64,000 nucleotides of DNA from Gemmatimonadota bacterium (GTDB taxonomy: Bacteria; Gemmatimonadota; Gemmatimonadetes; Longimicrobiales; Gaopeijiaceae), in the NCBI GenBank assembly GCA_034521595.1, contig JAXHMG010000002.1, positions 1 through 64,000 of the forward strand. Reading direction: 5' to 3'. Positions 1 through 64,000 of this stretch are shown here, piece after piece. Below the pieces are notes generated by a model that worked only from the letters and a program-made list of their open reading frames with translations, was not told the origin of the DNA and ran no database searches. The position numbers and the translations under genes were made by a program. Within the stretch, counting starts at the first letter, position 1. Each line of letters begins with the position of its first letter.

Positions 1-54
1 ATCACGACCTCGAGCGATCCCGGATCGGCCTCTCCGAGGCGCTCGGTACCGGCA

Positions 55-79
55 CATACACACTATAGATGTGTATGCT
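55..79 (+). promoter_or_regulatory. Putative TA operator palindrome plus -10 box (likely leaderless transcript)
   Basis: CATACACA(55-62)-N7-TGTGTATG(70-77) perfect inverted repeat overlapping TATGCT (74-79), 6 nt before the antitoxin ATG; no SD sequence. Confidence 0.6.
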
Positions 80-85
80 TAGCGC

Positions 86-361
86 ATGACCACCCGCATT
101 CACATCGTTCTCGACCCCGAGGACAAGGCGCGTTACCGCGCCCAAGCCGAACGGGAGGGGAAGTCGCTGGCCGCCTGGCTGCGCGAAGCCGCCGAGGATC
201 GGCTCCGAGGCGCACGCGACCGGAAGTCGTTGCGCTCGCGGGAAGCGCTCGAGGCCTTCTTCGACGCGTGTGACGAGGGGGAGACCGAGCGTGAGCCCGA
301 CTGGGACGAGCACCGCGCCCTCATCGAGCGCTCCCGTGTGCGCGGCCTCGATCCGACATGA
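86..361 (+). CDS. Antitoxin, ribbon-helix-helix/CopG-like (VapB-like)
   Basis: 91 aa; N-terminal TRIHIVL strand then GKSLAAWLREAA helix; acidic C-terminus; ATGA overlap with the PIN gene. Confidence 0.75.
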   Translation: MTTRIHIVLDPEDKARYRAQAEREGKSLAAWLREAAEDRLRGARDRKSLRSREALEAFFDACDEGETEREPDWDEHRALIERSRVRGLDPT

Positions 362-741
362 CGTTCGTCGACACGAACGTGTTCATGTACGCCGTGGGAG
401 GACCGCACCCGCTTCGGGCCCCAGCCCGGGCGTTCTTGTTCGACGCAGTGGAACGGAACGAGCCCTTGGTGACCTCGGCGGAGGTGCTGCAGGAGCTGCT
501 GCACGCGTACCTGGCAGTCGGCAGGCAGGCGACCCTGGACGCCGCGCTGACGCTGGTCTCGGGGTGCGTACACGACATCTGGCCGGTGGAAGCGGCGGAC
601 GTACACCTGGCCCGTGCCCTCGAGAGCGAACACCCGGGACTCACCGCCCGGGACCTGGTGCACATCGCGTGTTGTCATCGTCGGAACGTGGGGCGGGTCA
701 TGACCTACGACCGGAGCCTCGCCGCCGCGATGGAGGGGTAG
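358..741 (+). CDS. vapC: PIN-domain toxin (VapC family)
   Basis: FVDTNVF, SAEVLQE, ARDLVH and TYDR acidic PIN motifs; 127 aa. Confidence 0.9.
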   Translation: MTFVDTNVFMYAVGGPHPLRAPARAFLFDAVERNEPLVTSAEVLQELLHAYLAVGRQATLDAALTLVSGCVHDIWPVEAADVHLARALESEHPGLTARDLVHIACCHRRNVGRVMTYDRSLAAAMEG

Positions 742-839
742 GCACCCCGGCCCCGGGCATGGTATCTACCCCATCCCCCACCCTATCATGAGTCCGCCGC
801 ACAGCCTGGAGCTCACACGACCGGGGAGGCAGGAACCGA

Positions 840-1199
840 ATGACCATTCTGGAGCACGTCGTCGACGGGGTCGCGTTCACGATCGGAATCATCGGCCTGA
901 TCATCATCGTGTACGGGATCCTGATCGGCACGATACGAGCGCTGCGGATCGAGGTGCGCGCCCTCCGGGCCACGAGCCTGGAGCGGGACCGCCTGATGCT
1001 ACGACGCGACCTCGGCTACTATCTGCTGCTCGGCCTCGAATTCCTGGTCGCCGCCGACATCATCCACACGATCGTCCAACCCAATATGGACGAGCTCATC
1101 CGGCTTGGTGTCATCGTACTCATCCGGACCGTGTTGAACGTGTCGCTCACCTGGGAGATCGAGCGCAGCGCCACGGCCATCGCGGCAGAAGAATCGTGA
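840..1199 (+). CDS. DUF1622 family membrane protein
   Basis: LLLGLEFLVAADIIHT...IVLIRTVL motif; hydrophobic helices; GGAGG SD. Confidence 0.85.
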   Translation: MTILEHVVDGVAFTIGIIGLIIIVYGILIGTIRALRIEVRALRATSLERDRLMLRRDLGYYLLLGLEFLVAADIIHTIVQPNMDELIRLGVIVLIRTVLNVSLTWEIERSATAIAAEES

Positions 1200-1413
1200 T
1201 GCGGTAGGCCGGGGCCTCAGAGTCCGCGCCGTCCCCCTACCGCCGCACGTCCACGACGACCGTGCTCCTCCGAGGCGGAACTCTCGTCGTGCCGGTGTCG
1301 CGCATGGAATCCAATCGCCCGGAACCACCCCGCCCTGCGGGGGTGCCAGAACCCCCTTCCCTTCGAGCCCCGAGCAGGAGCGAGACCGTGCCGAGCGTCA
1401 TCGTCGAGGCCCA

Positions 1414-2001
1414 ATGAGCACACCGGACGAGCCGCCCCGCGCGTCGGACGTGGAGACCGAGACGGCCCCGGAGACGGACGCGCGAGCGACCGAGCCCGTG
1501 TTCGAAGGGGTCAAGTTCGATGTCGAGCGCCGCCGGGTGCCGACGCGGGACGGGGGCTCGGCCGTGCGCGAGCTCGTGGTGCATCCCGGAGCGGTCGTGG
1601 TGCTCCCGCTCCTCGAGGACGGGCGCATCGTCATGATCCGGAACCACCGATTCGCGGTCGACGAGACGCTCTGGGAGCTGTGCGCGGGCACGCTCGAGCC
1701 CGGGGAGGATCCGGCCCGCACGGCGGCCCGCGAGCTCGTCGAGGAGACGGGCTACGAGGCGGCCCACATCGCACCCCTCACCATGTTCTACACGACGCCG
1801 GGCATCTGCACGGAGCGCATGTACGCGTTCGTGGCCACCGGCCTCGAGGAGGTCGGCCAACAACTCGAGGCGACCGAGCAGATCGAGGTCGAGGTCGTGA
1901 GCCGCGACGACGTCATGGCGATGGCCGCGTCGGGCGAGATCCGCGACGGGAAGACGCTGGCCACGCTCCTCTTCTGGGGAGCGTTCCGGGCGCCGGAATA
2001 G
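1414..2001 (+). CDS. NUDIX hydrolase (ADP-ribose pyrophosphatase-like)
   Basis: HPGAV; Nudix box GTLEPGEDPARTAARELVEETG; IRDGKT. Confidence 0.9.
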   Translation: MSTPDEPPRASDVETETAPETDARATEPVFEGVKFDVERRRVPTRDGGSAVRELVVHPGAVVVLPLLEDGRIVMIRNHRFAVDETLWELCAGTLEPGEDPARTAARELVEETGYEAAHIAPLTMFYTTPGICTERMYAFVATGLEEVGQQLEATEQIEVEVVSRDDVMAMAASGEIRDGKTLATLLFWGAFRAPE

Positions 2002-2011
2002 CCGGACATGA

Positions 2012-2054
2012 AAGTGCCGGCCCGCCCCCTTACCCGCGGGGCGGACCGGCGCTT
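2012..2054. terminator. GC-rich hairpin between convergent genes (possible bidirectional terminator)
   Basis: AAGTGCCGGCCCGCCCC...GGGGCGGACCGGCGCTT imperfect stem between the NUDIX and Kelch stop codons. Confidence 0.5.
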
Positions 2055-2093
2055 CCGAGGCCTAAACAGAACTCGTGATCTAGTATCTGTGCT

Positions 2094-3842
2094 CTAGTAG
2101 AAGATCACCTTGTCGGTCTTCTCGCCGGGGTTGTTCACGTCGTCGCCGCCGAGGACCATTACGTGCGCGACGCCGTCCGCGTCCACGTACGCGATGCCCC
2201 GGGTGTTGAACAGGTTCACCCCGCCGACGGATAGGAGCGTGTTGTCGCCCGTGGCGCCGTTGAAGCCGCCCAGGGTGCCGTCGGAGTTGATCGACGCGAA
2301 GATGTTCTCGGACGAGCCCGTGCCCGCCGCCGCGTAAAGTCCGGAGCTCACGAAGAGGCTGCCTCCGGCCGCGAGCGCGATGTGCTTGCTTCTGGACTTC
2401 TGCATCTCGCTCGCGCTCACGGACCAGCCGTCGTCGAGCAGCCCGCTCCTCAGGTTGATGCGGGAGAAGGCGACGGTGGAGAGCTTCGTCTCGTTGTCCT
2501 GGAAGTTCGGGTCGTCCACGGACACGGCGGCGCTGTCGCCACCCACGGCGTACAGGAACCCGCCGAAGCCGACGAGCTGATGGTGTGCCCTGGCCTCGGG
2601 CAGAGAAGCCAGCTCTTCCCAGTCGCCGAGCTCGCCGAGCGAGTCGATCGCGGCCCGGTAGACCCTCGTGACGGGCTCGTCGTCCGTGGTCGCGCCGCCC
2701 GCGATGTACACGGTGCTGCGGAAGACGACGGCCCCGAACGAATGCAAGGGCATCGGCAACGTACCGGCGGGCTCCGCGGCCTCGGTGCTCCCGTCCTGGT
2801 TCAACGCGATACGGTGGATCGCATCGACCGGCTGGCCACCCTTGTCTTCGACGCCACCCATGACGAAGAGGTATCCGGAGCCGGGAGCCTTCGAGTTGAA
2901 GGGCGTCGCGGCGACCGTCGCGTGGTGCGTGACACCGGAGGCGAGCGAAGCGCCGACCTGCCATGTCCCGACGTGCCCGTCGGACTGGATCACGCTGTAG
3001 TGGAGGTCCGCGCTCGGGACCGAGTCGTTGCCCGTTCCTCCCCCGACGAACACGTGCTCGACCGTCTCACCCGTCGCGTCGTCGATCGGCGCGAACGTGG
3101 CGGAGTGGCCGCTCACGGCGACGGGCAGGGCTTCGCTTTCCGTCCATTCGATCGCGGACGGGCTGAACGTCGCCCCACTGGACAAGGTGAAGGGCAAGGA
3201 CTCGCTCTCGCCGGTCCCGGTCTCGACGAGCACCGGGCCGGATTCGGCGTCCGCGGGCACCGTGGTCAGGATGAAGCTGTCCGTCCAGTCGTCGGCCGAA
3301 GCGATATCGGCCTCGACCGTTCCGTCGGCGCCGTCGGAGAAGAGCACACGGCCCGGGCCCTGTGCGTCGCCGAACGCGGCGCCTTCGAGGATCACGGTGC
3401 TGCCGGAGCTACCCGAAGGCTTGGTCGCCCCGTTCACGAAGCTCAGCGTCGGCGCCACGGCCGTGAACGCCTCGGCGAGCGTGACGGTGGTTCCGTCGGC
3501 GTTCGTCACGGTAATGTCGTATACGGCATCCGCGGTGACGCCCGCGGGCACCGTGGCGAAGATCTCGGAGCCGCTCGTGACGTCGATGCCGGTGGCGTCG
3601 AACGTCCCGATCTGAACGGCCGCGCCGTCCCGGAAGTCCGTCCCCGAGATGCGCAGGTCGGTGCCGACCGTGCCGCTGGTCGGCTCGATGGAGGCGACGG
3701 TCGGAGCCGGGCCCTGGCTATCCTCCTGGTTGTCCTCCGGCGCGGTCGGCTCGTCGCCGCAAGCCGCGGCGAACAGCCCGAAGCCCAAGACGCCCATCAG
3801 CCGTACGGCGTTCGTGCGATTCGTCCAACGTGTCATGATCAT
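2094..3842 (-). CDS. Lipoprotein with IPT/TIG domains and Kelch beta-propeller
   Basis: Lipobox FAAAC; APTVASIEPTSGTVGT..I.G..F TIG motif twice; Kelch motifs (VYIAGG, LYAVGG, LPEARAHH). Confidence 0.8.
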   Translation of the reverse strand: MIMTRWTNRTNAVRLMGVLGFGLFAAACGDEPTAPEDNQEDSQGPAPTVASIEPTSGTVGTDLRISGTDFRDGAAVQIGTFDATGIDVTSGSEIFATVPAGVTADAVYDITVTNADGTTVTLAEAFTAVAPTLSFVNGATKPSGSSGSTVILEGAAFGDAQGPGRVLFSDGADGTVEADIASADDWTDSFILTTVPADAESGPVLVETGTGESESLPFTLSSGATFSPSAIEWTESEALPVAVSGHSATFAPIDDATGETVEHVFVGGGTGNDSVPSADLHYSVIQSDGHVGTWQVGASLASGVTHHATVAATPFNSKAPGSGYLFVMGGVEDKGGQPVDAIHRIALNQDGSTEAAEPAGTLPMPLHSFGAVVFRSTVYIAGGATTDDEPVTRVYRAAIDSLGELGDWEELASLPEARAHHQLVGFGGFLYAVGGDSAAVSVDDPNFQDNETKLSTVAFSRINLRSGLLDDGWSVSASEMQKSRSKHIALAAGGSLFVSSGLYAAAGTGSSENIFASINSDGTLGGFNGATGDNTLLSVGGVNLFNTRGIAYVDADGVAHVMVLGGDDVNNPGEKTDKVIFY

Positions 3843-3917
3843 GGATCCTTTCGTCTGGGATATAGACGCGGACCGCGACCCGAAGCCCTTCGCGTCGCGG
3901 CCCGCGGTCGAACGGAA

Positions 3918-4628
3918 TCAGGAGCCGCCGGGACCGGGTCGTCCGGACGGGCCCGCGGGTACGGAGGCGCCGCCGGCCGGCGGTCCCGCGGGAACGGGCA
4001 CGCTGATGCCCGCGACGGGAACCTGGAAGCCCGCGAAGCCGCTCGCGAGCGCGGGGCCGGTCTGGTCCGGGCGCATGGCGTGCCCGAGCTCGCGACCGAC
4101 CTCGGGGAAGTCCCCGAGCAATCCGGCATCGCCGGCCCCCGCCGTGAGGCGGCCCTGCACGGCGGTGAGCGCCCGGTCCGAGGGAAGCCCTCGCTCGGTG
4201 AGACCACCGATCACGAGCAGCGGGACCGAGAGCGACCGACCGGACGGCTGGGATCGGGCGAGCGCGCTGACGACGTCCCCGTCGACCCCCATGCGCATGG
4301 CTGCGGCCGCGGCTTCGATCTCTCCGTCGCCGGTCACGCGTCCGGACTCCCGCAGCGCGTCTCTCGCCCGACCCAGATCGCCCACGAGCAGCTCGACGGC
4401 GGAGAGGACTTCCTCGCCGCTCCGGCCCTTGGTGATGCCCTCGAGAGCCGCATGGGCGAGTGCGTCCGACGGGAGTCCCTGGGCGGGTGCGGCCTCGATG
4501 CGGGCCATGACGTCGGCCGCGACCTCCTCCGGCAGCCCCTCGAGGAGACGTTCCGCGGGATCCTGTTGCGCCAGCGCTGAGAGCGGCATCAGAAGCGCGG
4601 CTACGAGTGAAAAAGCAGTGGTTTTCAT
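3918..4628 (-). CDS. Hypothetical secreted helical protein with Pro/Gly tail
   Basis: Sec signal MKTTAFSLVAALLMPLSALA; GC3-biased ORF co-oriented with the Kelch gene. Confidence 0.7.
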   Translation of the reverse strand: MKTTAFSLVAALLMPLSALAQQDPAERLLEGLPEEVAADVMARIEAAPAQGLPSDALAHAALEGITKGRSGEEVLSAVELLVGDLGRARDALRESGRVTGDGEIEAAAAAMRMGVDGDVVSALARSQPSGRSLSVPLLVIGGLTERGLPSDRALTAVQGRLTAGAGDAGLLGDFPEVGRELGHAMRPDQTGPALASGFAGFQVPVAGISVPVPAGPPAGGASVPAGPSGRPGPGGS

Positions 4629-4891
4629 GATTCGTCTCCGAAAGGCGAGCTGGAGTTCCGTGCATCCGACCTCGTGCCGAGGCTCTCTGTATCCACTCGG
4701 CGCGCCGGCGTTTGGTCACAGGACGCTTCCGCTTGCACCTTCGAGGAGCCTCGTCGGCGACGCCCTTGAAACGCACGGAAACCCGTGGTAGGTCTGACCG
4801 GGCTCCGGACGCTGCATCCCTGCGCAGCGCTCGATCACCACCACATGATCTGGAGGGACGGAATGAACGAGACGACAGCCGCGCCCACGCC

Positions 4892-5713
4892 ATGAGCGAG
4901 TGGTTCCGGTCGCTCGGACCGGTGAGCCAGGCGACCCTGGCCGGTCTCTTCACCTGGGGCATGACGGCCCTGGGGGCCGCCATCTGTTTCGTGGTCCGGA
5001 AGGTGAACCAGCCGCTGCTCAGCTCGATGATGGGGTTCGCGGCGGGGGTGATGATCGCGGCGAGCTTCTGGTCGCTCCTCGTTCCGGCGATCGAGATGAC
5101 CCGTGTGCAAGGCGATCTGCCCGCCTGGCTTCCGGCGGCGGTGGGCCTCGCGGTGGGCGGGGTCTTCCTCCGTCTCGCCGACCGGTTCGTGCCGCACCTC
5201 CACCCCGATCTCCCGATGGCTTCGGCCGAGGGCCCGTCCACGGACATGCGGCGCTCCACGCTCCTGGTGCTGGCCATCACGCTCCACAACATCCCCGAAG
5301 GGCTCGCGGTGGGCGTGGTGTTCGGAGGCGCGGCGTCCGTCGTCGGTGGAGAGGTCGCCCAGCTCGAGGCCGCGATCGCGCTCGCGCTCGGGATCGGGCT
5401 TCAGAACTTTCCGGAAGGCGTAGCGGTGTCGATGCCCCTCCGGGGCGCCGGGCTCTCGCGGGGACGCTCCTTCTGGTACGGTCAGATTTCCGGCGTCGTG
5501 GAGCCCATCTCGGCGGTGCTCGGCGCCGCGGCCGTGCTGCTGGTCGAGCCGATCCTTCCCTACGCGCTCGGGTTCGCGGCCGGGGCCATGCTCTACGTGG
5601 TGATCGAAGAGCTCATCCCGGGCGCGCAGCGCGAGGGGACCACGGATCTGGCGACGGTCAGCGCGCTGGGCGGCTTCATCGTCATGATGATCCTGGACGT
5701 GGCGTTGGGGTGA
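4892..5713 (+). CDS. ZIP family metal transporter (GufA/ZupT-like)
   Basis: GFAAGVM, HNIPEG, QNFPEG motifs; start moved to MSEWF. Confidence 0.9.
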
Positions 5714-5802
5714 GGAACTGGAGGTTCTTGCGGTAAGCACCGCATGCGCCACACAGTGCTTCTCTAGCCGATAGTCGGCCACCCTCACCCGAAGGAGATC
5801 CC

Positions 5803-7200
5803 ATGACGACGCCCGCCGCTTCCGTCGACTTCGTTGACCACATCCGCGACCGGGTCCGGGGGCCGGTGGTCGGGCCCTCGGACGACGGATACGAGGAGGC
5901 GCGCAGCTCGTACAACGCGATGCACGACCGCAAGCCGCTGGCGGTGGCGCGGTGCGTCGACGATGCGGACGTCATGGCTGTCGTCGGGGTCGCCCGGGAG
6001 GCCGGCGTACCCCTGGCGGTGCGGGGCGGCAACCACAGCGTGCCGGGGTTCGGGACCTGTGACGACGGTATCGTGCTCGATCTCTCGGGCATTCGGTACG
6101 TGCGCGTGGACCCCAAGGCCCGAACCGCGCGTGTCGGCGGGGGTGCCCTACTCGGAGACCTCGACCACGCCTCGCACGCCTTCGGGCTCGCCACGCCCGC
6201 GGGCTTCATCTCCACGACCGGGGTGGGTGGGCTGACGCTCGGCGGCGGAATCGGGGCCTATCTGTCCCGCCGCTACGGGCTCACTTGCGACAACCTCCTC
6301 TCTGCAGACGTCGTCACGGCCGACGGGCAGCTCGTTCACGCAAGCGCGGACGAGAACGCCGATCTGTTCTGGGCGCTCCGGGGCGGCGGGGGCAACTTCG
6401 GTGTCGTGACCTCGCTCGAGCTCGCGCTCCATCCGGTGAAGGAGATCGTCGGCGGCCCGATCTTCTTCGAGCTCGAGGCCGCCGGGGACGTGCTGCGCTT
6501 CTACCGCGACTACATCCGCCGCGCGCCGCGTGAGCTCGGAGGGTTCTTCGCGTTCCAGATCGCGCCGCCGCTGCCGTTCATCCCGGAGGAGCGTCAGGGC
6601 GACACCCTCTGTCTCGTGGTCACCTCATGGGCGGGCTCGCCGGAAGACGCCGACGACGTCCTCGAGCCCATCCGCTCCGCCGGACCGGTCGTGGCCGAAC
6701 ACGTCGGTGCGATGCCGTACCCGGCCCTGCAGAGCGCCTTCGACGATCTCGTTCCGCCCGGCATCCGGCACTACTGGAAGTCCGACTTCGTGAGAGCGCT
6801 GACTGACGAGAGCATCGCCGTGCACCTCGAGCACGGACCCCGCGTGCCGAGCGTCACCTCCACGATGCACATCTACCCGACCGACGGAGCGGTTCAGGAC
6901 GTGGCCCCGGAGGATACCGCGTTCGGCCATCGCGACGCCGACTTCTCGGTCAACATCGCCGGCATGTGGCCCGACGCCGCGGACGACGCGCGACACATCG
7001 AATGGGTCCGCGACTACTACGCCGCGATCCACCCGCACTCGGGCTACGACGGCGGCTACACCAACTTCATGGCCGCAGAGGACCAGGAGCGGGTTCGCGC
7101 CAACTACGGAGACGCGTACCCGCGGCTCGAGCGCATCAAGAAGGAGTGGGACCCCGACAACCTCTTCCGGCTGAACCAGAACATCGCGCCGGGGGGGTGA
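5803..7200 (+). CDS. FAD-binding oxidoreductase (BBE/VAO family)
   Basis: VRGGNHS, GGLTLGGG, WALRGGGGNFGVVT, KKEWDPDNLFRLNQNI. Confidence 0.92.
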   Translation: MTTPAASVDFVDHIRDRVRGPVVGPSDDGYEEARSSYNAMHDRKPLAVARCVDDADVMAVVGVAREAGVPLAVRGGNHSVPGFGTCDDGIVLDLSGIRYVRVDPKARTARVGGGALLGDLDHASHAFGLATPAGFISTTGVGGLTLGGGIGAYLSRRYGLTCDNLLSADVVTADGQLVHASADENADLFWALRGGGGNFGVVTSLELALHPVKEIVGGPIFFELEAAGDVLRFYRDYIRRAPRELGGFFAFQIAPPLPFIPEERQGDTLCLVVTSWAGSPEDADDVLEPIRSAGPVVAEHVGAMPYPALQSAFDDLVPPGIRHYWKSDFVRALTDESIAVHLEHGPRVPSVTSTMHIYPTDGAVQDVAPEDTAFGHRDADFSVNIAGMWPDAADDARHIEWVRDYYAAIHPHSGYDGGYTNFMAAEDQERVRANYGDAYPRLERIKKEWDPDNLFRLNQNIAPGG

Positions 7201-7313
7201 CCGGGGCCGCGTGTCGCGGCCGACCGCGTCCTGCCCCGTCACGATGTCGATCCCCGGATCGTCCTATGCTCGTACGCGTACCCAGGAGCGCTCACCTCGA
7301 CGAGTGGATCCTG

Positions 7314-7556
7314 ATGCCCTTTTCCGGTTCTTCCCACTTCCTGCTCCCGCTCGCCGCTCTTCTCGCAGCGAGCGCCTGCGACGCCCTCGGCCCCGAACGG
7401 AGGGAGCTCGAGCGCGACGCGCACTCGATCTCGGCCACCTACGACCCCGAGACCGGCGTGCCGATCGACTTCTTCATCGACTACGAGGAGAACGTCGACG
7501 ACGAAGAGTTGGGGATGCGCGTGACCGAGCCCGTGACCACCTTGAATGGTGCGTGA
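7314..7556 (+). pseudogene. Short lipoprotein, probably an internally deleted DUF6174-like gene
   Basis: Lipobox LAASAC then ERRELER joined directly to a C-terminal ATYDPETGVPIDFFIDYEENVDDEE motif; 80 aa. Confidence 0.45.
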
Positions 7557-7601
7557 AGGGCGCGGCTTCCGAGCCTCGACCGGAACCCGCGCGCTTCTCC
7601 G

Positions 7602-8990
7602 GTGGTTTCTTGTTCCATACGCACGTCCCCTACGACCGGGAGCCAATACGTGGACCGCCCCTCGGACCGTTCCACCCCCTCTTCTGATCTCGACCCCTCC
7701 ACCACCCCATCGCCGAAGGGTGCCGGCACTCTTCTGGACCGGTACCGAAACGTCCGTCAGCGGAGCCGCTACCTCACCCGCAGCCTCGCGCCCGAGGACC
7801 ACGTGGTGCAGTCCATGACGGACGTGAGCCCCACCAAGTGGCATCTGGCCCACACGTCCTGGTTCTTCGAGACGTTCCTGCTCGAGCCCCACCAGGAGGG
7901 GTACACCCTCCACGACCCCGACTACCCGTACCTGTTCAACTCGTACTACGTGCAGGCCGGCGAGCGGCACTGCCGGGATCAGCGAGGCTATGTGTCCCGG
8001 CCCACCGTAAAGGAGGTCTGGACGTACCGCGAAGCGGTCGACGAAGCCATGGAGCGCTTGCTGGAAGGGGAGCTCACGCCGGAGGTGCGGGATCTGGTCG
8101 AGCTGGGCCTCAACCACGAGCAGCAGCACCAGGAGCTCATGCTGACCGACATCAAGCACGTCTTCAGCGTGAACCCGCTGCGACCGGCGTATCTCGAGCT
8201 CGACCCGGCCGCGTCCGACGCGGGAGCGCCGTCCGCGAGCGAAGCGCGGCCCCTCGCGTGGACGACGTTCCCCGAAGGCCTCCGGGAAGTGGGGTGGCAC
8301 GGCGACGGCTTCTGCTACGACAACGAGACTCCGAGGCATCGCCGCTTCCTCGAGCCGTTCGCGCTGGGCGACCGGCTCGTCACGAACGCCGAATACCTGG
8401 AGTTCATGGAGGACGGGGGCTACGAGCGCCCGGAGCTCTGGATGTCCGAAGGCTGGGCCGCGGTCGAGGAACGGGGCTGGAGCGCGCCCTTCTACTGGGA
8501 GTGGCGGGACGGCGCGTGGTGGGCGTTCACCCTCCGGGGCATGGTCCCCCTCGCCCCCGACGAGCCCGTCTGCCACGTGAACTGGTACGAGGCCGACGCC
8601 TACGCGCGCTGGGCCGGTGCACGCCTGCCGAGGGAGGACGAATGGGAGGTCGCGGCCCGGCAGAGCCCGGTCGACGGCAACTTCGTCCACTCCGGCCGGT
8701 TCCACCCGGGGCCGGCTCCGGCTAGGAGCACGGACGGGACGCCGCGACCCACCCAGATGTTCGGCGACGTCTGGGAATGGACCGGGAGCGCCTACAGGCC
8801 GTATCCCGGCTACCGGCCCCCGACGGGCGCGGTGGGCGAGTACAACGGGAAGTTCATGGTGAACCAGTTCGTGCTCCGGGGCGGATCGTGCGCCACGTCC
8901 CACAGCCACATCCGCTACAGCTACCGCAACTTCTTCCCTCCCGACGCCTCGTGGCAGTTCACGGGCATCCGGCTGGCGAGGGACCTGTGA
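7602..8990 (+). CDS. egtB: Ergothioneine biosynthesis sulfoxide synthase EgtB (start uncertain)
   Basis: SPTKWHLAHTSWFFE, NHEQQHQE iron motif, FGE-like GDVWEWT, GEYNGKFM, RGGSCAT, RNFF. Confidence 0.9.
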   Translation: MVSCSIRTSPTTGSQYVDRPSDRSTPSSDLDPSTTPSPKGAGTLLDRYRNVRQRSRYLTRSLAPEDHVVQSMTDVSPTKWHLAHTSWFFETFLLEPHQEGYTLHDPDYPYLFNSYYVQAGERHCRDQRGYVSRPTVKEVWTYREAVDEAMERLLEGELTPEVRDLVELGLNHEQQHQELMLTDIKHVFSVNPLRPAYLELDPAASDAGAPSASEARPLAWTTFPEGLREVGWHGDGFCYDNETPRHRRFLEPFALGDRLVTNAEYLEFMEDGGYERPELWMSEGWAAVEERGWSAPFYWEWRDGAWWAFTLRGMVPLAPDEPVCHVNWYEADAYARWAGARLPREDEWEVAARQSPVDGNFVHSGRFHPGPAPARSTDGTPRPTQMFGDVWEWTGSAYRPYPGYRPPTGAVGEYNGKFMVNQFVLRGGSCATSHSHIRYSYRNFFPPDASWQFTGIRLARDL

Positions 8991-9004
8991 GGAGGCGCGG
9001 AAGG

Positions 9005-9586
9005 ATGCCGAGCGCGACCGCCGGGCCGGGGCTCGCCGGCACGATGGTGGCCGCAGGGTTGACCGTCCTATTGGCGGCCTGCGGGCCGGGCGACCCACCG
9101 GAATCCGGGACCACGGAGGCCGCCCGGGCGGAGGCGGCGACCCTCCCGGCCGCCTACCGGCCCTCCGCCTCGGAGCGGCAAGCCATCCTGGCTCCGCTCC
9201 AGACCCTGTTCGACGCCCTCGAAGCCGGTGACGGCGAGATGCTCCGCTCGGTCGTCGCTCCGGGCACGCCCCTGTCGTTCGCCGAGAGCACGGACGGCGA
9301 GAGCGAGGTCCGGACCACGACGCTCGATGACCTAGCCGACAACGTGGCTTCGAGCCCGGTCACGCTCGTCGAGCGCATGTGGGACCCGGTCGTGCTGGTG
9401 CACGGGCCCCTGGCCCAGGTCTGGACGCCCTACGACTTCTACCGGGGCGACGAGCTGAGCCACTGCGGCATCGACGCGGCCACGCTGCTCCGCGACGAGG
9501 ACGGCTGGACGATCGTGGGCCTGTCCTGGACGCGCGACCAGCCGCCGCAATGTGCGTTGCATCCGGAAGGGCCGCCGGCGCAGTAG
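9005..9586 (+). CDS. NTF2/SnoaL-like lipoprotein
   Basis: Lipobox LLAAC; ERMWDP..V.G.LAQVWTPYDFY....SHCGID motif. Confidence 0.75.
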   Translation: MPSATAGPGLAGTMVAAGLTVLLAACGPGDPPESGTTEAARAEAATLPAAYRPSASERQAILAPLQTLFDALEAGDGEMLRSVVAPGTPLSFAESTDGESEVRTTTLDDLADNVASSPVTLVERMWDPVVLVHGPLAQVWTPYDFYRGDELSHCGIDAATLLRDEDGWTIVGLSWTRDQPPQCALHPEGPPAQ

Positions 9587-9616
9587 GCCGGCCGACCCGC
9601 AACCGGCCCAAAGAAT

Positions 9617-9667
9617 ACGCTGCTCCGCGGGAAGCGCAGCCAGGAAGGCGCTCGCGGCCTCGGCCAT
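9617..9667 (-). pseudogene. Fragment resembling the N-terminus of DUF3500 proteins
   Basis: Intergenic frame reads MAEAASAFLAALPAEQR, then degenerates. Confidence 0.35.
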
Positions 9668-9710
9668 CCGTGCTACGTCGCGCGCGGATTCCGGCGGGGC
9701 CCGGCTCCGC

Positions 9711-10523
9711 TCAGTCGATGTCGAGCCTCTGGGCGGTGGGGCGGGGCAACACACCACCCATGCGCCCGTAGTGGATCGCCAGCCCTTGCGCATCCAGCGG
9801 CACATCGGGTTCAGGAGCAACGAATCGACCCATCTTGGCCGACCAATACAAGGCCCCAACCTCTCCGGGCGGTCGCCGCTCGACGAACCGTTCCGCGTCC
9901 TCGAGAGCCTCCCGCCAACGCGTCTTCGCCTCCTCCACGTCGAATGGACGGCTGAGATCCAGCCGGGCGACTTCCTCCGGTCGCACCCTTCCCCGCCGTC
10001 GCAGCTGCTCGAGGAGCGACATGGGGTTGTACCCCGGGTCCTTCGCGACGGCAGCCCACACGAGCGGACCCAACGGCAGGATCGTGTCCAGTGCGAAGAG
10101 CATATCGACGAAGTCCCTGGGCTCGTCCCGGCCGGCCAGAGCCAGCACCTTGTTGGTCGCCAGATCGATGGGGTGCAGCACGTATCCTCCGAGCTCGTCC
10201 GCCATCACCGGCATGAAGCGCCACGCGGAGTCAGCCCAGTCGATCTGGGTCGCCTCTTCTCCCCGAGACACGAGCGCCCGGATGAAGCCCGGCTGGCTGA
10301 GTATCATTTCCACCTCGTAGCCGGACTCCTCCAACGAGGCCACATCGGCGGCGAATGCTTCGGCAACCCGCTCCTCGGCGTCGTGGAAGAGATCCAAGTC
10401 GCGGCTGTAGCGCACGGACTCGGGAGAAAAGTGGAGCGCGGTGCCACCGGCGAGATAGCTGTCGGGCGCACGGTTTCGGGCGGTAACCGCTAGCAGCTCT
10501 CGCTGGAAGTCCGTCAGCGGCAA
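9711..10523 (-). CDS. AbiEii/DUF1814-like nucleotidyltransferase (type IV/VII TA toxin-like)
   Basis: YLAGGTAL, RYSRDLDLF, NKVLALAGRDEPRDFVD; probable TTG start overlapping the partner stop. Confidence 0.8.
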   Translation of the reverse strand: MPLTDFQRELLAVTARNRAPDSYLAGGTALHFSPESVRYSRDLDLFHDAEERVAEAFAADVASLEESGYEVEMILSQPGFIRALVSRGEEATQIDWADSAWRFMPVMADELGGYVLHPIDLATNKVLALAGRDEPRDFVDMLFALDTILPLGPLVWAAVAKDPGYNPMSLLEQLRRRGRVRPEEVARLDLSRPFDVEEAKTRWREALEDAERFVERRPPGEVGALYWSAKMGRFVAPEPDVPLDAQGLAIHYGRMGGVLPRPTAQRLDID

Positions 10524-10780
10524 AGTCTGCTTCCTACTTCCCAGGTTTCGCGGTCGCCGTGCTTCATGAGCATGCGAGCAACCCACGCCACGTCGTCCGG
10601 CCCGATCTCGAGGTCGGGCGGCGATGACCAAAAACACTGCGCGTGATATTTACGATAGGCCCGCCGCGCTTCCCGGACACGGACCATACGCCGAGCGGTG
10701 TCGGGATCGAGGGTCCGACGACTCTTGCGCCCTCCCTTTCGCCCGATCTCCGCTAGATAACTGCGCACCCGATCATCCAT
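10514..10780 (-). CDS. Small basic protein with KGG motif; putative antitoxin
   Basis: 88 aa MDDRVRSYLAEIGRKGGRKSRR...CFWS...; overlaps the toxin start. Confidence 0.7.
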   Translation of the reverse strand: MDDRVRSYLAEIGRKGGRKSRRTLDPDTARRMVRVREARRAYRKYHAQCFWSSPPDLEIGPDDVAWVARMLMKHGDRETWEVGSRLCR

Positions 10781-10862
10781 GTCGAAATATAACCCGCTTA
10801 TGATCACAAGAGCCACAGCGCACCTTCTGAGCCCCCCTCGGGACGGCGACCTTCCACGCCCG

Positions 10863-12446
10863 CTACATCTGGTAATACATCGGCGCCCCGGGTCCGAGCG
10901 GCAGCCCCAGCACCATCCACGCGACCACCATCGCGATCCCGAGCACGCCGAACACCACGGAGAACGGGAGCATGGCGGAGACGAGCGTGCCGATCCCCGC
11001 TTCGCGGTCGTACTTCTGCGCGAAGATGATGACGAGCGGGTAGTAGGGCAGCATCGGTGTGAGGATGTTCGTGAACGAATCGCCCACCCGGTAGGCCGCC
11101 TGGGTGAGCTCCGGCGAGTACCCGACCAACATGAGCATGGGCACGAACACGGGCGCCATGATGGCCCACTTCGCCGACGCGCTCCCGATGAAGAGGTTGA
11201 TGAAGGCGGAGACCACGATGAACGCCACGATGAGCGGGACGCCGGTGAAGTTCACCGCCTCCAGGAAGTCCGCGCCCGAGACCGCCAGGATGAGGCCGAG
11301 GTTGGACCAGTTGAAGAAGGCGATGAAGTGGGCCGCCGCGAACGCGAGCACGATGTAGGCCCCCATGCTCGCCATGGTGTCCGACGTCATCTTGGCCACG
11401 TCCCGGTCGCTCCGGATGGAGCCGGTAGCCAGCCCGTAGGCCAGCCCGGGCAGGAAGAAGACGAAGAGCATGAGGGCGACGATGGACGAGAGCAGCGGAT
11501 CGAGGCCTCCCTCGGGACCCCGGAGGATGCCGGGCTCCGGCAGGGCCATCCAGACGATGGCCGCGAGACACGCCACCGCCGTGGCCCCGGCCCATGCCAA
11601 CCCCCGCTTGTGCACGGCCGTGAGCGGGGCGCCGGGCTCGGGAGGAGCGCCCGCCTCGGTGGGGATGGCCTCGTCGTCCTCCTCCTCTTCCGGCGTGCCG
11701 GTGTACGTCCCCAACCGGGGCTCGAGCACCCGCTCGGTCACGAAGGTGCCGGCCACCACGAACACCGGCACCAGGGCGATCATCAGCCACCAGTTGGCGG
11801 TGGCGTCGACCACGTAGCCCTCGTTGACCAGGTGCGCGGCCGGCTGGGTGAAGCCGGCCAGCAGCGGGTCGAGGGCCGTGAGCGTGATGTTGGAGCTGAA
11901 CCCGCCCGACACCCCGGCGAACGCCGCGGCCAGCCCGGCGATGGGGTGCCGGCCCACGCCGTGGAAGATCACGGCGCCCAGCGGAATCAGGACGACGTAG
12001 CCGGCGTCCACCGCGACCGACGAGAGGAGTCCGGCCAGGACGACGGCGGCGGTGACGAGCCAGTCCGGAATGCCGCTGAGCAGCGCCCGGAGCGCCGTCT
12101 CGATGAGGCCGGTGCGCTCCGCCACCCCGATGCCGAGCATGACCACGAGCACGAGCCCGAGCGGCGGGAAGTCGGTGAAGGTTCGGGGCATCTCGGTCAG
12201 GATCCGCTGGATGCCGTCGGCCGTGAGCAGGTTCACCGCCCGGATCTCCTCGTCGGTGCCCGGGTGGACGGCCGAGACGCCGAGCGCGGCCGCGAGCCAC
12301 GAGGCGAGGAGCACGATCCCCATGAAGAGGACGAAGAGGGTGATGGGATCGGGCAGACGGTTGCCCACCCGCTCGACGGTGGCGAGGGCTCGGTCGGTCC
12401 ACCGGGACAGCAAGCCGGGCCGAGGTTCGGGCGCAGTGTCGTTCAC
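10863..12446 (-). CDS. AbgT family transporter
   Basis: ERVGNRLPDP, FPPLGLVLVVMLGIGVAE, GRHPIAG, GSASAKW, YRVGDS motifs. Confidence 0.92.
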   Translation of the reverse strand: MNDTAPEPRPGLLSRWTDRALATVERVGNRLPDPITLFVLFMGIVLLASWLAAALGVSAVHPGTDEEIRAVNLLTADGIQRILTEMPRTFTDFPPLGLVLVVMLGIGVAERTGLIETALRALLSGIPDWLVTAAVVLAGLLSSVAVDAGYVVLIPLGAVIFHGVGRHPIAGLAAAFAGVSGGFSSNITLTALDPLLAGFTQPAAHLVNEGYVVDATANWWLMIALVPVFVVAGTFVTERVLEPRLGTYTGTPEEEEDDEAIPTEAGAPPEPGAPLTAVHKRGLAWAGATAVACLAAIVWMALPEPGILRGPEGGLDPLLSSIVALMLFVFFLPGLAYGLATGSIRSDRDVAKMTSDTMASMGAYIVLAFAAAHFIAFFNWSNLGLILAVSGADFLEAVNFTGVPLIVAFIVVSAFINLFIGSASAKWAIMAPVFVPMLMLVGYSPELTQAAYRVGDSFTNILTPMLPYYPLVIIFAQKYDREAGIGTLVSAMLPFSVVFGVLGIAMVVAWMVLGLPLGPGAPMYYQM

Positions 12447-12611
12447 GGCGGACGCTCCTGGACGGGTTCGGCGGTCGTCGTCGTCTCCTCACGGCATCTC
12501 GACCGGCAAAAGAAGGGATCGCGACCGTTCCGTCCATGAACGGATCCTCGCCCCGCTTCCAGGGTTCCTTCGTATTCAGGCATTCACGCCCATCGAACAG
12601 GAGGACCCTTC

Positions 12612-12821
12612 ATGTCGGAGAGCGTCTACAAGGTCATCGAGCTCGTCGGAACCAGCACCGAGTCCTGGGAGAAGGCCGCCTCGCACGCCGTCGACACGGC
12701 CTCGAGGCACCTCAAGAACCTCCGGATCGCGGAGATCAGCGAGCTCGACATGCAGCTCGAGGACGGCAAAGTCGCCCGGTACCGGGCGAAGGTGAAGGTG
12801 TCCTTCCGCTACGACAGCTAG
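12612..12821 (+). CDS. Dodecin family flavin-binding protein
   Basis: VYKVIELVGTSTESWEKA...YRAKVKVSF; 69 aa; GGAGG SD. Confidence 0.92.
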   Translation: MSESVYKVIELVGTSTESWEKAASHAVDTASRHLKNLRIAEISELDMQLEDGKVARYRAKVKVSFRYDS

Positions 12822-12857
12822 CGGCACGGGACGGGAACAGGGCCCACTTCCCGACGC

Positions 12858-13808
12858 TCAGGCGAGCACGTCGGCCATCCTGCGCCGGATCGCCGCGTCG
12901 GGAAGCGGGCCCACCCCCGCGCCCATGTTCTCCCGCATGTGGTCGGGATTCGAGGTCGCGGGGATCGCGCAGGTGACGGCCGGATGCGACACGGCCCACT
13001 TGAGGAAGAACTGACTCCACGCGGTGATCCCGAGCTCCTCCTCCGCCCAGTCGGGTAGCGCCATGCCGTCCACCCGGCCGAAGAGCGCGCCCCCGCCGAG
13101 CGGCCGGTTGAGCATGACGGCGAGCCCGCGCTCCCTGGCTTTCGGGAGCAGCCGTTCCGCGGCCTCCGGCTCCCGAAGGCTGTAGTTGATCTGGACGAAA
13201 TCCAGCCGCTCGTCGTCCATCCACCGCTCCACTTCGGGGAACGCGTTCGTGTTGGAGCGGGTGATGCCGATGTAGTCGATGCGTCCCTCCTCCTTCCACT
13301 CGGAGAGCGTCTCGAGGTGGGTGGCCGCGTCGACGAGGTTGTGAACCTGCATGAGCTCGATGCGCGGGCGCCGCAGGAGCTCCATGGACGCCTCCATCTG
13401 CTCGATGCCCGCGGCCCGCCCCTCGTCGGTCCAGACCTTGGTCGCCCACCAGAGGTCGTCCTGCACGCCCAGCTCGGCGGCCAGATCGCCGAGGACCTCC
13501 TCCGAGGTGCCGTACATGGGCGAGGCGTCGACCACGCTCCCTCCCCGCTCGACGAAGATCCCGAGCACGTCGCGCAGCGGCCCGCGCGCCACCTCGTCGT
13601 CTCCGACGTCGAAGGTCTGCCAGGTGCCCATCCCGAGAACGGGGATCCGCTCACCGGACGAAGGAATCGTGCGGTGGATCATCTCCTGGACCGGGTGCTC
13701 GGCGGCCGCGAGCCACCGATCGGGAAGCAACGCGGCCCCGGCGAGGAGGCCGGCACCGCGGCGGAGCGCTTGACGGCGGGTGAGGGAGGTCGGGGCGCGT
13801 GGGGACAT
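12858..13808 (-). CDS. Aldo/keto reductase with Tat-like signal
   Basis: TRRQAL twin-arginine motif; GMGTW, DASPMYG, QVHNL, AIPATS. Confidence 0.9.
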   Translation of the reverse strand: MSPRAPTSLTRRQALRRGAGLLAGAALLPDRWLAAAEHPVQEMIHRTIPSSGERIPVLGMGTWQTFDVGDDEVARGPLRDVLGIFVERGGSVVDASPMYGTSEEVLGDLAAELGVQDDLWWATKVWTDEGRAAGIEQMEASMELLRRPRIELMQVHNLVDAATHLETLSEWKEEGRIDYIGITRSNTNAFPEVERWMDDERLDFVQINYSLREPEAAERLLPKARERGLAVMLNRPLGGGALFGRVDGMALPDWAEEELGITAWSQFFLKWAVSHPAVTCAIPATSNPDHMRENMGAGVGPLPDAAIRRRMADVLA

Positions 13809-13841
13809 GGATCGCTCCCTGTGGGGTGAGCAGCGCGGACC

Positions 13842-15563
13842 TCAAAGTATCCACCCCCCGACCAAGGTGGCCAGCGCGATCCCCGCGCCGAGGCCGAGCC
13901 GGTATCGGTTCCTCGCTCGGGCGAGGGGGCCGGCCAGCCGCGTGAGGAGCCCCGGCCCGAACATGGCGCGAAGCGAAGCTCGGGCCCGATGTTCGACGAG
14001 CCACCAGCTCGCCCCGGCCAACGCCACGACGGGGACGACCGCGGACAGCGCCGACCCCTCCGGACGGACCCGCCCGACCAGAAAGAGGACCCCGACCGCG
14101 CCCGCGACGATCGCGAGCAGCCCGGGCAGAACGAGCGGCCGGTAGAGCCGCGGTAGCGCCTTGCCGACGGCCGCGCTCGCCCGCTCCAGGTACGCGGGGG
14201 TGATCATGCCGACCTCCAGACACCGTTCGAGCAGACTACGGGACGCTTCGCCGGCGTCCGTCGAGCCGGCGTCGAACAGCCCGGGAGCCCGCTCGAGCGC
14301 CTTCCGGAAGACACCGCCGGAGCGGCCGGACTCCCGTCCCTCGAGCAGTCGGTGCACTGCCCGCGGCGGGGCCTCCGCGATGCGGTCGTTGAGCTCGGAG
14401 GAGAAGAACCGGCGCGTGGCCTCGAGGAGGGAGCGCCCCCTGCGCCCTCGCCCGCGGGTGCGGAGACAGCTCTCCAGACGTGCGAGGTCGGGCTCGAGGA
14501 GGCTCCCCACGAGGTTCTGGTAGTCGAAGACCTCGCGGCCGGGTCCGTAGGCGCGAACACGGATGGCCCGCGCGCCCAGATCCGCCTCGCCGACCTCGAC
14601 CGGCACCGAAGCCACGTAGGCGAGGATCGCCCGGGGCCCCTCGCGCCGCACACGGTCGAGCCGCACACCGTAATCTCCCCCCGCCAACCGGCCGAGCTCG
14701 TCGAACGGAACCTCGTCCACGAGGGTCTCCCGGTCCCGGTCGTCGTCGCTCTCCACCTCGACCTCGACGTCGCGCTCGACCGAGCACTCGACCCGTCCGT
14801 GCGAATGCACCGCTCCCGTCGCGTCACAAGGCTCGCACGCGACGGCGCCGGACCCGCCGCAGATGCCGCATTCGACGCGTCCGTCATCGCAGTCGGTGCA
14901 GGTCAGCCAACCGTCGCCGCAGTGGCAAGCCACGCTCCCGCTCCCACCGCACGTGGTGCACGGAACGCGCTCGACCACGCGCTCCTTCACCCATTTCGTC
15001 CCGTCGAAGCGCTCGGGGTGGGACACTCGGGTCTCCTCGCCGCTCCCGTCGCACGAAGAGCACTCGAGCGTCGCCGCGCCACCGCACGCATCGCAGGGGT
15101 TTCTGCCCCGGCCCTCGCAGACCTGGCAGGTGGTCCAGCCGTTTCCCGCACACGATCCGCAGGCGACCTCGCCGCGACCCGCGCACGAGTCGCAGACCTC
15201 CTGGGATCCGAGCGCCGGCTGCTCCGCCAGACAATCCTCCGGCGTGGGGCGGGCCCGGTAGTCGGCGGCTTCCTCGGCCACCCATGTGTCCAAGCGAGGC
15301 CCGACCTGCTCCTCGGCCTCCCGGAGACGAGCCTGCAACGCGCTCTGGAGCTCCTCCGGCGTGCCGACGTCACGCACATCCTCCGGAAGCGGTCCCGGCT
15401 CACGCCGCGAGGACACGGCGAGACGCGCGTCGTGACGGACGACGACCCGCACGGGAAGCTCCTCCCGCGACAGGAGCCGGATCGACAGCTCCTCCGGCTC
15501 GAGGTCCCGCACCAGGCCCGACACCTCGGCGTCGATCGACGATATCAGCGGCTCGGACGACAT
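13842..15563 (-). CDS. Membrane protein with about 10 DnaJ-type CxxCxGxG zinc-finger repeats
   Basis: CDSCAGRG, CGSCAGNG, CQVCEGRG, CSSCDGSG, CTTCGGSG, CGICGGSG etc.; three C-terminal hydrophobic helices; no J-domain HPD. Confidence 0.8.
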   Translation of the reverse strand: MSSEPLISSIDAEVSGLVRDLEPEELSIRLLSREELPVRVVVRHDARLAVSSRREPGPLPEDVRDVGTPEELQSALQARLREAEEQVGPRLDTWVAEEAADYRARPTPEDCLAEQPALGSQEVCDSCAGRGEVACGSCAGNGWTTCQVCEGRGRNPCDACGGAATLECSSCDGSGEETRVSHPERFDGTKWVKERVVERVPCTTCGGSGSVACHCGDGWLTCTDCDDGRVECGICGGSGAVACEPCDATGAVHSHGRVECSVERDVEVEVESDDDRDRETLVDEVPFDELGRLAGGDYGVRLDRVRREGPRAILAYVASVPVEVGEADLGARAIRVRAYGPGREVFDYQNLVGSLLEPDLARLESCLRTRGRGRRGRSLLEATRRFFSSELNDRIAEAPPRAVHRLLEGRESGRSGGVFRKALERAPGLFDAGSTDAGEASRSLLERCLEVGMITPAYLERASAAVGKALPRLYRPLVLPGLLAIVAGAVGVLFLVGRVRPEGSALSAVVPVVALAGASWWLVEHRARASLRAMFGPGLLTRLAGPLARARNRYRLGLGAGIALATLVGGWIL

Positions 15564-15704
15564 GGCGTCCCTCTCCCGGCGGTCGGTGGTACGTGCGCGG
15601 TCATGCACCGCCACGACGCGTCGTCATTCCTACCCCGAGGACAGCGGTCACCGCAAGGCGAGGGGTCCGTGGGCCTGGGACGGCCCGCGTACCGCCCGCC
15701 GCGG

Positions 15705-16328
15705 TCAGCCGAGCTCGGCCGGCTCTCCCCACTCCGCTCCGAACACGAGATCGTCGAGCGATTTCCGCTGCCGCGGGCTGAGCTCCCCTGCCCGGAGCTT
15801 CTCGTCGAGGTCCTCCGGATCGCCCGGATACCCGAGAGCCGTCATCGACCCGACCTCGAATCCGTCGGGCACGAGCTCGTCCCGGAACCGCTCGCGCTCG
15901 AACCCCGCCATCTGATGTGCCACGAGACCTTCGGCATAGGCCTGGAGCACGAGATTCTGCTCGGCCGCGCCCAGGTCCCGGAACGCGACGGGGTTCAGCT
16001 CGTCGTTGCCGCTGAAGCGCGTTCTGTAGGTCGAGACCACGAGCACGGGCGCTCTGGTGGCCCACGCGTTGCCGGACAACAGGTAACCCCGGAGCCGGGC
16101 CAACCAATCGGGATCCCGCGTGGTGGCCACCAGGAACCGCCACGGCTGCTCGTTGAACGACGAAGGCGCCCACCGGGCCGCCTCGAAGACCGCTCTGAGC
16201 TTCTCCGGCTCGACCGGATCCTCGGCGATCGCGCGAGGACTCCACCGCGCGGCGATGAGCGGCTCGATCGGCTCGTCCGTCGGAGCCGGCCGGCCCTGCG
16301 GCGGCGGTCCGTCCCTGTGCTGCGGCAT
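15705..16328 (-). CDS. Nitroreductase family protein
   Basis: RWSPRA, ARWAPSSFNEQPWRF, HQMAGF, ALGYPG. Confidence 0.92.
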   Translation of the reverse strand: MPQHRDGPPPQGRPAPTDEPIEPLIAARWSPRAIAEDPVEPEKLRAVFEAARWAPSSFNEQPWRFLVATTRDPDWLARLRGYLLSGNAWATRAPVLVVSTYRTRFSGNDELNPVAFRDLGAAEQNLVLQAYAEGLVAHQMAGFERERFRDELVPDGFEVGSMTALGYPGDPEDLDEKLRAGELSPRQRKSLDDLVFGAEWGEPAELG

Positions 16329-16391
16329 CCATGTCCTCCCATTCTGGTTTCGCGGTGGATCCGGCGCCCGCTGACGGCGTCGGTGACCTGG

Positions 16392-16628
16392 TCAAAACAG
16401 CCGGCGGACGAGGCTGAGCACGACGCTCAGCACCACCGACACGACGAGCATCGAGGTGAACGGCACGTAGACGCGCGTGCGCCCCTGCTCGAAGTGGAGG
16501 TCGCCCGGTAGGCGACCGAGCCAGGCGAGGCCGCCGGACCAGACCAGCGCGCCGACCACGACGAGCACCAATCCGGCCCCGACGAGCCACGGGCCGAGGT
16601 TGGGCCACTGGGGTTCGGTCACGGACAA
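16392..16628 (-). CDS. DUF2905 small membrane protein
   Basis: LGRLPGD...YVPFTSMLVVSVVLS motif. Confidence 0.85.
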   Translation of the reverse strand: MSVTEPQWPNLGPWLVGAGLVLVVVGALVWSGGLAWLGRLPGDLHFEQGRTRVYVPFTSMLVVSVVLSVVLSLVRRLF

Positions 16629-16772
16629 CGCTCCATCACGGAATCACGCGCTCGGTTCGTCACCGCGCGATGTACCGGACCGCACCAGGTGGGTTCCGTC
16701 CTCCTGCCGCGGCGCACCTCGCCGCACCCGTCAGCGCACCACCCCTTGACGGAAAGCGCCCGAACCCCGGTA

Positions 16773-18065
16773 ATGGCTGTCATGGAAAACATCCTGACCC
16801 AGCACCCATGGCTCGGCGTCGCGGGCGCCCTGGCCATCCTGGCGCTCCTGGCCTGGGCCGCGGACCGAGGGACGAAGCGCTTCGCGGTGTCCCTCGTGCG
16901 CCGCCTGACGAAACGGACCCGCTCGACCTGGGACGACCGGCTGGTCGACCGGAAGGTCTTCGCGCGCATCGCACACTTCGCGCCGGCGCTCGTCGTGTAC
17001 TACGGCATCGGCGTGGCGCTCGGCGTCACGCCGGACGAGGCCCCGGCCGGCACGGACCCGGAGGCGCTCGGCCTCGCCTACCTCCTCCTGCGGCGGGTCG
17101 CGCTCGCGTACATGGTCCTCACCGGAGCGTTGGCGTTCCACGGGTTCCTCTCGGCGGTCGACGACATCTACCGAGAGCGCTACGAAGAAGCCAACAACCG
17201 TCCCATCAAGGGATACCTGCAGGTCCTGGCGATCTTCGTCTACGTCGCCGCGGGGATCGTGATCGTCTCGATCCTCGCCGACCGCTCCCCGGTGATCTTC
17301 CTCTCCGGGCTCGGAGCCCTCACCGCGGTGCTGCTCCTGGTCTTCCGGGACACCATTCTGTCTTTGGTGGCGAGCGTGCAGATCATGTCCAACGACATGA
17401 TCCGGATCGGGGACTGGGTCGAGATGCCGCAGGCGCACGCGGACGGGGACGTCATCGACATCGCTCTGCACACGGTGACGGTGCAGAACTGGGACAAGAC
17501 GTACACGATGATCCCGACCCACCGCTTCATTTCGGACTCGTTCCGGAACTGGCGCGGCATGCAGGAAGCCGGCGGCCGGCGCATCAAGCGTCCGCTCTAC
17601 CTCGACGTCAGCTCCGTGCGCTTCCTGACCGACGAGGAGATCGATCACCTGGGACGCTACGAGTTCCTGGCCGATTACATGAAGCAGAAGCGCCAGGAGC
17701 TCGCCGAGGCGAACGCTCGGACGGCCGAAGCGGACGGGGTGATCCCCGAGCGCCGGAGGCTCACGAACGTGGGCACCTTCCGCGCCTACGCGCTGCACTA
17801 CCTGAAGAACCATTCCCGGGTCCGGCAGGACCTGACGCTGCTCGTGCGACAGCTCCCGCCGGGGCCGGAAGGACTCCCGCTCGAGATCTACTGCTTCGCG
17901 AACGAAACGGCGTGGGCCACCTACGAGAGCATCCAGGCGGACATCTTCGACCACCTGCTGGCGATCTTGCCCGAGTTCGGGCTGCGGGCGTACCAGAAGC
18001 CGGCAGGCAGAGACCTGACCGGCTCGGGCTCGAGGGTCGAGGCGGTGGCGGGCGCGGTCGACTGA
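16773..18065 (+). CDS. Mechanosensitive channel, MscS family (YbdG-like)
   Basis: LSGLGALTAVLLLVFRD, GDWVEMP...ADGDV, QNWDKT, NWRGM..GGRRIKR, LTNVGTFR. Confidence 0.92.
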   Translation: MAVMENILTQHPWLGVAGALAILALLAWAADRGTKRFAVSLVRRLTKRTRSTWDDRLVDRKVFARIAHFAPALVVYYGIGVALGVTPDEAPAGTDPEALGLAYLLLRRVALAYMVLTGALAFHGFLSAVDDIYRERYEEANNRPIKGYLQVLAIFVYVAAGIVIVSILADRSPVIFLSGLGALTAVLLLVFRDTILSLVASVQIMSNDMIRIGDWVEMPQAHADGDVIDIALHTVTVQNWDKTYTMIPTHRFISDSFRNWRGMQEAGGRRIKRPLYLDVSSVRFLTDEEIDHLGRYEFLADYMKQKRQELAEANARTAEADGVIPERRRLTNVGTFRAYALHYLKNHSRVRQDLTLLVRQLPPGPEGLPLEIYCFANETAWATYESIQADIFDHLLAILPEFGLRAYQKPAGRDLTGSGSRVEAVAGAVD

Positions 18066-18102
18066 GGCGGGAGAAAGCCCCTCGGGCGGTGACCGGCCGC
18101 CG

Positions 18103-19176
18103 TCAGGCAGCCCGCTCTCGCGGGGGATCGGCGGCCCGACGCACCGCGACCCGGGACCGCTTCCGTTCGCCGCGCAGCTCACGGAAGCTCACCAGTCGAC
18201 GCTCGTCCTCGTCCCACAGGGTCCGCCCCAGGAGCGAGAGCGTCTCGCGTGCCCGCAGCTTCGTGACCTCGTGGAACGCCGGGTTCTCGTCGTGGACGCG
18301 CTGGAGCCGATAGTTCGGGATGCGCGGGCTCATGTGGTGCACGTGGTGCACGCCGATGTGCGCGGTCAGCCACTGCAGGGGGCGCGGCAGCATCAGGTAG
18401 GAGCTCCCATGGAGGCAGGCATCGTAGTAGTCCCAGCTCTCGTGGCGGTCCCAATAGGTGTGCTCGAACTGGTGCTGCACGTAGAAGAGCCAGATCCCGG
18501 CTCCCGTCGCGATCAGGAATACCGGCGCGTGCACCAGCAGGAAGCGCTCGAATCCGATCGTGGCCCAGACGAGCGCCGCGACGCCGACGAGCGCCGCGTT
18601 GGTCCACCAGACGCTGCGCCACGCGGCCTTCCACGTGCGCGGGATGTCCGCCGGATACCGATGCTTGACCAGGAACTGCCACACCGGCCCGACCACGAAG
18701 AGCACGAGCGGATGCCGGTACAGCCGGTAGCGTAGGCGTTGCCCCGGCGTCCAGCTCAGGTATTCCGCCACCGTGTACGTGTCCACGTCCCCGAAGCCGC
18801 GGAAATCGAGATCCCCCGAGTGCGCATGATGGTACGCGTGGGTTCGCTTCCAGTAGTCGTACGGCGTCAGCATGACGGTGCCGATCACCCGGCCGACCCA
18901 GTCGCGAGCCCGCCTCGAGCGGAAGAACGACCCGTGACCGCAGTCGTGCTGGATCATGAACAGCCGCATGAGGAATCCGGCCGCCGGGAGCGCGAGAAGG
19001 AGCGTGAGCCAGTACCCGACCGACAGGGCGAGGTACGCCGCCGACCAGGAGAGCACGAAGCCGGCGGCGGTGACCGCGAGCTGGATGACGCTGCGCCTCG
19101 TATCGGGGCCGCGGTACGGCTCGAGGATGCGGTTCCACTGCTCGACCTTGGTGCGGTCGGGCTTGGGGTGGGTCAT
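18103..19176 (-). CDS. Membrane fatty acid desaturase (Des-like)
   Basis: His boxes HDCGH, HAYHH, HHVHH; FYVQHQFE. Confidence 0.92.
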   Translation of the reverse strand: MTHPKPDRTKVEQWNRILEPYRGPDTRRSVIQLAVTAAGFVLSWSAAYLALSVGYWLTLLLALPAAGFLMRLFMIQHDCGHGSFFRSRRARDWVGRVIGTVMLTPYDYWKRTHAYHHAHSGDLDFRGFGDVDTYTVAEYLSWTPGQRLRYRLYRHPLVLFVVGPVWQFLVKHRYPADIPRTWKAAWRSVWWTNAALVGVAALVWATIGFERFLLVHAPVFLIATGAGIWLFYVQHQFEHTYWDRHESWDYYDACLHGSSYLMLPRPLQWLTAHIGVHHVHHMSPRIPNYRLQRVHDENPAFHEVTKLRARETLSLLGRTLWDEDERRLVSFRELRGERKRSRVAVRRAADPPRERAA

Positions 19177-19330
19177 GCGGCGTACCGGTGTGGCGTGGGA
19201 ATGAGGCCCGAATGATAACCCCGCGAGGACGGACCCGGGGCGATGCACCCTTGCCGCGGTCCGCCCCGGAGCTTCCTATCCCATCCACGGGCGAGCCGCG
19301 CCCATCCCCATCCCGCAACAGAGGACGACG

Positions 19331-21931
19331 ATGATCAGAGCCGCCCTGCTCACGGTCCTGCTCTCGGCCCCGGTCGCCGCCGCCGCGCAGGCACCCACCG
19401 GATTCATGCCGGACGGGATCGACTACGACCCCGGCATCGTCACGCCGGCGGAAGCGTTCGGGCACGAGCTCGGCGAGCGGCCGACACGCTACGGTCAACT
19501 CGTATCGTATTTCGAGCACATCGCGGGCAGCTCGGACCGGGTCGCGATCGACACGCTCGGCCACTCGGTGGAAGGCCGGCCCATCGTGCGGCTCACGGTG
19601 ACCGATCCGAGCAACCACGCGCGGCTCGACGAGATCCGGGCGCGACATCTCGCGGCGACCACGCCGGACGCGAGCGGCACGGACGCCGACCTGCCCGTGG
19701 TCGTGTGGCTCGGCTTCGGGGTGCACGGTGCGGAGGCCGCGGGTCTCGAGGCTTCCGCGCCGCTCATCCATCATCTGGCGGCCGGCCGGGGCGAGGAGAT
19801 CGAGCGCGTGCTGAGCAATAGCGTCCTGCTCGTCGTCGCCGCGCTCAACCCGGACGGGCACGCCCGTCGCATCGATCATTCGCTGAGCTTCACCTCCCGG
19901 ACGGTCGTCCGGAACGGAGATCACGCCGGCCACGATCTGTGGACCCGCCAGCGCGCGAACCACTACGGCTTCGACCTGAACCGGCAGTGGCTGCTCCTCG
20001 CCCAGCAGGAGGCGCGGGTATGGGTGCCGGCATGGCACGAGTGGAAGCCGCACTTCTCGACCGACTTCCACGAGATGGGCACGACCTCGGTGCGGCCGTC
20101 CACCTATTTCTTCTCTCCGGGCGACCCCGTCCGGACGAACCGCCTGACCCCGGAACCGGTCCGCCCCCTCCTCGACCGGATCTCGGAGTACCACGAGGCC
20201 GCCCTGGACGACCGGGGAACGCTCTACTTCACGGACGAGGTCTACAACAGCTTCTACCCGGGATCGGGCTCGAGCTACCCCAACCTGAACGGGTCATTGG
20301 GCTCGCTGTTCGAGGTCGGGACCGCCCATCTGATCGAGCTCGACACGCCGCTCGGCCTCTGGTCGCTGGCCGAGAACATCGACGTGCACTTCCGGAGCAC
20401 GCTCACGAGCATCGCCGCCGCCGTCGACCTGAAGGACGAGCTCCGGAGCTACCGCGGGTCGTTCCGCGAGATCGTGCTCGAACAGGCCCGGCAGGACGAC
20501 CGGGGCGGCTTCGTGTTCGCGTCACCGGACAAGGCCCGGCTCGCCCGCTTCGTGGAGCTCCTCGAGACCCACGAGATCGAGGTGCGCGGCCTCGCGCGCG
20601 ACCTCACGTTGGACGGAGTCGAGTACCGGGCCGGGGACGCGCTCGTCGTGCCGCTCGAGCAGGAAGCCTACCTGGTGGTGCGCACCCTCTTCGACCGCGT
20701 CACCGACTTCGAGGCGCCGAGCTTCAGCGACGCGACCGCCTGGACGCTCCCGCTCACCTTCGGGCTCGACCACGCCGTCGTGCCGCAGGGCCAGATGAGC
20801 CCGGAGCTGCTGGCCGCGCGACCCGATCCCGTCCGGCCGGCTCCGCCCACGCCGGACCGCGCTTCGTACGGCTACGCCTTCTCGTGGACCGATCACTACG
20901 CGCCGCGAGCCCTCTTCCGGGTCCTGGACGCGGGCCTGATCGCGCAGGCCGCCATGGTACCGGTGACGATCGAGACCACCCGGGGCGCGGTCGAGCTCGA
21001 ACGGGGCAGCGTGTTCGTGCCGCTGGGCAGGCAGGAATCCTCCGCCGAGGACATCCATGCCCTCATGACCCGGCTGGCCGCCGAAGACGGCATCGAGGTC
21101 CACGCGGTCGCGTCCGGGAACACCCTCGACGAGGGCGCCAACTTCGGGAACGCCGGCGCGTTCGGCACGCTTCGCCGGCCGGAGGTGCTGCTGCTGTTCG
21201 AGGGCGGCGTCCAGCGCTTCGACATGGGTCACGTCTGGCACCTGCTCGACGCCCAGATGGGCATGCCGGTGGTGCTGAAGCAGAAGGACCGAATCGGTGA
21301 GATCGATTGGAGCGCCTACACGCACATCATCCTGCCCGGGGGACGCGACGTCGGCCTGAGCGAAGCGGCGACGGTCCGCCTCGACCAGTGGATCCGCGAG
21401 GAGGGCGGCACGTTCATCGCGCTCCGGCAGGGCGCGGAGTGGGCGCAGGAAGCGCTCCTCGGCCGCGCCCCGATCACCGAGCGAACGATCGCGCTCGAGC
21501 CGGGCGAGCGCTTCGACTACGAGGAACTGCGTCTCCGCCAGTCCGAGGACGTCGTCTCCGGGGCGATCTTCTCCAGCGACCTCGACGTCAGCCACCCCCT
21601 CGGCTTCGGCTTCCATCGTCGCACGCTTCCCAGCCATCGCGACACCTCGATCCGGCTGGTCACCCCGGAGAATCCGGTGGCGACGGTGGCGCGCTATCAC
21701 GACGAGCCGCTGCTGGCGGGCTATGCTTCGGAGCGCCGCCAACGGGAGATCGGCGGCTCGCCGATGCTCGTCGCCGAACGCCTGGGCGCCGGCAGCGTGG
21801 TGCTGATGACCGACAACCCCAACTTCCGCGGCGTTTACCTGGGCACGAACAAGCTGCTCATGAACGGACTGTTCTTTTCGGCCCTGTTCAACGCCCCCTC
21901 GTCACCCGGCGGCGCCAGGTTCCGGCCGTGA
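19331..21931 (+). CDS. M14 family zinc carboxypeptidase
   Basis: Signal peptide; HGAE, NPDG, DLNRQW, DFHEM zinc-site motifs. Confidence 0.88.
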   Translation: MIRAALLTVLLSAPVAAAAQAPTGFMPDGIDYDPGIVTPAEAFGHELGERPTRYGQLVSYFEHIAGSSDRVAIDTLGHSVEGRPIVRLTVTDPSNHARLDEIRARHLAATTPDASGTDADLPVVVWLGFGVHGAEAAGLEASAPLIHHLAAGRGEEIERVLSNSVLLVVAALNPDGHARRIDHSLSFTSRTVVRNGDHAGHDLWTRQRANHYGFDLNRQWLLLAQQEARVWVPAWHEWKPHFSTDFHEMGTTSVRPSTYFFSPGDPVRTNRLTPEPVRPLLDRISEYHEAALDDRGTLYFTDEVYNSFYPGSGSSYPNLNGSLGSLFEVGTAHLIELDTPLGLWSLAENIDVHFRSTLTSIAAAVDLKDELRSYRGSFREIVLEQARQDDRGGFVFASPDKARLARFVELLETHEIEVRGLARDLTLDGVEYRAGDALVVPLEQEAYLVVRTLFDRVTDFEAPSFSDATAWTLPLTFGLDHAVVPQGQMSPELLAARPDPVRPAPPTPDRASYGYAFSWTDHYAPRALFRVLDAGLIAQAAMVPVTIETTRGAVELERGSVFVPLGRQESSAEDIHALMTRLAAEDGIEVHAVASGNTLDEGANFGNAGAFGTLRRPEVLLLFEGGVQRFDMGHVWHLLDAQMGMPVVLKQKDRIGEIDWSAYTHIILPGGRDVGLSEAATVRLDQWIREEGGTFIALRQGAEWAQEALLGRAPITERTIALEPGERFDYEELRLRQSEDVVSGAIFSSDLDVSHPLGFGFHRRTLPSHRDTSIRLVTPENPVATVARYHDEPLLAGYASERRQREIGGSPMLVAERLGAGSVVLMTDNPNFRGVYLGTNKLLMNGLFFSALFNAPSSPGGARFRP

Positions 21932-21988
21932 AGCGCGCCCGCGAACGCACGGAAGACGCCGAACGCACGCACAGAAAAGGACACGACC

Positions 21989-23992
21989 ATGCGCAAGACG
22001 ACGAACGGAGCCGAGCTCCGCGGGAAGGCATCCCTCCTCGGCCTGGCTGTCCTGAGCCCGGCCGTTCTGGGCCTCTCCGCGTGCGTCGACGCCGAGGAGG
22101 ACTTCACCCGGTACGAGGCGGACGTGTTCTTCGAGACCGTGAGCTACGGCCTCGCCGGTGAGGGCGGCCACGCGTTCTCTCCGGACGGCTCGCGACTGCT
22201 CATCAACTCCGACGAGACCGGCGTCTTCAACGCCTACGCGCTGGACATCGCGACCCGGCAGGCCGAGCCGCTCAGCGACTCCGAGTCGAACGCGATCTTC
22301 GCCGTCTCCTGGTTCCCCGACGACGACCGGGTGCTCCTCACCGGCGACGTGGGCGGCAACGAGCACAACAGCGTCTTCGTGCGTGATCCCGACGGCACGC
22401 TCCACGACCTGCTTCCTCCGGGCGACTACGAGGTCGCCGGCCAGCAGTCCGGACTCCGCTTCGAAGCCTGGCAGGAGGACGGAGAGGCCTTCTTCCTGAC
22501 CTCCACGGAGCGCGACCCTCAGCTCGCCGACCTGTACCGCTACGACGCCGAGACCTACGAGCGGGAGAGGGTCTTCCGGAACACCCGCGACCGCCCCTTC
22601 CCCACCCGCGGCTTCCACGTGAGCCCGGACGGACGCTGGCTCTCGTTGGATTTCCACCACACCCGCTACGACTTCGACATCTACCTCGTGGACCTGCACA
22701 GCGAGGAACGGCAGCCGGAGCTGATTCTGTCCCACGACGAGGAGGTCGTGTACCGGGGCATGGGCTTCACGCCCGACAGCCGCAGGCTGATCTACGGGAC
22801 CGACGAGCACGGCGAGTTCATGGATGCGTGGACCTACGACCTCGAGACCGGCGAGACCGCGCCCCTCGTGGTCGCCGACTGGGACATCACCCAGACCCGC
22901 ACCAACCTGGACTACGGCATCACGTACTCGCCGGACGGCCGGTACCGCGTGGACATCCACAACGTGGACGCCCGCAACGAGGTGAGCGTCACCGACACCC
23001 GGAGCGAGGAGGAGCTGGACCTCTCGTTTCTGCCCGACGGCATGGTCAGCAGCCCACGCTTCGAGCCCGGGACCGGGCGGCTCGCCGTCGAGCTCGAGCG
23101 GGACACCCGGCCCACCGACGTCTTCCTGCTGGACCTCGAAGCGCGCTCGGCCGAGCGGCTGACCGAAGCGCTCAACCCGGCCGTCGCTGAAGCGCACCTC
23201 GTGGAGAGTGAGGTCGTGCGGTTCGAGAGCTACGACGGCCTGGAGATCCCCGGACTCCTCTACCGGCCGCACGAGGCGAGCGCCGAGACCCCGGCTCCGG
23301 CGATGGTCTGGGTGCACGGCGGCCCCGGTGCTCAGAGCCGGCAGGGATACAGCCCCGTCATCCAGTTCCTGGTCAATCAGGGCTACGCGATCTACGCCAT
23401 CAACAACCGGGGCTCGAAGGGATACGGCAGGACGTTCCGCGAGATGGACCGGCGCAAGCACGGCGAAGCCGACCTGGGCGACGTCGTCGCCTCGCGGGGC
23501 TACCTGGAGTCCATCGACTGGATCGACGACGACCGGATCGGCGTGATGGGTGCCTCGTTCGGCGGATACCTCACCCTCGCCGCCATGACCTTCGAGCCCG
23601 AGGTCTTCGATGTCGGGATCAGCATCGTCGGGTACTCGGACGTCATCGGAAACATCACGGCGGGCGGCTGGCGGCTGCCGCGGCTACCGGCGGCCTACGA
23701 CGAGATGGGCCATCCGGAGGAGGACGCCGAGCGGCTCCGCAGGGTGTCGCCGCTCTACGCCGCCGACCGCATCGCACGCCCGCTCTTCGTCGCCGCCGGA
23801 GCGAACGACGTGCGCGTGCCGATCGATCAGAACGACCGCCTGGTGGAGGCGGCCCGTGAGGCCGGGGTCGACGTGGAGTATCTGGTCTTCGAGGACGAGG
23901 GCCACGGCTTCCGCAAGCGCGAGAACCGGATCACCGCGGCCGAGGCCTACGTCGACTTCCTCGACCGGTTCTTGAGGGGGGAGGGGATGTAA
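21989..23992 (+). CDS. S9 family peptidase (lipoprotein)
   Basis: Beta-propeller N-terminus; VHGGP, GASFGG, GANDVRV, EGHG triad motifs. Confidence 0.92.
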   Translation: MRKTTNGAELRGKASLLGLAVLSPAVLGLSACVDAEEDFTRYEADVFFETVSYGLAGEGGHAFSPDGSRLLINSDETGVFNAYALDIATRQAEPLSDSESNAIFAVSWFPDDDRVLLTGDVGGNEHNSVFVRDPDGTLHDLLPPGDYEVAGQQSGLRFEAWQEDGEAFFLTSTERDPQLADLYRYDAETYERERVFRNTRDRPFPTRGFHVSPDGRWLSLDFHHTRYDFDIYLVDLHSEERQPELILSHDEEVVYRGMGFTPDSRRLIYGTDEHGEFMDAWTYDLETGETAPLVVADWDITQTRTNLDYGITYSPDGRYRVDIHNVDARNEVSVTDTRSEEELDLSFLPDGMVSSPRFEPGTGRLAVELERDTRPTDVFLLDLEARSAERLTEALNPAVAEAHLVESEVVRFESYDGLEIPGLLYRPHEASAETPAPAMVWVHGGPGAQSRQGYSPVIQFLVNQGYAIYAINNRGSKGYGRTFREMDRRKHGEADLGDVVASRGYLESIDWIDDDRIGVMGASFGGYLTLAAMTFEPEVFDVGISIVGYSDVIGNITAGGWRLPRLPAAYDEMGHPEEDAERLRRVSPLYAADRIARPLFVAAGANDVRVPIDQNDRLVEAAREAGVDVEYLVFEDEGHGFRKRENRITAAEAYVDFLDRFLRGEGM

Positions 23993-24024
23993 CGGACGGG
24001 CACCACCACGCGAGCGCCCCCGCA

Positions 24025-24766
24025 GTGTCCGGCGGCGCGTCCCCGGGGAAGTTGGACCGGAGCGGAGACGAGCTCGGCCCCCACCGGCTGATCCGGCGCA
24101 TCGCCCGGGGCGGCATGACGTCGGTCTATCTCGGCCAGCGCTCGAACGGTGCTTGGAGTCAGCAGGTGGCCGTGAAAGTCATCCGGCAGGGGCTGGACAC
24201 CGAAGATCTTCTGGCACGGTTCCGTGCCGACCGGCAGATCCTGTCTTCCCTGTTCCACCCCAACGTCGGGCGCCTGCTCGACGGCGGCGCCACCCCAGAC
24301 GGTCAGCCATACCTCGTGATGGAGTACGTCGACGGTCCGCCCGTCACGGAGTACTGCGACCAGGCGCGGCTCGGCATCGAAGAAAGACTCCGGCTGTTCG
24401 AGCAGGTCGGCAAGGCCGAGCCGCACCTCGAGTGGGCCATCGAGCGGACCGTGGCCGCGTACGGCCTGGAAAGCCGCCTGACCGCCGTCATGTTGGAAGA
24501 GATGGGCCGGCTCCGCACGGACCAGGGCCGGCTCGACGAAGCCGAGCGTCTACTCGAGGAAGTCGGGGAGCGGCACGCCGTCTCGTACGACGCCACGGAC
24601 TTGCGCCGTGTGGCCTGGGCCGTCAGCATGGCGGAGCTCCGCCACCGCCAAGGACGCTCGGGCGCTCCTCCTCGAGTACCAGGGCACGCTGCGCGACGCC
24701 GGGATGAGGGAGGACGCAGTGTTCAGACGGGTGAGCGAGGCGATCGACGGGATCACCGGCGGCTGA
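24025..24766 (+). pseudogene. Collapsed Ser/Thr kinase-TPR gene
   Basis: Kinase subdomains I-V (IARGGMTSVYL, VAVK, HPNVGRLLDGG, YLVMEYVDG) jump straight to TPR-like text; no HRD/DFG; C-terminus in another frame ending TGA at 24766. Confidence 0.8.
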
Positions 24767-24795
24767 CGGCAGCCGCCACCAAAACGTCTCGTCGA

Positions 24796-25302
24796 TCAGC
24801 GCTGGAGAGGCCGGACGTCCACCACGTCCTCGATGTGCCCGTCGTCGTCCAGGTGCAGGATCATGGAGTCGGCGGATCGGAGGCGCTCCAGCAGCGCCTG
24901 CTCGATCCGGAACCAGTCGCGCACGTCGGCATCGTCGAGGGGCGGCGCCTCCTCTCGACGCTCGTTTCCACGAAACCGGCGCACGTTGTAGCGGGACCAG
25001 ACCAGAAGCGTGCCGCCCAGCACGATCACCACGGCCAAGTACGTGAGCACCACCATCGTCATGGTCCGGGCGTCCGGAATCACGATCTCCCGCACGAAGA
25101 TGCGAACGCCGAAGTACCACCCGATCAGAGAGACGAGCGGGAGCCACAGGTACACCCACGCGACCCAGGCGATGAGCGTGAGGCTCGAATAAATGATCCT
25201 CTGGGGATCGCGCTGGAGCTCGGGCCGGTCGACCACGAGGTCGCGGCTCTGAGGCTCGGGGCGGGCCCGTGGCTCAGGGCGGGAGGGACGGGTGTCGCTC
25301 AT
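24796..25302 (-). CDS. pgaD: PNAG biosynthesis protein PgaD
   Basis: LTLIAW..W.YLWLPL, WSRYNVRRFRG.ERR motif; downstream of pgaC. Confidence 0.88.
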   Translation of the reverse strand: MSDTRPSRPEPRARPEPQSRDLVVDRPELQRDPQRIIYSSLTLIAWVAWVYLWLPLVSLIGWYFGVRIFVREIVIPDARTMTMVVLTYLAVVIVLGGTLLVWSRYNVRRFRGNERREEAPPLDDADVRDWFRIEQALLERLRSADSMILHLDDDGHIEDVVDVRPLQR

Positions 25303-26570
25303 GTGGGTTTGAGTCCCCGGTCGGGGCTCACCCAGACCGCACGACCTCTCCGTCGTCGCAGAAGCGCCTTTGGTACCGCGAAGACCGTGGTGAGCACGCT
25401 GATCATCCAGAACGCGATGGGATACCAGATCATCCAGTAGTAATAGCGTCCCAGACCCTTCTCGTACCGTCCGTCGATGCCCAGGCTAACCGCGAACTGG
25501 AGTAGACAGGTGAAGCCCAGCAGCACCCCGTACCACTCCGGCAGGAGCGACGACACCCGGATCGCTTCCGGCAGATCCACCACAAAGCCCAGAGCCCAGA
25601 GCACCACCGTGGCGGCCATCAGGAAAGCCCAGACGAGCGAAAGCGTGTGCTCGACCGGTACCCCCCACATGCGGCGGCGGCGCCAGCTGAGCAGGCTGGA
25701 GCCGTACTTCAGCAGGACCTCCACGCCGCCCTGCGCCCATCGGATCCGCTGGCGCCACAGCCCCTTGAGCGTCTCGGGCATGAGGATCCAGCACAGCGCG
25801 TTGGGTTCGTAGCGCACGTCCCAATGGTCGCGCTGGAGGGCCCAGCTCACGTCGATGTCCTCGGTGATCATGTCGGTGGACCAGTATCCGATCCGGTGAA
25901 GTGCGGTCTTCCGGATGCCCGTCACGACGCCGCTCACGGTGAAGACCCGGCCGTAGATCCGCTGGGTTCGCTTGATCAGCCCGATGATGGCGGAGAACTC
26001 GCCGACCTGAACCTTGCCCAGCAGCGTCGACCGAGTCCGGATGCGCGGGTTGCCCGTCACCGCGCCGACCCGCGGGCCGCGCACGAAGTGTCGCGCGATC
26101 CAGGTCGTGGCGTGCGGATCCAGGAGCGCGTCGCCGTCGATGCAGACCAGGATTTCCCCGCGCGACGCGACCGCGCCCATGCGCAGCCCCACCGCCTTGC
26201 CCTGGTTCTCGGCATGGTGGATCACCCGGAGCCCGGGATTCGCGGCCTGCATCTCGTCCAGGATCTCACCGGTGCGATCCGTGCTCCCGTCGTTGATGGC
26301 GATCACCTCGAAGTCGGGATACTCCTGGGCCAGTGCCCACGTCACCGTGTCGTGGACGTTGTCTTCTTCGTCGAAGCAGGGGATCAGGATGGAGACCGAC
26401 GGGACGACGTCGAGTTTCGGCGGATCGTCCGGCGCGCCCTCCTTCCGCTCCCAGTGGAAGTAGTAGTAGACGCCCCCGATCATCCAGATATAGGCCATGA
26501 ACAGGGGGTAGTAGAAGACGAAGTCCAGGAGCACGCTCGAAAAGCTGAACAGCTGCAGCGCTTCCAGCAT
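25299..26570 (-). CDS. pgaC: PNAG synthase PgaC (GT2)
   Basis: FYYPLFMAYIW, NDGSTD, IDGDALL, TGNPRIR, TEDIDVSW, QRIRW. Confidence 0.95.
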   Translation of the reverse strand: MLEALQLFSFSSVLLDFVFYYPLFMAYIWMIGGVYYYFHWERKEGAPDDPPKLDVVPSVSILIPCFDEEDNVHDTVTWALAQEYPDFEVIAINDGSTDRTGEILDEMQAANPGLRVIHHAENQGKAVGLRMGAVASRGEILVCIDGDALLDPHATTWIARHFVRGPRVGAVTGNPRIRTRSTLLGKVQVGEFSAIIGLIKRTQRIYGRVFTVSGVVTGIRKTALHRIGYWSTDMITEDIDVSWALQRDHWDVRYEPNALCWILMPETLKGLWRQRIRWAQGGVEVLLKYGSSLLSWRRRRMWGVPVEHTLSLVWAFLMAATVVLWALGFVVDLPEAIRVSSLLPEWYGVLLGFTCLLQFAVSLGIDGRYEKGLGRYYYWMIWYPIAFWMISVLTTVFAVPKALLRRRRGRAVWVSPDRGLKPT

Positions 26571-28531
26571 CAGGGGGCCCTCCAGGGATCGGTTTCCACC
26601 GAGAGCGCCTCCCGGATGGGACCGAGCTCGGGAAGCCCGCGGATGAAGTCGTCGGGGTAGTAGCCGAAGTGGAGGCCGCCCTGGCTTTCCAGTCGCCGCA
26701 TCCACTCCGCCATCTCGGCGGCCGGCACCGGAGTGCCGGTACGCCAGTCGACGCTCTGCACCTCGAAGACGGTCCCCTCGAGCCCACCGGAAACCGCCGC
26801 CACCCGCTCCAGCAGCCGGTCCAGCCAGGCGACCGGATCGCTCGCGCCTTCCATGTAGGGCATGGCCATGACGGCCGTATGATCGTAGTGCTCGAGCGAC
26901 CGCGTGAAGCTCTGCGCGAACCACGCCTCGCTCTCGGGCTCCAGAACCACCCGGGCGTAGAGGTTCCGCGCGGTGAGCATGGATGGACGCCAGCTCCGCA
27001 CGACGCCGGCCAGCTCATCGCCGAAGTCCAGGAGCGCCGTGGTGCGTTCCCGGGCCGAAGGCAGCCGCCCGGGGTCGTCCGGATACGCCGACGCGTCCTC
27101 CCGGTCATTCAGGTAGGCGTCGTCGTGGAAGAGGATGCCGTCGAAGGCCGCGTGCACGGCGAGATCTTCGAAGAGCTCGCGAATGATCCGACGCGCCTCG
27201 GGCTCCCAGGGAGAAAGACGGCGGTAGTCCGGACGGCTCGGTACGGCCCGATCGCCCTCCCAGCGCTTCACCGAGAGCGCATCGTTCAGCGCCTGATCGC
27301 CCAGATCGAAGGCCAGCATCGGCATCCATGCGAACACCCGGACCCCGACCCGCGTTCGGAGCTGCCAGGCCACGCGGTTGAAGAGGTCGGCCCTCATGGG
27401 AAGATGGCGGTTCGGGAAGTAGAGCGAAGTTGCCGTGCCGTCGCCCGTCGGGTCGGCGAAGGCCTGCAGGTAGACGTGCGACGGGCCGATGGCCTGAATC
27501 CGGTCCAGGAGCACGTCCAGATTCCGCTCCATCTGCACGGGATCGTCGTCGTAGACGTAGTCGAGGTCGACGTGGACCACCCGCACGGGCGAGGTCGCGT
27601 CCATGGAGCGCCTGAGGAAGAACGCGAGCTCCTCGACGCTCGGGTTCCCGGTCAACAGGTACCGGCGTACCCCGCTCAGATCGTCGAGGACGTGGTCCCC
27701 CGACGCCAGCCCGAGGGAGACGGTCATGCCCAGCTCGGCGGCGATGGCCTCGGTCACGGGGCTGTATTCCCCGTAGGGCCAGACCACGATTCGGGGTGGA
27801 CGGCCCAGCTCTTCGGAGATCCGGCTCGCCGCCGTGCTCAGGTCCGTCTCGATGCGGCGGCGGTATTCGGACTCGGACTCGTATGCCCCCGACACGGGGT
27901 CGAACACTCTCGTGACGGCTGCGGGCTGCTCGTTTCCGAAGGGGTTGCCGAGCACCCCGCGGTGCAGGTCGTGCGAGTGCGTGGCGACCTCGACGAGTCC
28001 GGAGCCCTCCATCTCGCGAAGCTGTTCCCACGTCACGAAATCGTCGGCGTCGAGCGTACCCTTGCCATCGTACTCCAGCGTCCATCCGTCGGGAGCATCG
28101 AGCCAGGAGCCCACCACCGCCACCACGGCCGGGTATTCGTAGAGCTTCAGCAGGGGGAAGACGCGGGTGTAGACGCTCCGGAGCCCGTCGTCGAAGGTGA
28201 GCAGCACGGGCTTCTCGGGGAGGTCCCCGGAGCCGTCGACCGCCGCCTGGAGCCGCTCCACGCTCACCGGGGTGTACCCTTCGGCGCGCAGCCACTCGAA
28301 GTGGGCGATCAGGTGCTCGGTGGAGATCGCGAAGCGATCCGGGTCCACCGAGCCGGACACGTCGTCGCGCACGTCATGGTACGAGATCACCTTCACGGTG
28401 GGCATCGCGGTCGGGCCCGCGGCTTCGGGGCCCGGGGACGGCGGAGGGAGCTGCGGATCAGGGCCGGGCTGGCAGCCGCCGAAACCAGCGACGGCCAGGA
28501 GCGTCAGAACGGCGAGGCCCCGCGGACGCAT
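26570..28531 (-). CDS. pgaB: PNAG N-deacetylase/hydrolase PgaB (lipoprotein)
   Basis: YHDV, LLTFDDG, HSHDLH, WPYG, HVDLDYVYD, YFPNRHLPMRADLFNRVAWQL. Confidence 0.95.
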   Translation of the reverse strand: MRPRGLAVLTLLAVAGFGGCQPGPDPQLPPPSPGPEAAGPTAMPTVKVISYHDVRDDVSGSVDPDRFAISTEHLIAHFEWLRAEGYTPVSVERLQAAVDGSGDLPEKPVLLTFDDGLRSVYTRVFPLLKLYEYPAVVAVVGSWLDAPDGWTLEYDGKGTLDADDFVTWEQLREMEGSGLVEVATHSHDLHRGVLGNPFGNEQPAAVTRVFDPVSGAYESESEYRRRIETDLSTAASRISEELGRPPRIVVWPYGEYSPVTEAIAAELGMTVSLGLASGDHVLDDLSGVRRYLLTGNPSVEELAFFLRRSMDATSPVRVVHVDLDYVYDDDPVQMERNLDVLLDRIQAIGPSHVYLQAFADPTGDGTATSLYFPNRHLPMRADLFNRVAWQLRTRVGVRVFAWMPMLAFDLGDQALNDALSVKRWEGDRAVPSRPDYRRLSPWEPEARRIIRELFEDLAVHAAFDGILFHDDAYLNDREDASAYPDDPGRLPSARERTTALLDFGDELAGVVRSWRPSMLTARNLYARVVLEPESEAWFAQSFTRSLEHYDHTAVMAMPYMEGASDPVAWLDRLLERVAAVSGGLEGTVFEVQSVDWRTGTPVPAAEMAEWMRRLESQGGLHFGYYPDDFIRGLPELGPIREALSVETDPWRAP

Positions 28532-28548
28532 CGAAGGGCGCGGACCCC

Positions 28549-31056
28549 TCACGGGATCCTCCAGACGAGCCCGACCTGCCCGGCCACCCGGCGCTCCCGG
28601 ATGCCGTCGAACGCGCGTGAGGCCCACGACACGCCATAGCTGACTTCGAATCGGTCGCTCGCTTCCCACGTATGGTTCAGAGCGATGGAGGCGACGGCGC
28701 GTGTCCCGAAGCCCTCCTGGGCCACGGCGCCGCCTCCGATGGAGAGGCGCTGCGAGTAGCTCCGGGTGCGGCGCTCGAGCCAGGTCCAGTCCCAGAGCAG
28801 GGTGCCGGTGCCTGAGAGAAATCGGGACGGGTTGAAGTACGGCGCATCGGTCCGGGAGCTCGTGGAGCCGCCGGCATCGACCCGAAACGCCAGTCGGTGA
28901 GCGTGCGTGCGGTGGAACTGCTCCTCGATGGCCGCGCGGACCGACGGCCGGCGGTTGCCGTCCTGCAACTCCAGATACCCCGCTTCGAAAATCCACTCAC
29001 GTCCCTCGTGGGCCCGCCGTCCGACGGAGGCTCCGACGGTCCATCCGTCGATGGCCGCACGGGCGGCGCGTAAGGGAATCTCGGTCGTGCGCGAATCACC
29101 CGAAAGACCGAAGCGCCAGTGGTCACCACGGAGCTCGATCCGTGCCGCGGCGCCGGGCCGGAGTTCCCCCTCGCGGGCGATATGGCCTTCGAGCTCGAGG
29201 GCGAGCGCGCTGGACCGGACCTGCACCCCGGCCAGCAACCTGTCGTGCACCCCCAGGCCTTCGGGAAAGCGGGCGTCAGTGCGCCTCGAGCCCACGAACA
29301 GCCGAGCGCGGTCACCCACCGGTGGCGAGGTGAGTCGGGTGACCAGCGCCCGGTCACGGGTGCCGCGCTCACCGCCCGTGCTCCGTCCCGCTTCGTAGCG
29401 GCTCGAGAGGGTCCAGCTGCCCGTGACGTCCACCCGGCGGGCAGCTCGCTGGACGCGCTCGTCCCCCGGCGTCGTACGGAGGAGCGAGTCGGCGATGGCG
29501 CGGGCGCGGGCGCGCTCGTCCATGTCGAGGGCGGCGTCGATTCGTCCCACGCGGGCTCCCGTCCGCTCGGGATCGACGGTGAGGGTTCGACGGTAGAGCA
29601 CGTCCGCGCGGCGGGGCCAGCCTCGCCAGCGCAGCACCGACGCGAGTTCCTGACGCAGCTCCGCGTTCATGGGGGCCTGCCGGTGCAGGGAAGCCAGCCC
29701 GTCGTGTGCGTCGGTCAACCTGCCGGCGAACGCCCAGCCCAGGTGACGAGCGATGGCCATTGGCAGCCGGTCGGGGTTGGGCACGGCTTCGCCCGTACCT
29801 TCCACCTGGAAAAACTCCGGCTGACCTTCGAGGAACGACGCCAGGAGCTGGTCCGCCTCCGAGAACCGGCGGGCCTCGACGAGAGCCCAGAAAAGCCCGA
29901 GCGTGGTTCCCGGGTCGTCGGGCCATCCGGCCAGAGCAGCCCTGTAGCGGCGGATGGACTCGTCCACCCACCCCAGGGCCAGGGCCGCATCCGCCGCGAG
30001 ACGCTGCGCGTAGGGACGGAGGGTCCCGCCTCCCTCCTCGATGATCTGGACCTCGTCCATCAGCTCGGCCATCCGGTCGCGCTGGTACAAGGCGACGAGC
30101 TTGTCGGCACGGACCCGTTGCAGGGAGGGTGCCGCGGCCGCAGAGTCCAGCGCCGAGAGTTCGGCCATCGTACGGTCGAGCTTCGTGAGGGCACGGTCGG
30201 CAGGATCGAAACGGAACTGCGGCTGGGGTCTCTCGGGAACCACCGACGCCCATTCGGCCCACCGGGCCGCCTCTCCGGCGAGCAGGTCAGCATGGAGCTC
30301 GTCCGGAAACGCTTCCGGAGCAGCGCGCATCCGTTCGACGGCCAGCAGGCTCGCGCCGGCCTCCCGGAGCGCCCGCGCCTCGTTCCGGGTGGCCTGGCCC
30401 CGGTCCGCGCCCGCGTCAAGGGCTCGCCGGTACGCGAGCGCGGCTTCGAGCCAGCGTTCCGCCGCCATGTAGACATGGCCGGCAGCCAACGTCACGTCCG
30501 GATCTTCGGACTGGAATGCGAGGAGGGTATCGAGCCGCTGCAGGGCACGGTCGACGTTTCCGCCTTCGGCGAGTGCCAGCGTGAAGCCGATCTGGCTCTC
30601 CACGCGTCCTCCGTCGCGGCCGATGACGCCCCGGTAGAGGCCGGCCGCGAAGTCGGGATACCGCAGATTTCGGGCGGAGCGGGCCACGGATTCGGCGATG
30701 ATGGCCGGGAGCTCGGCAAAAGGAAGATCCGCGCCCAGGTCGAAGGCCTCTTCATCGAGCCCGGCCCAGCTCAGGGCCGCCGCCAGATCCGCGCGAACGC
30801 CCGTGTCCGACGGCATCTCTCGGTGCAGCCGCCGAAGGATCCGGAGGGCTTCGTCGAAGTCGCCATCGCGGGCGAGCTCGACCGCACGGTTCCGCTCGGG
30901 GTTCTGCGCGGACGGGATCTCCTGCTCGACGTCGACCTGGAGGGCAGCCTGGCTCGGCCTGGGCATGACCAACACCAAGACGCCCAGCGCGCACGCGATG
31001 CCGCCGATTCGAAGTTTGTCGCAGAACAACCGCCCTCCCCGAGGTCTTGCCGCCAC
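28549..31056 (-). CDS. pgaA: PNAG export porin PgaA (start uncertain)
   Basis: TPR-rich N-terminus, RGWPRRA, PYFNPS, C-terminal beta-barrel ending WRIP; first gene of the pga operon. Confidence 0.88.
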   Translation of the reverse strand: MAARPRGGRLFCDKLRIGGIACALGVLVLVMPRPSQAALQVDVEQEIPSAQNPERNRAVELARDGDFDEALRILRRLHREMPSDTGVRADLAAALSWAGLDEEAFDLGADLPFAELPAIIAESVARSARNLRYPDFAAGLYRGVIGRDGGRVESQIGFTLALAEGGNVDRALQRLDTLLAFQSEDPDVTLAAGHVYMAAERWLEAALAYRRALDAGADRGQATRNEARALREAGASLLAVERMRAAPEAFPDELHADLLAGEAARWAEWASVVPERPQPQFRFDPADRALTKLDRTMAELSALDSAAAAPSLQRVRADKLVALYQRDRMAELMDEVQIIEEGGGTLRPYAQRLAADAALALGWVDESIRRYRAALAGWPDDPGTTLGLFWALVEARRFSEADQLLASFLEGQPEFFQVEGTGEAVPNPDRLPMAIARHLGWAFAGRLTDAHDGLASLHRQAPMNAELRQELASVLRWRGWPRRADVLYRRTLTVDPERTGARVGRIDAALDMDERARARAIADSLLRTTPGDERVQRAARRVDVTGSWTLSSRYEAGRSTGGERGTRDRALVTRLTSPPVGDRARLFVGSRRTDARFPEGLGVHDRLLAGVQVRSSALALELEGHIAREGELRPGAAARIELRGDHWRFGLSGDSRTTEIPLRAARAAIDGWTVGASVGRRAHEGREWIFEAGYLELQDGNRRPSVRAAIEEQFHRTHAHRLAFRVDAGGSTSSRTDAPYFNPSRFLSGTGTLLWDWTWLERRTRSYSQRLSIGGGAVAQEGFGTRAVASIALNHTWEASDRFEVSYGVSWASRAFDGIRERRVAGQVGLVWRIP

Positions 31057-31236
31057 GGGAGATCGAGTTCCGATTTCCCACAGCGTGCTCCCGTTCCGCG
31101 GGCCCGCTCGAACCCTGCCTGGAACAAGGCTCAGAGTGCCAAGACTCGCTCGACATGTCCAGTCCCCGCCGCACGCCCTTGGAGTCCGGCGTCTACCGGC
31201 CCTGATCCGCGGGCCTCGGGTGACGTCGGCCGCGAC

Positions 31237-31338
31237 CCTCCGGCCGAATTCGAAGAGCAACACTACAGCAATCTCGCGACTCCAGCGACGCTGGGATCAC
31301 TCAACGTAAATAGTCTCCGGTTAAACCGGGGCGGTTCA
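31237..31338 (+). mobile_element. IS3-family (IS51/IS6110-like) right-end remnant
   Basis: Frame PPAEFEEQHY (typical IS3 OrfB C-terminus) followed by AGTCTCCGGTTAAACCGGGGCGGTTCA, resembling the IS6110-type terminal IR. Confidence 0.75.
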
Positions 31339-31374
31339 GCTTTCCCGGTGGGTCAGTCAGTTCTCGAAGGTGTT

Positions 31375-31419
31375 CGGGAGCCAGGGCAGGACCCGGTCGG
31401 TGAGGTGGGCGGCGACCTC
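31375..31419 (-). mobile_element. Possible IS91-family transposase fragment
   Basis: Reads EVAAHLTDRVLPWLP, like the AAHLVDxVLPxxP segment after the IS91 zinc-binding domain; only 15 codons. Confidence 0.4.
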
Positions 31420-31466
31420 ATCGCAGGTACACCCGGAAGTCACGTTCGACCCAGGCGGGGACACCC

Positions 31467-31614
31467 CAACGCCGAAACGAGATCGAGCGATCGTTCAGGC
31501 GGCTCAAGGCCTTTCGCAGGATCTTTTCTCGGTTGGACAAGCTCGACGGGATGTTCACCGCCTTGATCCACTTCTTCGTTCTCATCGCCGAGGCTCGTTA
31601 GTGTGAACAAGCCC
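31467..31614 (+). mobile_element. IS5-family (IS427 group) transposase C-terminus and right end
   Basis: Frame QRRNEIERSFRRLKAFRRIFSRLDKLDGMFTALIHFFVLIAEAR* then TGTGAACAAGCCC end. Confidence 0.8.
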
Positions 31615-31778
31615 CACCGGCCCGAGGCGAAAACTCGCTTGTCGGCGGCGCGCCACCCGCCGTACGTTTGCACCATGGCCACGATACGGCATAGGCCCCC
31701 CTCGAGACCGGCGCGTGAACGCGATGCGCCGTGCGTAACGCGACGGGCCGCTCCGCTCCGGTACGGGGTTCGGCCTCG

Positions 31779-32708
31779 ATGAGGTGGCGCCCTCACGTGT
31801 TCGGCCTGACCGCAGGGTTCGCGATCTCCGCCGGAGCCGCGGCGGCTTGGCTCGCGCCGAGCGGCGCCGGGGCGACGGTCATGCTGCAGGAAGGAGCCAC
31901 CGGTCTGCAGGAAGGCGTCACCGGCTGGACGTGCGAGCGGGGCCCCCGGGGCTACGGCGACATGGAGGTCACGCCCGAAGGGTACGTGAGGGCGCCCCCG
32001 GGAGAGCCGACCCGCCCGCACCAGTTCTACCTCGTCCGCGCGATCTACAGTGAGCGGAGCCGCTTCGGCGGCCGGAGGAGCGGCGGCGCTTGGGCCATCG
32101 ACTACCCGGCCGCGGACCGGGTGATGACCCGCGTCGCGACGAGGCTCTCGAATCTGGACGCCTGCCCCTGGGAGAAGCCGATCTCCCTCGCCGATCCACA
32201 GCTCCGGCGGCACCCGTTCGTGTACACCGTGGAGTGGGGACGCGGCGCGGACCTTACCGACGCGGAGGTACGGGGGCTCCGTGATTACCTGCGCGCGGGC
32301 GGATTCCTGATGGTCGACGACTTCTGGGGCACCCGGGAATGGCAGGTGTTCGAGGAACAGATCCGGCGCGTCCTCCCCGACCGCGAGATCGTCGAAGTGC
32401 CCCGGGACCACCCCGTTTTCCGCTCCTACTACGACATCGACGGGGACATCGTCCAGGTGCCCGGCATCCGGGACGGTCGCGCCATCACGAGGGGATGGAG
32501 CGACGCGCGCACCCACCAGCGGGACGGATACGAAGCGCACCTTCGCGGCATCTTCGACGACGACGGCCGCCTCATGGTGGCGATCAACTGGAACACCGAC
32601 CTGGGCGACGCCCTGGAATGGGCGGAATCCCCCGAATATCCGCTCGAGTACTCGACGTTCGCTTCGAGGCTCTTCCTGAACCTCATCGTCTACGCCATGG
32701 CGTACTGA
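31779..32708 (+). CDS. DUF4159 domain protein
   Basis: WAIDYP.AD, YLRAGGFLMVDDFWG, DHPVF, NTDLGDA.EW, N.IVYAM. Confidence 0.85.
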   Translation: MRWRPHVFGLTAGFAISAGAAAAWLAPSGAGATVMLQEGATGLQEGVTGWTCERGPRGYGDMEVTPEGYVRAPPGEPTRPHQFYLVRAIYSERSRFGGRRSGGAWAIDYPAADRVMTRVATRLSNLDACPWEKPISLADPQLRRHPFVYTVEWGRGADLTDAEVRGLRDYLRAGGFLMVDDFWGTREWQVFEEQIRRVLPDREIVEVPRDHPVFRSYYDIDGDIVQVPGIRDGRAITRGWSDARTHQRDGYEAHLRGIFDDDGRLMVAINWNTDLGDALEWAESPEYPLEYSTFASRLFLNLIVYAMAY

Positions 32709-32750
32709 CCGCCGGTGCCGCGCGCCTGCGAGGTTCGGCGCACGGGCCCC

Positions 32751-33557
32751 TCAGATCTTCCGCCTGGGCGGCACCACCAGCTCGCCCCGCTCCAACCGGT
32801 CGAGGAGCCCTTCGGCGGCTAGGCGGAGGCGGTCGGCTTTCCGGTGGAACGTGGCCCGACCGACCATCGAGCCCCCGACGCCGCCTACCCCGGCGCCGAC
32901 CAAGCCGACGGCCACCGTCGCCGCGGGAGGGAAGAGCGCGGACAACCCCACCGCGCTTCCGACGCCCCCCACGACCGCCAGCCCCGCGATCCAGCCACCC
33001 CCCTCCTCCATGCGCAGGTTCCGCACGTCCACGGTGAGGGTCACGAGGCTGAACCCTTCCTCGAGCGCCTGCACGGAGAGCTCGAGCTGCCGTGCCTGCG
33101 CCAGCTCGTAGCGCTGCCCGCCCCATTTCAGGCCACGCTGGAGCTGCGCGAGCATCCCTTCCGCCGGCTCCCAGAGCGAGAAGCCGGCACGGCGGCGCAC
33201 GGCGTCGAGGCTCTCCTGCTTCGAGAGCCACCGCACCAGTCGCTCTTCGACCTCGTCCGGATCTCCCGGGATCACCCGGTCCGCACGCACGCTTCCCTCG
33301 CCCACCACGCGCCGCAGCGGTCCCGAATCCGGCGGCAGCGCGGGAACGAGCGCCTCGGCCCGCACCTCCCCGAGCGCACGCCGCATGTGACCGGGATCGA
33401 GCCCCACCTCACGCCCGATACGCAGCACCTCGTCCTCGGAGAGAACGCCCGCGTCGTCGGTGCCTTCCTGGAACTGGAGCTCGGCCGCGCGACGGATCAC
33501 GCGGTCGAGATCGGCACGGCTGAGGGCCGGCCGTGGCGCGTCCTCCGTCACCGCCAC
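32751..33557 (-). CDS. Hypothetical membrane protein
   Basis: DRVIRRAAELQ...IGREVGL..ALGE N-terminus; two C-terminal TM helices. Confidence 0.75.
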   Translation of the reverse strand: MAVTEDAPRPALSRADLDRVIRRAAELQFQEGTDDAGVLSEDEVLRIGREVGLDPGHMRRALGEVRAEALVPALPPDSGPLRRVVGEGSVRADRVIPGDPDEVEERLVRWLSKQESLDAVRRRAGFSLWEPAEGMLAQLQRGLKWGGQRYELAQARQLELSVQALEEGFSLVTLTVDVRNLRMEEGGGWIAGLAVVGGVGSAVGLSALFPPAATVAVGLVGAGVGGVGGSMVGRATFHRKADRLRLAAEGLLDRLERGELVVPPRRKI

Positions 33558-33671
33558 CGTCCCGCGATCGGCGCACGCCCGGAGGAGCACCGGATCGGAT
33601 CGAGCACATCGAGCACCATCATCCCGGAATCTTCCGCCGCAGGCGCACTCCGGGCAACACCCGCCTCCGGC

Positions 33672-35826
33672 TCAGCCGTCGACCCGCTCGTGCCGGAAGG
33701 ACCCGTTCGGCTGGTGGAAGGTCACGGCCGTGGCGTCACCATCTTCCGGAACCTCGAACGCGACTCGGATCTGGGGGGCCGCCTCGAGCGTGAAGCTGGT
33801 TCCTCGGTCGGGGACGAGAGTGTAGGAGGGCTGACCGGGGATCGTGGCGACGAGCTGCGCACCCTGGCGTCGTACCTCGATGGTCTGGCCGTCTCGGTCG
33901 TACGAGCCGGTGAGGCGGTCGAGATACGCGGGATCGGTGAGGCGGCTGTCCGGAGCTCGATCGAAGGTCGCCGCCGACAGCGCCGACTCGAGGGGCACTT
34001 CGACCGCGCCGACGGAACCGTCGAACGCCGTGACGAACCGGACGCGTTGTCCGGCGAGCGGGGACAGCTCCTCGGGATCGCGGGTCACGAACACGTCGTA
34101 GTGGACGTGCTCGAGGTCGAAGGTGAGGTCGTAGTAGTGGAGGCGCAGGGGGGCGCCGTCCTTCGGGTCCTCGACGACGGACACGGTCAGCTCGCCGTAC
34201 CCGGGATGATGATACGCTCCCGCGTACGCGTCGAGCTCGTGGGACGGGGTCGTCCCCTCGACGACCGGGGGTCCCTCTTCGGGCGCCTCCTGCCTCCGGG
34301 CCCTCGACGCTGTCGGTCCGGGCACGCCGGTCGTCGCGTTCGGCGAGCGCCTCTCCGCTCCAGTCACGCGGTTCGAGCTCCAACACGCGGTCGGCCACCT
34401 GCCGCGCCGCGAACTCCGCCAGCGGGGTCCCGTTCTTGTTGGTGAGGACGACGATGCCCAGCTCGTCGTGCGGGAACAGGGCCACCATCGCGCTGAAGCC
34501 GTCGATGTTACCGCCGTGATGGACGCGGAAGTGACCGCGGTAGCTGTCCACGAACCACCCCAGGGCGTAGCTCTGAACACCGAACGCGGGATCGCTGGGC
34601 CGGGAAGCGATCGCCATCGCGGGCGTCTGTAGTGCTTCGACCGTCCCCTGCTCGAGAATCGTCCGCCCATCGAGGGTTCCCTCGGCGAGGTGGAGCCGGA
34701 GCCACTCCGCCATCTCCTCGGCGGAGCTGTTGATGGATCCGGCCGGGCCCACGGCGTCGATGGTGCGGAAGTCGATGCGGACCAGTGAGTCGTTCCGCTC
34801 CGCATAGGGAAGCGCGTGGTCGGGGTCGCTCTGGCTCGTCCGCACGGAGAGGCCGGAGCGGGGCATCCCCAACGGATCGAGAAGCCGCTCGCGAATGAGC
34901 TCCTCCCAGGACGCCTCTCCCACGCGCTCCATGAGATGGCCGGCGACCATGTACATGAGGTTGTTGTACTGCCAGGCCGCGCGAAGCGGCTCGGTCGGCG
35001 GCAGGTGCGGCAGCCGCTCGAGCACCTCCGCGCGCGTCAGCTCCGGGTTCGCGTACCAGATGGCGTCGTGCCGGGGGAGGCCCGAGCGGTGAGTCACCAG
35101 GTCCCGAACCGTCATCGCTTCCGCGACCGCGGTATCCGCGAGCGCGAACTCGGGCAGGTGGGCGCGGACGCGGTCTTCCCAGTCGAGCGCACCGTCATCC
35201 ACGAAGGTCCCGAGTAGCGAGGTCGTGAACGCCTTCGTGGATGAGCCGATGGCGAAGAGCGTCTCCTCCGTCACCGGAAGCGAGTCCTCGACATCGCGGA
35301 GGCCGTAGCCCGCCAGGTGCGCCACCTCGCCGTCCTTGACCACCGCCAACCCGAGGCCGGGCACGTTCCAGGCGTCCATGTGCTCGGCCATCCAGGCGTC
35401 GAGCCCGTCCAACGCCGCCGTCAGGTCCACCGCTTCCGCCCGTTCCAAGGCGAACGGGAAGGTCTGGGAGCCCTGAGTGAAGTCGCCTTCGAGGGCGGCG
35501 CGTTCCGGCCCGACCTCACCCCGGAAGGTGGGATCACCGGGCACGCCTTCGATCGAGAACACGACCGAATCCTCGACGACCCGGATGCCGGTCAGCGGCT
35601 CCTGCTCGGCTCCCTGGCTCGGGATGTCCACCGTGCCGGACCAATCACCGGCCTCGGATCGCGCGAGCGACACGGTGAAGGCCAACGGACTTCCGGGAAC
35701 GGCGATCTCGCCCCGCCACGTCCCTTCCGGATCCGCCGGTGCGTCTTGTGCCCGTGAGGGCGTCGGTCCAGCGAGCCCGCCGGCCACGACGAAGAGGAGG
35801 GGGAGAAGAGCTCGGCACACCATCAT
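33672..35826 (-). pseudogene. Serine hydrolase (beta-lactamase family plus DUF3471), frameshifted near 34300
   Basis: GSSTK, YNN, HGG in one frame; YAGAYHHPGYG C-terminal domain continues in another frame. Confidence 0.8.
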
Positions 35827-35933
35827 GACTGCCTCGTTCGCTGGGGTGCGGAGTCGCGTACCGACTCCTTCACGGACCGCCCTACAGTGACCGCAACGGC
35901 CGAGTTTCAAGCGCTTGGCCCGTGAGGCGGATG

Positions 35934-38900
35934 TCAGCGCCCACCCCCCACGCCCGGCACTCCTTCGGGCTCGTCACTCCACCACCAGAGCGGCGCGAGC
36001 TCGCGCGTGCGCGGGTGGATCTCGGTAAGGGTGTCGCCTTCGTACAGGCGGCCGTTCTTCATCACGTAGCGGACGGTGTTCGTGTGGCGGATGTCGTCGA
36101 GCGGGTTCTCGTCGAGCACGACCAGGTCGGCGAGCTTGCCGGGCTCGATCGAGCCGAGATCCCGGTCGAGGCCGATGGCCTCAGCACCCTGGATGGTCGC
36201 CACCCGAAGCGCGTCGTGCTCATCGAGCCCCCCGGATTGCATGGCCCACAGCTCCCAGTGGTAGCCGAGCCCCTGGAGCTGGCCGTGGCTTCCGACACCG
36301 GCCTTTCCGCCCGCCTCCACCAGGTCCGCCACGAAGCGGGCGTGATCCCGGAAGACATGCTCCTCTTCCATGAACCAGCCGGCCCCCCGGCGCCGCGTGG
36401 ACCCGTCGAGCACGCCGTACGGCGTGAAGCGCGCGAGCTTCGGATCGTCGTGCGGCTGCTCTCGTGAGTAGAAGTAGTTCTCGGCCCACGGACCGCCGTA
36501 CGCGACGAGCAGGGTCGGCGTGTAGACACGCCCGCTCTCCGCGAAGAGGCGCACGTAGTCCTCGTAGACCGGGTAGACCGGAATCGAGTGCTCGAGCCCG
36601 GGATAGCCATCGATGGTTTCCGTGAGGTTCTGCTTGAGGTTCAGCGATCCCTCGGTCGTCGGCATGAGCTCGTGCTCGCGAGCCGCCTGGATGATCCACT
36701 GGCGCTGCTCCCTCGTGCCGGCCACGTACATCTTCAACGTCTTGGTATCGAAGTAGTCGGCGTAGCGCCGGATGAGCGTGCGGGCCTCGTCGAGGGAATC
36801 GACGTTGGACTGGAAGAAGATGCCCGGGCCGGTCGAGTAGATGCGCGGCCCCACGAGCTCGCCCGCTCGCACCCGGTCTTCGTAGGTGAGGACGTCCGTG
36901 CTTCCGGTCTGGGGATCGCGGGTCGTCGTGACCCCGTAGGCGAGGTTCACGAAATAGGCCCACACGTCCGCGCGGTGCACGTTGAAGGACGGACGCAGGT
37001 GGGCGTGCGTGTCGACGAACCCGGGCACGATCGTGCGGCCGGAGACGTCCACGACCTCCGCGCCCGAAGGCACCTCCACGTCGCCCCGGGGACCGACGTC
37101 GACGATGCGGTTGTCCCGAACCACGAGATCGGCGTCCTCCACCACCTCGTCGTCCCTCATCGTGATCACACGCGCGCCCCGAAGCACGACCGTGCCCCGC
37201 GGAATGTCCCGCGCGACCGCTACCTCTACCCGGTGCTCCACGGCCCGGTATCCGGTCTCGCCGTCATCGGACTCCTCGTCCTCAGCGTCGGCGTCTTCAT
37301 CCTCATCGGCTTCGGCCACCTCGACGCTGTCCTCGTAGGCCCGCGCCGCGTCGAGGTCGTAGACGAAGTGCGCGTTGCCGAGCGACCAGTGCACCGTCCG
37401 CCCGTCCGCGCCCCAGGCCGGGAACTCGCCTCCGAAATCGGTCAGCTTGCGGGCCGGAAACGCCGCGTCGTCGGGGTCGCCGACCTGAATGGTCGGGGCG
37501 GTGCCTACGTCCGGAACCGTCAGCGTATAGACGTGGTTGAGGATGTGCGCCAGCGCCCGGTCGCCGGTCGGTGCCATGACGACGGACGAGGGGCTCTGCG
37601 CGTCGTCCTGGCCCGTCACGTCCTCCCCTCGCACCCGCACGTGGGTCTGCTCGTCCGTGCCGTCCCACCGGACCGAGACGAGCCGGTCCGGCGAGCGGAA
37701 GAGGTGAATGCGCTCCCCGTCCTCCGTGAAGTGCGGTCGGCTCCGGTCCCCCAAGGGCATGACGACGGTGGCCTGCCCGCCCGCGGCCGGAAGCCAGACG
37801 AGCTCGTCGGCCGAGCTCCCGGCGCCCTGGCTCGGGTGTTCCAGGAACGCCCGAGCGTCTCCCCGCAACACCACGATCCGCTCCCCGTCGGGGGACCAGG
37901 CGGGCTGGCTGTAGAACGCGGGCAGCTCCGAGAGCCGCTCGGGCGTGCCCCCATCGGCGGACACGCGGTACACGTGACCGGCCTCACCTTCCCACGTCAC
38001 GAACGCGAGCGAGCCACCATCCGGAGACCACGCGGGCATGTGCTGTTGGGCGTCCGGCATCTCCGCGACCCTCCGCGGGCTCGTTCCGTCGACGTTCGCC
38101 ACGTACAGGCGGTCGAGCGCGGTGAACGCGAGGCGGGTACCGTCGGGAGACGGGACCGCATCACGGATCTGGCGGGCCGTGAAGGTCTCCGTGTCCTCGA
38201 TCGGATAGTCGAAATCGACTTCGGGACCGATCTCGAGGTCGAAGCGGACCCGGAAAGGGATCTCCTCCGCGGACCCGCCGTCCACCGGAAGCCGCCAGAT
38301 CTTGCCGCCGTAGCTCGTTACCAGGTGCTCCGAGTCCGGCGTGAACGACATGCCCGGCAGCACGTCGAGCGTGGCCCGCGACTCCTGGTCGTCGTGCTGG
38401 ACGGGGTGCGCGAGCCAGCGCTCGTCGCCCGACTCCAGGTCGCGGATCCGGAGCCCGGTCTCCGCGTCGTGGCGTGTCCCGTAGACCAGCCACCGTCCGT
38501 CGGGCGAGAGGGTGGGACGAAACGCGCTTCCGACCCGCTCGACCCGCGTGTGCACCTCGCCGGTCTCCCGGTCGTACGCGCGGACACGGTACTGCGGAAG
38601 ATCGGCGTTGTACTCCCAATCTCCGGAGCCGGTGCGCTGGGCGAACCACACCCACCGTCCCTCCGGACTGAACGCCGCGCCCACGGCCTTGCGCAGATCC
38701 TCCTCTTCCAGCAGATCCACGCCCGACCCGCCGTCGACGTGCCACAGCCTCAAATTCGGGTTTCCACCGTACCGGAACGTGCCGCTGCCGAACGTCGCGA
38801 CGACGTAGTTCCCGTCCGGCGACCAGTCCGGTGCCTCGGCCCGGTTCGCTTCTCCCCGCGAGACTTGCGTCGTGTCGGTCCGGTCGAGGCTGATGGTCCA

Positions 38901-39272
38901 GATATTCTGACCGCCGTCCCGGTCGGACGTGAAGGCCACTCGCTCGCCGTCCGGCGAGAAGCGCGGCTGTGCGTCGAAGGCCATGCCCGACGTGAGCTGC
39001 GTCGCCTCGCCACCCTCGATGGGAACGGTGAACAGGTCACCCAGATAATCGAATACGAGAGTGCGCCCGTCCGGACTGACATCGAGCGAGATCCAGGAAC
39101 CTTCGGTGAGGTCGATGGGCACCGTGCGCCCGGGCTCCAGCGGGAGGCTGCCGTGCGCGCCATCTCCCCCGGTCTCGTCCCCTTCCGGTTCCTGGCCGAC
39201 GGCCCCGCCGGCGAGACCCGCCGACACCAGCAATACGGATACCATCGCGAGCGCGTGCCTGCCCATCCTCAT
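35934..39272 (-). CDS. Amidohydrolase with PD40/TolB-like repeats
   Basis: Signal peptide; SPDG repeats; PGFVDTHAH, YGVTT, GSIEPGKLADLV; AGGAGG SD. Confidence 0.92.
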   Translation of the reverse strand: MRMGRHALAMVSVLLVSAGLAGGAVGQEPEGDETGGDGAHGSLPLEPGRTVPIDLTEGSWISLDVSPDGRTLVFDYLGDLFTVPIEGGEATQLTSGMAFDAQPRFSPDGERVAFTSDRDGGQNIWTISLDRTDTTQVSRGEANRAEAPDWSPDGNYVVATFGSGTFRYGGNPNLRLWHVDGGSGVDLLEEEDLRKAVGAAFSPEGRWVWFAQRTGSGDWEYNADLPQYRVRAYDRETGEVHTRVERVGSAFRPTLSPDGRWLVYGTRHDAETGLRIRDLESGDERWLAHPVQHDDQESRATLDVLPGMSFTPDSEHLVTSYGGKIWRLPVDGGSAEEIPFRVRFDLEIGPEVDFDYPIEDTETFTARQIRDAVPSPDGTRLAFTALDRLYVANVDGTSPRRVAEMPDAQQHMPAWSPDGGSLAFVTWEGEAGHVYRVSADGGTPERLSELPAFYSQPAWSPDGERIVVLRGDARAFLEHPSQGAGSSADELVWLPAAGGQATVVMPLGDRSRPHFTEDGERIHLFRSPDRLVSVRWDGTDEQTHVRVRGEDVTGQDDAQSPSSVVMAPTGDRALAHILNHVYTLTVPDVGTAPTIQVGDPDDAAFPARKLTDFGGEFPAWGADGRTVHWSLGNAHFVYDLDAARAYEDSVEVAEADEDEDADAEDEESDDGETGYRAVEHRVEVAVARDIPRGTVVLRGARVITMRDDEVVEDADLVVRDNRIVDVGPRGDVEVPSGAEVVDVSGRTIVPGFVDTHAHLRPSFNVHRADVWAYFVNLAYGVTTTRDPQTGSTDVLTYEDRVRAGELVGPRIYSTGPGIFFQSNVDSLDEARTLIRRYADYFDTKTLKMYVAGTREQRQWIIQAAREHELMPTTEGSLNLKQNLTETIDGYPGLEHSIPVYPVYEDYVRLFAESGRVYTPTLLVAYGGPWAENYFYSREQPHDDPKLARFTPYGVLDGSTRRRGAGWFMEEEHVFRDHARFVADLVEAGGKAGVGSHGQLQGLGYHWELWAMQSGGLDEHDALRVATIQGAEAIGLDRDLGSIEPGKLADLVVLDENPLDDIRHTNTVRYVMKNGRLYEGDTLTEIHPRTRELAPLWWWSDEPEGVPGVGGGR

Positions 39273-39407
39273 GACCCTCCTCCTGTTCACTCCTGGACCG
39301 TCCACACCATGTTCACGGGCGCGCTGCGACTCCCGGACCCGCGTCGAGAGCCGCGCACGGCCCGCCGGCCGCCACAATAGTGGACGGAGCACGTCCCTGC
39401 ACGTCGC

Positions 39408-41672
39408 TCACGCTCTCCGTCGAGCCTCCCCGATGGCCTTCTCGAGGGACTCCACGGACCAGGGTTTGGCGAGGAAGGTGACGTTGTCGGGAAGCTGGGC
39501 GTGCCCCACCATCTGCGACACGTGACGGCCGCTGGTGAGCACGAACGGAAGCTCCGCGCCCCGCTCCCGACTCCGCTTCACGAGCTCGATCCCGTCGATC
39601 TGGTCCATGGAGATGTCCGAGATGACGAGGTCGTACTCGCCCGCCGCCTCCCCGAGCTTCCGGAGCGCCTCACGCGGATCGGCCGTCACCGCGACGTGAT
39701 GTCCCAGGCGCGTCAACACTCGCTCGGACGTGCGGCGAAGCGCCTCTTCGTCCTCCACGAGCAGGATCCGCAGAGCACCACCCGAGACCCCCGCCTTTCC
39801 GGGCACATCCGCGTGCGCAGGGGTAGCCCGGCCGGCAGTCTCCGAGGGCCGCGCGCTCCCGTGTTCCGCATCACCCGCTTCCGCGGCCTCGGACACGGCC
39901 GGGAGGTAGACACGGAAGCTCGTGCCCACGCCGACCTCACTGTAGGCATGGATATGTCCCCCCTGCTGACGCACCAGCCCGTGCACGGACGCGAGCCCGA
40001 GCCCCGTACCGACCCCCTCCTCCTTGGTCGAGAAGAAGGGCTCGAAGATCCGGTCGAGCGTATCGCGATCCATGCCGGTGCCGGTGTCGGTCACGGTGAG
40101 TCGGCCGAAGCGCCCGGGCTCGATCCAGGGCCGGTCCTCCACGAAGCTGGCGTCGGCCTCGATCTCGTCCACGCTCACCACGAGCCGTCCCCCTTCGGGC
40201 ATCGCGTCACGCGCATTGGACACGAGGTTGAGCAGGATCTGCTGCAGGGCGCGGGGATCGGCGTGCACGACGGGTCCCGTCTCCGGCAGCTCCATGACGA
40301 CCGCGACGTCGTCGTCGAGGAGCTTGGACGCCAGACGCATGCCCTCGCCCGCGACGTCGGACAGATCCACCGGCTCGATTCGGACCTCGGCCTTGCGGCT
40401 GAAGCGCATGAGGTTGGCCACCAGCTCACAGCCGGCCTGGGCGGAGCGCTCGATGTCGCCCAGAAGCTCCTCGTCGTCCTCGTCCTGGTCGTTCGCGCTC
40501 GCACGGAGTAGCTCCGCGTTCGTGAGCATCACGGTGAGCAGGTTGTTGAAGTCGTGGGCCACTCCGCTCGTCATGCGGCCGACAGCCTCGAGCTTCTGCG
40601 CCTGATGGAGCTGCGTCTCGACCGCCCGATGGTGCGTGACGTCGAGGAACGTTCCCACCCAATTCCCGGCTTCCCCGCCCTCCGTGGTCTCGACGGGCTT
40701 CCAGTGCGCGGTGAGCCAGCGCTGCCGACTCTCGCCATCCGCGTTGCCACGGGCTTCGAGAGCGAAGCTCGTGCGGCTGTCCGCCTTATCCCGCCACAGG
40801 TCCTCGAGCCGCTGGCGCTCGTCGGGATGGAGCATCTCCCACCAGGGACGCCCCACCCACTGGGACTCCTCCATCGAGAGAGCGCGCGCCCACCAGCGCG
40901 ACATCTCCAGAACCCGGCCGTCGACGTCCACCAGGAGGACGCCGGCGTCCGTGAGGCTCCGGAGGTTCTCCAGCCGACGTTCGACCCGGCCCCGCCGCTC
41001 CTCCTCCGCGGCCCGGTCCGCTTCCGCGCTCCATCGCCCCGTGATCTCGCGCAGGCGCGCTCGCCGGAGCAGGATGATTCCGACGCCCGTGCAGAGCAGG
41101 AACCCTCCCCACAACAGCATGAACGCTTCGTGGACGCGACCCGCGGCCCGAATCCCCTCCCTCACCTCGTTGTAGACGACACGCTCGAGCTCGGCCGCCA
41201 GGCTCTCCAGCTCGCTGAACCGCAGCCGCACGTCGACGGCGGAGAGCAGGGGGCCGTCCCCGTCCGTGAGGGTAGCCCGCAGCTCGCCGATTCCATCCTG
41301 GAGCGAACGGACGAGCTCCGACGCCTCCGGGACGTCGACCAGGCCATCGGCCGAAAAGCCGAGCAGCGCGCTTCTACCTCGAAGGAGATCCGACAGGCGC
41401 GTGGTCGCGTTGTCGAGCTCCGCCAACGAGCGAAGGGGCTCGAAGGTCGGATCACCCGTGGCGGTCCGCTCCCATGCCAGGTGCGCCCGCGCCAGGGCGA
41501 AGCGGGCCGTCATCAGGTTGTCCGTGGCAGCGACGGCCTCCTCGGTCCGGTCCGTGAAGCGCCAGTGCGAGGCCTCGAGCAGGACGAGCGAGAGCACGCC
41601 CAGCACGACGAACGCCACCATGCGGGGATCCCGCCAGCCGGACATGGCCTCCGGAGTATGCCGCCGGTTCAT
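39408..41672 (-). CDS. Hybrid histidine kinase (periplasmic sensor-PAS-HisKA-HATPase-REC)
   Basis: Two TM helices; PAS (HPDER); AHDFNNLL, NARDA, DTGTGM, GTGLGL; receiver LLVEDE, ISDISM. Confidence 0.93.
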   Translation of the reverse strand: MNRRHTPEAMSGWRDPRMVAFVVLGVLSLVLLEASHWRFTDRTEEAVAATDNLMTARFALARAHLAWERTATGDPTFEPLRSLAELDNATTRLSDLLRGRSALLGFSADGLVDVPEASELVRSLQDGIGELRATLTDGDGPLLSAVDVRLRFSELESLAAELERVVYNEVREGIRAAGRVHEAFMLLWGGFLLCTGVGIILLRRARLREITGRWSAEADRAAEEERRGRVERRLENLRSLTDAGVLLVDVDGRVLEMSRWWARALSMEESQWVGRPWWEMLHPDERQRLEDLWRDKADSRTSFALEARGNADGESRQRWLTAHWKPVETTEGGEAGNWVGTFLDVTHHRAVETQLHQAQKLEAVGRMTSGVAHDFNNLLTVMLTNAELLRASANDQDEDDEELLGDIERSAQAGCELVANLMRFSRKAEVRIEPVDLSDVAGEGMRLASKLLDDDVAVVMELPETGPVVHADPRALQQILLNLVSNARDAMPEGGRLVVSVDEIEADASFVEDRPWIEPGRFGRLTVTDTGTGMDRDTLDRIFEPFFSTKEEGVGTGLGLASVHGLVRQQGGHIHAYSEVGVGTSFRVYLPAVSEAAEAGDAEHGSARPSETAGRATPAHADVPGKAGVSGGALRILLVEDEEALRRTSERVLTRLGHHVAVTADPREALRKLGEAAGEYDLVISDISMDQIDGIELVKRSRERGAELPFVLTSGRHVSQMVGHAQLPDNVTFLAKPWSVESLEKAIGEARRRA

Positions 41673-42535
41673 GGCTCCGAGCCCTCCGGAACGTCCTCCG
41701 CGGAGAAGCCGAACGGCTCGAGCGCGGCACGATGCCCCGCCGAGCCCACGAACGCCTCCAGTCCCCGATCCAGGGCCGCGAGCAGCTCCTCGTCGCCCCG
41801 CCTGACGGCCAGGGCGCTGCACCCCTCCACGAGATCCGCGATGGAGTCGGACGGCGTGTACCGGTACCAGCGCAGTCCTTCGAGGGCGTCCTGCGATCCC
41901 TGGATGGTCGGCGCGGTGAGGGCGAGCGCTCCGGCACGTCCGCCGGCGAGCGCGGTGACGCCGGTCGGAAGGTCCGGGACCACGAGCACGCGCTCCTCCG
42001 GGAGGCCCAGGATCGACACCGCCGTGTGCTCGACCGAGCCACGAACCACGGCGACTGGACCGAGCTCCTTCTCGTCACCCTCGAGGAACGCCTCCAGCCC
42101 CTCCGGCGCCGGGCCGTCCGCACGAACGAGGAAGGCCGCCCGTGAACAGCTCGTCGGTCGGGTGAAGTCGGCCTCCTCCCGTCGGGTGGCCGACGGGAAC
42201 AGTCCGGACGCGACCACGTCCACGTTCCCCTGGGCGAGCGCGGGAATCAACTCCTCGAATGGCATGCGCACCCAGCGGACGCTGTCCACCTCGAGCGCGG
42301 GCAGCGCCCCCCGCAAAGCCGCCGGAGACTCTCCGACCACCCGGCCGGTCGAGTCGAGCACCGCGTACGGAGGCTCGTGCGCGTACGCGGCCCGAACGAA
42401 ATCTTCGCGCTGAACCCGCTCCAGGGTCGATTCCGCCGACGCGGAGCAACCCTGGAGGGGCACGAGCGCGCTCACGAGCAGCGCAGGGAGGAACCGCACC
42501 CGGCGATATGCCAACGGGTACCCCATGGACTCCAT
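41669..42535 (-). CDS. Family 3 solute-binding protein, ectoine/hydroxyectoine EhuB-like
   Basis: Lipobox-like LQGC; STLERV, AHEPPY, GESP, FEELIPAL; ATGA overlap with the kinase. Confidence 0.75.
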   Translation of the reverse strand: MESMGYPLAYRRVRFLPALLVSALVPLQGCSASAESTLERVQREDFVRAAYAHEPPYAVLDSTGRVVGESPAALRGALPALEVDSVRWVRMPFEELIPALAQGNVDVVASGLFPSATRREEADFTRPTSCSRAAFLVRADGPAPEGLEAFLEGDEKELGPVAVVRGSVEHTAVSILGLPEERVLVVPDLPTGVTALAGGRAGALALTAPTIQGSQDALEGLRWYRYTPSDSIADLVEGCSALAVRRGDEELLAALDRGLEAFVGSAGHRAALEPFGFSAEDVPEGSEP

Positions 42536-42686
42536 CCTGCGCGACTTCTCGCGAGAATGAGGGACGGGAACAAGGGATTCATACCACCATGCGTGGCGAA
42601 CGAAGGACGGCGCTGCGCCGTGGCCCGCCGCAAGTTAGGCCGTACGTGGGTGCGGGAGCAATGAACGTCACCCGTCCGGACGGTTC

Positions 42687-43679
42687 CTACAGCAGGACGA
42701 GCACGACGAGCAGGAGCAACATCCCGATCCACGACGCCACCGCGATCTTCCAAGCCTTCGTCGCGCGCTCCGCCTCCCACCACTTCCGGGGGCGCACCTT
42801 CTGCGCCAGGAACGTCACCACGCCCGCGAGGTTCACGCAGGTCACGTTCACGGCCACCAGCAGGAAGGCGCCATACGCGCCCACCAGATGGCCCGAGCCG
42901 AGCAGCAGGCCCGCCACGACCAGAGGGGGCAGGAGCGCCACCGCCACCATCACCCCGATGACCGCGGCCGACAGTCCCTGGGTGAACGCGAGCGTGCCGG
43001 CCGACCCGGCGGCGAGCGCGAGCACGATGTCCCCCAAGCCCACGGCCGTCCGGCCCGCGATCTCCGGGACGGTGGGATCGACCGGCAGCAGCAGCCCCAC
43101 CAGGACCGACAGCGTGAGGGCCGTGGCGACCCCCGCGATGTTCGCCTTGAGCGCGTAGCGGGCCAGGTCGACGTCCCCGAGCGTCGACGCGAGCGAAAGC
43201 GCCACGTTCGGGCCGAGAAGCGGCGCGATGACCATGGCGCCGATCACCACCGCGACGCTCGAGCTCATGAGCCCGACGGCCGCCACCAGGGTGGACAGCG
43301 CCACGGTCGTGAGATAGACGGTCGAGATGCGCGTCGCGTCGCTCAGATCCTGGTGCAGCTCTTCGCGGCTTATGCGCAGCGGGCTTCTCTCTTCCGGAGC
43401 TTCGGACGCTCCGGGAGTGCGCGCTTCTTCCTCCACCGCCGGCAGCGTCGCTTCCACGGGGAACAACATCATGCGGAAGCGCGGATCGCCGGAGAACCGC
43501 GAGGCGAGCTTGTCCGTGAATCCCTCGGTCTGCTCCGCGGTCAGCAACACGCGCACGAGCGATGCGTCCTCATCCACGGGCGAGGTCCAGACTCCCAGAG
43601 CCCCGTCGTCACCGATGCTCTCGGTGAGCGCCTCGAGGGCGTCGCGGGGCACGATCACCTCGATCAGGCGGAGCGACAC
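42687..43679 (-). CDS. TIGR00341/DUF389 membrane protein
   Basis: VVIGAMVIAPLLGP, ALAAGSAG, GVMVAVALLPP. Confidence 0.9.
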   Translation of the reverse strand: MSLRLIEVIVPRDALEALTESIGDDGALGVWTSPVDEDASLVRVLLTAEQTEGFTDKLASRFSGDPRFRMMLFPVEATLPAVEEEARTPGASEAPEERSPLRISREELHQDLSDATRISTVYLTTVALSTLVAAVGLMSSSVAVVIGAMVIAPLLGPNVALSLASTLGDVDLARYALKANIAGVATALTLSVLVGLLLPVDPTVPEIAGRTAVGLGDIVLALAAGSAGTLAFTQGLSAAVIGVMVAVALLPPLVVAGLLLGSGHLVGAYGAFLLVAVNVTCVNLAGVVTFLAQKVRPRKWWEAERATKAWKIAVASWIGMLLLLVVLVLL

Positions 43680-43706
43680 GGTGATGTCTCGGTGTGGGGG
43701 CGCGCG

Positions 43707-44360
43707 TCAACCGAGCTCGGCGGCGTCCACGATCGTCACCCCGGCCGCCTCCAGATCACTCCGCACGCGGTCGTCTTCGTCGGGCTGGACCCCTCGTGTC
43801 AGATCCCAGATGAAGAACGTGCTCAAGCCGGCCCCGACCGCGTCCTCCGCGGTCCACTTCGCGCACACGTCACGCGCGAGCCCGCACACGTACACGTCCT
43901 CGACGCCCCGCTCGAGGAGATACCCGGCCAGGCCGGTGGTCGGCCGCTCCCCTTCCGGATTCCAATTGTTGCGGAAGCCCGAGTACGAGTCCGTGCGTGG
44001 ATCGCTCCCCTTCCGGATGATCGCGGATACGCAGGTCCAGTCGATTTCCGGATGGAGCTCCGCGCCGGGCGTGCCCTGGACACAGTGATCGGGCCAGAGC
44101 ACCTGCTCGTGCCCGTGGAGCTGGACGACCTCCATGGGCTCCCGACCCTCGTGGCTGCTCGCGAACGAGACGTGGCCGGCCGGGTGCCAGTCCTGCGTGG
44201 CGACGTACAGGTCGAACAGATCCCGCCGGATCAAGCGGTTGACCGGCTGGAGGATATCGTCGCCGCCCTCGACGGCGAGCGCCCCGCCCGGACAGAAGTC
44301 GGGCTGGATATCGACCAGAAGAAGCGCGGACACGTCGGAACGCACGGTCTTCGAGCTCAT
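43707..44360 (-). CDS. pncA: Nicotinamidase/pyrazinamidase
   Basis: VDIQPDFCPGGAL, TQDWHP, WPDHCV, KG...DSYSGF, GLARDVC. Confidence 0.95.
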   Translation of the reverse strand: MSSKTVRSDVSALLLVDIQPDFCPGGALAVEGGDDILQPVNRLIRRDLFDLYVATQDWHPAGHVSFASSHEGREPMEVVQLHGHEQVLWPDHCVQGTPGAELHPEIDWTCVSAIIRKGSDPRTDSYSGFRNNWNPEGERPTTGLAGYLLERGVEDVYVCGLARDVCAKWTAEDAVGAGLSTFFIWDLTRGVQPDEDDRVRSDLEAAGVTIVDAAELG

Positions 44361-45790
44361 GAAGTTGTCTCCCGGTCTGTGACCTTTCTCTCGATGTCCT
44401 TCTGAAGCTGCCCCAGCGACTCGCTGACGTCCACCGCGTACGGCGGCGTGGCCGCTTCCAACTTCCGGACGCGCTCGGGAAGGCGGGCGAGCTCCTCGCG
44501 GGCCCGGCTCCTGGCGTCCTCGAGCGACGTCCGGCCGGCTTCGAGCCGCGCCCCGCCCTCCATCACCTTCTCCATGAGCGGCCGACCCGGGAGCGCCTCG
44601 TCCGCCCTGGCGATCACGTCGCGGACGGCGCCTCCCTCTTCCTCGATCCTGAACACCTGCTTCCGGCCCGGCAGAACCGGCTTGCCGGACGAGAGCTTGA
44701 GACGTCCCCGCCCGTCGTACTCCGTGAGCTTGTACGCCATGTCCAGGGAGGGCGCGTCCCGGCTCACGCCCATTCCGGTCCCCACGCCGAATCCGTCGAT
44801 CGGCGCTCCGCCGCGTACGAGCTCCCCGATCGCATGCTCGTCGAGCCCGCCGGAGGCGAAGATCTCGACGTTCCCCAGCCCGGCCGCGTCCAGGATCCCG
44901 CGCGTGGCCTTGGCCAGCTCCGCGAGGTCACCCGAGTCGAGACGCACCCCCCGCACCCGGAACCGGTCGCCGAGCTCCTCGGCCAACCGCACGACGTTCC
45001 GTACCCCGTCGAGGGTCTGGTAGGTGTCGACGAGCAGAATCGTGTCCGGGAACGTGCGCGTGAAGGCCCGGAATGCCGCCATCTCGTCATCGTGCGCCTG
45101 GACGTAGGAATGGGCCATGGTGCCGGTCACCGGTATCCCGTAGGTGCGCCCGGCGAGCACGTTGCTGGTGGCGTCGAGTCCCGCGACGTGAAAGGCGCGC
45201 GCCGACCGGAGGCCGGCGTCGGCTCCGTGCATCCTCCGCAATCCGAAGTCCACGACCTTCCGCTCGCCGGCGGCGTGCCGCACCCGCGACGCCTTCGAAG
45301 CCAACACGGTCTGGAGATGGATCTGGTTCATCACGAAGGTCTCGACGAGCTGGGCCTCGGGGAGCGACCCCCGCACCTCGAGGATCGGCTCGTCCGCGAA
45401 GACGGGCGTCCCTTCCGGAACCGCCCACACGTCGCCCCGGAAGCGCAGATCCATCAACCAGTCGAGGAAGGCCTCGTCGAACGGACCCATCGATTCGAGA
45501 TACGCACGGGCGTCGTCGTCGAAGCGCACCCGCTCGAGATACGCGAGGACGGTTTCCAATCCGCACGCCAACAGGTAGTTGCGGTCCTCGGGCAAGCGGC
45601 GCACGAAGAGGCTGAACACGGCCTGTTCCGCCATGCTCTCTGCGTAGTACGCCCGCAGCATCGTCAGCTCGTACTGGTCGACGAGCAATGCCATGTTGTC
45701 GGCCGAAACCCAGGGCATCGGATCGACGGAGCCCGTCGCGGCCTGACTCTCGCCGCTTCGGGGGTCTCGGATCTCGGTGGCGCGGGTCAC
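44357..45790 (-). CDS. pncB: Nicotinate phosphoribosyltransferase
   Basis: DQYELTM, DFGLRR, GTMAHS, LVDTY, VRLDSGD, SGGLDE, FGVGT. Confidence 0.95.
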   Translation of the reverse strand: MTRATEIRDPRSGESQAATGSVDPMPWVSADNMALLVDQYELTMLRAYYAESMAEQAVFSLFVRRLPEDRNYLLACGLETVLAYLERVRFDDDARAYLESMGPFDEAFLDWLMDLRFRGDVWAVPEGTPVFADEPILEVRGSLPEAQLVETFVMNQIHLQTVLASKASRVRHAAGERKVVDFGLRRMHGADAGLRSARAFHVAGLDATSNVLAGRTYGIPVTGTMAHSYVQAHDDEMAAFRAFTRTFPDTILLVDTYQTLDGVRNVVRLAEELGDRFRVRGVRLDSGDLAELAKATRGILDAAGLGNVEIFASGGLDEHAIGELVRGGAPIDGFGVGTGMGVSRDAPSLDMAYKLTEYDGRGRLKLSSGKPVLPGRKQVFRIEEEGGAVRDVIARADEALPGRPLMEKVMEGGARLEAGRTSLEDARSRAREELARLPERVRKLEAATPPYAVDVSESLGQLQKDIERKVTDRETTS

Positions 45791-46347
45791 TTGGCTCCTC
45801 CGGTGAGCTCCTCGAGCACTCGCGCATGCGTACGGAGCGCTCCCTGATCGTACAGCACGAAACGAATCCGCTTCACCGACGAGAGCTCCGGCGCGAGCGA
45901 CAACACGGTCTCCAGAGCCACGCGCGCCGCTTCCTCCATCGGATACCCGAACGCGCCCGTGGACAACGCGGGAAAAGCCACGGACGCGAATCTTCGTTCC
46001 TCGGCGAGGCGGAGCGCGTTACGGTAGCAGGCCGCGAGGAGCTCGTCCTCGGGCCGGTCCAGACCGTACACGGGGCCCAGACAGTGGATGACCCAGGGGT
46101 TGGGAAGCCGGTGCCCCGAGGTCACCACCGCTTCACCGGGAGCGATGGGCGCCATGGGCCGTCCCTCTTCGGCCAGGCCGGGCCCCGCCGCTCGGTGAAG
46201 GGCTCCGGCGACCCCACCCCCCGTGCGGAGCTCCGCGTTGGCCGCGTTCACGACCGCATCGAAACCGGGTTGCCCGGCGATATCCCCCATGGTGAGCTCG
46301 AGGCTCACGCCCGAAGCATCGTGCCGGATCGTGCCGTCTTCGGTCAT
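45787..46347 (-). CDS. Macrodomain protein (MacroD/YmdB-type ADP-ribosyl hydrolase)
   Basis: GDI, VNAAN, GGGVAGA, HCLGPVY, STGAFGYP. Confidence 0.93.
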   Translation of the reverse strand: MTEDGTIRHDASGVSLELTMGDIAGQPGFDAVVNAANAELRTGGGVAGALHRAAGPGLAEEGRPMAPIAPGEAVVTSGHRLPNPWVIHCLGPVYGLDRPEDELLAACYRNALRLAEERRFASVAFPALSTGAFGYPMEEAARVALETVLSLAPELSSVKRIRFVLYDQGALRTHARVLEELTGGAK

Positions 46348-46537
46348 CGACGCGCCTCCTCGTTCGAGCCGTGGAATCGCTCGCGTGTCGCAAGGATGAG
46401 AGGGTACCGGAAGGGAACGGAGGTGTTCCAAGCCTGGTCGGCAGGCCGACGTCCATCGATCTTCCGCGCCCTGCCGGGCACACCGGCGGCGCACGCGCTC
46501 ACTCCCGCTCACCTTCTTCACAGGTCTGTCGATCCCG

Positions 46538-47791
46538 ATGGCTCGTCCCTCCCGGCGCTTCCGCGGAGAGCCGCCCCTACTCGCCTACGGCGCGTCGTTC
46601 GCGCTCTTCTCGAGCTTCGGTCAGACCTTCCTCATCTCGCTCTTCGTTCCTTCCTTCGTGAGCACGTTCGATCTCAGTGACGGAGGGTTCGGCGGACTGT
46701 ATTCGGCGGCCACGCTGATCAGTGCCGCGCTCCTTCCCTGGGCGGGACGCCGATTGGACTACGTGCGGCTCAACCGCTTCAGCCTGGCGGTCGTCGCCCT
46801 GATGACGGCCTCGGCCCTCATGCTGGCTCTCGCCCCGAACGCTGCGGTGCTAGGGATCGCTCTCGTCGGGCTCCGGCTCGCGGGACAGGGGCTGTCCGGC
46901 CACACGACCCACACGGTCATGGCCCGGTACGCGGGGGCCCGACGGGGGTGGGCGCTGAGCGTCGCCGGCCTCGGCTTCCCCGCCGGCGAAGCCGTTCTAC
47001 CGTACCTGACCACCGTCGCCCTGCTCGGGCTCGGCTGGCGGGTCACCTGGCTGGTCTTCGCGGCGCTGGCCTTCGTCGTCTTCGCGCCGCTCCTCGTGGC
47101 CGTGCTCCACCGCGCGGAGATCGAGCTCGACCCGAAGAAGCTCGACGAGCACGCGGACGAGGGCCCGTCGCCCGGGAAGCGCGAGTTCGACGCCCGTGCA
47201 GGCGATTGGACCCGGGCGGCCGTCCTCCGGGACCGCCGGTTCTTCCACGCGCTGCCCTCGGCGCTCCTCCCGAGCTTCTGGCTCACCGGCATCTTCCTCT
47301 ACCAGACCCGAATCGCGGAGATGAAGGGCTGGCCGATCACGCTCATGGCCACCGCCTTCGTGGGCTTCGCCGCGAGCCGAATCGCGTTCTCGTTGTTGGC
47401 CGGACGCGTGGTGGACAGGCTCACCGCGCGCCGCGTCTACCCTTTTCTGCTCCTCCCGATGGCCGCCGCCCTCGCGCTCCCCCTGGCGGTCGACGCCCGG
47501 TGGGGCGCCTTCGGGCTGATGATCGGGCTCGGGGTGACGATGGGGATGGGCACGCCGGTCCGGTCGTCGCTCTGGGCCGAGCTCTACGGCGTCCGGCACC
47601 TGGGCGCCATCAAGGCGATGATCACCTCGTTCAGCGTGCTCGCCGCCGCCGGCAGCCCCGTGCTCATCGGGCTCGCCCTGGACGCCGACGTCGCTCTCGA
47701 CCACATCCTGTGGACGGGCGTCGCCACCACGCTCGCGGGATCCGCAGTGGCTTGGGGGCTCATGGTGGATTCGAACGACCCCGCGATATGA
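46538..47791 (+). CDS. MFS transporter
   Basis: SSFGQTF.IS.F, GRRLD, RLAGQG, WAELYG.RHLGAI; about 12 TM helices. Confidence 0.9.
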   Translation: MARPSRRFRGEPPLLAYGASFALFSSFGQTFLISLFVPSFVSTFDLSDGGFGGLYSAATLISAALLPWAGRRLDYVRLNRFSLAVVALMTASALMLALAPNAAVLGIALVGLRLAGQGLSGHTTHTVMARYAGARRGWALSVAGLGFPAGEAVLPYLTTVALLGLGWRVTWLVFAALAFVVFAPLLVAVLHRAEIELDPKKLDEHADEGPSPGKREFDARAGDWTRAAVLRDRRFFHALPSALLPSFWLTGIFLYQTRIAEMKGWPITLMATAFVGFAASRIAFSLLAGRVVDRLTARRVYPFLLLPMAAALALPLAVDARWGAFGLMIGLGVTMGMGTPVRSSLWAELYGVRHLGAIKAMITSFSVLAAAGSPVLIGLALDADVALDHILWTGVATTLAGSAVAWGLMVDSNDPAI

Positions 47792-47890
47792 CGACGACTC
47801 GACCTCCACGCGTCGTGTTCCGGCATGGAGGGGCCCGGCGAGACGTGTGAGCCTCCGATGGATCCGAACACCTTCCCCAAGGAGGCCATC

Positions 47891-48085
47891 ATGTTCGCCA
47901 AGTTTTCCCCCGCAGCGCTGCTCGCAGTTGCCACGCTGGTGTTTCTGATCGCACCGGATCGACCGGTGGCGGCATCCGAGTGCGGAGAGCTCCACGGCAT
48001 GCTCTGCGAGTCGGTGGAGGAGTGCACCGGCTTCTGGTTCTGGAAGTCGTGCACCACGTCCAACAGCTATTGGGGGGGGTTGTAG
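47891..48085 (+). CDS. Secreted four-Cys peptide A (64 aa)
   Basis: AAGGAGG SD; hydrophobic signal ending VAA; mature SECGELHGMLCESVEECTGFWFWKSCTTSNSYWGGL; paralog downstream. Confidence 0.85.
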   Translation: MFAKFSPAALLAVATLVFLIAPDRPVAASECGELHGMLCESVEECTGFWFWKSCTTSNSYWGGL

Positions 48086-48115
48086 ACGGACCGCCCCTAC
48101 ATCGACCGGAGCGCT

Positions 48116-48150
48116 CGAGGGGCCGGGGCCGGCGTGGCTCCGGCCCCTCG
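48116..48150 (+). terminator. 15-bp stem-loop between the peptide genes (no U-tract)
   Basis: CGAGGGGCCGGGGCC-GGCGT-GGCTCCGGCCCCTCG, one G-U pair. Confidence 0.6.
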
Positions 48151-48283
48151 TCACGTGCTCGCCACGCGCCGCCCGAACCCGTCCCATTCCGACATGGGTC
48201 AGCCCTCGGCAAGGCACGAGGCTACATGACCGGCTGGTGGGCCGGACGCCGTCACGGGACATCCCCAACTCACGGAGGTAGCC

Positions 48284-48478
48284 ATGTTCAAGATGCTCTC
48301 ACTCCCCACTCTGCTCCTGGCTGGAGCACTCGCTGTCGTATCCGCTCCGGGCACCGAGGTCGCCGCTTCCGAGTGCGGCGCCGACGGCCGCGAAAAATGC
48401 TGGGAGAACGAATCGTGCATTTACCTCCTCTTCTACAGTCAGTGCACGACGAAGACGAAGTACTGGGCAGGACTCTGA
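48284..48478 (+). CDS. Secreted four-Cys peptide B (64 aa)
   Basis: GGAGGT SD; signal ending VAA; mature SECGADGREKCWENESCIYLLFYSQCTTKTKYWAGL; gap-free alignment with peptide A. Confidence 0.85.
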   Translation: MFKMLSLPTLLLAGALAVVSAPGTEVAASECGADGREKCWENESCIYLLFYSQCTTKTKYWAGL

Positions 48479-48613
48479 CCCCGTACTGATCCGACGGCGG
48501 TGAGCACCACGCTCACCCGTCATGATGTTCGCGCCCGCGACGGTCCGGCCCACTACGTCGCTACCACGGCTCACGGACACGTCCGGGCCTCGGCCCGGGC
48601 ACGGAGGAAACAG

Positions 48614-49132
48614 ATGCATCCCTTTTCATACTCGACGATCACCCTGGCAATGGCCGGCATCCTCTTGGGTGTGGCTGGGTGGCGCTGGCACGAAGCCGCG
48701 GTCGTGAGACCCGACCACTTCCCCGGCGTCGACCCTCCTGCCGCCATCCTCGTCGTTCAGGAACGCGATTGTCCCGACCGACGCGCGGCCATGGCGGTGT
48801 GGCTGGACGACCTGCACGCGTCCGACGCCGGCGCGTCCCTCCCCGTCTACCTCGGGGTGCTGGGCGACGACCCCGGCCTCCTCGACCCACGAACGGACGA
48901 GCTACCCCGGCTGCCCAGCGCCGAAGCGTCGACCGCGGCGCGCGCCCTGCTTCGCGCGGGACTCTCGGGCACGCCGGCGCTCATCGTCCTCGACTCGGAA
49001 GGCCACGTCCTCCTGGCGGACACCTTCGCAACCACCGGACCCGGCGCCAGGTTGGCGCTCGCAGCCGATCTACTACCGGCGGTTCGTCCTTTCACGGGCC
49101 CCGCCGACGTCCTTCAGCCCGATGGAGGGTGA
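48614..49132 (+). CDS. Membrane-anchored thioredoxin-fold-like protein (single Cys)
   Basis: GGAGG SD; N-terminal TM; ILVVQERDCPDR and GLSGTPALIVLDSEG (cis-Pro loop pattern). Confidence 0.65.
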   Translation: MHPFSYSTITLAMAGILLGVAGWRWHEAAVVRPDHFPGVDPPAAILVVQERDCPDRRAAMAVWLDDLHASDAGASLPVYLGVLGDDPGLLDPRTDELPRLPSAEASTAARALLRAGLSGTPALIVLDSEGHVLLADTFATTGPGARLALAADLLPAVRPFTGPADVLQPDGG

Positions 49133-49135
49133 CCC

Positions 49136-50590
49136 ATGGAACAGCTCCCGTTGCTGCTGAACATCGTCGGCGTGGGCCTCTGGCTCGGTTTCACGGTGGA
49201 TTTCCTGCGGCGCCCTCCACTCCAACCCCGGTCGTGGGGTCGGAACGTGAGGCGCGGTGCGTGGGTGGGGCTCGCCATGCTCTTTTTGGCTGCCGGGGGG
49301 TGGGGTCCCGAGATGTCGCATTCGACGACGAGCGACTTTTCCCGCGACCCCGACGTGGGAACCCCGGTTGAGACGACGAGCAGCTTGCTCCGCACCCCGT
49401 TCGCGATCTACGAAAGCACCGCGGTGATGGACAGAGAGGGACGCACGATCCGTCAGGATCGCATGGTCACCAGGCAGCTCCCGTTGGCTCTGCTGATCTT
49501 CCTCGCGGGTGCGTTCTGGCTCCGGCGTCGCCGCGAGCTCTCGGAGAAACGGAGTCCCACGAGCAGAGGGGCGACGGATGCTCTGGCCTTGGTGGGAATC
49601 CTGTCCGCCACGCTCACCGGCGCCGGATGCGGCGACCCCGCGCCCTGGGACGGGGACCGTCCGGAACGCAAGATCGTGGACGTGACGTGGGATACGCTGG
49701 CTCACGTACGTTCCGGAGTGAACGACTCGCTGCTGTTCTCGGCGAGCGGCGTGGCCGCGGACGAGGAGGGGTTCTGGGTGGGCGACCTGTACGGCGACCG
49801 CGTGGCTCGCTTCGACTGGGAAGGACGGCTGCTGCGGTACGTAGGCGACTCCGGCCGGGGACCGGGCGAGATTGGACGCGTCCACGAGATCGACGTGGAC
49901 GGCGAGGGCGTGCTCTGGATCCTGGACCCCGAGAACACCCGGATCACGGGCTTCGATCAGAGCGGCGCCCTCGTCGACGAAGTGCCGTTTCGGGGTTTGG
50001 ATGCCTCCCCCGGATCGTTCGCGGTGAGTCGCGATGGGAGAACATTCATGTCCATGCTCCCTTCCGACCGGCTCGAGCCGATCCTTATCCACCGTGACGG
50101 GCGCATCGAACGGGGCACGCAGATCCCCGTGCCCGATGCGAACGGCGCATTCGGCCTGGCCCTGCAAGGTCGGGTCGCCCGCCACGACCACGGCTGGCTG
50201 TTCGCGTTCACCTCCGGAGACGGCATCTTCCGCATGCGCGGCCTCGAGACCGTCGGGCCGCGGCTCCGGTACCCGGAGGCCATCCCGTTCCCGGGCATCA
50301 CCCGATCCGTGCAGCGGGACGGACGTCGCACCTCGACGACGACCCGGCTCGCGGAGCGCAATCCGGCCGCGGCCGCCATCTCCACCCGAGGGTCGGAGCT
50401 GCTCGTCGTCTTTCACGGGGAAAGCCCGAACGCCGGACGCCTCCTCGACCGCTACGACCTCGAGCGGGGCCGTTACCTCGACACGGTCCTCCTACCCGTG
50501 TCGGGATACGTCGCTGCATGGGACGACCGGCTCGTCGTGGCCCGGACCAACCCACGACCCGAGCTCCTCGTTCTCCGACAGGTCGAGTGA
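49136..50590 (+). CDS. Membrane domain fused to 6-bladed (NHL/DUF5128-like) beta-propeller
   Basis: Three hydrophobic helices, internal lipobox-like LTGAGC (Cys165), GRGPGE, LWILDPENTRITGFD, LDRYDLERGRYLDT. Confidence 0.8.
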   Translation: MEQLPLLLNIVGVGLWLGFTVDFLRRPPLQPRSWGRNVRRGAWVGLAMLFLAAGGWGPEMSHSTTSDFSRDPDVGTPVETTSSLLRTPFAIYESTAVMDREGRTIRQDRMVTRQLPLALLIFLAGAFWLRRRRELSEKRSPTSRGATDALALVGILSATLTGAGCGDPAPWDGDRPERKIVDVTWDTLAHVRSGVNDSLLFSASGVAADEEGFWVGDLYGDRVARFDWEGRLLRYVGDSGRGPGEIGRVHEIDVDGEGVLWILDPENTRITGFDQSGALVDEVPFRGLDASPGSFAVSRDGRTFMSMLPSDRLEPILIHRDGRIERGTQIPVPDANGAFGLALQGRVARHDHGWLFAFTSGDGIFRMRGLETVGPRLRYPEAIPFPGITRSVQRDGRRTSTTTRLAERNPAAAAISTRGSELLVVFHGESPNAGRLLDRYDLERGRYLDTVLLPVSGYVAAWDDRLVVARTNPRPELLVLRQVE

Positions 50591-50607
50591 CGTGCTAGCA
50601 GCCCGCG

Positions 50608-52020
50608 CTACGGCACGAGCTCGCGGATGATTCCGTCGTGCTTGTTCAACAGGAAAAGACGGTCGTCCGGACCCGTGCCGAAACGGAGGTCGGTCCGCTC
50701 GGGTGCCGGAGCGCCGACGGCCGCTGCGCGATCCTGCATGACTTCCAGGAAGGTCTTGGCCGCACCGCCGTCTTCGAGGAGCACCCGTCGGATCGCCGCC
50801 TGCCCCCCCTCCGGCAGCACGTCCGCCGAGATATGGAAGATCTCTCCGCTCACCATCTCTCCGAACAGGATACGATCCTGCAGCTGCGGGATCCTGTCAT
50901 TACGTGGCACGACCACGCCCGTGATGGCGACCCTGGACTGAAACAGGGGGTCGGCCTGATCGAACTCCGCGATGGGAAAGGTGACGTCCGGGTCCGACCG
51001 CGGAGACATGCGGTCGACACCCGACCGGCTCACGAAGCGGAAGCTTCCCTCCCAGGTGTTCCATCCCAGGTCGGCGCCGGCGGTCACACGGCTGAGCTCC
51101 TCGACGGCGTTCTGTCCGATGTCGGCGACGAACAGGCTCCCGTTGGCCGGGTCCCACCCGAAGCGCTGAGGGTTGCGGAAGCCCGACGCGTAGACTTCGG
51201 GCAGCGCCCCGTCTCCTTCGCTCACGAACGGATTGTGCTCGGGCACGCCGTACTCGCCCGTGGAGCCGTCGGTCCCCTGCGGATCGATCCGCAGGATCTT
51301 CCCGAACGGGGAGCCGAGGTCCTGGGCGAGATCGAGCGGGTCGCCCCCGCTCCCCCCGTCCGCCACCCCGACGTACAACATCCCGAAGTCGGGGTCATCC
51401 GGCTCGGCCAACGGGTTGAAGGCGATGTGTCCGGCGTTGTGGTTGCCGAAGGGTTGCTCCAAGCGGAGCAGCTCCCTGGGCTCCTCCCCGTCATACGTGT
51501 CCGCGTCGGGAGAGGTCGCGGTCCATTCGAGGAGCACCGTATGATGACTCGCCTCCCCACTCCCGGCCGTGAAGTGGGGCTCGGGAGACATGTCGTCGGT
51601 GTCCAGCCAAGTGTAGAGCTTCCCGTATCCGGGTGTCCCGGGCTCGTTGAACTGCGGATGCAACGCGAAGCTCTGAAAGCCACGCTCTCGCCCCGACGCG
51701 TCGACGGGCACGCCCCAATCCGCGTGGTCCACGTCGAGGTACCGTGCCACGTCGCCGTCGTACCCGACGGTGTACAGCGGGCCCCACATATCGTTGACGA
51801 ACATGCGCTCCGTACCCGGCTCGTCCACGAGAAGCATCGGCCGCGCGGGTGCTCCGTCGATTTCCGGGAGGGAAGCGAACTCTTCGTACGCCACGACCGC
51901 GACGTCTTCCGTGGCTTCGATGGGCTCGGTGAACGGGTCGTCGGTCGCGCTGGTGCAACCGAGACTCACGACGGTCAGGGCGACAGTGACCTGTCGGGCC
52001 CATCGGACACGGTGACTCAT
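50608..52020 (-). CDS. PQQ-dependent sugar dehydrogenase-like (GSDH) lipoprotein
   Basis: Lipobox SLGC; QPFGNHNAG, DGGSGGDP, GKILRIDP, GFRNPQRF, DIGQN..EE. Confidence 0.88.
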   Translation of the reverse strand: MSHRVRWARQVTVALTVVSLGCTSATDDPFTEPIEATEDVAVVAYEEFASLPEIDGAPARPMLLVDEPGTERMFVNDMWGPLYTVGYDGDVARYLDVDHADWGVPVDASGRERGFQSFALHPQFNEPGTPGYGKLYTWLDTDDMSPEPHFTAGSGEASHHTVLLEWTATSPDADTYDGEEPRELLRLEQPFGNHNAGHIAFNPLAEPDDPDFGMLYVGVADGGSGGDPLDLAQDLGSPFGKILRIDPQGTDGSTGEYGVPEHNPFVSEGDGALPEVYASGFRNPQRFGWDPANGSLFVADIGQNAVEELSRVTAGADLGWNTWEGSFRFVSRSGVDRMSPRSDPDVTFPIAEFDQADPLFQSRVAITGVVVPRNDRIPQLQDRILFGEMVSGEIFHISADVLPEGGQAAIRRVLLEDGGAAKTFLEVMQDRAAAVGAPAPERTDLRFGTGPDDRLFLLNKHDGIIRELVP

Positions 52021-52053
52021 GGGGACGGCGTCTCCTTTCATGTCAGGTTCATC

Positions 52054-53043
52054 TCAGCGCGGCGTATCGGTGCCGTGGGGCATGATCCAAGGTGCTCGAG
52101 CGTCCGCTTTCCCTTCGAGGGGGTTCAGATAGACCCGCTGCGTGGAGTATGCGAAGGCGATGTCGTCGTGCGTGGCGAAGGTGTCGAAAATTCGTTCCCA
52201 GATCGCCTGCGCCGTGCCGCGTCGCTGTCTGGGGCGACACAAGTACCGGATGGTCAGCGAGACACCGCTCGCCCCGAGAGACGTGTAGACGGCCGGCGTG
52301 AACCGGCTGTAATGGATGAGGAAGCGCTTCGAAGTCTGCTTCAGCGTGCGCTCCGCTTCCTCGCTGACGCTCCGGGTCTCGGCGAGCGCCACCTCTTCGA
52401 GCACGGCCTTCGCTTTCCGCCAATCGCTCTCGAAGGTCACGAGCACCGGCAGCTCGTTCCACAGAAACGGAAAGCCCGACGTGTAGTTGGCAAGGGACTC
52501 GGTGAAGACCTTGGAGTTGGGGATGTGGATCATTCGGCCCGTGCTCTGGTCGGCTTCGACCCAATTCCCGATCTCCATGATCGTGAACTGGAACAGCCGG
52601 ACGTCGACCACGTCACCCGCTCGTTCTCCGACCTGAATGCGATCGCCGAGCTCGAACGGCTTGCGCCAGAGGATGAACAGCCACCCTGCCACGTCGGCCA
52701 CGAGGTCCTTGAGCGCGATCGCCAGTCCTGCCGAGACCAAGCCCAGAAAGGTTCCGAGAGACCTCAAGGCGGTAAACCAGACCTGCATGATGACCAGCAG
52801 GCCGATCAGGAACGCAGCGTAACCCGACGCCTTCGACCAGCGGTACACGAGCGCACGGTGCTCGAAGCGGCGCTCGACCACGCGAACAAGAATCCGGCGA
52901 CCGATCACCAGCGCGGCGACGAGGCATGCCGACAGGAGGATCTTCGTCTGTGTTTCGGGCGTGAGCCCGTAGATCAGTCGTTCCGTGACCGCGGCGCTGT
53001 CCGAGGCGACCTGCGCGCCGAGCGGCATGACCTGAAGTGCCAT
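52054..53043 (-). CDS. Mechanosensitive channel, MscS family
   Basis: LGLVSAGLAIALKD, PFELGDRIQVG, QSTGR.IHIPNS. Confidence 0.9.
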   Translation of the reverse strand: MALQVMPLGAQVASDSAAVTERLIYGLTPETQTKILLSACLVAALVIGRRILVRVVERRFEHRALVYRWSKASGYAAFLIGLLVIMQVWFTALRSLGTFLGLVSAGLAIALKDLVADVAGWLFILWRKPFELGDRIQVGERAGDVVDVRLFQFTIMEIGNWVEADQSTGRMIHIPNSKVFTESLANYTSGFPFLWNELPVLVTFESDWRKAKAVLEEVALAETRSVSEEAERTLKQTSKRFLIHYSRFTPAVYTSLGASGVSLTIRYLCRPRQRRGTAQAIWERIFDTFATHDDIAFAYSTQRVYLNPLEGKADARAPWIMPHGTDTPR

Positions 53044-53101
53044 CGAGTGTTCCGTTCCGGGACCGGGCGGTGCGAGGGCCTATCCTGGGCACCGAAGGGC
53101 T

Positions 53102-53328
53102 TAGCAGCCCGTGGTAGAAGTCTGGCCCGCGCAGGGTCTTGCGTGTCGCAGGCAAGGCGGCTTCTTGAAGGCGATGCCGTAGCATCGGCGAAAGGAGCTA
53201 ACGCCGCATGCGGCCGCAACCCTCGTGCCCTCGGGTTGGGCGGCACGGCCCCCTCCGTCGGCTCACGGCTCTGGGGCTCGCCGTAGATCGCGGGCCTGCG
53301 CTCCACGCGGGCCGCCACGGGCTGCTAG
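53102..53328. mobile_element. MITE with IS5/IS1182-type ends
   Basis: TAGCAGCCCGTGG (53102-53114) and CCACGGGCTGCTA (53315-53327) perfect IRs; TTAG/CTAG flanks; non-coding and hairpin-rich. Confidence 0.7.
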
Positions 53329-53342
53329 GCCAGAGCAGACGG

Positions 53343-53903
53343 TCAGCGCACGTCCATGGGAAGGCCGGCCACGAGGAAAAGGACGCGGTGGGCCTCGCGT
53401 GCGATGCGCGCGTTGACCCAGCCCAGCATATCCCGATACCGGCGAGCGAGCGCGTTGTCCGGCACGACGCCGAGTCCCACTTCGTTGGTCACGACCAGCA
53501 GCGTTCCTTCGCGCGCCCGGGCCGTGCGAAGGAGCTCCTCGACGTGATCCGAGACCACCCCATCGCCCGGCGTCCGGGGATCGGTGACGGGCTCCGTGTC
53601 CAACTCGGGCGCGGACAGTGCGTGCATCAGGTTCGAGACCCAGACGGTCACGCAATCGATCAGAACGACCGAAGCTTCGGCGGCCCCGACGGCCTCGGGC
53701 ACGGCGAGGGGGGCCTCCACCGTGATCCAGCCCGGAGGCCGGGATGCCCGGTGGGCCGCGATCCGGGCCGTCATCTCCTCGTCTCCACGCTCGGCCGTCG
53801 CCACGTAGACGACCTCGTCGCCCGCGATCCTTCCGGCTTCGTCCTCCGCCCACCGACTCTTACCGGCCCTCGCCCCGCCGGTCACCAGCACGATCTTCAT
53901 CAT
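53343..53903 (-). CDS. cobU: Adenosylcobinamide kinase/guanylyltransferase
   Basis: VTGGARAGKS.WAE, YVATA, RIAAH, LIDCVT.W, TNEVGLGVVP. Confidence 0.95.
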   Translation of the reverse strand: MMKIVLVTGGARAGKSRWAEDEAGRIAGDEVVYVATAERGDEEMTARIAAHRASRPPGWITVEAPLAVPEAVGAAEASVVLIDCVTVWVSNLMHALSAPELDTEPVTDPRTPGDGVVSDHVEELLRTARAREGTLLVVTNEVGLGVVPDNALARRYRDMLGWVNARIAREAHRVLFLVAGLPMDVR

Positions 53904-55405
53904 CGCGCGAGGATCTCGTCGATGTCGAGCGCCCCTTCCACGGCGTCCGCGACCACGTCGATGGGGTCGGGGCCCGGGAACTCCGGAGTCCGGTCGACCA
54001 GGGTCGCCGGGACGGAATGCCCGGTAGGCGCCGCCGGGAGTCCGGCTAGAGCGAGCCAGGCATTCCTGAACGCCGGGTCGGACAGACATCCGTGGACGTA
54101 CGTGCCCCAGACCCGACCGGACCGGTATCCGAGCTCGCGCTCCGGGTCGTCCTCGTCATGGACGAACGCGGGCGAGCCCGACCGGGTGCGGCCATGGTGG
54201 ATCTCGTAGCCCGAGAGGACGCCGATGCGCCCGGACGGGCCCGACCACCGGGCCGTGACGCGACGGACCGTCTTGGTTCCCTCGAGCACCGTGCTCACGG
54301 GCAGGAGCCCGAGGCCCTGGCGCGCGCTGCCCCCTGCACGTGTGGCTCCACCCTCGATGCCCTCCGGATCTTCCACCGTGCGTCCGAGCATCTGGAGCCC
54401 CCCGCAGAGTCCGAGCACGGGAACCCCGGCGCCGGCTCGCTCCCGGATCGCCCCGCCCAGCCCCGAGGCATGGAGCCAGTCGAGGTCGGCGACGACGTTC
54501 CGGCTCCCCGGTAGAACGATCGCGGCGGCCCCATCGAGCGCCTCGGGCCGGTCCGCCCAACGCACGCCGACCCCCGGCATCCTTTCGAGCGGGAGCACGT
54601 CGTCGAAGTTCGCGATTCGAGGCAAGCGGACGACGGCGACGGTACCGTCCGCCCCTTCCGACGCCCGTTCGATCACGGCCGCGTCCTCGTCCGGAAGCCG
54701 CGCGGAGACCCAGGGCACGACGCCGAGCGTCTCCACCCCGGTGTGGCGCCGCACGACCTCGGGGGCGTCGCCGAGCAGCGCCGGATCTCCTCGGAAGCGG
54801 TTGAGCACGAAGCCACGAAGACGGGCCCGGTCGGCCGGCCGCATGAGCTCCCACGTACCGACGAGGGAGGCGAAGGCCCCGCCCCGGTCGATGTCGGCGA
54901 CGAGGATCACGGGCGCGTCCGCGTACCGGGCGACGGCCATGTTCACGATGTCCGAATCGGCCAGGTTGATCTCGGCCGGGGAGCCGGCGCCTTCGATCAC
55001 CACCCAATCGAAGTCCCCACGGAGGGCGTCGAGAGCGCTCGCGACCTCCGGCCACAGCACGCTCCGGCGCTCGGTCCAGGGGATCTCGGCGAGATCCGGA
55101 CGGGACACGCCCCGCAACACGACGTCGGAGCGGGTGTCGGCGAGCGGCTTCAGCAACACCGGGTTCATCCGCTCGTCGACGTCGACGCCGGCCGCCTCCG
55201 CCTGCACGGCTTGAGCGCGTCCGACCTCGCCACCACGGGAAGTCACGGCCGCGTTGTTCGACATGTTCTGGGCCTTGAACGGCGCCACGGCGATGCCCCT
55301 TCTACGGAGCACCCGACAAAGTCCGGCGACGAGCCAGGACTTTCCGACCCCCGAAGCGGTGCCCTGCACCATCAACGTTCTGGCGTAGCGCCCGGCCCCC
55401 GTCAT
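53900..55405 (-). CDS. cobQ: Cobyric acid synthase
   Basis: QGTASGVGKS, PFKAQNMSNN, EGAGSPAEINL, DIDRGG, GLCGG, GTYVHG. Confidence 0.95.
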   Translation of the reverse strand: MTGAGRYARTLMVQGTASGVGKSWLVAGLCRVLRRRGIAVAPFKAQNMSNNAAVTSRGGEVGRAQAVQAEAAGVDVDERMNPVLLKPLADTRSDVVLRGVSRPDLAEIPWTERRSVLWPEVASALDALRGDFDWVVIEGAGSPAEINLADSDIVNMAVARYADAPVILVADIDRGGAFASLVGTWELMRPADRARLRGFVLNRFRGDPALLGDAPEVVRRHTGVETLGVVPWVSARLPDEDAAVIERASEGADGTVAVVRLPRIANFDDVLPLERMPGVGVRWADRPEALDGAAAIVLPGSRNVVADLDWLHASGLGGAIRERAGAGVPVLGLCGGLQMLGRTVEDPEGIEGGATRAGGSARQGLGLLPVSTVLEGTKTVRRVTARWSGPSGRIGVLSGYEIHHGRTRSGSPAFVHDEDDPERELGYRSGRVWGTYVHGCLSDPAFRNAWLALAGLPAAPTGHSVPATLVDRTPEFPGPDPIDVVADAVEGALDIDEILAR

Positions 55406-56466
55406 GCTTCCTCTCGTCCACTCACGCCGGCGGCCGAGAACGTCCTCATCTCGCGCAGCATCGCCGCCGCCGCGTCGAGCAGCGGCAGCGCGAGCGCCGC
55501 GCCCGAGCCCTCGCCGAGACGGAGGCGGAGATCGAGCAACGGGTCGAGCTCGAGCGCCCGGAGCTGCAACGCGTGCCCGGGCTCGGTGGAGAGGTGGGAG
55601 GCGAAGAGGTAGTCCTGCACATCCGGAGCGATGCGGACCGCCGCCAGAGCGGCCGCGGTCGCGATGAAGCCGTCCAGGACGACGGGCTTGCCCCGACGCG
55701 TCGCTTCCAGGACCACGCCGACGAGCCCCGCCAATTCGGCGCCACCGACTTCGGAGAGCGCCCGAATCGGGCTCGCGTCCGCCGGCACCCGCTGGAGCGC
55801 CTTCGTGATCACCCGGCACTTCCGAAGCACGCCCTCCCGGTCGACGCCCGTCCCCGCCCCCACCACCTCGGCCGGATCCGCCCCGAGCAGCGCCGCGGTG
55901 ACCGCAGCGGCTGCGGTCGTGTTTCCGATCCCCATCTCCCCGGTCGCGACGACACGGGCGGCCGGGGCCCGGTCGCGCACCAGATCGGCGCCCGCCTGGA
56001 CGGCCCGTGCCACGTCGGCGTCCGAGAGCGCCCGCTCGACGGACAGATCGGCCGTCCCCCGGACCACGTTCTGGTCGCACACACCCGGGTAGGCGACCGG
56101 TTTCCGGACCCCCAGGTCGGCCACGACGACGTCCGCGCGGGCGACGCGGGCGAAGACCGATACCGCCGCGCCGCCGTCCGCGATGTTGCGACACATCTGG
56201 GCCGTGACCTCCGCAGGATACGCGCTCACCCCCTGAGCGGTGACGCCGTGATCGCCCGCGAGGACGAGCACCACACGGGGGTGGAGGTCGGGGGGCGGGT
56301 CCCCGAGGATCCGGGCGAGCCGGCACGCGACATCTTCCAGACGCCCGAGACTGCCCGGGGGTTTCGTGAGGTCATCCAGGTGCGCGCGCACCTCGCGTTC
56401 TCCTGCGGCGGTCGGTGCGGCGATGGATCCGACTCGCTCCTCCACGGTTCGGCCGGCCACGCTCAC
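55402..56466 (-). CDS. cobT: Nicotinate-nucleotide-DMB phosphoribosyltransferase
   Basis: LTKPPGSLGRLE, AGDHGV, GEMGIGNTT, LDGFI, RLGEGSGA. Confidence 0.95.
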   Translation of the reverse strand: MSVAGRTVEERVGSIAAPTAAGEREVRAHLDDLTKPPGSLGRLEDVACRLARILGDPPPDLHPRVVLVLAGDHGVTAQGVSAYPAEVTAQMCRNIADGGAAVSVFARVARADVVVADLGVRKPVAYPGVCDQNVVRGTADLSVERALSDADVARAVQAGADLVRDRAPAARVVATGEMGIGNTTAAAAVTAALLGADPAEVVGAGTGVDREGVLRKCRVITKALQRVPADASPIRALSEVGGAELAGLVGVVLEATRRGKPVVLDGFIATAAALAAVRIAPDVQDYLFASHLSTEPGHALQLRALELDPLLDLRLRLGEGSGAALALPLLDAAAAMLREMRTFSAAGVSGREEA

Positions 56467-57095
56467 AGCTCGATGCCCGGCTGGGCGCCGACGCCCACCG
56501 TCTTGTACGGATGCTTGATCTCCCTCACTTCGCTCACCAGATCCGCGAACTCCACGAGCTCGGGCGTCGCTTTCCTCCCGGTGATGACGACGTGCGTGCC
56601 CGTGGGCCGCTCGCGAAGGGTCTCGAAGACTTCCTCGTGCTCGAGCCATCCGTACGTCAGGGCGTAGGTGAGCTCGTCGAAGATCACGACGTCGTGGTCC
56701 CCCGAATGGAGCACGTCGGTGCACCGACGCCAGCAGCTCCGGGCCAGCTCCCGGTCCTCCTCGATACGCTCGGAGAGCCAGGTGAACCCGGCGCCCATGG
56801 GCACGATCTCGACTCCGAGCCGGCGCGCGGCGATGTGCTCCCCACGCTCGGTGTCGGCGCTCTTGATGAACTGGAGCATCGCGACCGACATGTCGCGCCC
56901 ACTCGCCCGCAGAAGCACACCGAGCGCCGCCGTGGTCTTCCCCTTCCCGTTACCGGTGTTGACGATCACCAGGCCCGTACGCCGGTCTCTGGGTGGAACC
57001 GGGTACGGCCCGGGCGTGCGCGTTTTCGGGCGGGGAGCGTTCGGGTGGCGGGCGTCGGCCTCGGGTGTGCGGGCCGGATCGGATGCATCGGTCAT
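56463..57095 (-). CDS. cobO: Corrinoid adenosyltransferase (CobO/BtuR/CobA type)
   Basis: TGNGKGKTTAALG, QFIK, GAGFTW, DEL, ITGR, KHPY. Confidence 0.95.
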   Translation of the reverse strand: MTDASDPARTPEADARHPNAPRPKTRTPGPYPVPPRDRRTGLVIVNTGNGKGKTTAALGVLLRASGRDMSVAMLQFIKSADTERGEHIAARRLGVEIVPMGAGFTWLSERIEEDRELARSCWRRCTDVLHSGDHDVVIFDELTYALTYGWLEHEEVFETLRERPTGTHVVITGRKATPELVEFADLVSEVREIKHPYKTVGVGAQPGIEL

Positions 57096-57682
57096 ATCGG
57101 TACCTCGTTGGAAGGCCATCGTTCGAGAACGGGCGCAGGTCGCCCGTCCGTCCAGTCGAGCACGGTCATCTCGCCGTTCCCGGGCCAGAACTCCTCACCG
57201 GCGAAGGGCCGCGCGATCGCCCGTACGACGCCCCCGTGCGTCACGGCGACGACGGTCGTGCCGACCGGGGTGCGGGCCCGCACGTCGTCCAACCAGGCCC
57301 GGGTTCGGGCGAAGAAGTCGTCCAGGTCCTCGCCGCCGGGTGGCGCGGGGCGGCCCCGGTGCTCCACCCAGGCCGCGAAGCGCGGGCCGAAGCGGTCCAT
57401 GTTCTCCTGGTAGGTGCCGCCGGCGAACTCGCCGAAGTCGAGCTCCCGCAGCCGAGGATCGATCCTCGGAGGGCGGCGCAGGGCGACCCGGGCGGTAGCG
57501 GCCGCACGAACCAGATCGCTGGACCACACGGTGCACCGCACGACGCCGCGAGCCCGCAGCAGCGCCCCGATCCGTCTCGCGGTGATCCACCCGCGCGGGG
57601 ACAACGGTGGATCCTCCCAGCCCTGATAGCGGCCGGCCTCGTTCCACGGCGTCTCTCCGTGCCGCACCAGGATCAGGCGCAT
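57092..57682 (-). CDS. cobC: Histidine phosphatase, CobC-like
   Basis: RHGET.WN, SSDL.RA, LRELDFG, VTHGGV; inside the cob operon. Confidence 0.8.
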   Translation of the reverse strand: MRLILVRHGETPWNEAGRYQGWEDPPLSPRGWITARRIGALLRARGVVRCTVWSSDLVRAAATARVALRRPPRIDPRLRELDFGEFAGGTYQENMDRFGPRFAAWVEHRGRPAPPGGEDLDDFFARTRAWLDDVRARTPVGTTVVAVTHGGVVRAIARPFAGEEFWPGNGEMTVLDWTDGRPAPVLERWPSNEVPI

Positions 57683-58752
57683 GCGAGCTCCTCCAGCGCG
57701 GAGATCAACCGCCCGTTCTCGGATGGATGGCGAACCCCGACCCGCAGGTGGTCCGTGAGGCCGAACGAAGCGCACCGCCGCACGCGGAGTCCGTGGTGCT
57801 CGAGCTCCTCGGCGAGGTGTTCCGCCCAGGGCGTGCGCGCACAGACGAAGTTCGCGCTGGACGGTCGGGGGGTGAGGCCCGCGGCCCGGAGCGCCTCCTC
57901 GAGGCGGATCCGCTCGTTCCGGATCCGCTCGAACGTCCCGTCCAGGTAGGCGATCGACTCCGGGGCGAAGGAAGCTCGGGCGGCCTCCTGGGCCGGCGCG
58001 GACGCGGACCACGGTAGCGCCACCCGGTCGAGCGCCCGGATCACCCGCTCCGGGCCGACCGCGAACCCGGCGCGCAGCCCCGCCAGACCGCAGTCCTTCG
58101 TGATCGATCTCACGGTGAGCACGCCGTCGTGGACACCGAGCACGGGCGGAGCGGACAGAGAGCCGGCCTCGAACGAAAGGAACGATTCGTCCAACACCAG
58201 CAGGGATCCCGTGGGGAGCGCCCTCCGCAATTCAAGCAGGGCTCCCCGTCCGATCGCCTCGCCCGTCGGCGTGTTGGGCCGCCCGAGATACACCACGGCG
58301 GCAGCGCGCGACCGGGCCTCCTCCGCCACCCCACGGAGATCGAGCGTGCCCGTCGAATCCGCGGGTGGCACGGACACGACCCGGCCCCGAGCGAGCGTGA
58401 TCGCCCTGGCGTACTCGGCGAAACAGGGCGTCCCGATCACCGCGGTGGCGTCCGGCCTCAGCCAAGCGAGGGCGGCCCGGTGCAGGAACTCCGTGGCGCC
58501 GGCGCCGAACCGCACGGCCTCGAGGGGGAGTCCCCATGCGTCGGCAGCCGCGCGGCACGCCTCGAGTGAGGCCGGGTCCGGATATCCGACCGGGTCGGCC
58601 CGCTTCCACGCTTCGGCGGCGGCGGGAGGCGGGCCGAACGGGTTCACGTTGACCGAGAAATCGACCACGCCCGGAGCCGGGCCGCCGGGCCCCGGGCCAC
58701 CGTGCTTGCCGCGCGTGTAGCGCTCCTCGATCTCCTCGATCCAAGGCTTCAC
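57673..58752 (-). CDS. cobD: L-threonine-O-3-phosphate decarboxylase (PLP)
   Basis: HGG...DFSVNVNP.GPP, YPD, PNTPTG, LDESF, RSITK..GLAGLRAG. Confidence 0.85.
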   Translation of the reverse strand: MKPWIEEIEERYTRGKHGGPGPGGPAPGVVDFSVNVNPFGPPPAAAEAWKRADPVGYPDPASLEACRAAADAWGLPLEAVRFGAGATEFLHRAALAWLRPDATAVIGTPCFAEYARAITLARGRVVSVPPADSTGTLDLRGVAEEARSRAAAVVYLGRPNTPTGEAIGRGALLELRRALPTGSLLVLDESFLSFEAGSLSAPPVLGVHDGVLTVRSITKDCGLAGLRAGFAVGPERVIRALDRVALPWSASAPAQEAARASFAPESIAYLDGTFERIRNERIRLEEALRAAGLTPRPSSANFVCARTPWAEHLAEELEHHGLRVRRCASFGLTDHLRVGVRHPSENGRLISALEELACA

Positions 58753-59723
58753 GCGTGCCTCCCGAGCCATGCGAGCGTTCCGCCGAGAGCGGCGACCACG
58801 ACACCACCGGCGACGAGGACCAGCCGCTCGGCCGCCCGCAGGTGCGCCGCGGACGGGGCCTTGCCCTGTGGATGCAGCACGTACGCATCGCGCTTCTCGA
58901 GCCGCACGTCGAGCGCACCGGCGGCGGCCGCCATGGGCCACCCTCCGTTCGGGCTCGGCGTCGCGCCCGCGCAGCGCCGAACGGCTCGGAGCGCGCCCAC
59001 GGAAGAGCCGCCGACCGCCGGAGCGGCTCCCGCCAGCGCGGCCGCCGTGAGCCGGGCGGGCACCCAGCCCAGCACGTCGTCCGACCACGCGGCCGCCCGA
59101 CCGAAGTGCTCGAGCTCGGGGGTCCGGTATCCGAGCACCGCGTCGGCCGTGTTGATGAACCGGTACGCGTAGGCCGCCCCCGGACCGGCCGCGACGGCCC
59201 AGAACAGGGGGGCGACGAAAGCGTCGTTAAGGTTCTCGGCGAGCGATTCCACGGTAGCCCCGACGATCTCGCCCTCGGTGAGCGTCGTGGTGTCGCGACT
59301 CACGAGGTCACGGGCGAGTGTCGAGCGGGCGCCGTCGAGGTCGTAGCACTCCAAGGCCGTCCGCACGCGCCGGGCGGCCGCGAGGAGCTCACGAAGCGAG
59401 ACGACCAGGGAGAGCGCGGCGGCGGCTCGCACCTCGGCCAGCGTCCGCACCCCCCGCGACCGGCTCGCCGGCCGAGACCGGTCCGGAAGCGCCGAAGGGG
59501 GCTTCCCGGCGAGCACCCGCCCGAGCCACCAGGACACCGACGCGCCCCCCGCCACGACCGCGGTGCCCGCGAGCAACCTTCCCGAGGGGCCGAGCGCGGT
59601 TCGCCCATTCCACGCCCGCGCGAGCATCAGGCCGCCGCCCATGCCGCGGACCGGATGGGCCCGGCGAGGCTCACCCACGAGCGCATCCAGGGTGCACGCG
59701 GTGAGCAAGGTGACGCCCTTCAT
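58749..59723 (-). CDS. cbiB: Adenosylcobinamide-phosphate synthase
   Basis: GEP..HPV, LVSRDT, ESLAEN..D, YRFINTADA..GY, PARL, SPNGGWP. Confidence 0.92.
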   Translation of the reverse strand: MKGVTLLTACTLDALVGEPRRAHPVRGMGGGLMLARAWNGRTALGPSGRLLAGTAVVAGGASVSWWLGRVLAGKPPSALPDRSRPASRSRGVRTLAEVRAAAALSLVVSLRELLAAARRVRTALECYDLDGARSTLARDLVSRDTTTLTEGEIVGATVESLAENLNDAFVAPLFWAVAAGPGAAYAYRFINTADAVLGYRTPELEHFGRAAAWSDDVLGWVPARLTAAALAGAAPAVGGSSVGALRAVRRCAGATPSPNGGWPMAAAAGALDVRLEKRDAYVLHPQGKAPSAAHLRAAERLVLVAGGVVVAALGGTLAWLGRHA

Positions 59724-60478
59724 GCCGTCCCCCCTGTCGTCTCCGCGGCGACCAGCCAGACCACGGTTTCGGCGAGGAGTCCGACCGCGCCGTGCGCGTC
59801 CCCGTTCATTCCGCCGAGCCGACGCACCAGGAAGGTCGCGAAGGCTGCGGCGACCACCACCCCGACGCCGAACGCCACCGCCAACGAGCCCGGCGCCACG
59901 GCGCGCACCAGGCACAACGCCACGACCGCGGCCAGCCCGACGCCCGCACCCACGGGGCGTGCGTGAGCACGCAGGCCGGCCGCCGCGCCCGACGACCGGA
60001 GCGCCGGCGCCCAGCGCAGAGACGCGACCATCACCCAACGACCGGTCACGGCGCCCAGAACGATGCCCCAGAACGGAGCCCGTGCCAGCGCCGACACGGC
60101 GAGCACGGCAAGCAGAGCCACCCCGACCGCCGCGTGCGCGCCGATCCGGGGGTCGGCGAGAATCGACACCCGCTTCTCCCGCGAGAGGGCCGGACCGAGC
60201 GTGGCGTCGAGAACGTCCGCCCATCCGTCCCAATGCAAGCCCCCCGTCACGAAGAAGTGCGTCGCGAGCGCGAGAGACCCCGCCACCAGCGGGTCCACGG
60301 GCATGCGCGCGACCAGCGCGGCGAGCGCTCCGAGACCGAGACCGATCCACGGAAAGAAGATCGTCGCCGTGGCGCTCCCCCGCTCCGCCTCCCGTTCCGG
60401 CACCGGAAGGATCGTGAGGAACCCGAGGGCGGCCCAGAAGCCGGCGACCGGAGCACCCGGGAACGGACCGCTGCGCAT
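59720..60478 (-). CDS. cobS: Cobalamin synthase
   Basis: FLTILP, TGGLHWDGWAD..D, DPRIGA, GGMNGD..GA. Confidence 0.92.
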   Translation of the reverse strand: MRSGPFPGAPVAGFWAALGFLTILPVPEREAERGSATATIFFPWIGLGLGALAALVARMPVDPLVAGSLALATHFFVTGGLHWDGWADVLDATLGPALSREKRVSILADPRIGAHAAVGVALLAVLAVSALARAPFWGIVLGAVTGRWVMVASLRWAPALRSSGAAAGLRAHARPVGAGVGLAAVVALCLVRAVAPGSLAVAFGVGVVVAAAFATFLVRRLGGMNGDAHGAVGLLAETVVWLVAAETTGGTA

Positions 60479-61449
60479 CAGGGGTTCTCCCGCTCCCGGC
60501 GCACGGCCCGCACGTACCCGGCCAGCTCCTCGGCAGCGTCCACCATCCCGGGACCCGGCCGATTGAACACGTCGGCGTCGACCAGGTGCACGTGCCCCTC
60601 ACGGACCGCATCCAGCGTACGCCAGAAAGGATCCTCTTCGATCCAGTCCGGCACGAGTCCCTCCGCGTGCTCACTCGACACGATCACCAGATCGGGATCG
60701 CGCTCGAGCACGGCTTCGAACGACACGGTGGGCCACGGGTCGGCCAGGTCGTCGAACGCCCCCCGGCCGCCCACGAGCCGAATCAACTCGTCCACGAACG
60801 TGTCCCGTCCGGTCGTGATGAGCGGCTGGGGCCAGACGACGAAGAGCACCTTGGGCCGGGCTTCTTCAGGAACCTCGACCCGCAGGTCGTCGAACCGCTC
60901 GTGGACGCGCGCCACCAGGTCGTCCGCCTGCCCCGACCGACCGAGGAGCGCACCGAGCGCGGCGGCATGCCGGTCGAAGTCCGCGATGGAACGGGCACGT
61001 GCAGCATACACCGGCAGATCGAACGACTCGAAGCGCTCGCTCAGCGACCGGGCGTCCGCATCCGACCAGGTGACGACCAGGTCCGGTCGGCTGTCGAGGA
61101 TCGCTTCGACGTCCGGGCTCACGGTGCCGCCCACGGACGGAACCTCCGCGATCCGTGGATCCTCGTCGAAGCGTGTCCGTCCCACGAGCTGCGATGCGCC
61201 GCCGAGCTCCACGATGATCTCGGTCAGCGACGGCACGAGGGACACCACCCGTTCCCTTGGCGTCCCGGTCGACAGACGCTTCCCGCGACCGTCCACCACG
61301 AACGAATCGGCCGGGACGTCCCCAGCGCCCGCCGTCCGGCTCCCGGCGGCGGCCGACGAATCGACCGTGCATCCGACCGCGAGCCAGACGAGGGCGAGGA
61401 GACTCCAGCCACAGGGCGCTCGAACCGCCCTGCGAGCTCTATGGGTCAA
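60478..61449 (-). CDS. btuF: Cobalamin-binding protein (helical-backbone SBP)
   Basis: RVVSLVPSLTE, LVGRT, PDLV, NRPGP; operon context. Confidence 0.85.
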   Translation of the reverse strand: MTHRARRAVRAPCGWSLLALVWLAVGCTVDSSAAAGSRTAGAGDVPADSFVVDGRGKRLSTGTPRERVVSLVPSLTEIIVELGGASQLVGRTRFDEDPRIAEVPSVGGTVSPDVEAILDSRPDLVVTWSDADARSLSERFESFDLPVYAARARSIADFDRHAAALGALLGRSGQADDLVARVHERFDDLRVEVPEEARPKVLFVVWPQPLITTGRDTFVDELIRLVGGRGAFDDLADPWPTVSFEAVLERDPDLVIVSSEHAEGLVPDWIEEDPFWRTLDAVREGHVHLVDADVFNRPGPGMVDAAEELAGYVRAVRRERENP

Positions 61450-62531
61450 AGCTCTTCCTCGACCTCCGTGAAGGCGATCGCGAAGGGACAGATGCCCACC
61501 GGGACGGTCGTCTCGGACGTGTAGTCGGCGTCCAGCCGGTGGACCCTCGCCGGATTCTCACAGTCGGCCTCGAGGGTGTAGACACGCCCCTCCGAATCGA
61601 TCCCGATACCCGACGTGCTCGGCACGCCCCCCGGGGCGACCGCGTCGTCCGGGCCCCGCGCGAAGCTTCCGGTCGCGCTGTTCCAGACGAGCGTGCCGAC
61701 ACCGAACGCGCCCACGTATGCGATCCCGTCGGAGTCCACCGCGAGGGAGCCCGGGAAGTCCCCGAATCCGTCGAAGAAGTCCACCTCCGTACCGGTACCG
61801 GGATCGACCACGGAGAGTGCGCCGTTCGCGGCACCGAAGCTTCCCGATTGGATGACGTACAGGCGCCCGTCCGGCCCGACGGCTCCCGCGCCCGCGTTCT
61901 CTCCGCTCAGCTCGATGGTGTCGAGCACCGCGAGCGTCTCCGCATCGAGCACGGTGATGGTCGAGGGGCCGTCCGGCGAGAATTCCTCCAACTCCCCGTT
62001 CAGCACGTACGCCCGGCCCTCCGCGACCACGACGCCCTGGGGATAGCGGCCGACCGGAATCTCGTCCGCGGCGGTTCCGGCCAGCACGTTCACCGGCGTC
62101 ACCGTGTTGAGGTTCGGGTTCGCGACGAGGACGATCGAATCGTTCACGAACGCGGCCCCGGTCGCGCCCGATCCTTCCGGCAGGCTGACGGTGCGCTCGA
62201 GCTCGGCCGCTTCGAGGTCGACGACCGCCACCGCGGGCACGACCCCGAGCGGCACCGCGGCGTACTCGCCGCGGACGGCCAGGGACACCGGGCTGCCGTC
62301 CGCCCCCAGGCCGACCGTTTCGGTGGACGCGGGGTCCTCGACATCGAAGAGGGTGAGCGCCACGTCCGTGCTGGTCACGACGGCCCCGATCTCGCGGGTC
62401 GAGACCTCCGGCACCTCGGGACCCACCGAATCGTCCGAACAGGCGGGCAACACGGCGAGCAACGCGAGGACGAAGAACGTGGAAACAGATTGCAGATTAC
62501 GATGCATGAGAATGCTCCTTTTGTGGTTCAT
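61446..62531 (-). CDS. YncE/BtuG-like beta-propeller lipoprotein
   Basis: Lipobox LPAC; IPVGRYPQGV, TVPVGICP YVTN-like repeats; between the TonB receptor and btuF. Confidence 0.75.
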   Translation of the reverse strand: MNHKRSILMHRNLQSVSTFFVLALLAVLPACSDDSVGPEVPEVSTREIGAVVTSTDVALTLFDVEDPASTETVGLGADGSPVSLAVRGEYAAVPLGVVPAVAVVDLEAAELERTVSLPEGSGATGAAFVNDSIVLVANPNLNTVTPVNVLAGTAADEIPVGRYPQGVVVAEGRAYVLNGELEEFSPDGPSTITVLDAETLAVLDTIELSGENAGAGAVGPDGRLYVIQSGSFGAANGALSVVDPGTGTEVDFFDGFGDFPGSLAVDSDGIAYVGAFGVGTLVWNSATGSFARGPDDAVAPGGVPSTSGIGIDSEGRVYTLEADCENPARVHRLDADYTSETTVPVGICPFAIAFTEVEEEL

Positions 62532-64000
62532 CGGCCGAGTCGCACGGTGAGCCGTGCCGTCCGGCCGGGATCGGGAAAGGCGAAAATCAGCGAGTCTTCG
62601 TGGTCGAAGACCCGGTCCAACTCGACACCGACCTCGAGGTCGCCCAGGGGCGTCGCCCAGCTACGGGCGAGCGCGAGATCGGTGGTCCAGAACGCGGGCA
62701 ACCGGTTGACCCGGTTGGGCACCGGATAGCGGGCGCCCACGTAGTCGGTCGTGATGGCTGCCCGCCAACGGTCCGACGACCATGTGGCGACGGTGCCGCC
62801 GCCCCATTCGGGACGGTACACGACCTGCGTGTCGTCCAGGCCCGGACGGTCGTAGGTCGTGCGGTTCCAACTCACGTGCCCCCGCAGGTCCAACCCGGCG
62901 GATGGTCGTCGCAGGCGCGCGCTCACCTCGGCACCTCTCCGGCGCACGTCCCGGTTGCGTGGGCTCCAGACGAATCGGTAGTCCGGAAGCCAGATGATCA
63001 TCCCCTCGATGTCACCCTGGTACGCTTCGAGCTCGAGCATCGCCATGGTCCCGGAGAGCTCGTGCTCGTAGCTCGCGCCGGCCACCCACTCGGAAGGCAC
63101 GCGCTCGGCTTCGAGGTCCGGATTCGGCTCCACGCCCACGCCCTCTCGGAAGAACTGGTCGCCCAGCGTGGGCGGGCTGAACGAGCTCCGGTGCCCCAGT
63201 CGTGCCCCGAAGCTTCCGCCCGACCACGCGAGGCCGACGTCGTGGCTCACGTACCACCGGGAAGGCAGCCCCGAGCGGTCGAGGCGAGCGGTCGCCGAGA
63301 GCGTGGCTCCGAGGGGCATCGTTCGGGAGCCCGACAGCCACGCGCCCGCGTCCGTGCGACGTACGGTCCCGCGCCCCTCGGCCAGCTGGGTGCTCTCCAC
63401 GCGGAGGTGCGTCAGCGATAGCCCGACCGCGACCCTACCAACCGACCCCGGCCGCCAGGAGCCTTCGATCTCCCCACCGGCGCTCCGCAGCGTGGTACGA
63501 TCGTCGAACGGGTCTCCGAACGGGGGCGCCGAGTCGCGGTGCTCCATCCGCTGGGTCACGAAGTACCCGTTGGTCGAGAGGGCCCGCCGACCGGACGCCT
63601 CCACGTCGAGGGATCCGAAGGCCCGCATCCGCCGGAGCTCCTGACCTCCGGTTCGTGACGGGGCGAAGCTCCGTCCGGGAAGACCGCGCGCCAGCCGCTC
63701 ACCCGCGACGCCGAGTCGAAAGCGCGTGTCCTCACGCTCCCCGACCCACTCCACCCGCGCGTGCTCTCCGTCGGCGTGGGCGTTCTCGCGCGTCGCTTCT
63801 CCCCCTCCGGCTTCTTCCGGCACGTCGAAATCGAACCGACCGTCGAGGCGACGGGCACCGGCCGCGACACGGATGTCCCCCAGCGGGACTCCCTGTTCGT
63901 AGGTCGCGTCGAACGAGCGCTCCCCCAGCGACCCTACGGTCACGCCGGCGCTGCGCTCACCTTCCTCCCGCCCGCCCGTCTCCACCAGGACCACGCCGCC
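62528..64000 (-). CDS. btuB: TonB-dependent cobalamin receptor (5' part outside window)
   Basis: PPTLGD.F, NPDLEAE, IIWLP, PDPGR..RLTVRL beta-barrel C-terminus; upstream of the cob genes. Confidence 0.8.
   Translation of the reverse strand, partial: GGVVLVETGGREEGERSAGVTVGSLGERSFDATYEQGVPLGDIRVAAGARRLDGRFDFDVPEEAGGGEATRENAHADGEHARVEWVGEREDTRFRLGVAGERLARGLPGRSFAPSRTGGQELRRMRAFGSLDVEASGRRALSTNGYFVTQRMEHRDSAPPFGDPFDDRTTLRSAGGEIEGSWRPGSVGRVAVGLSLTHLRVESTQLAEGRGTVRRTDAGAWLSGSRTMPLGATLSATARLDRSGLPSRWYVSHDVGLAWSGGSFGARLGHRSSFSPPTLGDQFFREGVGVEPNPDLEAERVPSEWVAGASYEHELSGTMAMLELEAYQGDIEGMIIWLPDYRFVWSPRNRDVRRRGAEVSARLRRPSAGLDLRGHVSWNRTTYDRPGLDDTQVVYRPEWGGGTVATWSSDRWRAAITTDYVGARYPVPNRVNRLPAFWTTDLALARSWATPLGDLEVGVELDRVFDHEDSLIFAFPDPGRTARLTVRLGR

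Follow-up and report, generated by a model that had tools for sequence, protein, structure and literature searches.

A set of four parts, i.e., small signal-bearing four-Cys peptides, a thioredoxin (Trx)-like protein, a 3-TM module, and a six-bladed NHL-type beta-propeller, is a real and recurring unit of Gemmatimonadota, found across several families of the phylum. We analyzed it in a 64-kb window, i.e., the whole stretch of 64,000 nucleotides from a Gemmatimonadota bacterium (GCA_034521595.1, JAXHMG010000002.1:1-64000), where the cassette lies at positions 47891-50590 (Table 1). The set is conserved although each of its parts scores below every curated family model: the peptides and the propeller brought no Pfam or NCBIfam model to its cut-off, none matched the Trx-like protein, and no Pfam family was at or above the cut-off for the TM module. 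This agreed with the original prediction, which had presented the locus as an undescribed system, and a literature search found no published description of the four-part gene set. Our joint reading, held tentatively and with rather less than even confidence, is that the monothiol Trx-like protein would shuffle or hold the disulfides of the peptide, and that the peptide would dock on the propeller in the cell envelope.

Table 1. Position of the genes, domains, and RNA element of the cassette within the window.
Feature	Position	Strand	Remarks
pepA	47891-48085	+	64-aa ORF
Hairpin	48116-48150	+	perfect 15-bp G+C-rich stem, 5-nt loop, 30 nt past the pepA stop
pepB	48284-48478	+	64-aa ORF, pepA paralogue
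Trx-like gene	48614-49132	+	172-aa ORF
TM+propeller gene	49136-50590	+	484-aa ORF
3-TM module	49136-49540	+	residues 1-135 of the 484-aa protein
Fourth hydrophobic segment	49550-49630	+	ends in lipobox-like L-T-G-A-G-C, Cys165
Six-bladed NHL-type beta-propeller domain	49631-50590	+	residues 166-484

Gene layout and recurrence of the cassette

The four co-oriented genes, each with a GGAGG SD, that had been read from the DNA were seen again in the ORFs and in a motif scan. The GGAGG lies 5-7 nt upstream of the ATG in all four genes, and among the 17 GGAGG-N(4-8)-ATG sites of the 64-kb window (both strands; the mean of the shuffles was 11.5), four corresponded exactly to the cassette starts (47881, 48274, 48603, and 49124). 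The Trx-like frame extends upstream to a GTG at 48500, but the SD precedes the ATG at 48614, which is also where the alignment of the relatives begins. As had also been described, the propeller contains GRGPGE and is fused to a TM domain, and its ATG follows the Trx-like stop TGA (49130-49132) after 3 bp. The hairpin was common to the MFE and centroid structures, with a z-score of only -1.1 for the whole region; it is followed by no U-tract and was not among the sites given by the terminator scan, and it is possibly an attenuator or an RNA-stabilising element. That scan, which is uninformative for this phylum, placed its terminator-like sites inside genes, and a scan for sigma-70-like promoters, likewise uninformative here, gave none. 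The Pfam neighbours of the cassette are isochorismatase-family, NAPRTase, macro domain, MFS, GSDH-like, MscS-like, CobU, and CobQ proteins. Radical SAM, YcaO, MNIO, and Lan enzymes, already noted as missing, were not found when the genes between 43707 and 56326 were scanned with Pfam, and the locus does not qualify as a RiPP cluster. The cassette has no outer-membrane export gene.

Linkage was searched with tblastn and jackhmmer, seeded by the proteins of the window alone. The peptide profile matched 20/401 genomes of the phylum, from 11/147 genera, and in 18 of these 20 genomes the peptide adjoins a Trx-like gene, bearing out the expectation that a peptide HMM would retrieve a recurring architecture. 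Moreover, 184 representative clusters were matched among 1.84 billion proteins, and the cluster annotations of ten peptide-family proteins read only 'hypothetical protein'. In the 15 loci fetched around peptide matches, a Trx-like ORF was adjoining in 10, plus a weak one in L051, and the propeller and the TM module were present in 9 each. One or two family peptides were found per examined locus, and the genome under study contains exactly one cassette. Gene order changed among loci (pep-trx-TMprop, pep-trx-prop-TM, pep-trx-TM, and trx-prop-pep-pep), and the set stayed.

Beyond the cassette, among the 20 top-ranking loci whose sequences were not part of the profile, 16 had a propeller (E ≤ 2e-27) directly after the Trx-like gene and no TM module, and a heuristic scan detected secreted Cys-rich ORFs unrelated to the peptide family at 10 of 16 Trx-like/propeller loci. 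We consider this pairing a wider and weaker association. The strong E-values of the Trx-like matches are not independent, because those sequences were in the query alignment. Among longer proteins, no fused Trx-like+propeller form was found, which is weak evidence. The genomes G258 (92% complete) and G388 (90% complete, one contig), both of one genus, kept the peptide, the Trx-like protein, and the TM module, and no cassette-type propeller (E ≤ 1e-20) was found in either; therefore, the propeller cannot be essential to the set. No TM module turned up within 6 kb of the peptide in G208 and G343, or at the 26 more distant loci. The propeller loss in G258 and G388 and the absence of the TM module from many loci were counted against the joint reading.

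Matches in three genomes were set aside. The peptide match of G362 (L050; pepA E 3.2e-4; 59 bits after jackhmmer) was judged spurious, with no signal peptide and a position antisense to a 731-aa ORF with a GC3 of 0.93. The four weak peptide-like matches of G246 (L079), at ~3.65-kb spacing, had no Trx-like gene or propeller alongside and were not accepted as cassette copies, nor was the peptide match of G255 (L078), where the nearby propeller was only weak.

Properties of the encoded proteins

The two genes originally described as paralogous, signal-bearing, and encoding four-Cys peptides proved to be so. When the own genome was searched with pepA, only pepB was retrieved (E 1.3e-8, 41% identity); it shares the Cys framework of pepA, has the core CWENESC...QCTT...YW, and matched the family HMM with an E of 1.5e-23. 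Read by eye, both N-termini are basic and then hydrophobic, with A-A-S immediately before the first Cys. The pepA precursor has a Sec-type signal peptide at about residues 1-29 and a mature part of ~35 aa, with Cys31, Cys39, Cys45, and Cys54, an aromatic FWFW cluster, and a C-terminal Y-W-G-G-L. Across 18 aligned family members, three of the four Cys are invariant and one is nearly invariant. The peptide profile gave nothing significant against PDB sequences, and the best ESM Atlas score for pepB, 0.79, is under the meaningful level. Identity with fungal-type CBM1 was rejected: the Cys spacing is similar, but the comparison of the peptide profile with 1az6 gave an E of 0.39, and no Pfam CBM_1 match was obtained for any of the 18 family members. 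Metal binding, one of the peptide functions first envisaged, was discarded, as the 18-sequence alignment has no conserved His, Asp, or Met ligand beyond the four Cys.

The AF2 model of the Trx-like protein (pLDDT 84) has an N-terminal helix at 6-30 and then, in order, strand 44-49, Cys53, helix 54-69, T120-P121, and strand 122-126. Cys53, within D-C-P-D-R, sits at the N-terminus of helix 54-69, and the conserved T120-P121 occupies the cis-Pro position; this is the arrangement of a Trx fold of the TlpA/DsbE/CcmG/ResA type, in which the active site lies at the N-terminal end of helix 1 and a cis-Pro loop is present. Foldseek with this model retrieved tryparedoxin, DsbE, CcmG, and ResA (best E 3.9e-5), and the profile gave nothing significant against PDB sequences (DsbE, E 0.08). 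Model and Foldseek agree with the membrane-anchored Trx-fold-like protein of the original prediction, and the protein is, as modelled, membrane-anchored and of TlpA/CcmG-type fold. Instead of a CXXC, Cys53 alone is conserved, being invariant in 12 sequences and at least 90% conserved in 30. The residue three after Cys53 is variable (R, Y, H, or A), a point counted against the joint reading. With one conserved Cys and not a CXXC, the protein cannot work as an ordinary oxidase or reductase. The host thiol pathway is encoded elsewhere in the genome, with one DsbB and three Thioredoxin_4 (DsbA-like) proteins; VKOR was not found in this genome. CXXS variants of PDI or DsbC retain isomerase activity, and we infer such activity for this natural monothiol TlpA-like protein.

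The TM domain originally assigned to the propeller is indeed fused to it here, but it is a separate mobile module that elsewhere occurs as a free gene or fused to a peptide precursor. Besides the window, 4 related genomes and 7 database clusters have the module fused to the propeller, and in 4 representative clusters it is fused to a peptide precursor. The module has the motifs R-x-P-F and Q-(L/I/V)-P, and its cytoplasmic part consists of short basic loops and almost nothing more. ESM Atlas scores reached at most 0.81 (the best, a free module), under the meaningful level. DsbB and VKOR carry redox Cys pairs; the 13-sequence alignment of the module contains no conserved Cys and no CXC, and it thus does not fit a membrane thiol oxidase of the MauE/DsbB/VKOR kind, for which conserved redox Cys are expected. 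Cys165, next to the module, is the sole Cys of the 484-aa TM+propeller protein. The junction Cys was kept in 8/8 fused forms of 476-509 aa, and 7 of these fit the lipobox-like pattern; the fused form P0026 has G-A-S-A-C at the junction, off the pattern searched. Free propellers (340-348 aa) have an N-terminal signal peptide with a Cys at about residue 19. Judged from these sequences, the fourth hydrophobic segment is the lipoprotein signal peptide that the propeller has kept.

The AF2 model of the propeller had a pLDDT of 92 and a pTM of 0.90, and Foldseek placed NHL six-bladed domains first (Brat, TRIM2, and TRIM71; E 2.5e-12, TM 0.67-0.77). In the profile search of PDB sequences, the TRIM71 NHL domain was matched with an E of 6.7e-43, and SOQ1 weakly, with an E of 0.006. 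The domain belongs to the NHL-repeat six-bladed propellers (PF01436 superfamily). The canonical NHL motif G-R-G-P-G-E (pattern G-x-G-P-G-E) is present in one blade only, a conserved beta-hairpin insertion occupies propeller-domain residues 223-240, and no conserved candidate catalytic residues were found beyond the NHL structural motifs. DUF5128 (PF17170) matched the propeller with 18.5 bits (E 0.0012), over residues 223-279 only and under the cut-off of 22.9 bits, and four close relatives (P0026, P0030, P0036, and P0038) have a precomputed PF17170 match; a distant relationship with the DUF5128 propellers of Bacteroidota is therefore plausible.

Predicted complex, proposed mechanism, and competing explanations

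The complex of the propeller with mature pepA (residues 29-64), the one peptide modelled, was predicted with an ipSAE of 0.76 (runs of 0.72, 0.77, and 0.76), and the best control gave 0.01. This score is a model confidence; the mark applied to it was reached by 116/157 solved complexes and 2/215 mismatched pairs, counts that hold only roughly here because own alignments were used. At least 92% of the contacts agreed among runs, and the partner pLDDT was at least 77. In the predicted pose, the Cys2-Cys3 stretch adds a beta-strand to the conserved hairpin of the propeller and covers loops of five of the six blades; many interface residues adjoin conserved columns of the propeller alignment. The propeller is thus predicted to bind mature pepA, which fits the receptor, immunity, or chaperone role proposed at the outset.

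In the joint reading, which takes the cassette for an autonomous envelope system of Gemmatimonadota, both precursors would be exported by Sec and then lose their signal peptides, giving released mini-proteins of ~35 aa with four Cys and two disulfides. Bulk oxidation would be performed by the genome's own DsbB and DsbA-like proteins. The Trx-like protein keeps only the nucleophilic Cys and therefore could not be oxidised to an internal disulfide; it would be a dedicated, reductant-independent disulfide shuffler or holdase, with Cys53 attacking a peptide disulfide to give a transient mixed disulfide that would be released by the peptide's own thiol. The folded or folding peptide would then dock on the NHL propeller, as predicted computationally. 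The 3-TM module may anchor the propeller at the inner membrane, or the propeller may become a lipoprotein after cleavage at the retained lipobox. The working end state would be an envelope peptide-propeller complex, not a secreted free peptide. Of the folding helper plus receptor, immunity protein, or chaperone first imagined, the Trx fold and the predicted peptide-propeller binding stood, with the refinement that the Trx-like protein is monothiol.

A toxin-immunity system would likewise fit the duplication and fast divergence of the peptides and the small TM protein, and this was counted against the joint reading. It is doubtful that the cassette makes released antimicrobial or competition peptides, with the Trx-like protein only maturing their disulfides and the propeller lipoprotein and the 3-TM protein providing immunity, by sequestering the peptide or shielding the membrane. 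The identity of 41% between the peptides of the window, their aromatic, amphipathic core, and the strong hairpin past the first peptide gene agree with that explanation, and the tight propeller binding that is predicted would suit sequestration. Typical immunity factors are small multi-TM proteins and lipoproteins, and the sublancin operon includes dedicated Bdb oxidoreductases (sunA-bdbA-bdbB); G258 and G388, which lack the propeller but have kept the TM protein, fit redundant immunity. However, neither the cassette nor its varying neighbours include an exporter, a leader protease, or an outer-membrane route, and in a diderm cell a Sec signal leads no further than the periplasm. Each genome has, besides, a single cassette, and a TM module ahead of a peptide precursor would make an odd immunity-toxin polyprotein. 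If the peptides were released, a phylum with few cultured members would prove to hold a still untapped family of small, disulfide-stapled peptides.

Distinctly less probable is a split redox unit like NHLRC2/SOQ1, where the Trx-like protein and the propeller would form a membrane enzyme of thiol repair or modification, and the peptides would be redox substrates, thiol donors, regulators, or a MauA-like small subunit. The most widely conserved core is the Trx-like/propeller pair (16/20 further loci), its genes are 3 bp apart in the window, and unrelated secreted Cys-rich ORFs occur at 10/16 scanned loci; furthermore, solved Trx-like+NHL fusions place the active site at the interface, and the mau cluster joins a propeller, a Cys-rich small subunit, Trx-like MauD, and membrane MauE. 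Against this, the propeller has no conserved candidate catalytic residues and is missing from G258 and G388, the CC(I/V)NC motif of NHLRC2 is absent, the TM module has neither a CXC nor any conserved Cys, and the search for fused Trx-like+propeller forms of this family found none, again weak evidence. Envelope sensing, in which the TM module would relay redox or envelope stress reported by the disulfide state or propeller binding of the peptide, is very improbable: ORF translations revealed a divergent ECF sigma/anti-sigma pair ~1.6-2.7 kb upstream in three related genomes (L039, L040, and L042), but this pair is on the other strand with another gene between it and the cassette, no regulator adjoins the cassette in the window, and hardly any of the TM module is cytoplasmic.

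Comparison with known systems

By architecture, the nearest systems are NHLRC2/SOQ1, the MauA/B/D/E genes, and the DUF5128 neighbourhoods of Bacteroidota, and the cassette belongs to none of them. In NHLRC2 of animals and SOQ1 of the plant thylakoid lumen, too, a TlpA-like Trx fold is joined to a six-bladed NHL propeller, and both lie on the side of a membrane away from the cytoplasm. The Trx-like active site of SOQ1 and NHLRC2 faces the top face of the NHL domain (bioRxiv 10.1101/2021.03.16.435614; PMC6107167), NHLRC2 has both domains in one polypeptide, with CC(I/V)NC in the cleft (PMC6107167), and bacterial NHLRC2 homologues have no conserved neighbours (PMC6107167). In contrast, the cassette has separate, tightly coupled genes and the single-Cys D-C-P-D-R, adds four-Cys peptide genes and the 3-TM module, and has no DsbD-like C-terminal domain; with no longer fused forms found either, it does not qualify as an orthologue. 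For the eukaryotic fused forms, i.e., SOQ1 and NHLRC2, the latter an essential human disease gene, the client question is hard to answer, and the cassette offers a concrete, testable client for the Trx-like/NHL pair.

It is unlikely, though worth stating, that the cassette is a split counterpart of NHLRC2/SOQ1, in which a monothiol Trx-like protein and a propeller gripping the client by beta-strand addition would constitute a client-specific device for disulfide shuffling and docking, with the 3-TM module as a detachable membrane pro-domain. The module would then be released from its fused partner at the internal lipobox or at a signal-peptidase site, the client gene would sit next to the machine, and the Trx-like protein would need no reductant. 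If true, the cassette would represent a new class of envelope systems dedicated to folding and assembly, and a tractable model for how Trx-NHL proteins handle their substrates. A naturally monothiol periplasmic Trx-fold protein would, in addition, show how disulfides can be shuffled under oxidising conditions where no DsbD-type system supplies electrons.

The methylamine dehydrogenase gene set comprises the propeller MauB, the small disulfide-rich secreted MauA that binds it, the membrane-anchored Trx-like MauD, and the small multi-TM protein MauE, which are the same four kinds of parts as in the cassette. MauE is reported to be linked to maturation of the small subunit, and a CXC motif defines its activity (10.64898/2026.03.05.709764). 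The cassette differs in its NHL six-bladed propeller, peptides of ~35 aa, monothiol Trx-like protein, and TM module without CXC; no sequence match with mau proteins was detected, and MauG and other mau genes are absent nearby.

In Bacteroidota, NVEALA (PF14055) small proteins lie beside DUF5128 (PF17170) six-bladed propeller lipoproteins, and the likeness, drawn from database names and the original prediction, is that of such a lipoprotein next to small secreted proteins. The analogy with NVEALA made in the original prediction survived for the propeller, as a DUF5128 match under the PF17170 cut-off, but not for the peptides, which have no match to PF14055 (none at E ≤ 0.1 for pepA and pepB, and none at E ≤ 10 for 18 family members) or any other Pfam family. 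For the neighbourhood of NVEALA and DUF5128, a literature search retrieved no publication.

DsbI has a DsbB-like, redox-active membrane domain. Helicobacter pylori DsbI (HP0595) carries a periplasmic beta-propeller fused to its membrane domain and has a dedicated Trx-fold partner, HP0231 (PMC4597128). The same combination of a membrane domain-propeller fusion and a dedicated Trx-fold protein is present in the cassette, but its TM module has no conserved Cys, and the DsbB of the genome is separate. Sublancin-type operons, in turn, resemble the cassette in having a small Cys-containing peptide beside a dedicated Trx-fold protein. Unlike sunA-bdbA-bdbB, the cassette has no ABC exporter/protease or glycosyltransferase, its peptide has a Sec signal instead of a double-glycine leader, its Trx-like protein is monothiol, and it includes a propeller.

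The four-gene cassette

The cassette genes are packed tightly on the plus strand (table below), and the gene for the 484-aa protein starts 3 bp past the stop of that for the 172-aa protein. The pattern GGAGG-N(4-8)-ATG occurs 17 times on the two strands of the 64-kb window (mean of shuffles, 11.5), and four of these sites are exactly the starts of the cassette genes. None of the four proteins matched a Pfam or NCBIfam model at cut-off. The adjoining genes are ordinary (isochorismatase-family, NAPRTase, macro domain, MFS, GSDH-like, MscS-like, CobU and CobQ), and a Pfam scan detected no RiPP enzymes among the neighbors. Three genes upstream, co-oriented on the minus strand, look like a set for NAD salvage and ADP-ribose handling. 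A perfect hairpin was found 30 nt 3' of the pepA stop; no U-tract follows it, it is absent from the output of the terminator scan, and it could set the ratio of peptide to enzyme transcript.

Features of the cassette, its surroundings and related loci
Feature	Location	Strand	Size	Description
pepA	window 47891-48085	+		ORF
pepB	window 48284-48478	+		ORF
Trx-like protein	window 48614-49132	+	172 aa	ORF
TM module + propeller protein	window 49136-50590	+	484 aa	ORF
Hairpin	window 48116-48150		15-bp stem, 5-nt loop	G+C-rich
Three-gene set	window 43707-46521	-		isochorismatase-family (nicotinamidase-like), NAPRTase, macro-domain protein
TM module-peptide fusions	P0161, P0183, P0184, P0188		233-290 aa	separate representative clusters, from peptide-profile matches
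Divergent genes upstream of cassette	L039:3313-5738; L040:2632-4659; L042:3465-5858			three close relatives
Peptides with second loop	L043:5979-6314; L046:6006-6323; L049:3796-4107			one genus
Repeated peptide-profile matches	L079 (G246:C1:1201500-1213300)			four weak matches
NHL-like paralogues	G000:C3:961642-973292		390-460 aa	own genome

The peptides PepA and PepB are paralogous (E 1.3e-8, 41% identity), and no further copies were found in their own 3.49-Mb genome. Read by eye, both begin with basic residues, continue with a hydrophobic stretch and have A-A-S immediately before the first of four Cys; here and below, signal peptides, topology, lipobox and disulfide formation are readings of the sequence. 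In one genus, the peptides also contain a Gly-rich linker and another conserved loop, which is closed by two additional Cys (G-C-x-W-G-R/Q-D-Y-V/I-G-W-x-P-R-x-C) and makes them two-module mini-proteins.

Recurrence in the phylum and in databases

A search of 401 genomes of the phylum with pepA only gave matches at E<1e-3 in 12 genomes, own included; the match in genome G362 was discarded as spurious. Fifteen loci were then fetched around those matches and three weaker ones, and were searched with tblastn and jackhmmer seeded from the window's proteins alone. A Trx-like ORF adjoined the peptide in 10 of the 15, a weak one being also present in L051, and the propeller and the TM module were each found in nine. 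The closest clade (G328, G326, G239 and G365) shares the window's gene order and the TM-propeller fusion, with a single peptide gene. Another family (loci L049, L044 and L047) encodes the TM module by itself, in a gene of about 160 aa, and has a propeller lipoprotein of about 335 aa that bears its own predicted signal peptide. The order is trx-prop-pep-pep in G208 and pep-pep-trx-prop in G343. At L044 (G270:C6), the propeller match is divided over two frames and a TGA was reported within the Trx-like match, which may reflect a frameshift, decay of this copy or faulty assembly. The three close relatives with divergent genes upstream of the cassette carry there, as read from ORF translations, class-V aminotransferase-like, ECF sigma factor and anti-sigma-like genes, all absent from the window.

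A profile of 18 peptides had matches in 20/401 genomes, representing 11/147 genera, and with the remaining loci included the peptide adjoined a Trx-like gene in 18 of these 20; related genomes are non-independent, and such counts describe recurrence, not statistics. The exceptions were G255 and the repeats of G246. The latter are four weak matches spaced by about 3.65 kb, three in 152-aa open frames and a fourth in a frame truncated by the edge of the fetched sequence; they have neither a Trx-like nor a propeller gene nearby and probably belong to a tandem repeat of a different kind. The gene-context survey covered the sampled phylum. The same profile, run against 1.84 billion representative proteins, matched 184 clusters at E<=1e-3, 40 of them at <=1e-10, and the Cys framework was kept in 140 of 150 clusters among the matches listed. 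Homologues were named at source 'hypothetical protein', '6-bladed beta-propeller' or 'Gemmatimonadota bacterium', and a literature search at the level of search results found no published account of the four-part set.

The Trx-like profile reached 46/401 genomes at E<=1e-4. Its 12 strongest matches are the sequences that built it and are, therefore, not independent evidence. Twenty further loci were drawn from the best of the other matches. In 16 of these, the gene immediately after the Trx-like gene encodes a cassette-type propeller (E<=2e-27), and none had the TM module; a simple heuristic scan of 16 loci showed other small secreted Cys-rich ORFs in 10. Across the phylum, then, Trx-like protein, propeller and Cys-peptide form a widespread theme, and the version in the window, defined by its own peptide family plus the TM module, is one subfamily of it.

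Predicted structures of the three protein parts

The 172-aa protein, modeled from a 30-sequence alignment (pLDDT 84), has a thioredoxin fold with a predicted N-terminal membrane anchor (helix 6-30), and its closest solved folds are tryparedoxin, DsbE, CcmG, ResA and TlpA-type proteins (best E 3.9e-5). Its sole conserved Cys, Cys53, lies in a D-C-P-D-R motif at the N-terminus of helix 54-69, the site of the nucleophilic Cys in CXXC proteins, and a conserved T120-P121 before strand 122-126 occupies the cis-Pro position. Relatives have R, Y, H or A where a second Cys would be expected, which makes this a Trx-fold protein that is naturally monothiol.

Residues 166-484 of the 484-aa protein gave a confident six-bladed propeller model (pLDDT 92, pTM 0.90), nearest by fold to NHL domains (E 2.5e-12). 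Profile matches were to TRIM71 NHL (6.7e-43), PAL (6e-12) and SOQ1 (0.006), with sub-threshold matches to DUF5128 (E 0.0012) and ScyF-NHL (7e-8, far under its cut-off). The Bacteroidota DUF5128/NVEALA neighborhood is at best distant kin, via the propeller.

Residues 1-135 are three hydrophobic helices, with a predicted periplasmic loop of about 55 aa between helices 2 and 3. They are followed by a fourth hydrophobic segment with L-T-G-A-G-C165 at its end. The protein has no other Cys; a Cys at this junction, in a lipobox-like context, is kept in 8/8 TM-propeller fusions (476-509 aa), and free propellers begin with a lipoprotein-type signal peptide. In four database clusters the TM module, with the same R-x-P-F and Q-(L/I/V)-P motifs, precedes a segment resembling a signal peptide, and the protein ends in a family peptide. 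Two of them, P0161 and P0183, have one member each, on contigs of 1.5 and 4.0 kb, and may be gene-calling artefacts. These fusions mirror that of the window. In both kinds the module precedes its partner's intact signal peptide, which suggests cleavage into two products, and the module appears to be mobile. The membrane domain of DsbI is redox-active. DsbI-type proteins are described as a membrane domain fused to a propeller (PMC4597128). The TM module alignment has no conserved Cys, and a DsbB-, VKOR- or MauE-type oxidase was therefore ruled out; MauE is described as requiring a CXC motif (10.64898/2026.03.05.709764).

Peptide docking, candidate mechanism and alternatives

Complex prediction was run on one pair, the propeller domain and mature PepA (residues 29-64), with a separate alignment for each. 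The ipSAE was 0.76 (runs 0.72, 0.77 and 0.76; best control 0.01), a mark attained by 116/157 solved complexes and 2/215 mismatched pairs; these counts are a rough guide here because the alignments were custom. The runs agreed in at least 92% of contacts, with a partner pLDDT of at least 77. In the model, the PepA segment spanning Cys39 to Cys45 (residues 38-45) is paired in antiparallel fashion with propeller-domain residues 233-240, strand 2 of a conserved inserted hairpin, and further predicted contacts involve loops of every blade except blade 2. The prediction supports binding of PepA to the propeller.

The peptides would be exported to the periplasm by Sec and then oxidised; elsewhere, the genome encodes one DsbB and three DsbA-like proteins, and VKOR was not found in it. 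The Trx-like protein, with no possible internal disulfide, would stay reactive without a DsbD-type reductant and could shuffle or hold peptide disulfides via transient mixed disulfides. CXXS variants of PDI or DsbC keep isomerase activity. The peptide would finally rest on the propeller, either at the inner membrane or in partnership with a lipoprotein. We prefer this reading tentatively, as a real possibility short of an even chance.

In the main rival reading, the peptide would be bacteriocin-like, and the propeller and TM protein would confer immunity. This agrees with the duplication and divergence of the peptides and with loss of the propeller from G258 and G388 (L043 and L046), which belong to one genus: both have peptide, Trx-like protein and TM module, but a genome-wide search at E<=1e-20 found no propeller of the cassette type. 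G368, a third genome of that genus, has all four parts. No export or processing gene was found, however, and we consider this rival unlikely. Less probable still is a reading similar to NHLRC2/SOQ1 or Mau, in which the Trx-like/propeller pair is the enzyme and the peptide serves as substrate, cofactor carrier or small subunit. The mau genes comprise the same four kinds of parts, but without detectable homology to the cassette. NHLRC2 and SOQ1 are described as joining a Trx-like domain to an NHL propeller, the active site lying between the two (10.1101/2021.03.16.435614; PMC6107167), and methionine sulfoxide reductase activity is reported for the SOQ1 lumenal domains (10.1101/2024.11.01.621559); in contrast, the cassette has split genes, is monothiol and lacks the CC(I/V)NC motif. 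Bacterial NHLRC2 homologues are described as having no conserved neighbors (PMC6107167). A signalling reading is very improbable.

Elsewhere in the own genome, at least seven neighboring ORFs with partial propeller-profile matches (E 1e-16 to 2e-4) form an array of NHL-like paralogues, and about a dozen others are scattered through it.

Follow-up and report, generated by a model that had tools for sequence, protein, structure and literature searches.

Two tandem genes in the window (the whole stretch of 64,000 nucleotides that was analysed) encode small four-cysteine peptides, here called A and B, which are best explained as tandem paralogues from an undescribed family of exported mini-proteins. 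Together with a membrane-anchored thioredoxin-like (Trx-like) protein and an NHL-repeat propeller, they would make up a self-contained envelope module and not a diffusible lytic toxin, an explanation to which, as a whole, a probability of about one half is assigned. The peptide portion of the locus holds the following features:

47879–47885, + strand: ribosome-binding site of peptide A (AAGGAGG), as seen in the sequence 5 nt upstream of the ATG
47891–48085, + strand: precursor of peptide A, 64 aa, with a putative signal peptide in codons 1–28 (47891–47974) and a mature part of 36 aa with four cysteines and a Trp-rich tip (47975–48082)
48109–48160, + strand: GC-rich hairpin 3′ of peptide A, with a 15-bp inner stem and without a T tract; possible terminator or attenuator
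48274–48278, + strand: ribosome-binding site of peptide B (GGAGG), as seen in the sequence 5 nt upstream of the ATG
48284–48478, + strand: precursor of peptide B, 64 aa, with a putative signal peptide (48284–48367) and a mature part of 36 aa with four cysteines, of the family-typical type (48368–48475)

Both ORFs lie where the initial annotation had placed them and align end to end without gaps (26/64 identical residues, or 41%, with a BLASTP E-value of 9e-14 for this single comparison), and the residue pattern and cysteine spacing given there proved exact to the letter. In both peptides, the cysteines occupy positions 31, 39, 45, and 54 (spacing 7-5-8), accompanied by E43, F50, the CTT of positions 54–56, and the YW-x-GL of positions 60–64. 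The loop between Cys3 and Cys4, which had been noted as aromatic, reads TGFWFWKS in A and IYLLFYSQ in B. Net charge is about −4 for A and about −1 for B, and these two are the only copies in the genome. An upstream ATG for peptide A would give forms of 75–86 aa; the 64-aa start is preferred because relatives begin at the MF(K/A)K position.

Beyond this genome, a profile built from 14 relatives and run against 1.84 billion representatives (clusters at 50% identity) retrieved 111 proteins at E ≤ 1e-3, 36 of them at E ≤ 1e-10. Two of these (P0008 and P0107) were rejected as repeat junk, which leaves 109. Conservation of the cysteines in homologues, the point on which the proposed scaffold had been staked beforehand, is borne out, with the four-Cys core kept in 103 of the 109 real matches and the exact 7-5-8 spacing in 77. 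An alignment of 59 sequences shows no exception at Cys31, Cys39, or Cys45, and at least 90% of these sequences retain Cys54. The 79 sequences that could be compared free of gaps share a wider signature, comprising a Gly-rich loop between Cys1 and Cys2, L/V/I ahead of Cys2, the Glu of position 43, a stretch of four hydrophobic/aromatic residues and then K/R in the Cys3–Cys4 loop, and C-T-T-x-Y-x-Y-(Y/W) from Cys4 onward. The chemistry of the tip is thus retained (hydrophobic/aromatic residues at 48–51, K/R at 52), and the tip stands next to K/R in 61 of the 79 loops. More than half of the members with the four-Cys core (60/103) also hold a tail of over 14 residues beyond Cys4, often rich in Asp/Glu or Gly. 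The idea that the peptides are glycosylated was dropped, as an N-x-S/T sequon between Cys2 and Cys3 is found in only 18 of the 79 sequences.

On sequence grounds, the peptides form a real, unnamed family. A comparison with Pfam returned no family at E ≤ 0.1, and PADLOC gave no match for any of the four proteins of the cassette. Queried with peptide A alone, a word-index search gave back nothing but the peptide itself, and the same search with the 59-sequence profile found 13 proteins, all 'hypothetical' or unnamed. For peptide B, the ESM Atlas gave no lead (best feature score 0.79, TM < 0.5). Regarding the distribution of the peptides, a homologue is present in all seven genomes of the genus (E from 2e-15 to 7e-22 in the six others) and in four genomes from other genera of the family (E from 1e-8 to 4e-16), with matches at E ≤ 1e-5 in 11 of 61 genomes, that of the window included. 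Across a sample of the phylum, the peptide was found in 16 of 401 genomes and in three families (9/69 genomes of f1, 5/30 of f7, and 1/166 of f4).

The GC content of the window is 69.5%, and DNA of such composition yields many long spurious ORFs; off-frame translations even matched each other here. Chance open frames are nevertheless an explanation of the peptides that can practically be discarded, refuted by the 109 real homologues with their conserved Cys pattern, and also opposed by the canonical ribosome-binding site ahead of each ORF, by purifying selection, and by conserved synteny with the partner genes.

The first 28 residues of the precursors begin with a basic stretch and contain a hydrophobic core, and a conserved motif precedes the mature part. 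A28 is invariant in the 14 relatives, with V/I/L at −3, and over the wider family position −1 is A/S/G in 75/103 sequences and position −3 is L/A/V/I/S/T in 87/103. The N-terminus thus looks like a Sec-type signal peptide with a V/I/L-x-A signal peptidase I motif, in agreement with the export that the initial annotation had proposed. The beta-hairpin suggested there is also recovered, at modest confidence, in an AlphaFold2 model built on the 59 sequences (mean pLDDT 69, pTM 0.33), which predicts a signal helix followed by a hairpin with strands at residues 38–46 and 53–60 and the hydrophobic/aromatic tip at residues 47–52. Only one cysteine is located on the second strand of the model. Since Cys45 lies opposite Cys54 in the modelled strand register, Cys31 and Cys39 are left as the second pair, and we infer disulfides Cys45–Cys54 and Cys31–Cys39. 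A fold search with the peptide model against 48,161 chains gave a single match, GnsA, whose Z score of 2.5 is not meaningful.

Between the two peptide genes, the region 48083–48165 folds with −46.4 kcal/mol (z −2.8), a value that was equalled by none of 200 shuffles. This hairpin is not listed by a scan for consensus terminators, which found four terminator-like sites, all of them within or after the propeller gene and none after the peptides. The hairpin after peptide B is no better than shuffles (z −0.7), and a scan of 47500–50800 for sigma-70-like promoters gave no sites.

The initial annotation had regarded A and B as a two-peptide unit that targets a membrane or a receptor, with loops under diversifying selection. 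Their adjacency, their differing subtypes (a Trp-rich tip against the family-typical one), and the same pair, in the same A-then-B order, in genome G004 are consistent with such a unit, as is the presence of two or three peptides in 8 of 22 propeller-linked cassettes. However, the other 14 cassettes hold a single peptide, so an obligate pair is not supported. In addition, the strong hairpin separates A from B, and equal dosage is therefore not built into the arrangement. Diversifying selection fares no better. Pairwise dN/dS values (Nei–Gojobori, five genome pairs) are 0.045, 0.51, 0.26, 0.42, and 0.39 for the mature peptide, which offers only 36 codons and has a dS of about 1 in three of the five pairs. 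All of them are below 1, and the tip positions keep their chemical character across the 79 sequences. This two-peptide reading is accordingly held to be highly doubtful. The corresponding dN/dS ranges are 0.19–0.47 for the Trx-like gene, 0.20–0.46 for the propeller gene, and 0.14–0.18 for the flanking MscS gene; the genes of the cassette thus appear to evolve about twice as fast as the flanking gene, yet under purifying selection.

Directly downstream of the peptides are the genes for the Trx-like protein and the NHL propeller, which had been overlooked in the first reading:

48614–49132, + strand: membrane-anchored protein of 172 aa with a predicted Trx fold (alignment, AlphaFold2, and Foldseek); the gene annotated in the database has these same 172 aa
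49136–49630, + strand: N-terminal membrane module of the 484-aa propeller protein, with three hydrophobic helices and a fourth ending in the lipobox-like Cys165 (predicted topology)
49631–50590, + strand: NHL-repeat six-bladed beta-propeller domain, residues 166–484 (profile against PDB sequences)

The association of these genes was followed over 28 peptide loci, namely the window, a set of 12, and 15 further loci. A propeller domain adjoins the peptide in 22 of them (the window, 10/12, and 11/15). Among the remaining six, L039, L040, and L067 are lone peptides, L066 is located at the edge of its contig, and the Trx-like gene and the membrane module are kept without a propeller in L064 and L065. 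The Trx-like gene is found between the peptide and the propeller in all ten loci from L029 to L038 and is matched by its HMM at E ≤ 1e-3 in 7 of the 15 further loci. In L071–L074, weak Trx-like matches (E 0.01–1) occupy the same slot, and the ORF in the slot of L071, inspected by eye, holds an anchor, one D-C, and a T-P. Loci L069–L074 carry multi-copy arrays of peptide and propeller.

The surroundings of the cassette, in contrast, vary from locus to locus. In the window, neighbouring genes encode an MFS transporter, a GSDH, and MscS. The upstream MFS transporter lies outside the cassette and is syntenic only in the close relatives L030 and L031. Ten flanking genes from nine other loci comprise nine different Pfam families and one gene without any; examples are a Na/Ca exchanger, a TonB-receptor-like protein, a ketoacyl synthase, NFACT, AsmA, a K+ channel, and an amidohydrolase. 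Because the flanking genes change in this way, only the cassette is conserved, which argues for a self-contained set. None of these ten flanking genes encodes an ABC or C39 protein, and the cassette itself holds no exporter.

The propeller gene (49136–50590, + strand, 484 aa) starts 3 nt past the stop codon of the Trx-like gene. Its Cys165 is invariant in 10 aligned sequences, and its two parts are separable, as L062, L063, and L068 encode the membrane module in an ORF of its own behind the propeller, and the propeller is a bare lipoprotein in L038 and L069–L074. Searched as a profile against PDB sequences, the propeller matches the NHL domains of Thin (1.3e-39) and TRIM71 (1e-29), the PknD sensor (1e-6), and PAL (3e-4). 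Its NHL domain matches range from E 1.3e-39 to 1e-9, and the six blades are assigned by sequence match. Weaker matches include the exported protein 4raa from Bacteroides (E 7e-4), Pfam DUF5128 (E 1.2e-3, 18.5 bits against a cut-off of 22.9), and NCBIfam ScyF (under its cut-off). A function as a PAL-like lyase was considered and dropped, given the weak PAL match and an alignment of the propeller where the lack of any invariant His speaks against a metal site like that of PAL.

The Trx-like protein holds an invariant Q49, D52, C53, T120, P121, and G130 in an alignment of 11 sequences. Cys53 is located in a D-C-P-D-R motif, and the second cysteine of the C-x-x-C is absent in all 11. The AlphaFold2 model (mean pLDDT 79.5) places a helix at residues 7–31, followed by a beta-alpha-beta core, and the best Foldseek matches of this model (E 4e-4 to 8e-3, TM 0.35–0.51) are tryparedoxin, DsbE, CcmG, ResA, and DsbF, all Trx-fold oxidoreductases among the matches listed. 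At the sequence level, its best non-propeller match is DsbE (3gl3, E 0.02). Searches of Pfam, NCBIfam, and PADLOC gave no match for this protein, and a word-index search with its profile found nine proteins, none of them named.

The propeller domain (residues 166–484) and the mature peptide, both supplied as alignments, were subjected to complex prediction, which gave ipSAE values of 0.56, 0.56, and 0.72 (median 0.56) against 0.01, 0.00, and 0.00 for the controls, an outcome graded as weak support. At least 89% of the contacts agree among the runs, and the pLDDT of the partner is at least 71. Of 80 solved complexes, 58 attain the mark for this score, as do 2 of 110 mismatched pairs. Scores of up to 0.60, however, were given to no more than 7 of the 80 solved complexes and to both of the passing mismatches, so at this level a wrong prediction is more frequent than a right one unless the complex was likely beforehand. 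Binding of the peptide by the propeller is here considered likely but unproven, because the linkage of the genes serves as such a prior.

Taken together, these features suggest the following mechanism. The precursors would be exported by the Sec pathway and cut after the conserved V-A-A, giving rise to a 36-aa peptide that two disulfides would lock in a beta-hairpin whose tip is hydrophobic/aromatic. The Trx-like protein, predicted to be anchored in the inner membrane facing the periplasm and bearing the nucleophilic cysteine only, might serve the peptide as its dedicated thiol-disulfide isomerase or as a holder. This role is a guess, since a Trx fold with a single cysteine cannot oxidise or reduce on its own. 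The periplasmic six-bladed NHL propeller, membrane- or lipid-anchored, would bind the folded peptide, which would function as its ligand or small subunit within the producer's own periplasm. A cationic membrane-lytic role fits poorly with the net acidic charge, with the acidic tails of many relatives, and with the lack of an exporter in the cassette.

The same genes could also encode a bacteriocin and its immunity, where the peptides would be Sec-exported, disulfide-stabilised antagonists matured by the Trx-like protein, and the propeller lipoprotein would bind the peptide at the membrane surface and so protect the producer. Small exported four-Cys peptides with a hydrophobic/aromatic tip, beside K/R in most loops, would suit this role, and so would the strong hairpin after peptide A. 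The accelerated rates of the cassette genes, the patchy distribution over 16 of 401 genomes, and the peptide–propeller arrays of L069–L074 fit a toxin–immunity system as well as they fit an envelope module. There is also a precedent in the bacteroidetocin clusters, where a four-Cys peptide, a thiol oxidoreductase, and a transmembrane protein are each required for toxin activity (PMC6671954). Nevertheless, neither a GG leader nor an ABC/C39 exporter nor an outer-membrane route is found in the cassette or close to it, the peptides carry a net negative charge, with Asp/Glu-rich tails in many relatives, and dN/dS stays below 1 throughout, reaching 0.045 in one pair. Moreover, the cassette is syntenic and present in 7/7 genomes of the genus, unlike typical strain-variable toxin loci, and a literature search found no immunity protein of the propeller type among the papers listed. 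A bacteriocin is thus retained as a tentative alternative, somewhat unlikely although with a real share of the probability.

Another possibility is that the peptide is a small redox or cofactor subunit, in which the cysteines, instead of or besides stapling the peptide, would together with the conserved Glu, Tyr, and Tyr/Trp bear a cross-linked cofactor or have a redox function, installed or used by the Trx-like protein and the propeller. In quinoprotein amine dehydrogenases, small Cys-rich subunits sit on propeller subunits. Several observations point in this direction, like a haem-attachment-like C-x-x-C-H at the end of 5/103 relatives, the prevalence of Y60 (71/79) and of Y/W/F at position 61 (74/79), and the presence of CcmG and ResA, thioredoxins of cytochrome c maturation, among the closest structural matches of the Trx-like protein. 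Fused Trx-like and NHL proteins such as SOQ1 are described as redox enzymes (bioRxiv 10.1101/2024.11.01.621559). However, the C-x-x-C-H is absent from peptides A and B, the propeller alignment has no invariant His, the cassette encodes neither a radical SAM protein nor an oxidase or a haem lyase, and the Trx-like protein holds one cysteine only, all of which makes such a subunit decidedly unlikely.

The set of peptide and partner genes is of interest for several reasons. The peptide family, which comprises about 109 clusters at 50% identity, and both of its partners are without a name in Pfam, NCBIfam, or PADLOC, and a literature search, with supplementary gene tables outside its scope, found no paper on the trio of peptide, Trx-like protein, and NHL propeller. 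With three or four genes, all of them extracytoplasmic and small enough for expression, the trio is simple and tractable. It could serve as a system to study the folding of disulfide-rich peptides by a dedicated one-Cys thioredoxin, the ligands of bacterial NHL propellers, and whether the poorly studied Gemmatimonadota make new types of peptide toxins or envelope ligands.

Several known systems resemble parts of the cassette. Like TlpA, DsbE, CcmG, and ResA, the Trx-like protein combines an N-terminal membrane anchor with a thioredoxin fold, but the second cysteine of their C-x-x-C is missing in 11/11 sequences. The peptides, as modelled, are short disulfide-stapled hairpins like those of the tachyplesin/protegrin type from animals. 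These animal peptides are strongly cationic and have both disulfides laddered across the hairpin, whereas the peptide described here is anionic, has one cysteine on the second modelled strand, and gave no meaningful structural match. In Bacteroidales, DUF5128 '6-bladed beta-propeller' genes associate with NVEALA small proteins. Both cases involve propeller lipoproteins beside small exported proteins, often in arrays; however, the propeller of the cassette falls under the DUF5128 cut-off, the peptides have no NVEALA match in Pfam, and a literature search found no paper with 'NVEALA' or 'DUF5128' among the 15 listed.

The bacteroidetocins (class IIf, Bacteroidales) are likened here on gene content. 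In their clusters, activity depends on a four-Cys peptide of about 40 aa, on the dedicated thiol oxidoreductase encoded beside it, and on a membrane protein with multiple passes; the peptide has a GG leader of 15 aa, and the ABC exporter contains a peptidase domain (PMC6671954). In the cassette, the four-Cys peptides stand beside a gene for a Trx-fold protein with one thiol only, which would be a candidate counterpart of that oxidoreductase. Unlike the bacteroidetocin clusters, the cassette has Sec-type signal peptides, as predicted, no exporter, and an NHL propeller; a propeller is unmentioned in PMC6671954.

There is also a likeness in design to NHLRC2 from animals and SOQ1 from the plant thylakoid lumen, which combine a Trx fold with a six-bladed NHL propeller in an extracytoplasmic or lumenal setting. 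In NHLRC2, the cleft between the Trx-like and NHL domains holds the active-site motif CC(I/V)NC and is a proposed ligand site (PMC6107167), and SOQ1 is presented as membrane-anchored and redox-active (bioRxiv 10.1101/2024.11.01.621559). The Trx-like protein of the cassette shares with them an invariant cis-Pro-like T-P, but instead of the CC(I/V)NC it holds, over 11 sequences, a single invariant cysteine in D-C-P-x-R; and what is one polypeptide in NHLRC2/SOQ1 is here divided between two genes 3 nt apart. The cassette also adds a dedicated small peptide gene, whereas the NHLRC2 study reports no conserved neighbour in 7 bacterial genomes (PMC6107167). NHLRC2 chains are not found in the best 60 of the 72 PDB matches of the propeller, nor among the Foldseek matches listed for the Trx-like model. 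The resemblance is therefore best regarded, by analogy, as a likeness in design, not as membership. In a more speculative version, which is considered unlikely, the four-Cys peptide would dock in a cleft formed by the NHL propeller and the one-Cys Trx fold, where it would be held or remodelled via a mixed disulfide, making the trio a split bacterial counterpart of NHLRC2/SOQ1 with its client. If the propeller does bind the peptide, the pair would provide a model for the ligand of NHLRC2-type Trx–NHL proteins; and should the split counterpart prove true, it would supply this module with a defined small ligand and represent a new class of periplasmic peptide–protein systems.

The cassettes of loci L069-L074, which come from genera g6 and g49 and from family f4 and are of the type with genes for the four-Cys exported peptides, the NHL propeller and, mostly, a thioredoxin (Trx)-like protein, seem to have been recently gained or amplified. 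This is suggested by the sequence features of these loci, since the cassette genes form arrays (for example, two peptide genes flanked on either side by a propeller gene), and their third-position GC ranges from 0.54 to 0.67, versus 0.73-0.89 for the neighbouring genes.

The slot of the propeller gene is taken by a metalloenzyme-superfamily gene in L064 and L065 (genomes G307 and G429, from one genus), where the peptide is retained together with genes for the Trx-like protein and the membrane module. The propeller is present in L063, from a third genome of the same genus. The membrane module, which in the window is the N-terminal part of the 484-aa propeller protein (49136-50590, + strand), takes other forms in other families: it is a gene of its own located 3' of the propeller gene in L062, L063, and L068, and the propeller of L038 lacks it. 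As judged from its sequence, the 484-aa protein resembles a three-helix membrane protein fused to a lipoprotein precursor, and its lipobox-like Cys165 is invariant despite its internal position.

Directly after peptide A, the following element may control the ratio of the peptide A transcript to those of the downstream genes:

48109-48160: highly stable GC hairpin with a 15-bp inner stem, without a T tract

Among the relatives of the peptides, five (P0037, P0044, P0054, P0060, and P0080) hold C-x-x-C-H, the haem c attachment pattern, in a tail beyond the four-Cys core. A second Cys pair is found in P0024, P0029, P0038, and P0105, within the conserved tail W-G-R-D-Y-L-G-W-E-P-R-G-C.

The Trx-like gene read off frame (48616-49129) matches the likewise off-frame translation of its homologue in L029 with 39% identity over 151 aa by tblastn, which calls for caution when this search is applied to high-GC genomes.

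Other genes of the window include:

5737-7200: BBE-type FAD oxidase, adjoining the next ORF
7557-8990: ORF with DinB_2 and FGE-sulfatase domains
19205-23992 and 35934-39407: run of large exported peptidase-type genes

The genes of this run, which encode an M14 carboxypeptidase, an S9 prolyl oligopeptidase, and PD40 repeats combined with an amidohydrolase, are consistent with a protein-degrading lifestyle. The DinB_2 and FGE-sulfatase architecture matches that of EgtB-type sulfoxide synthases.
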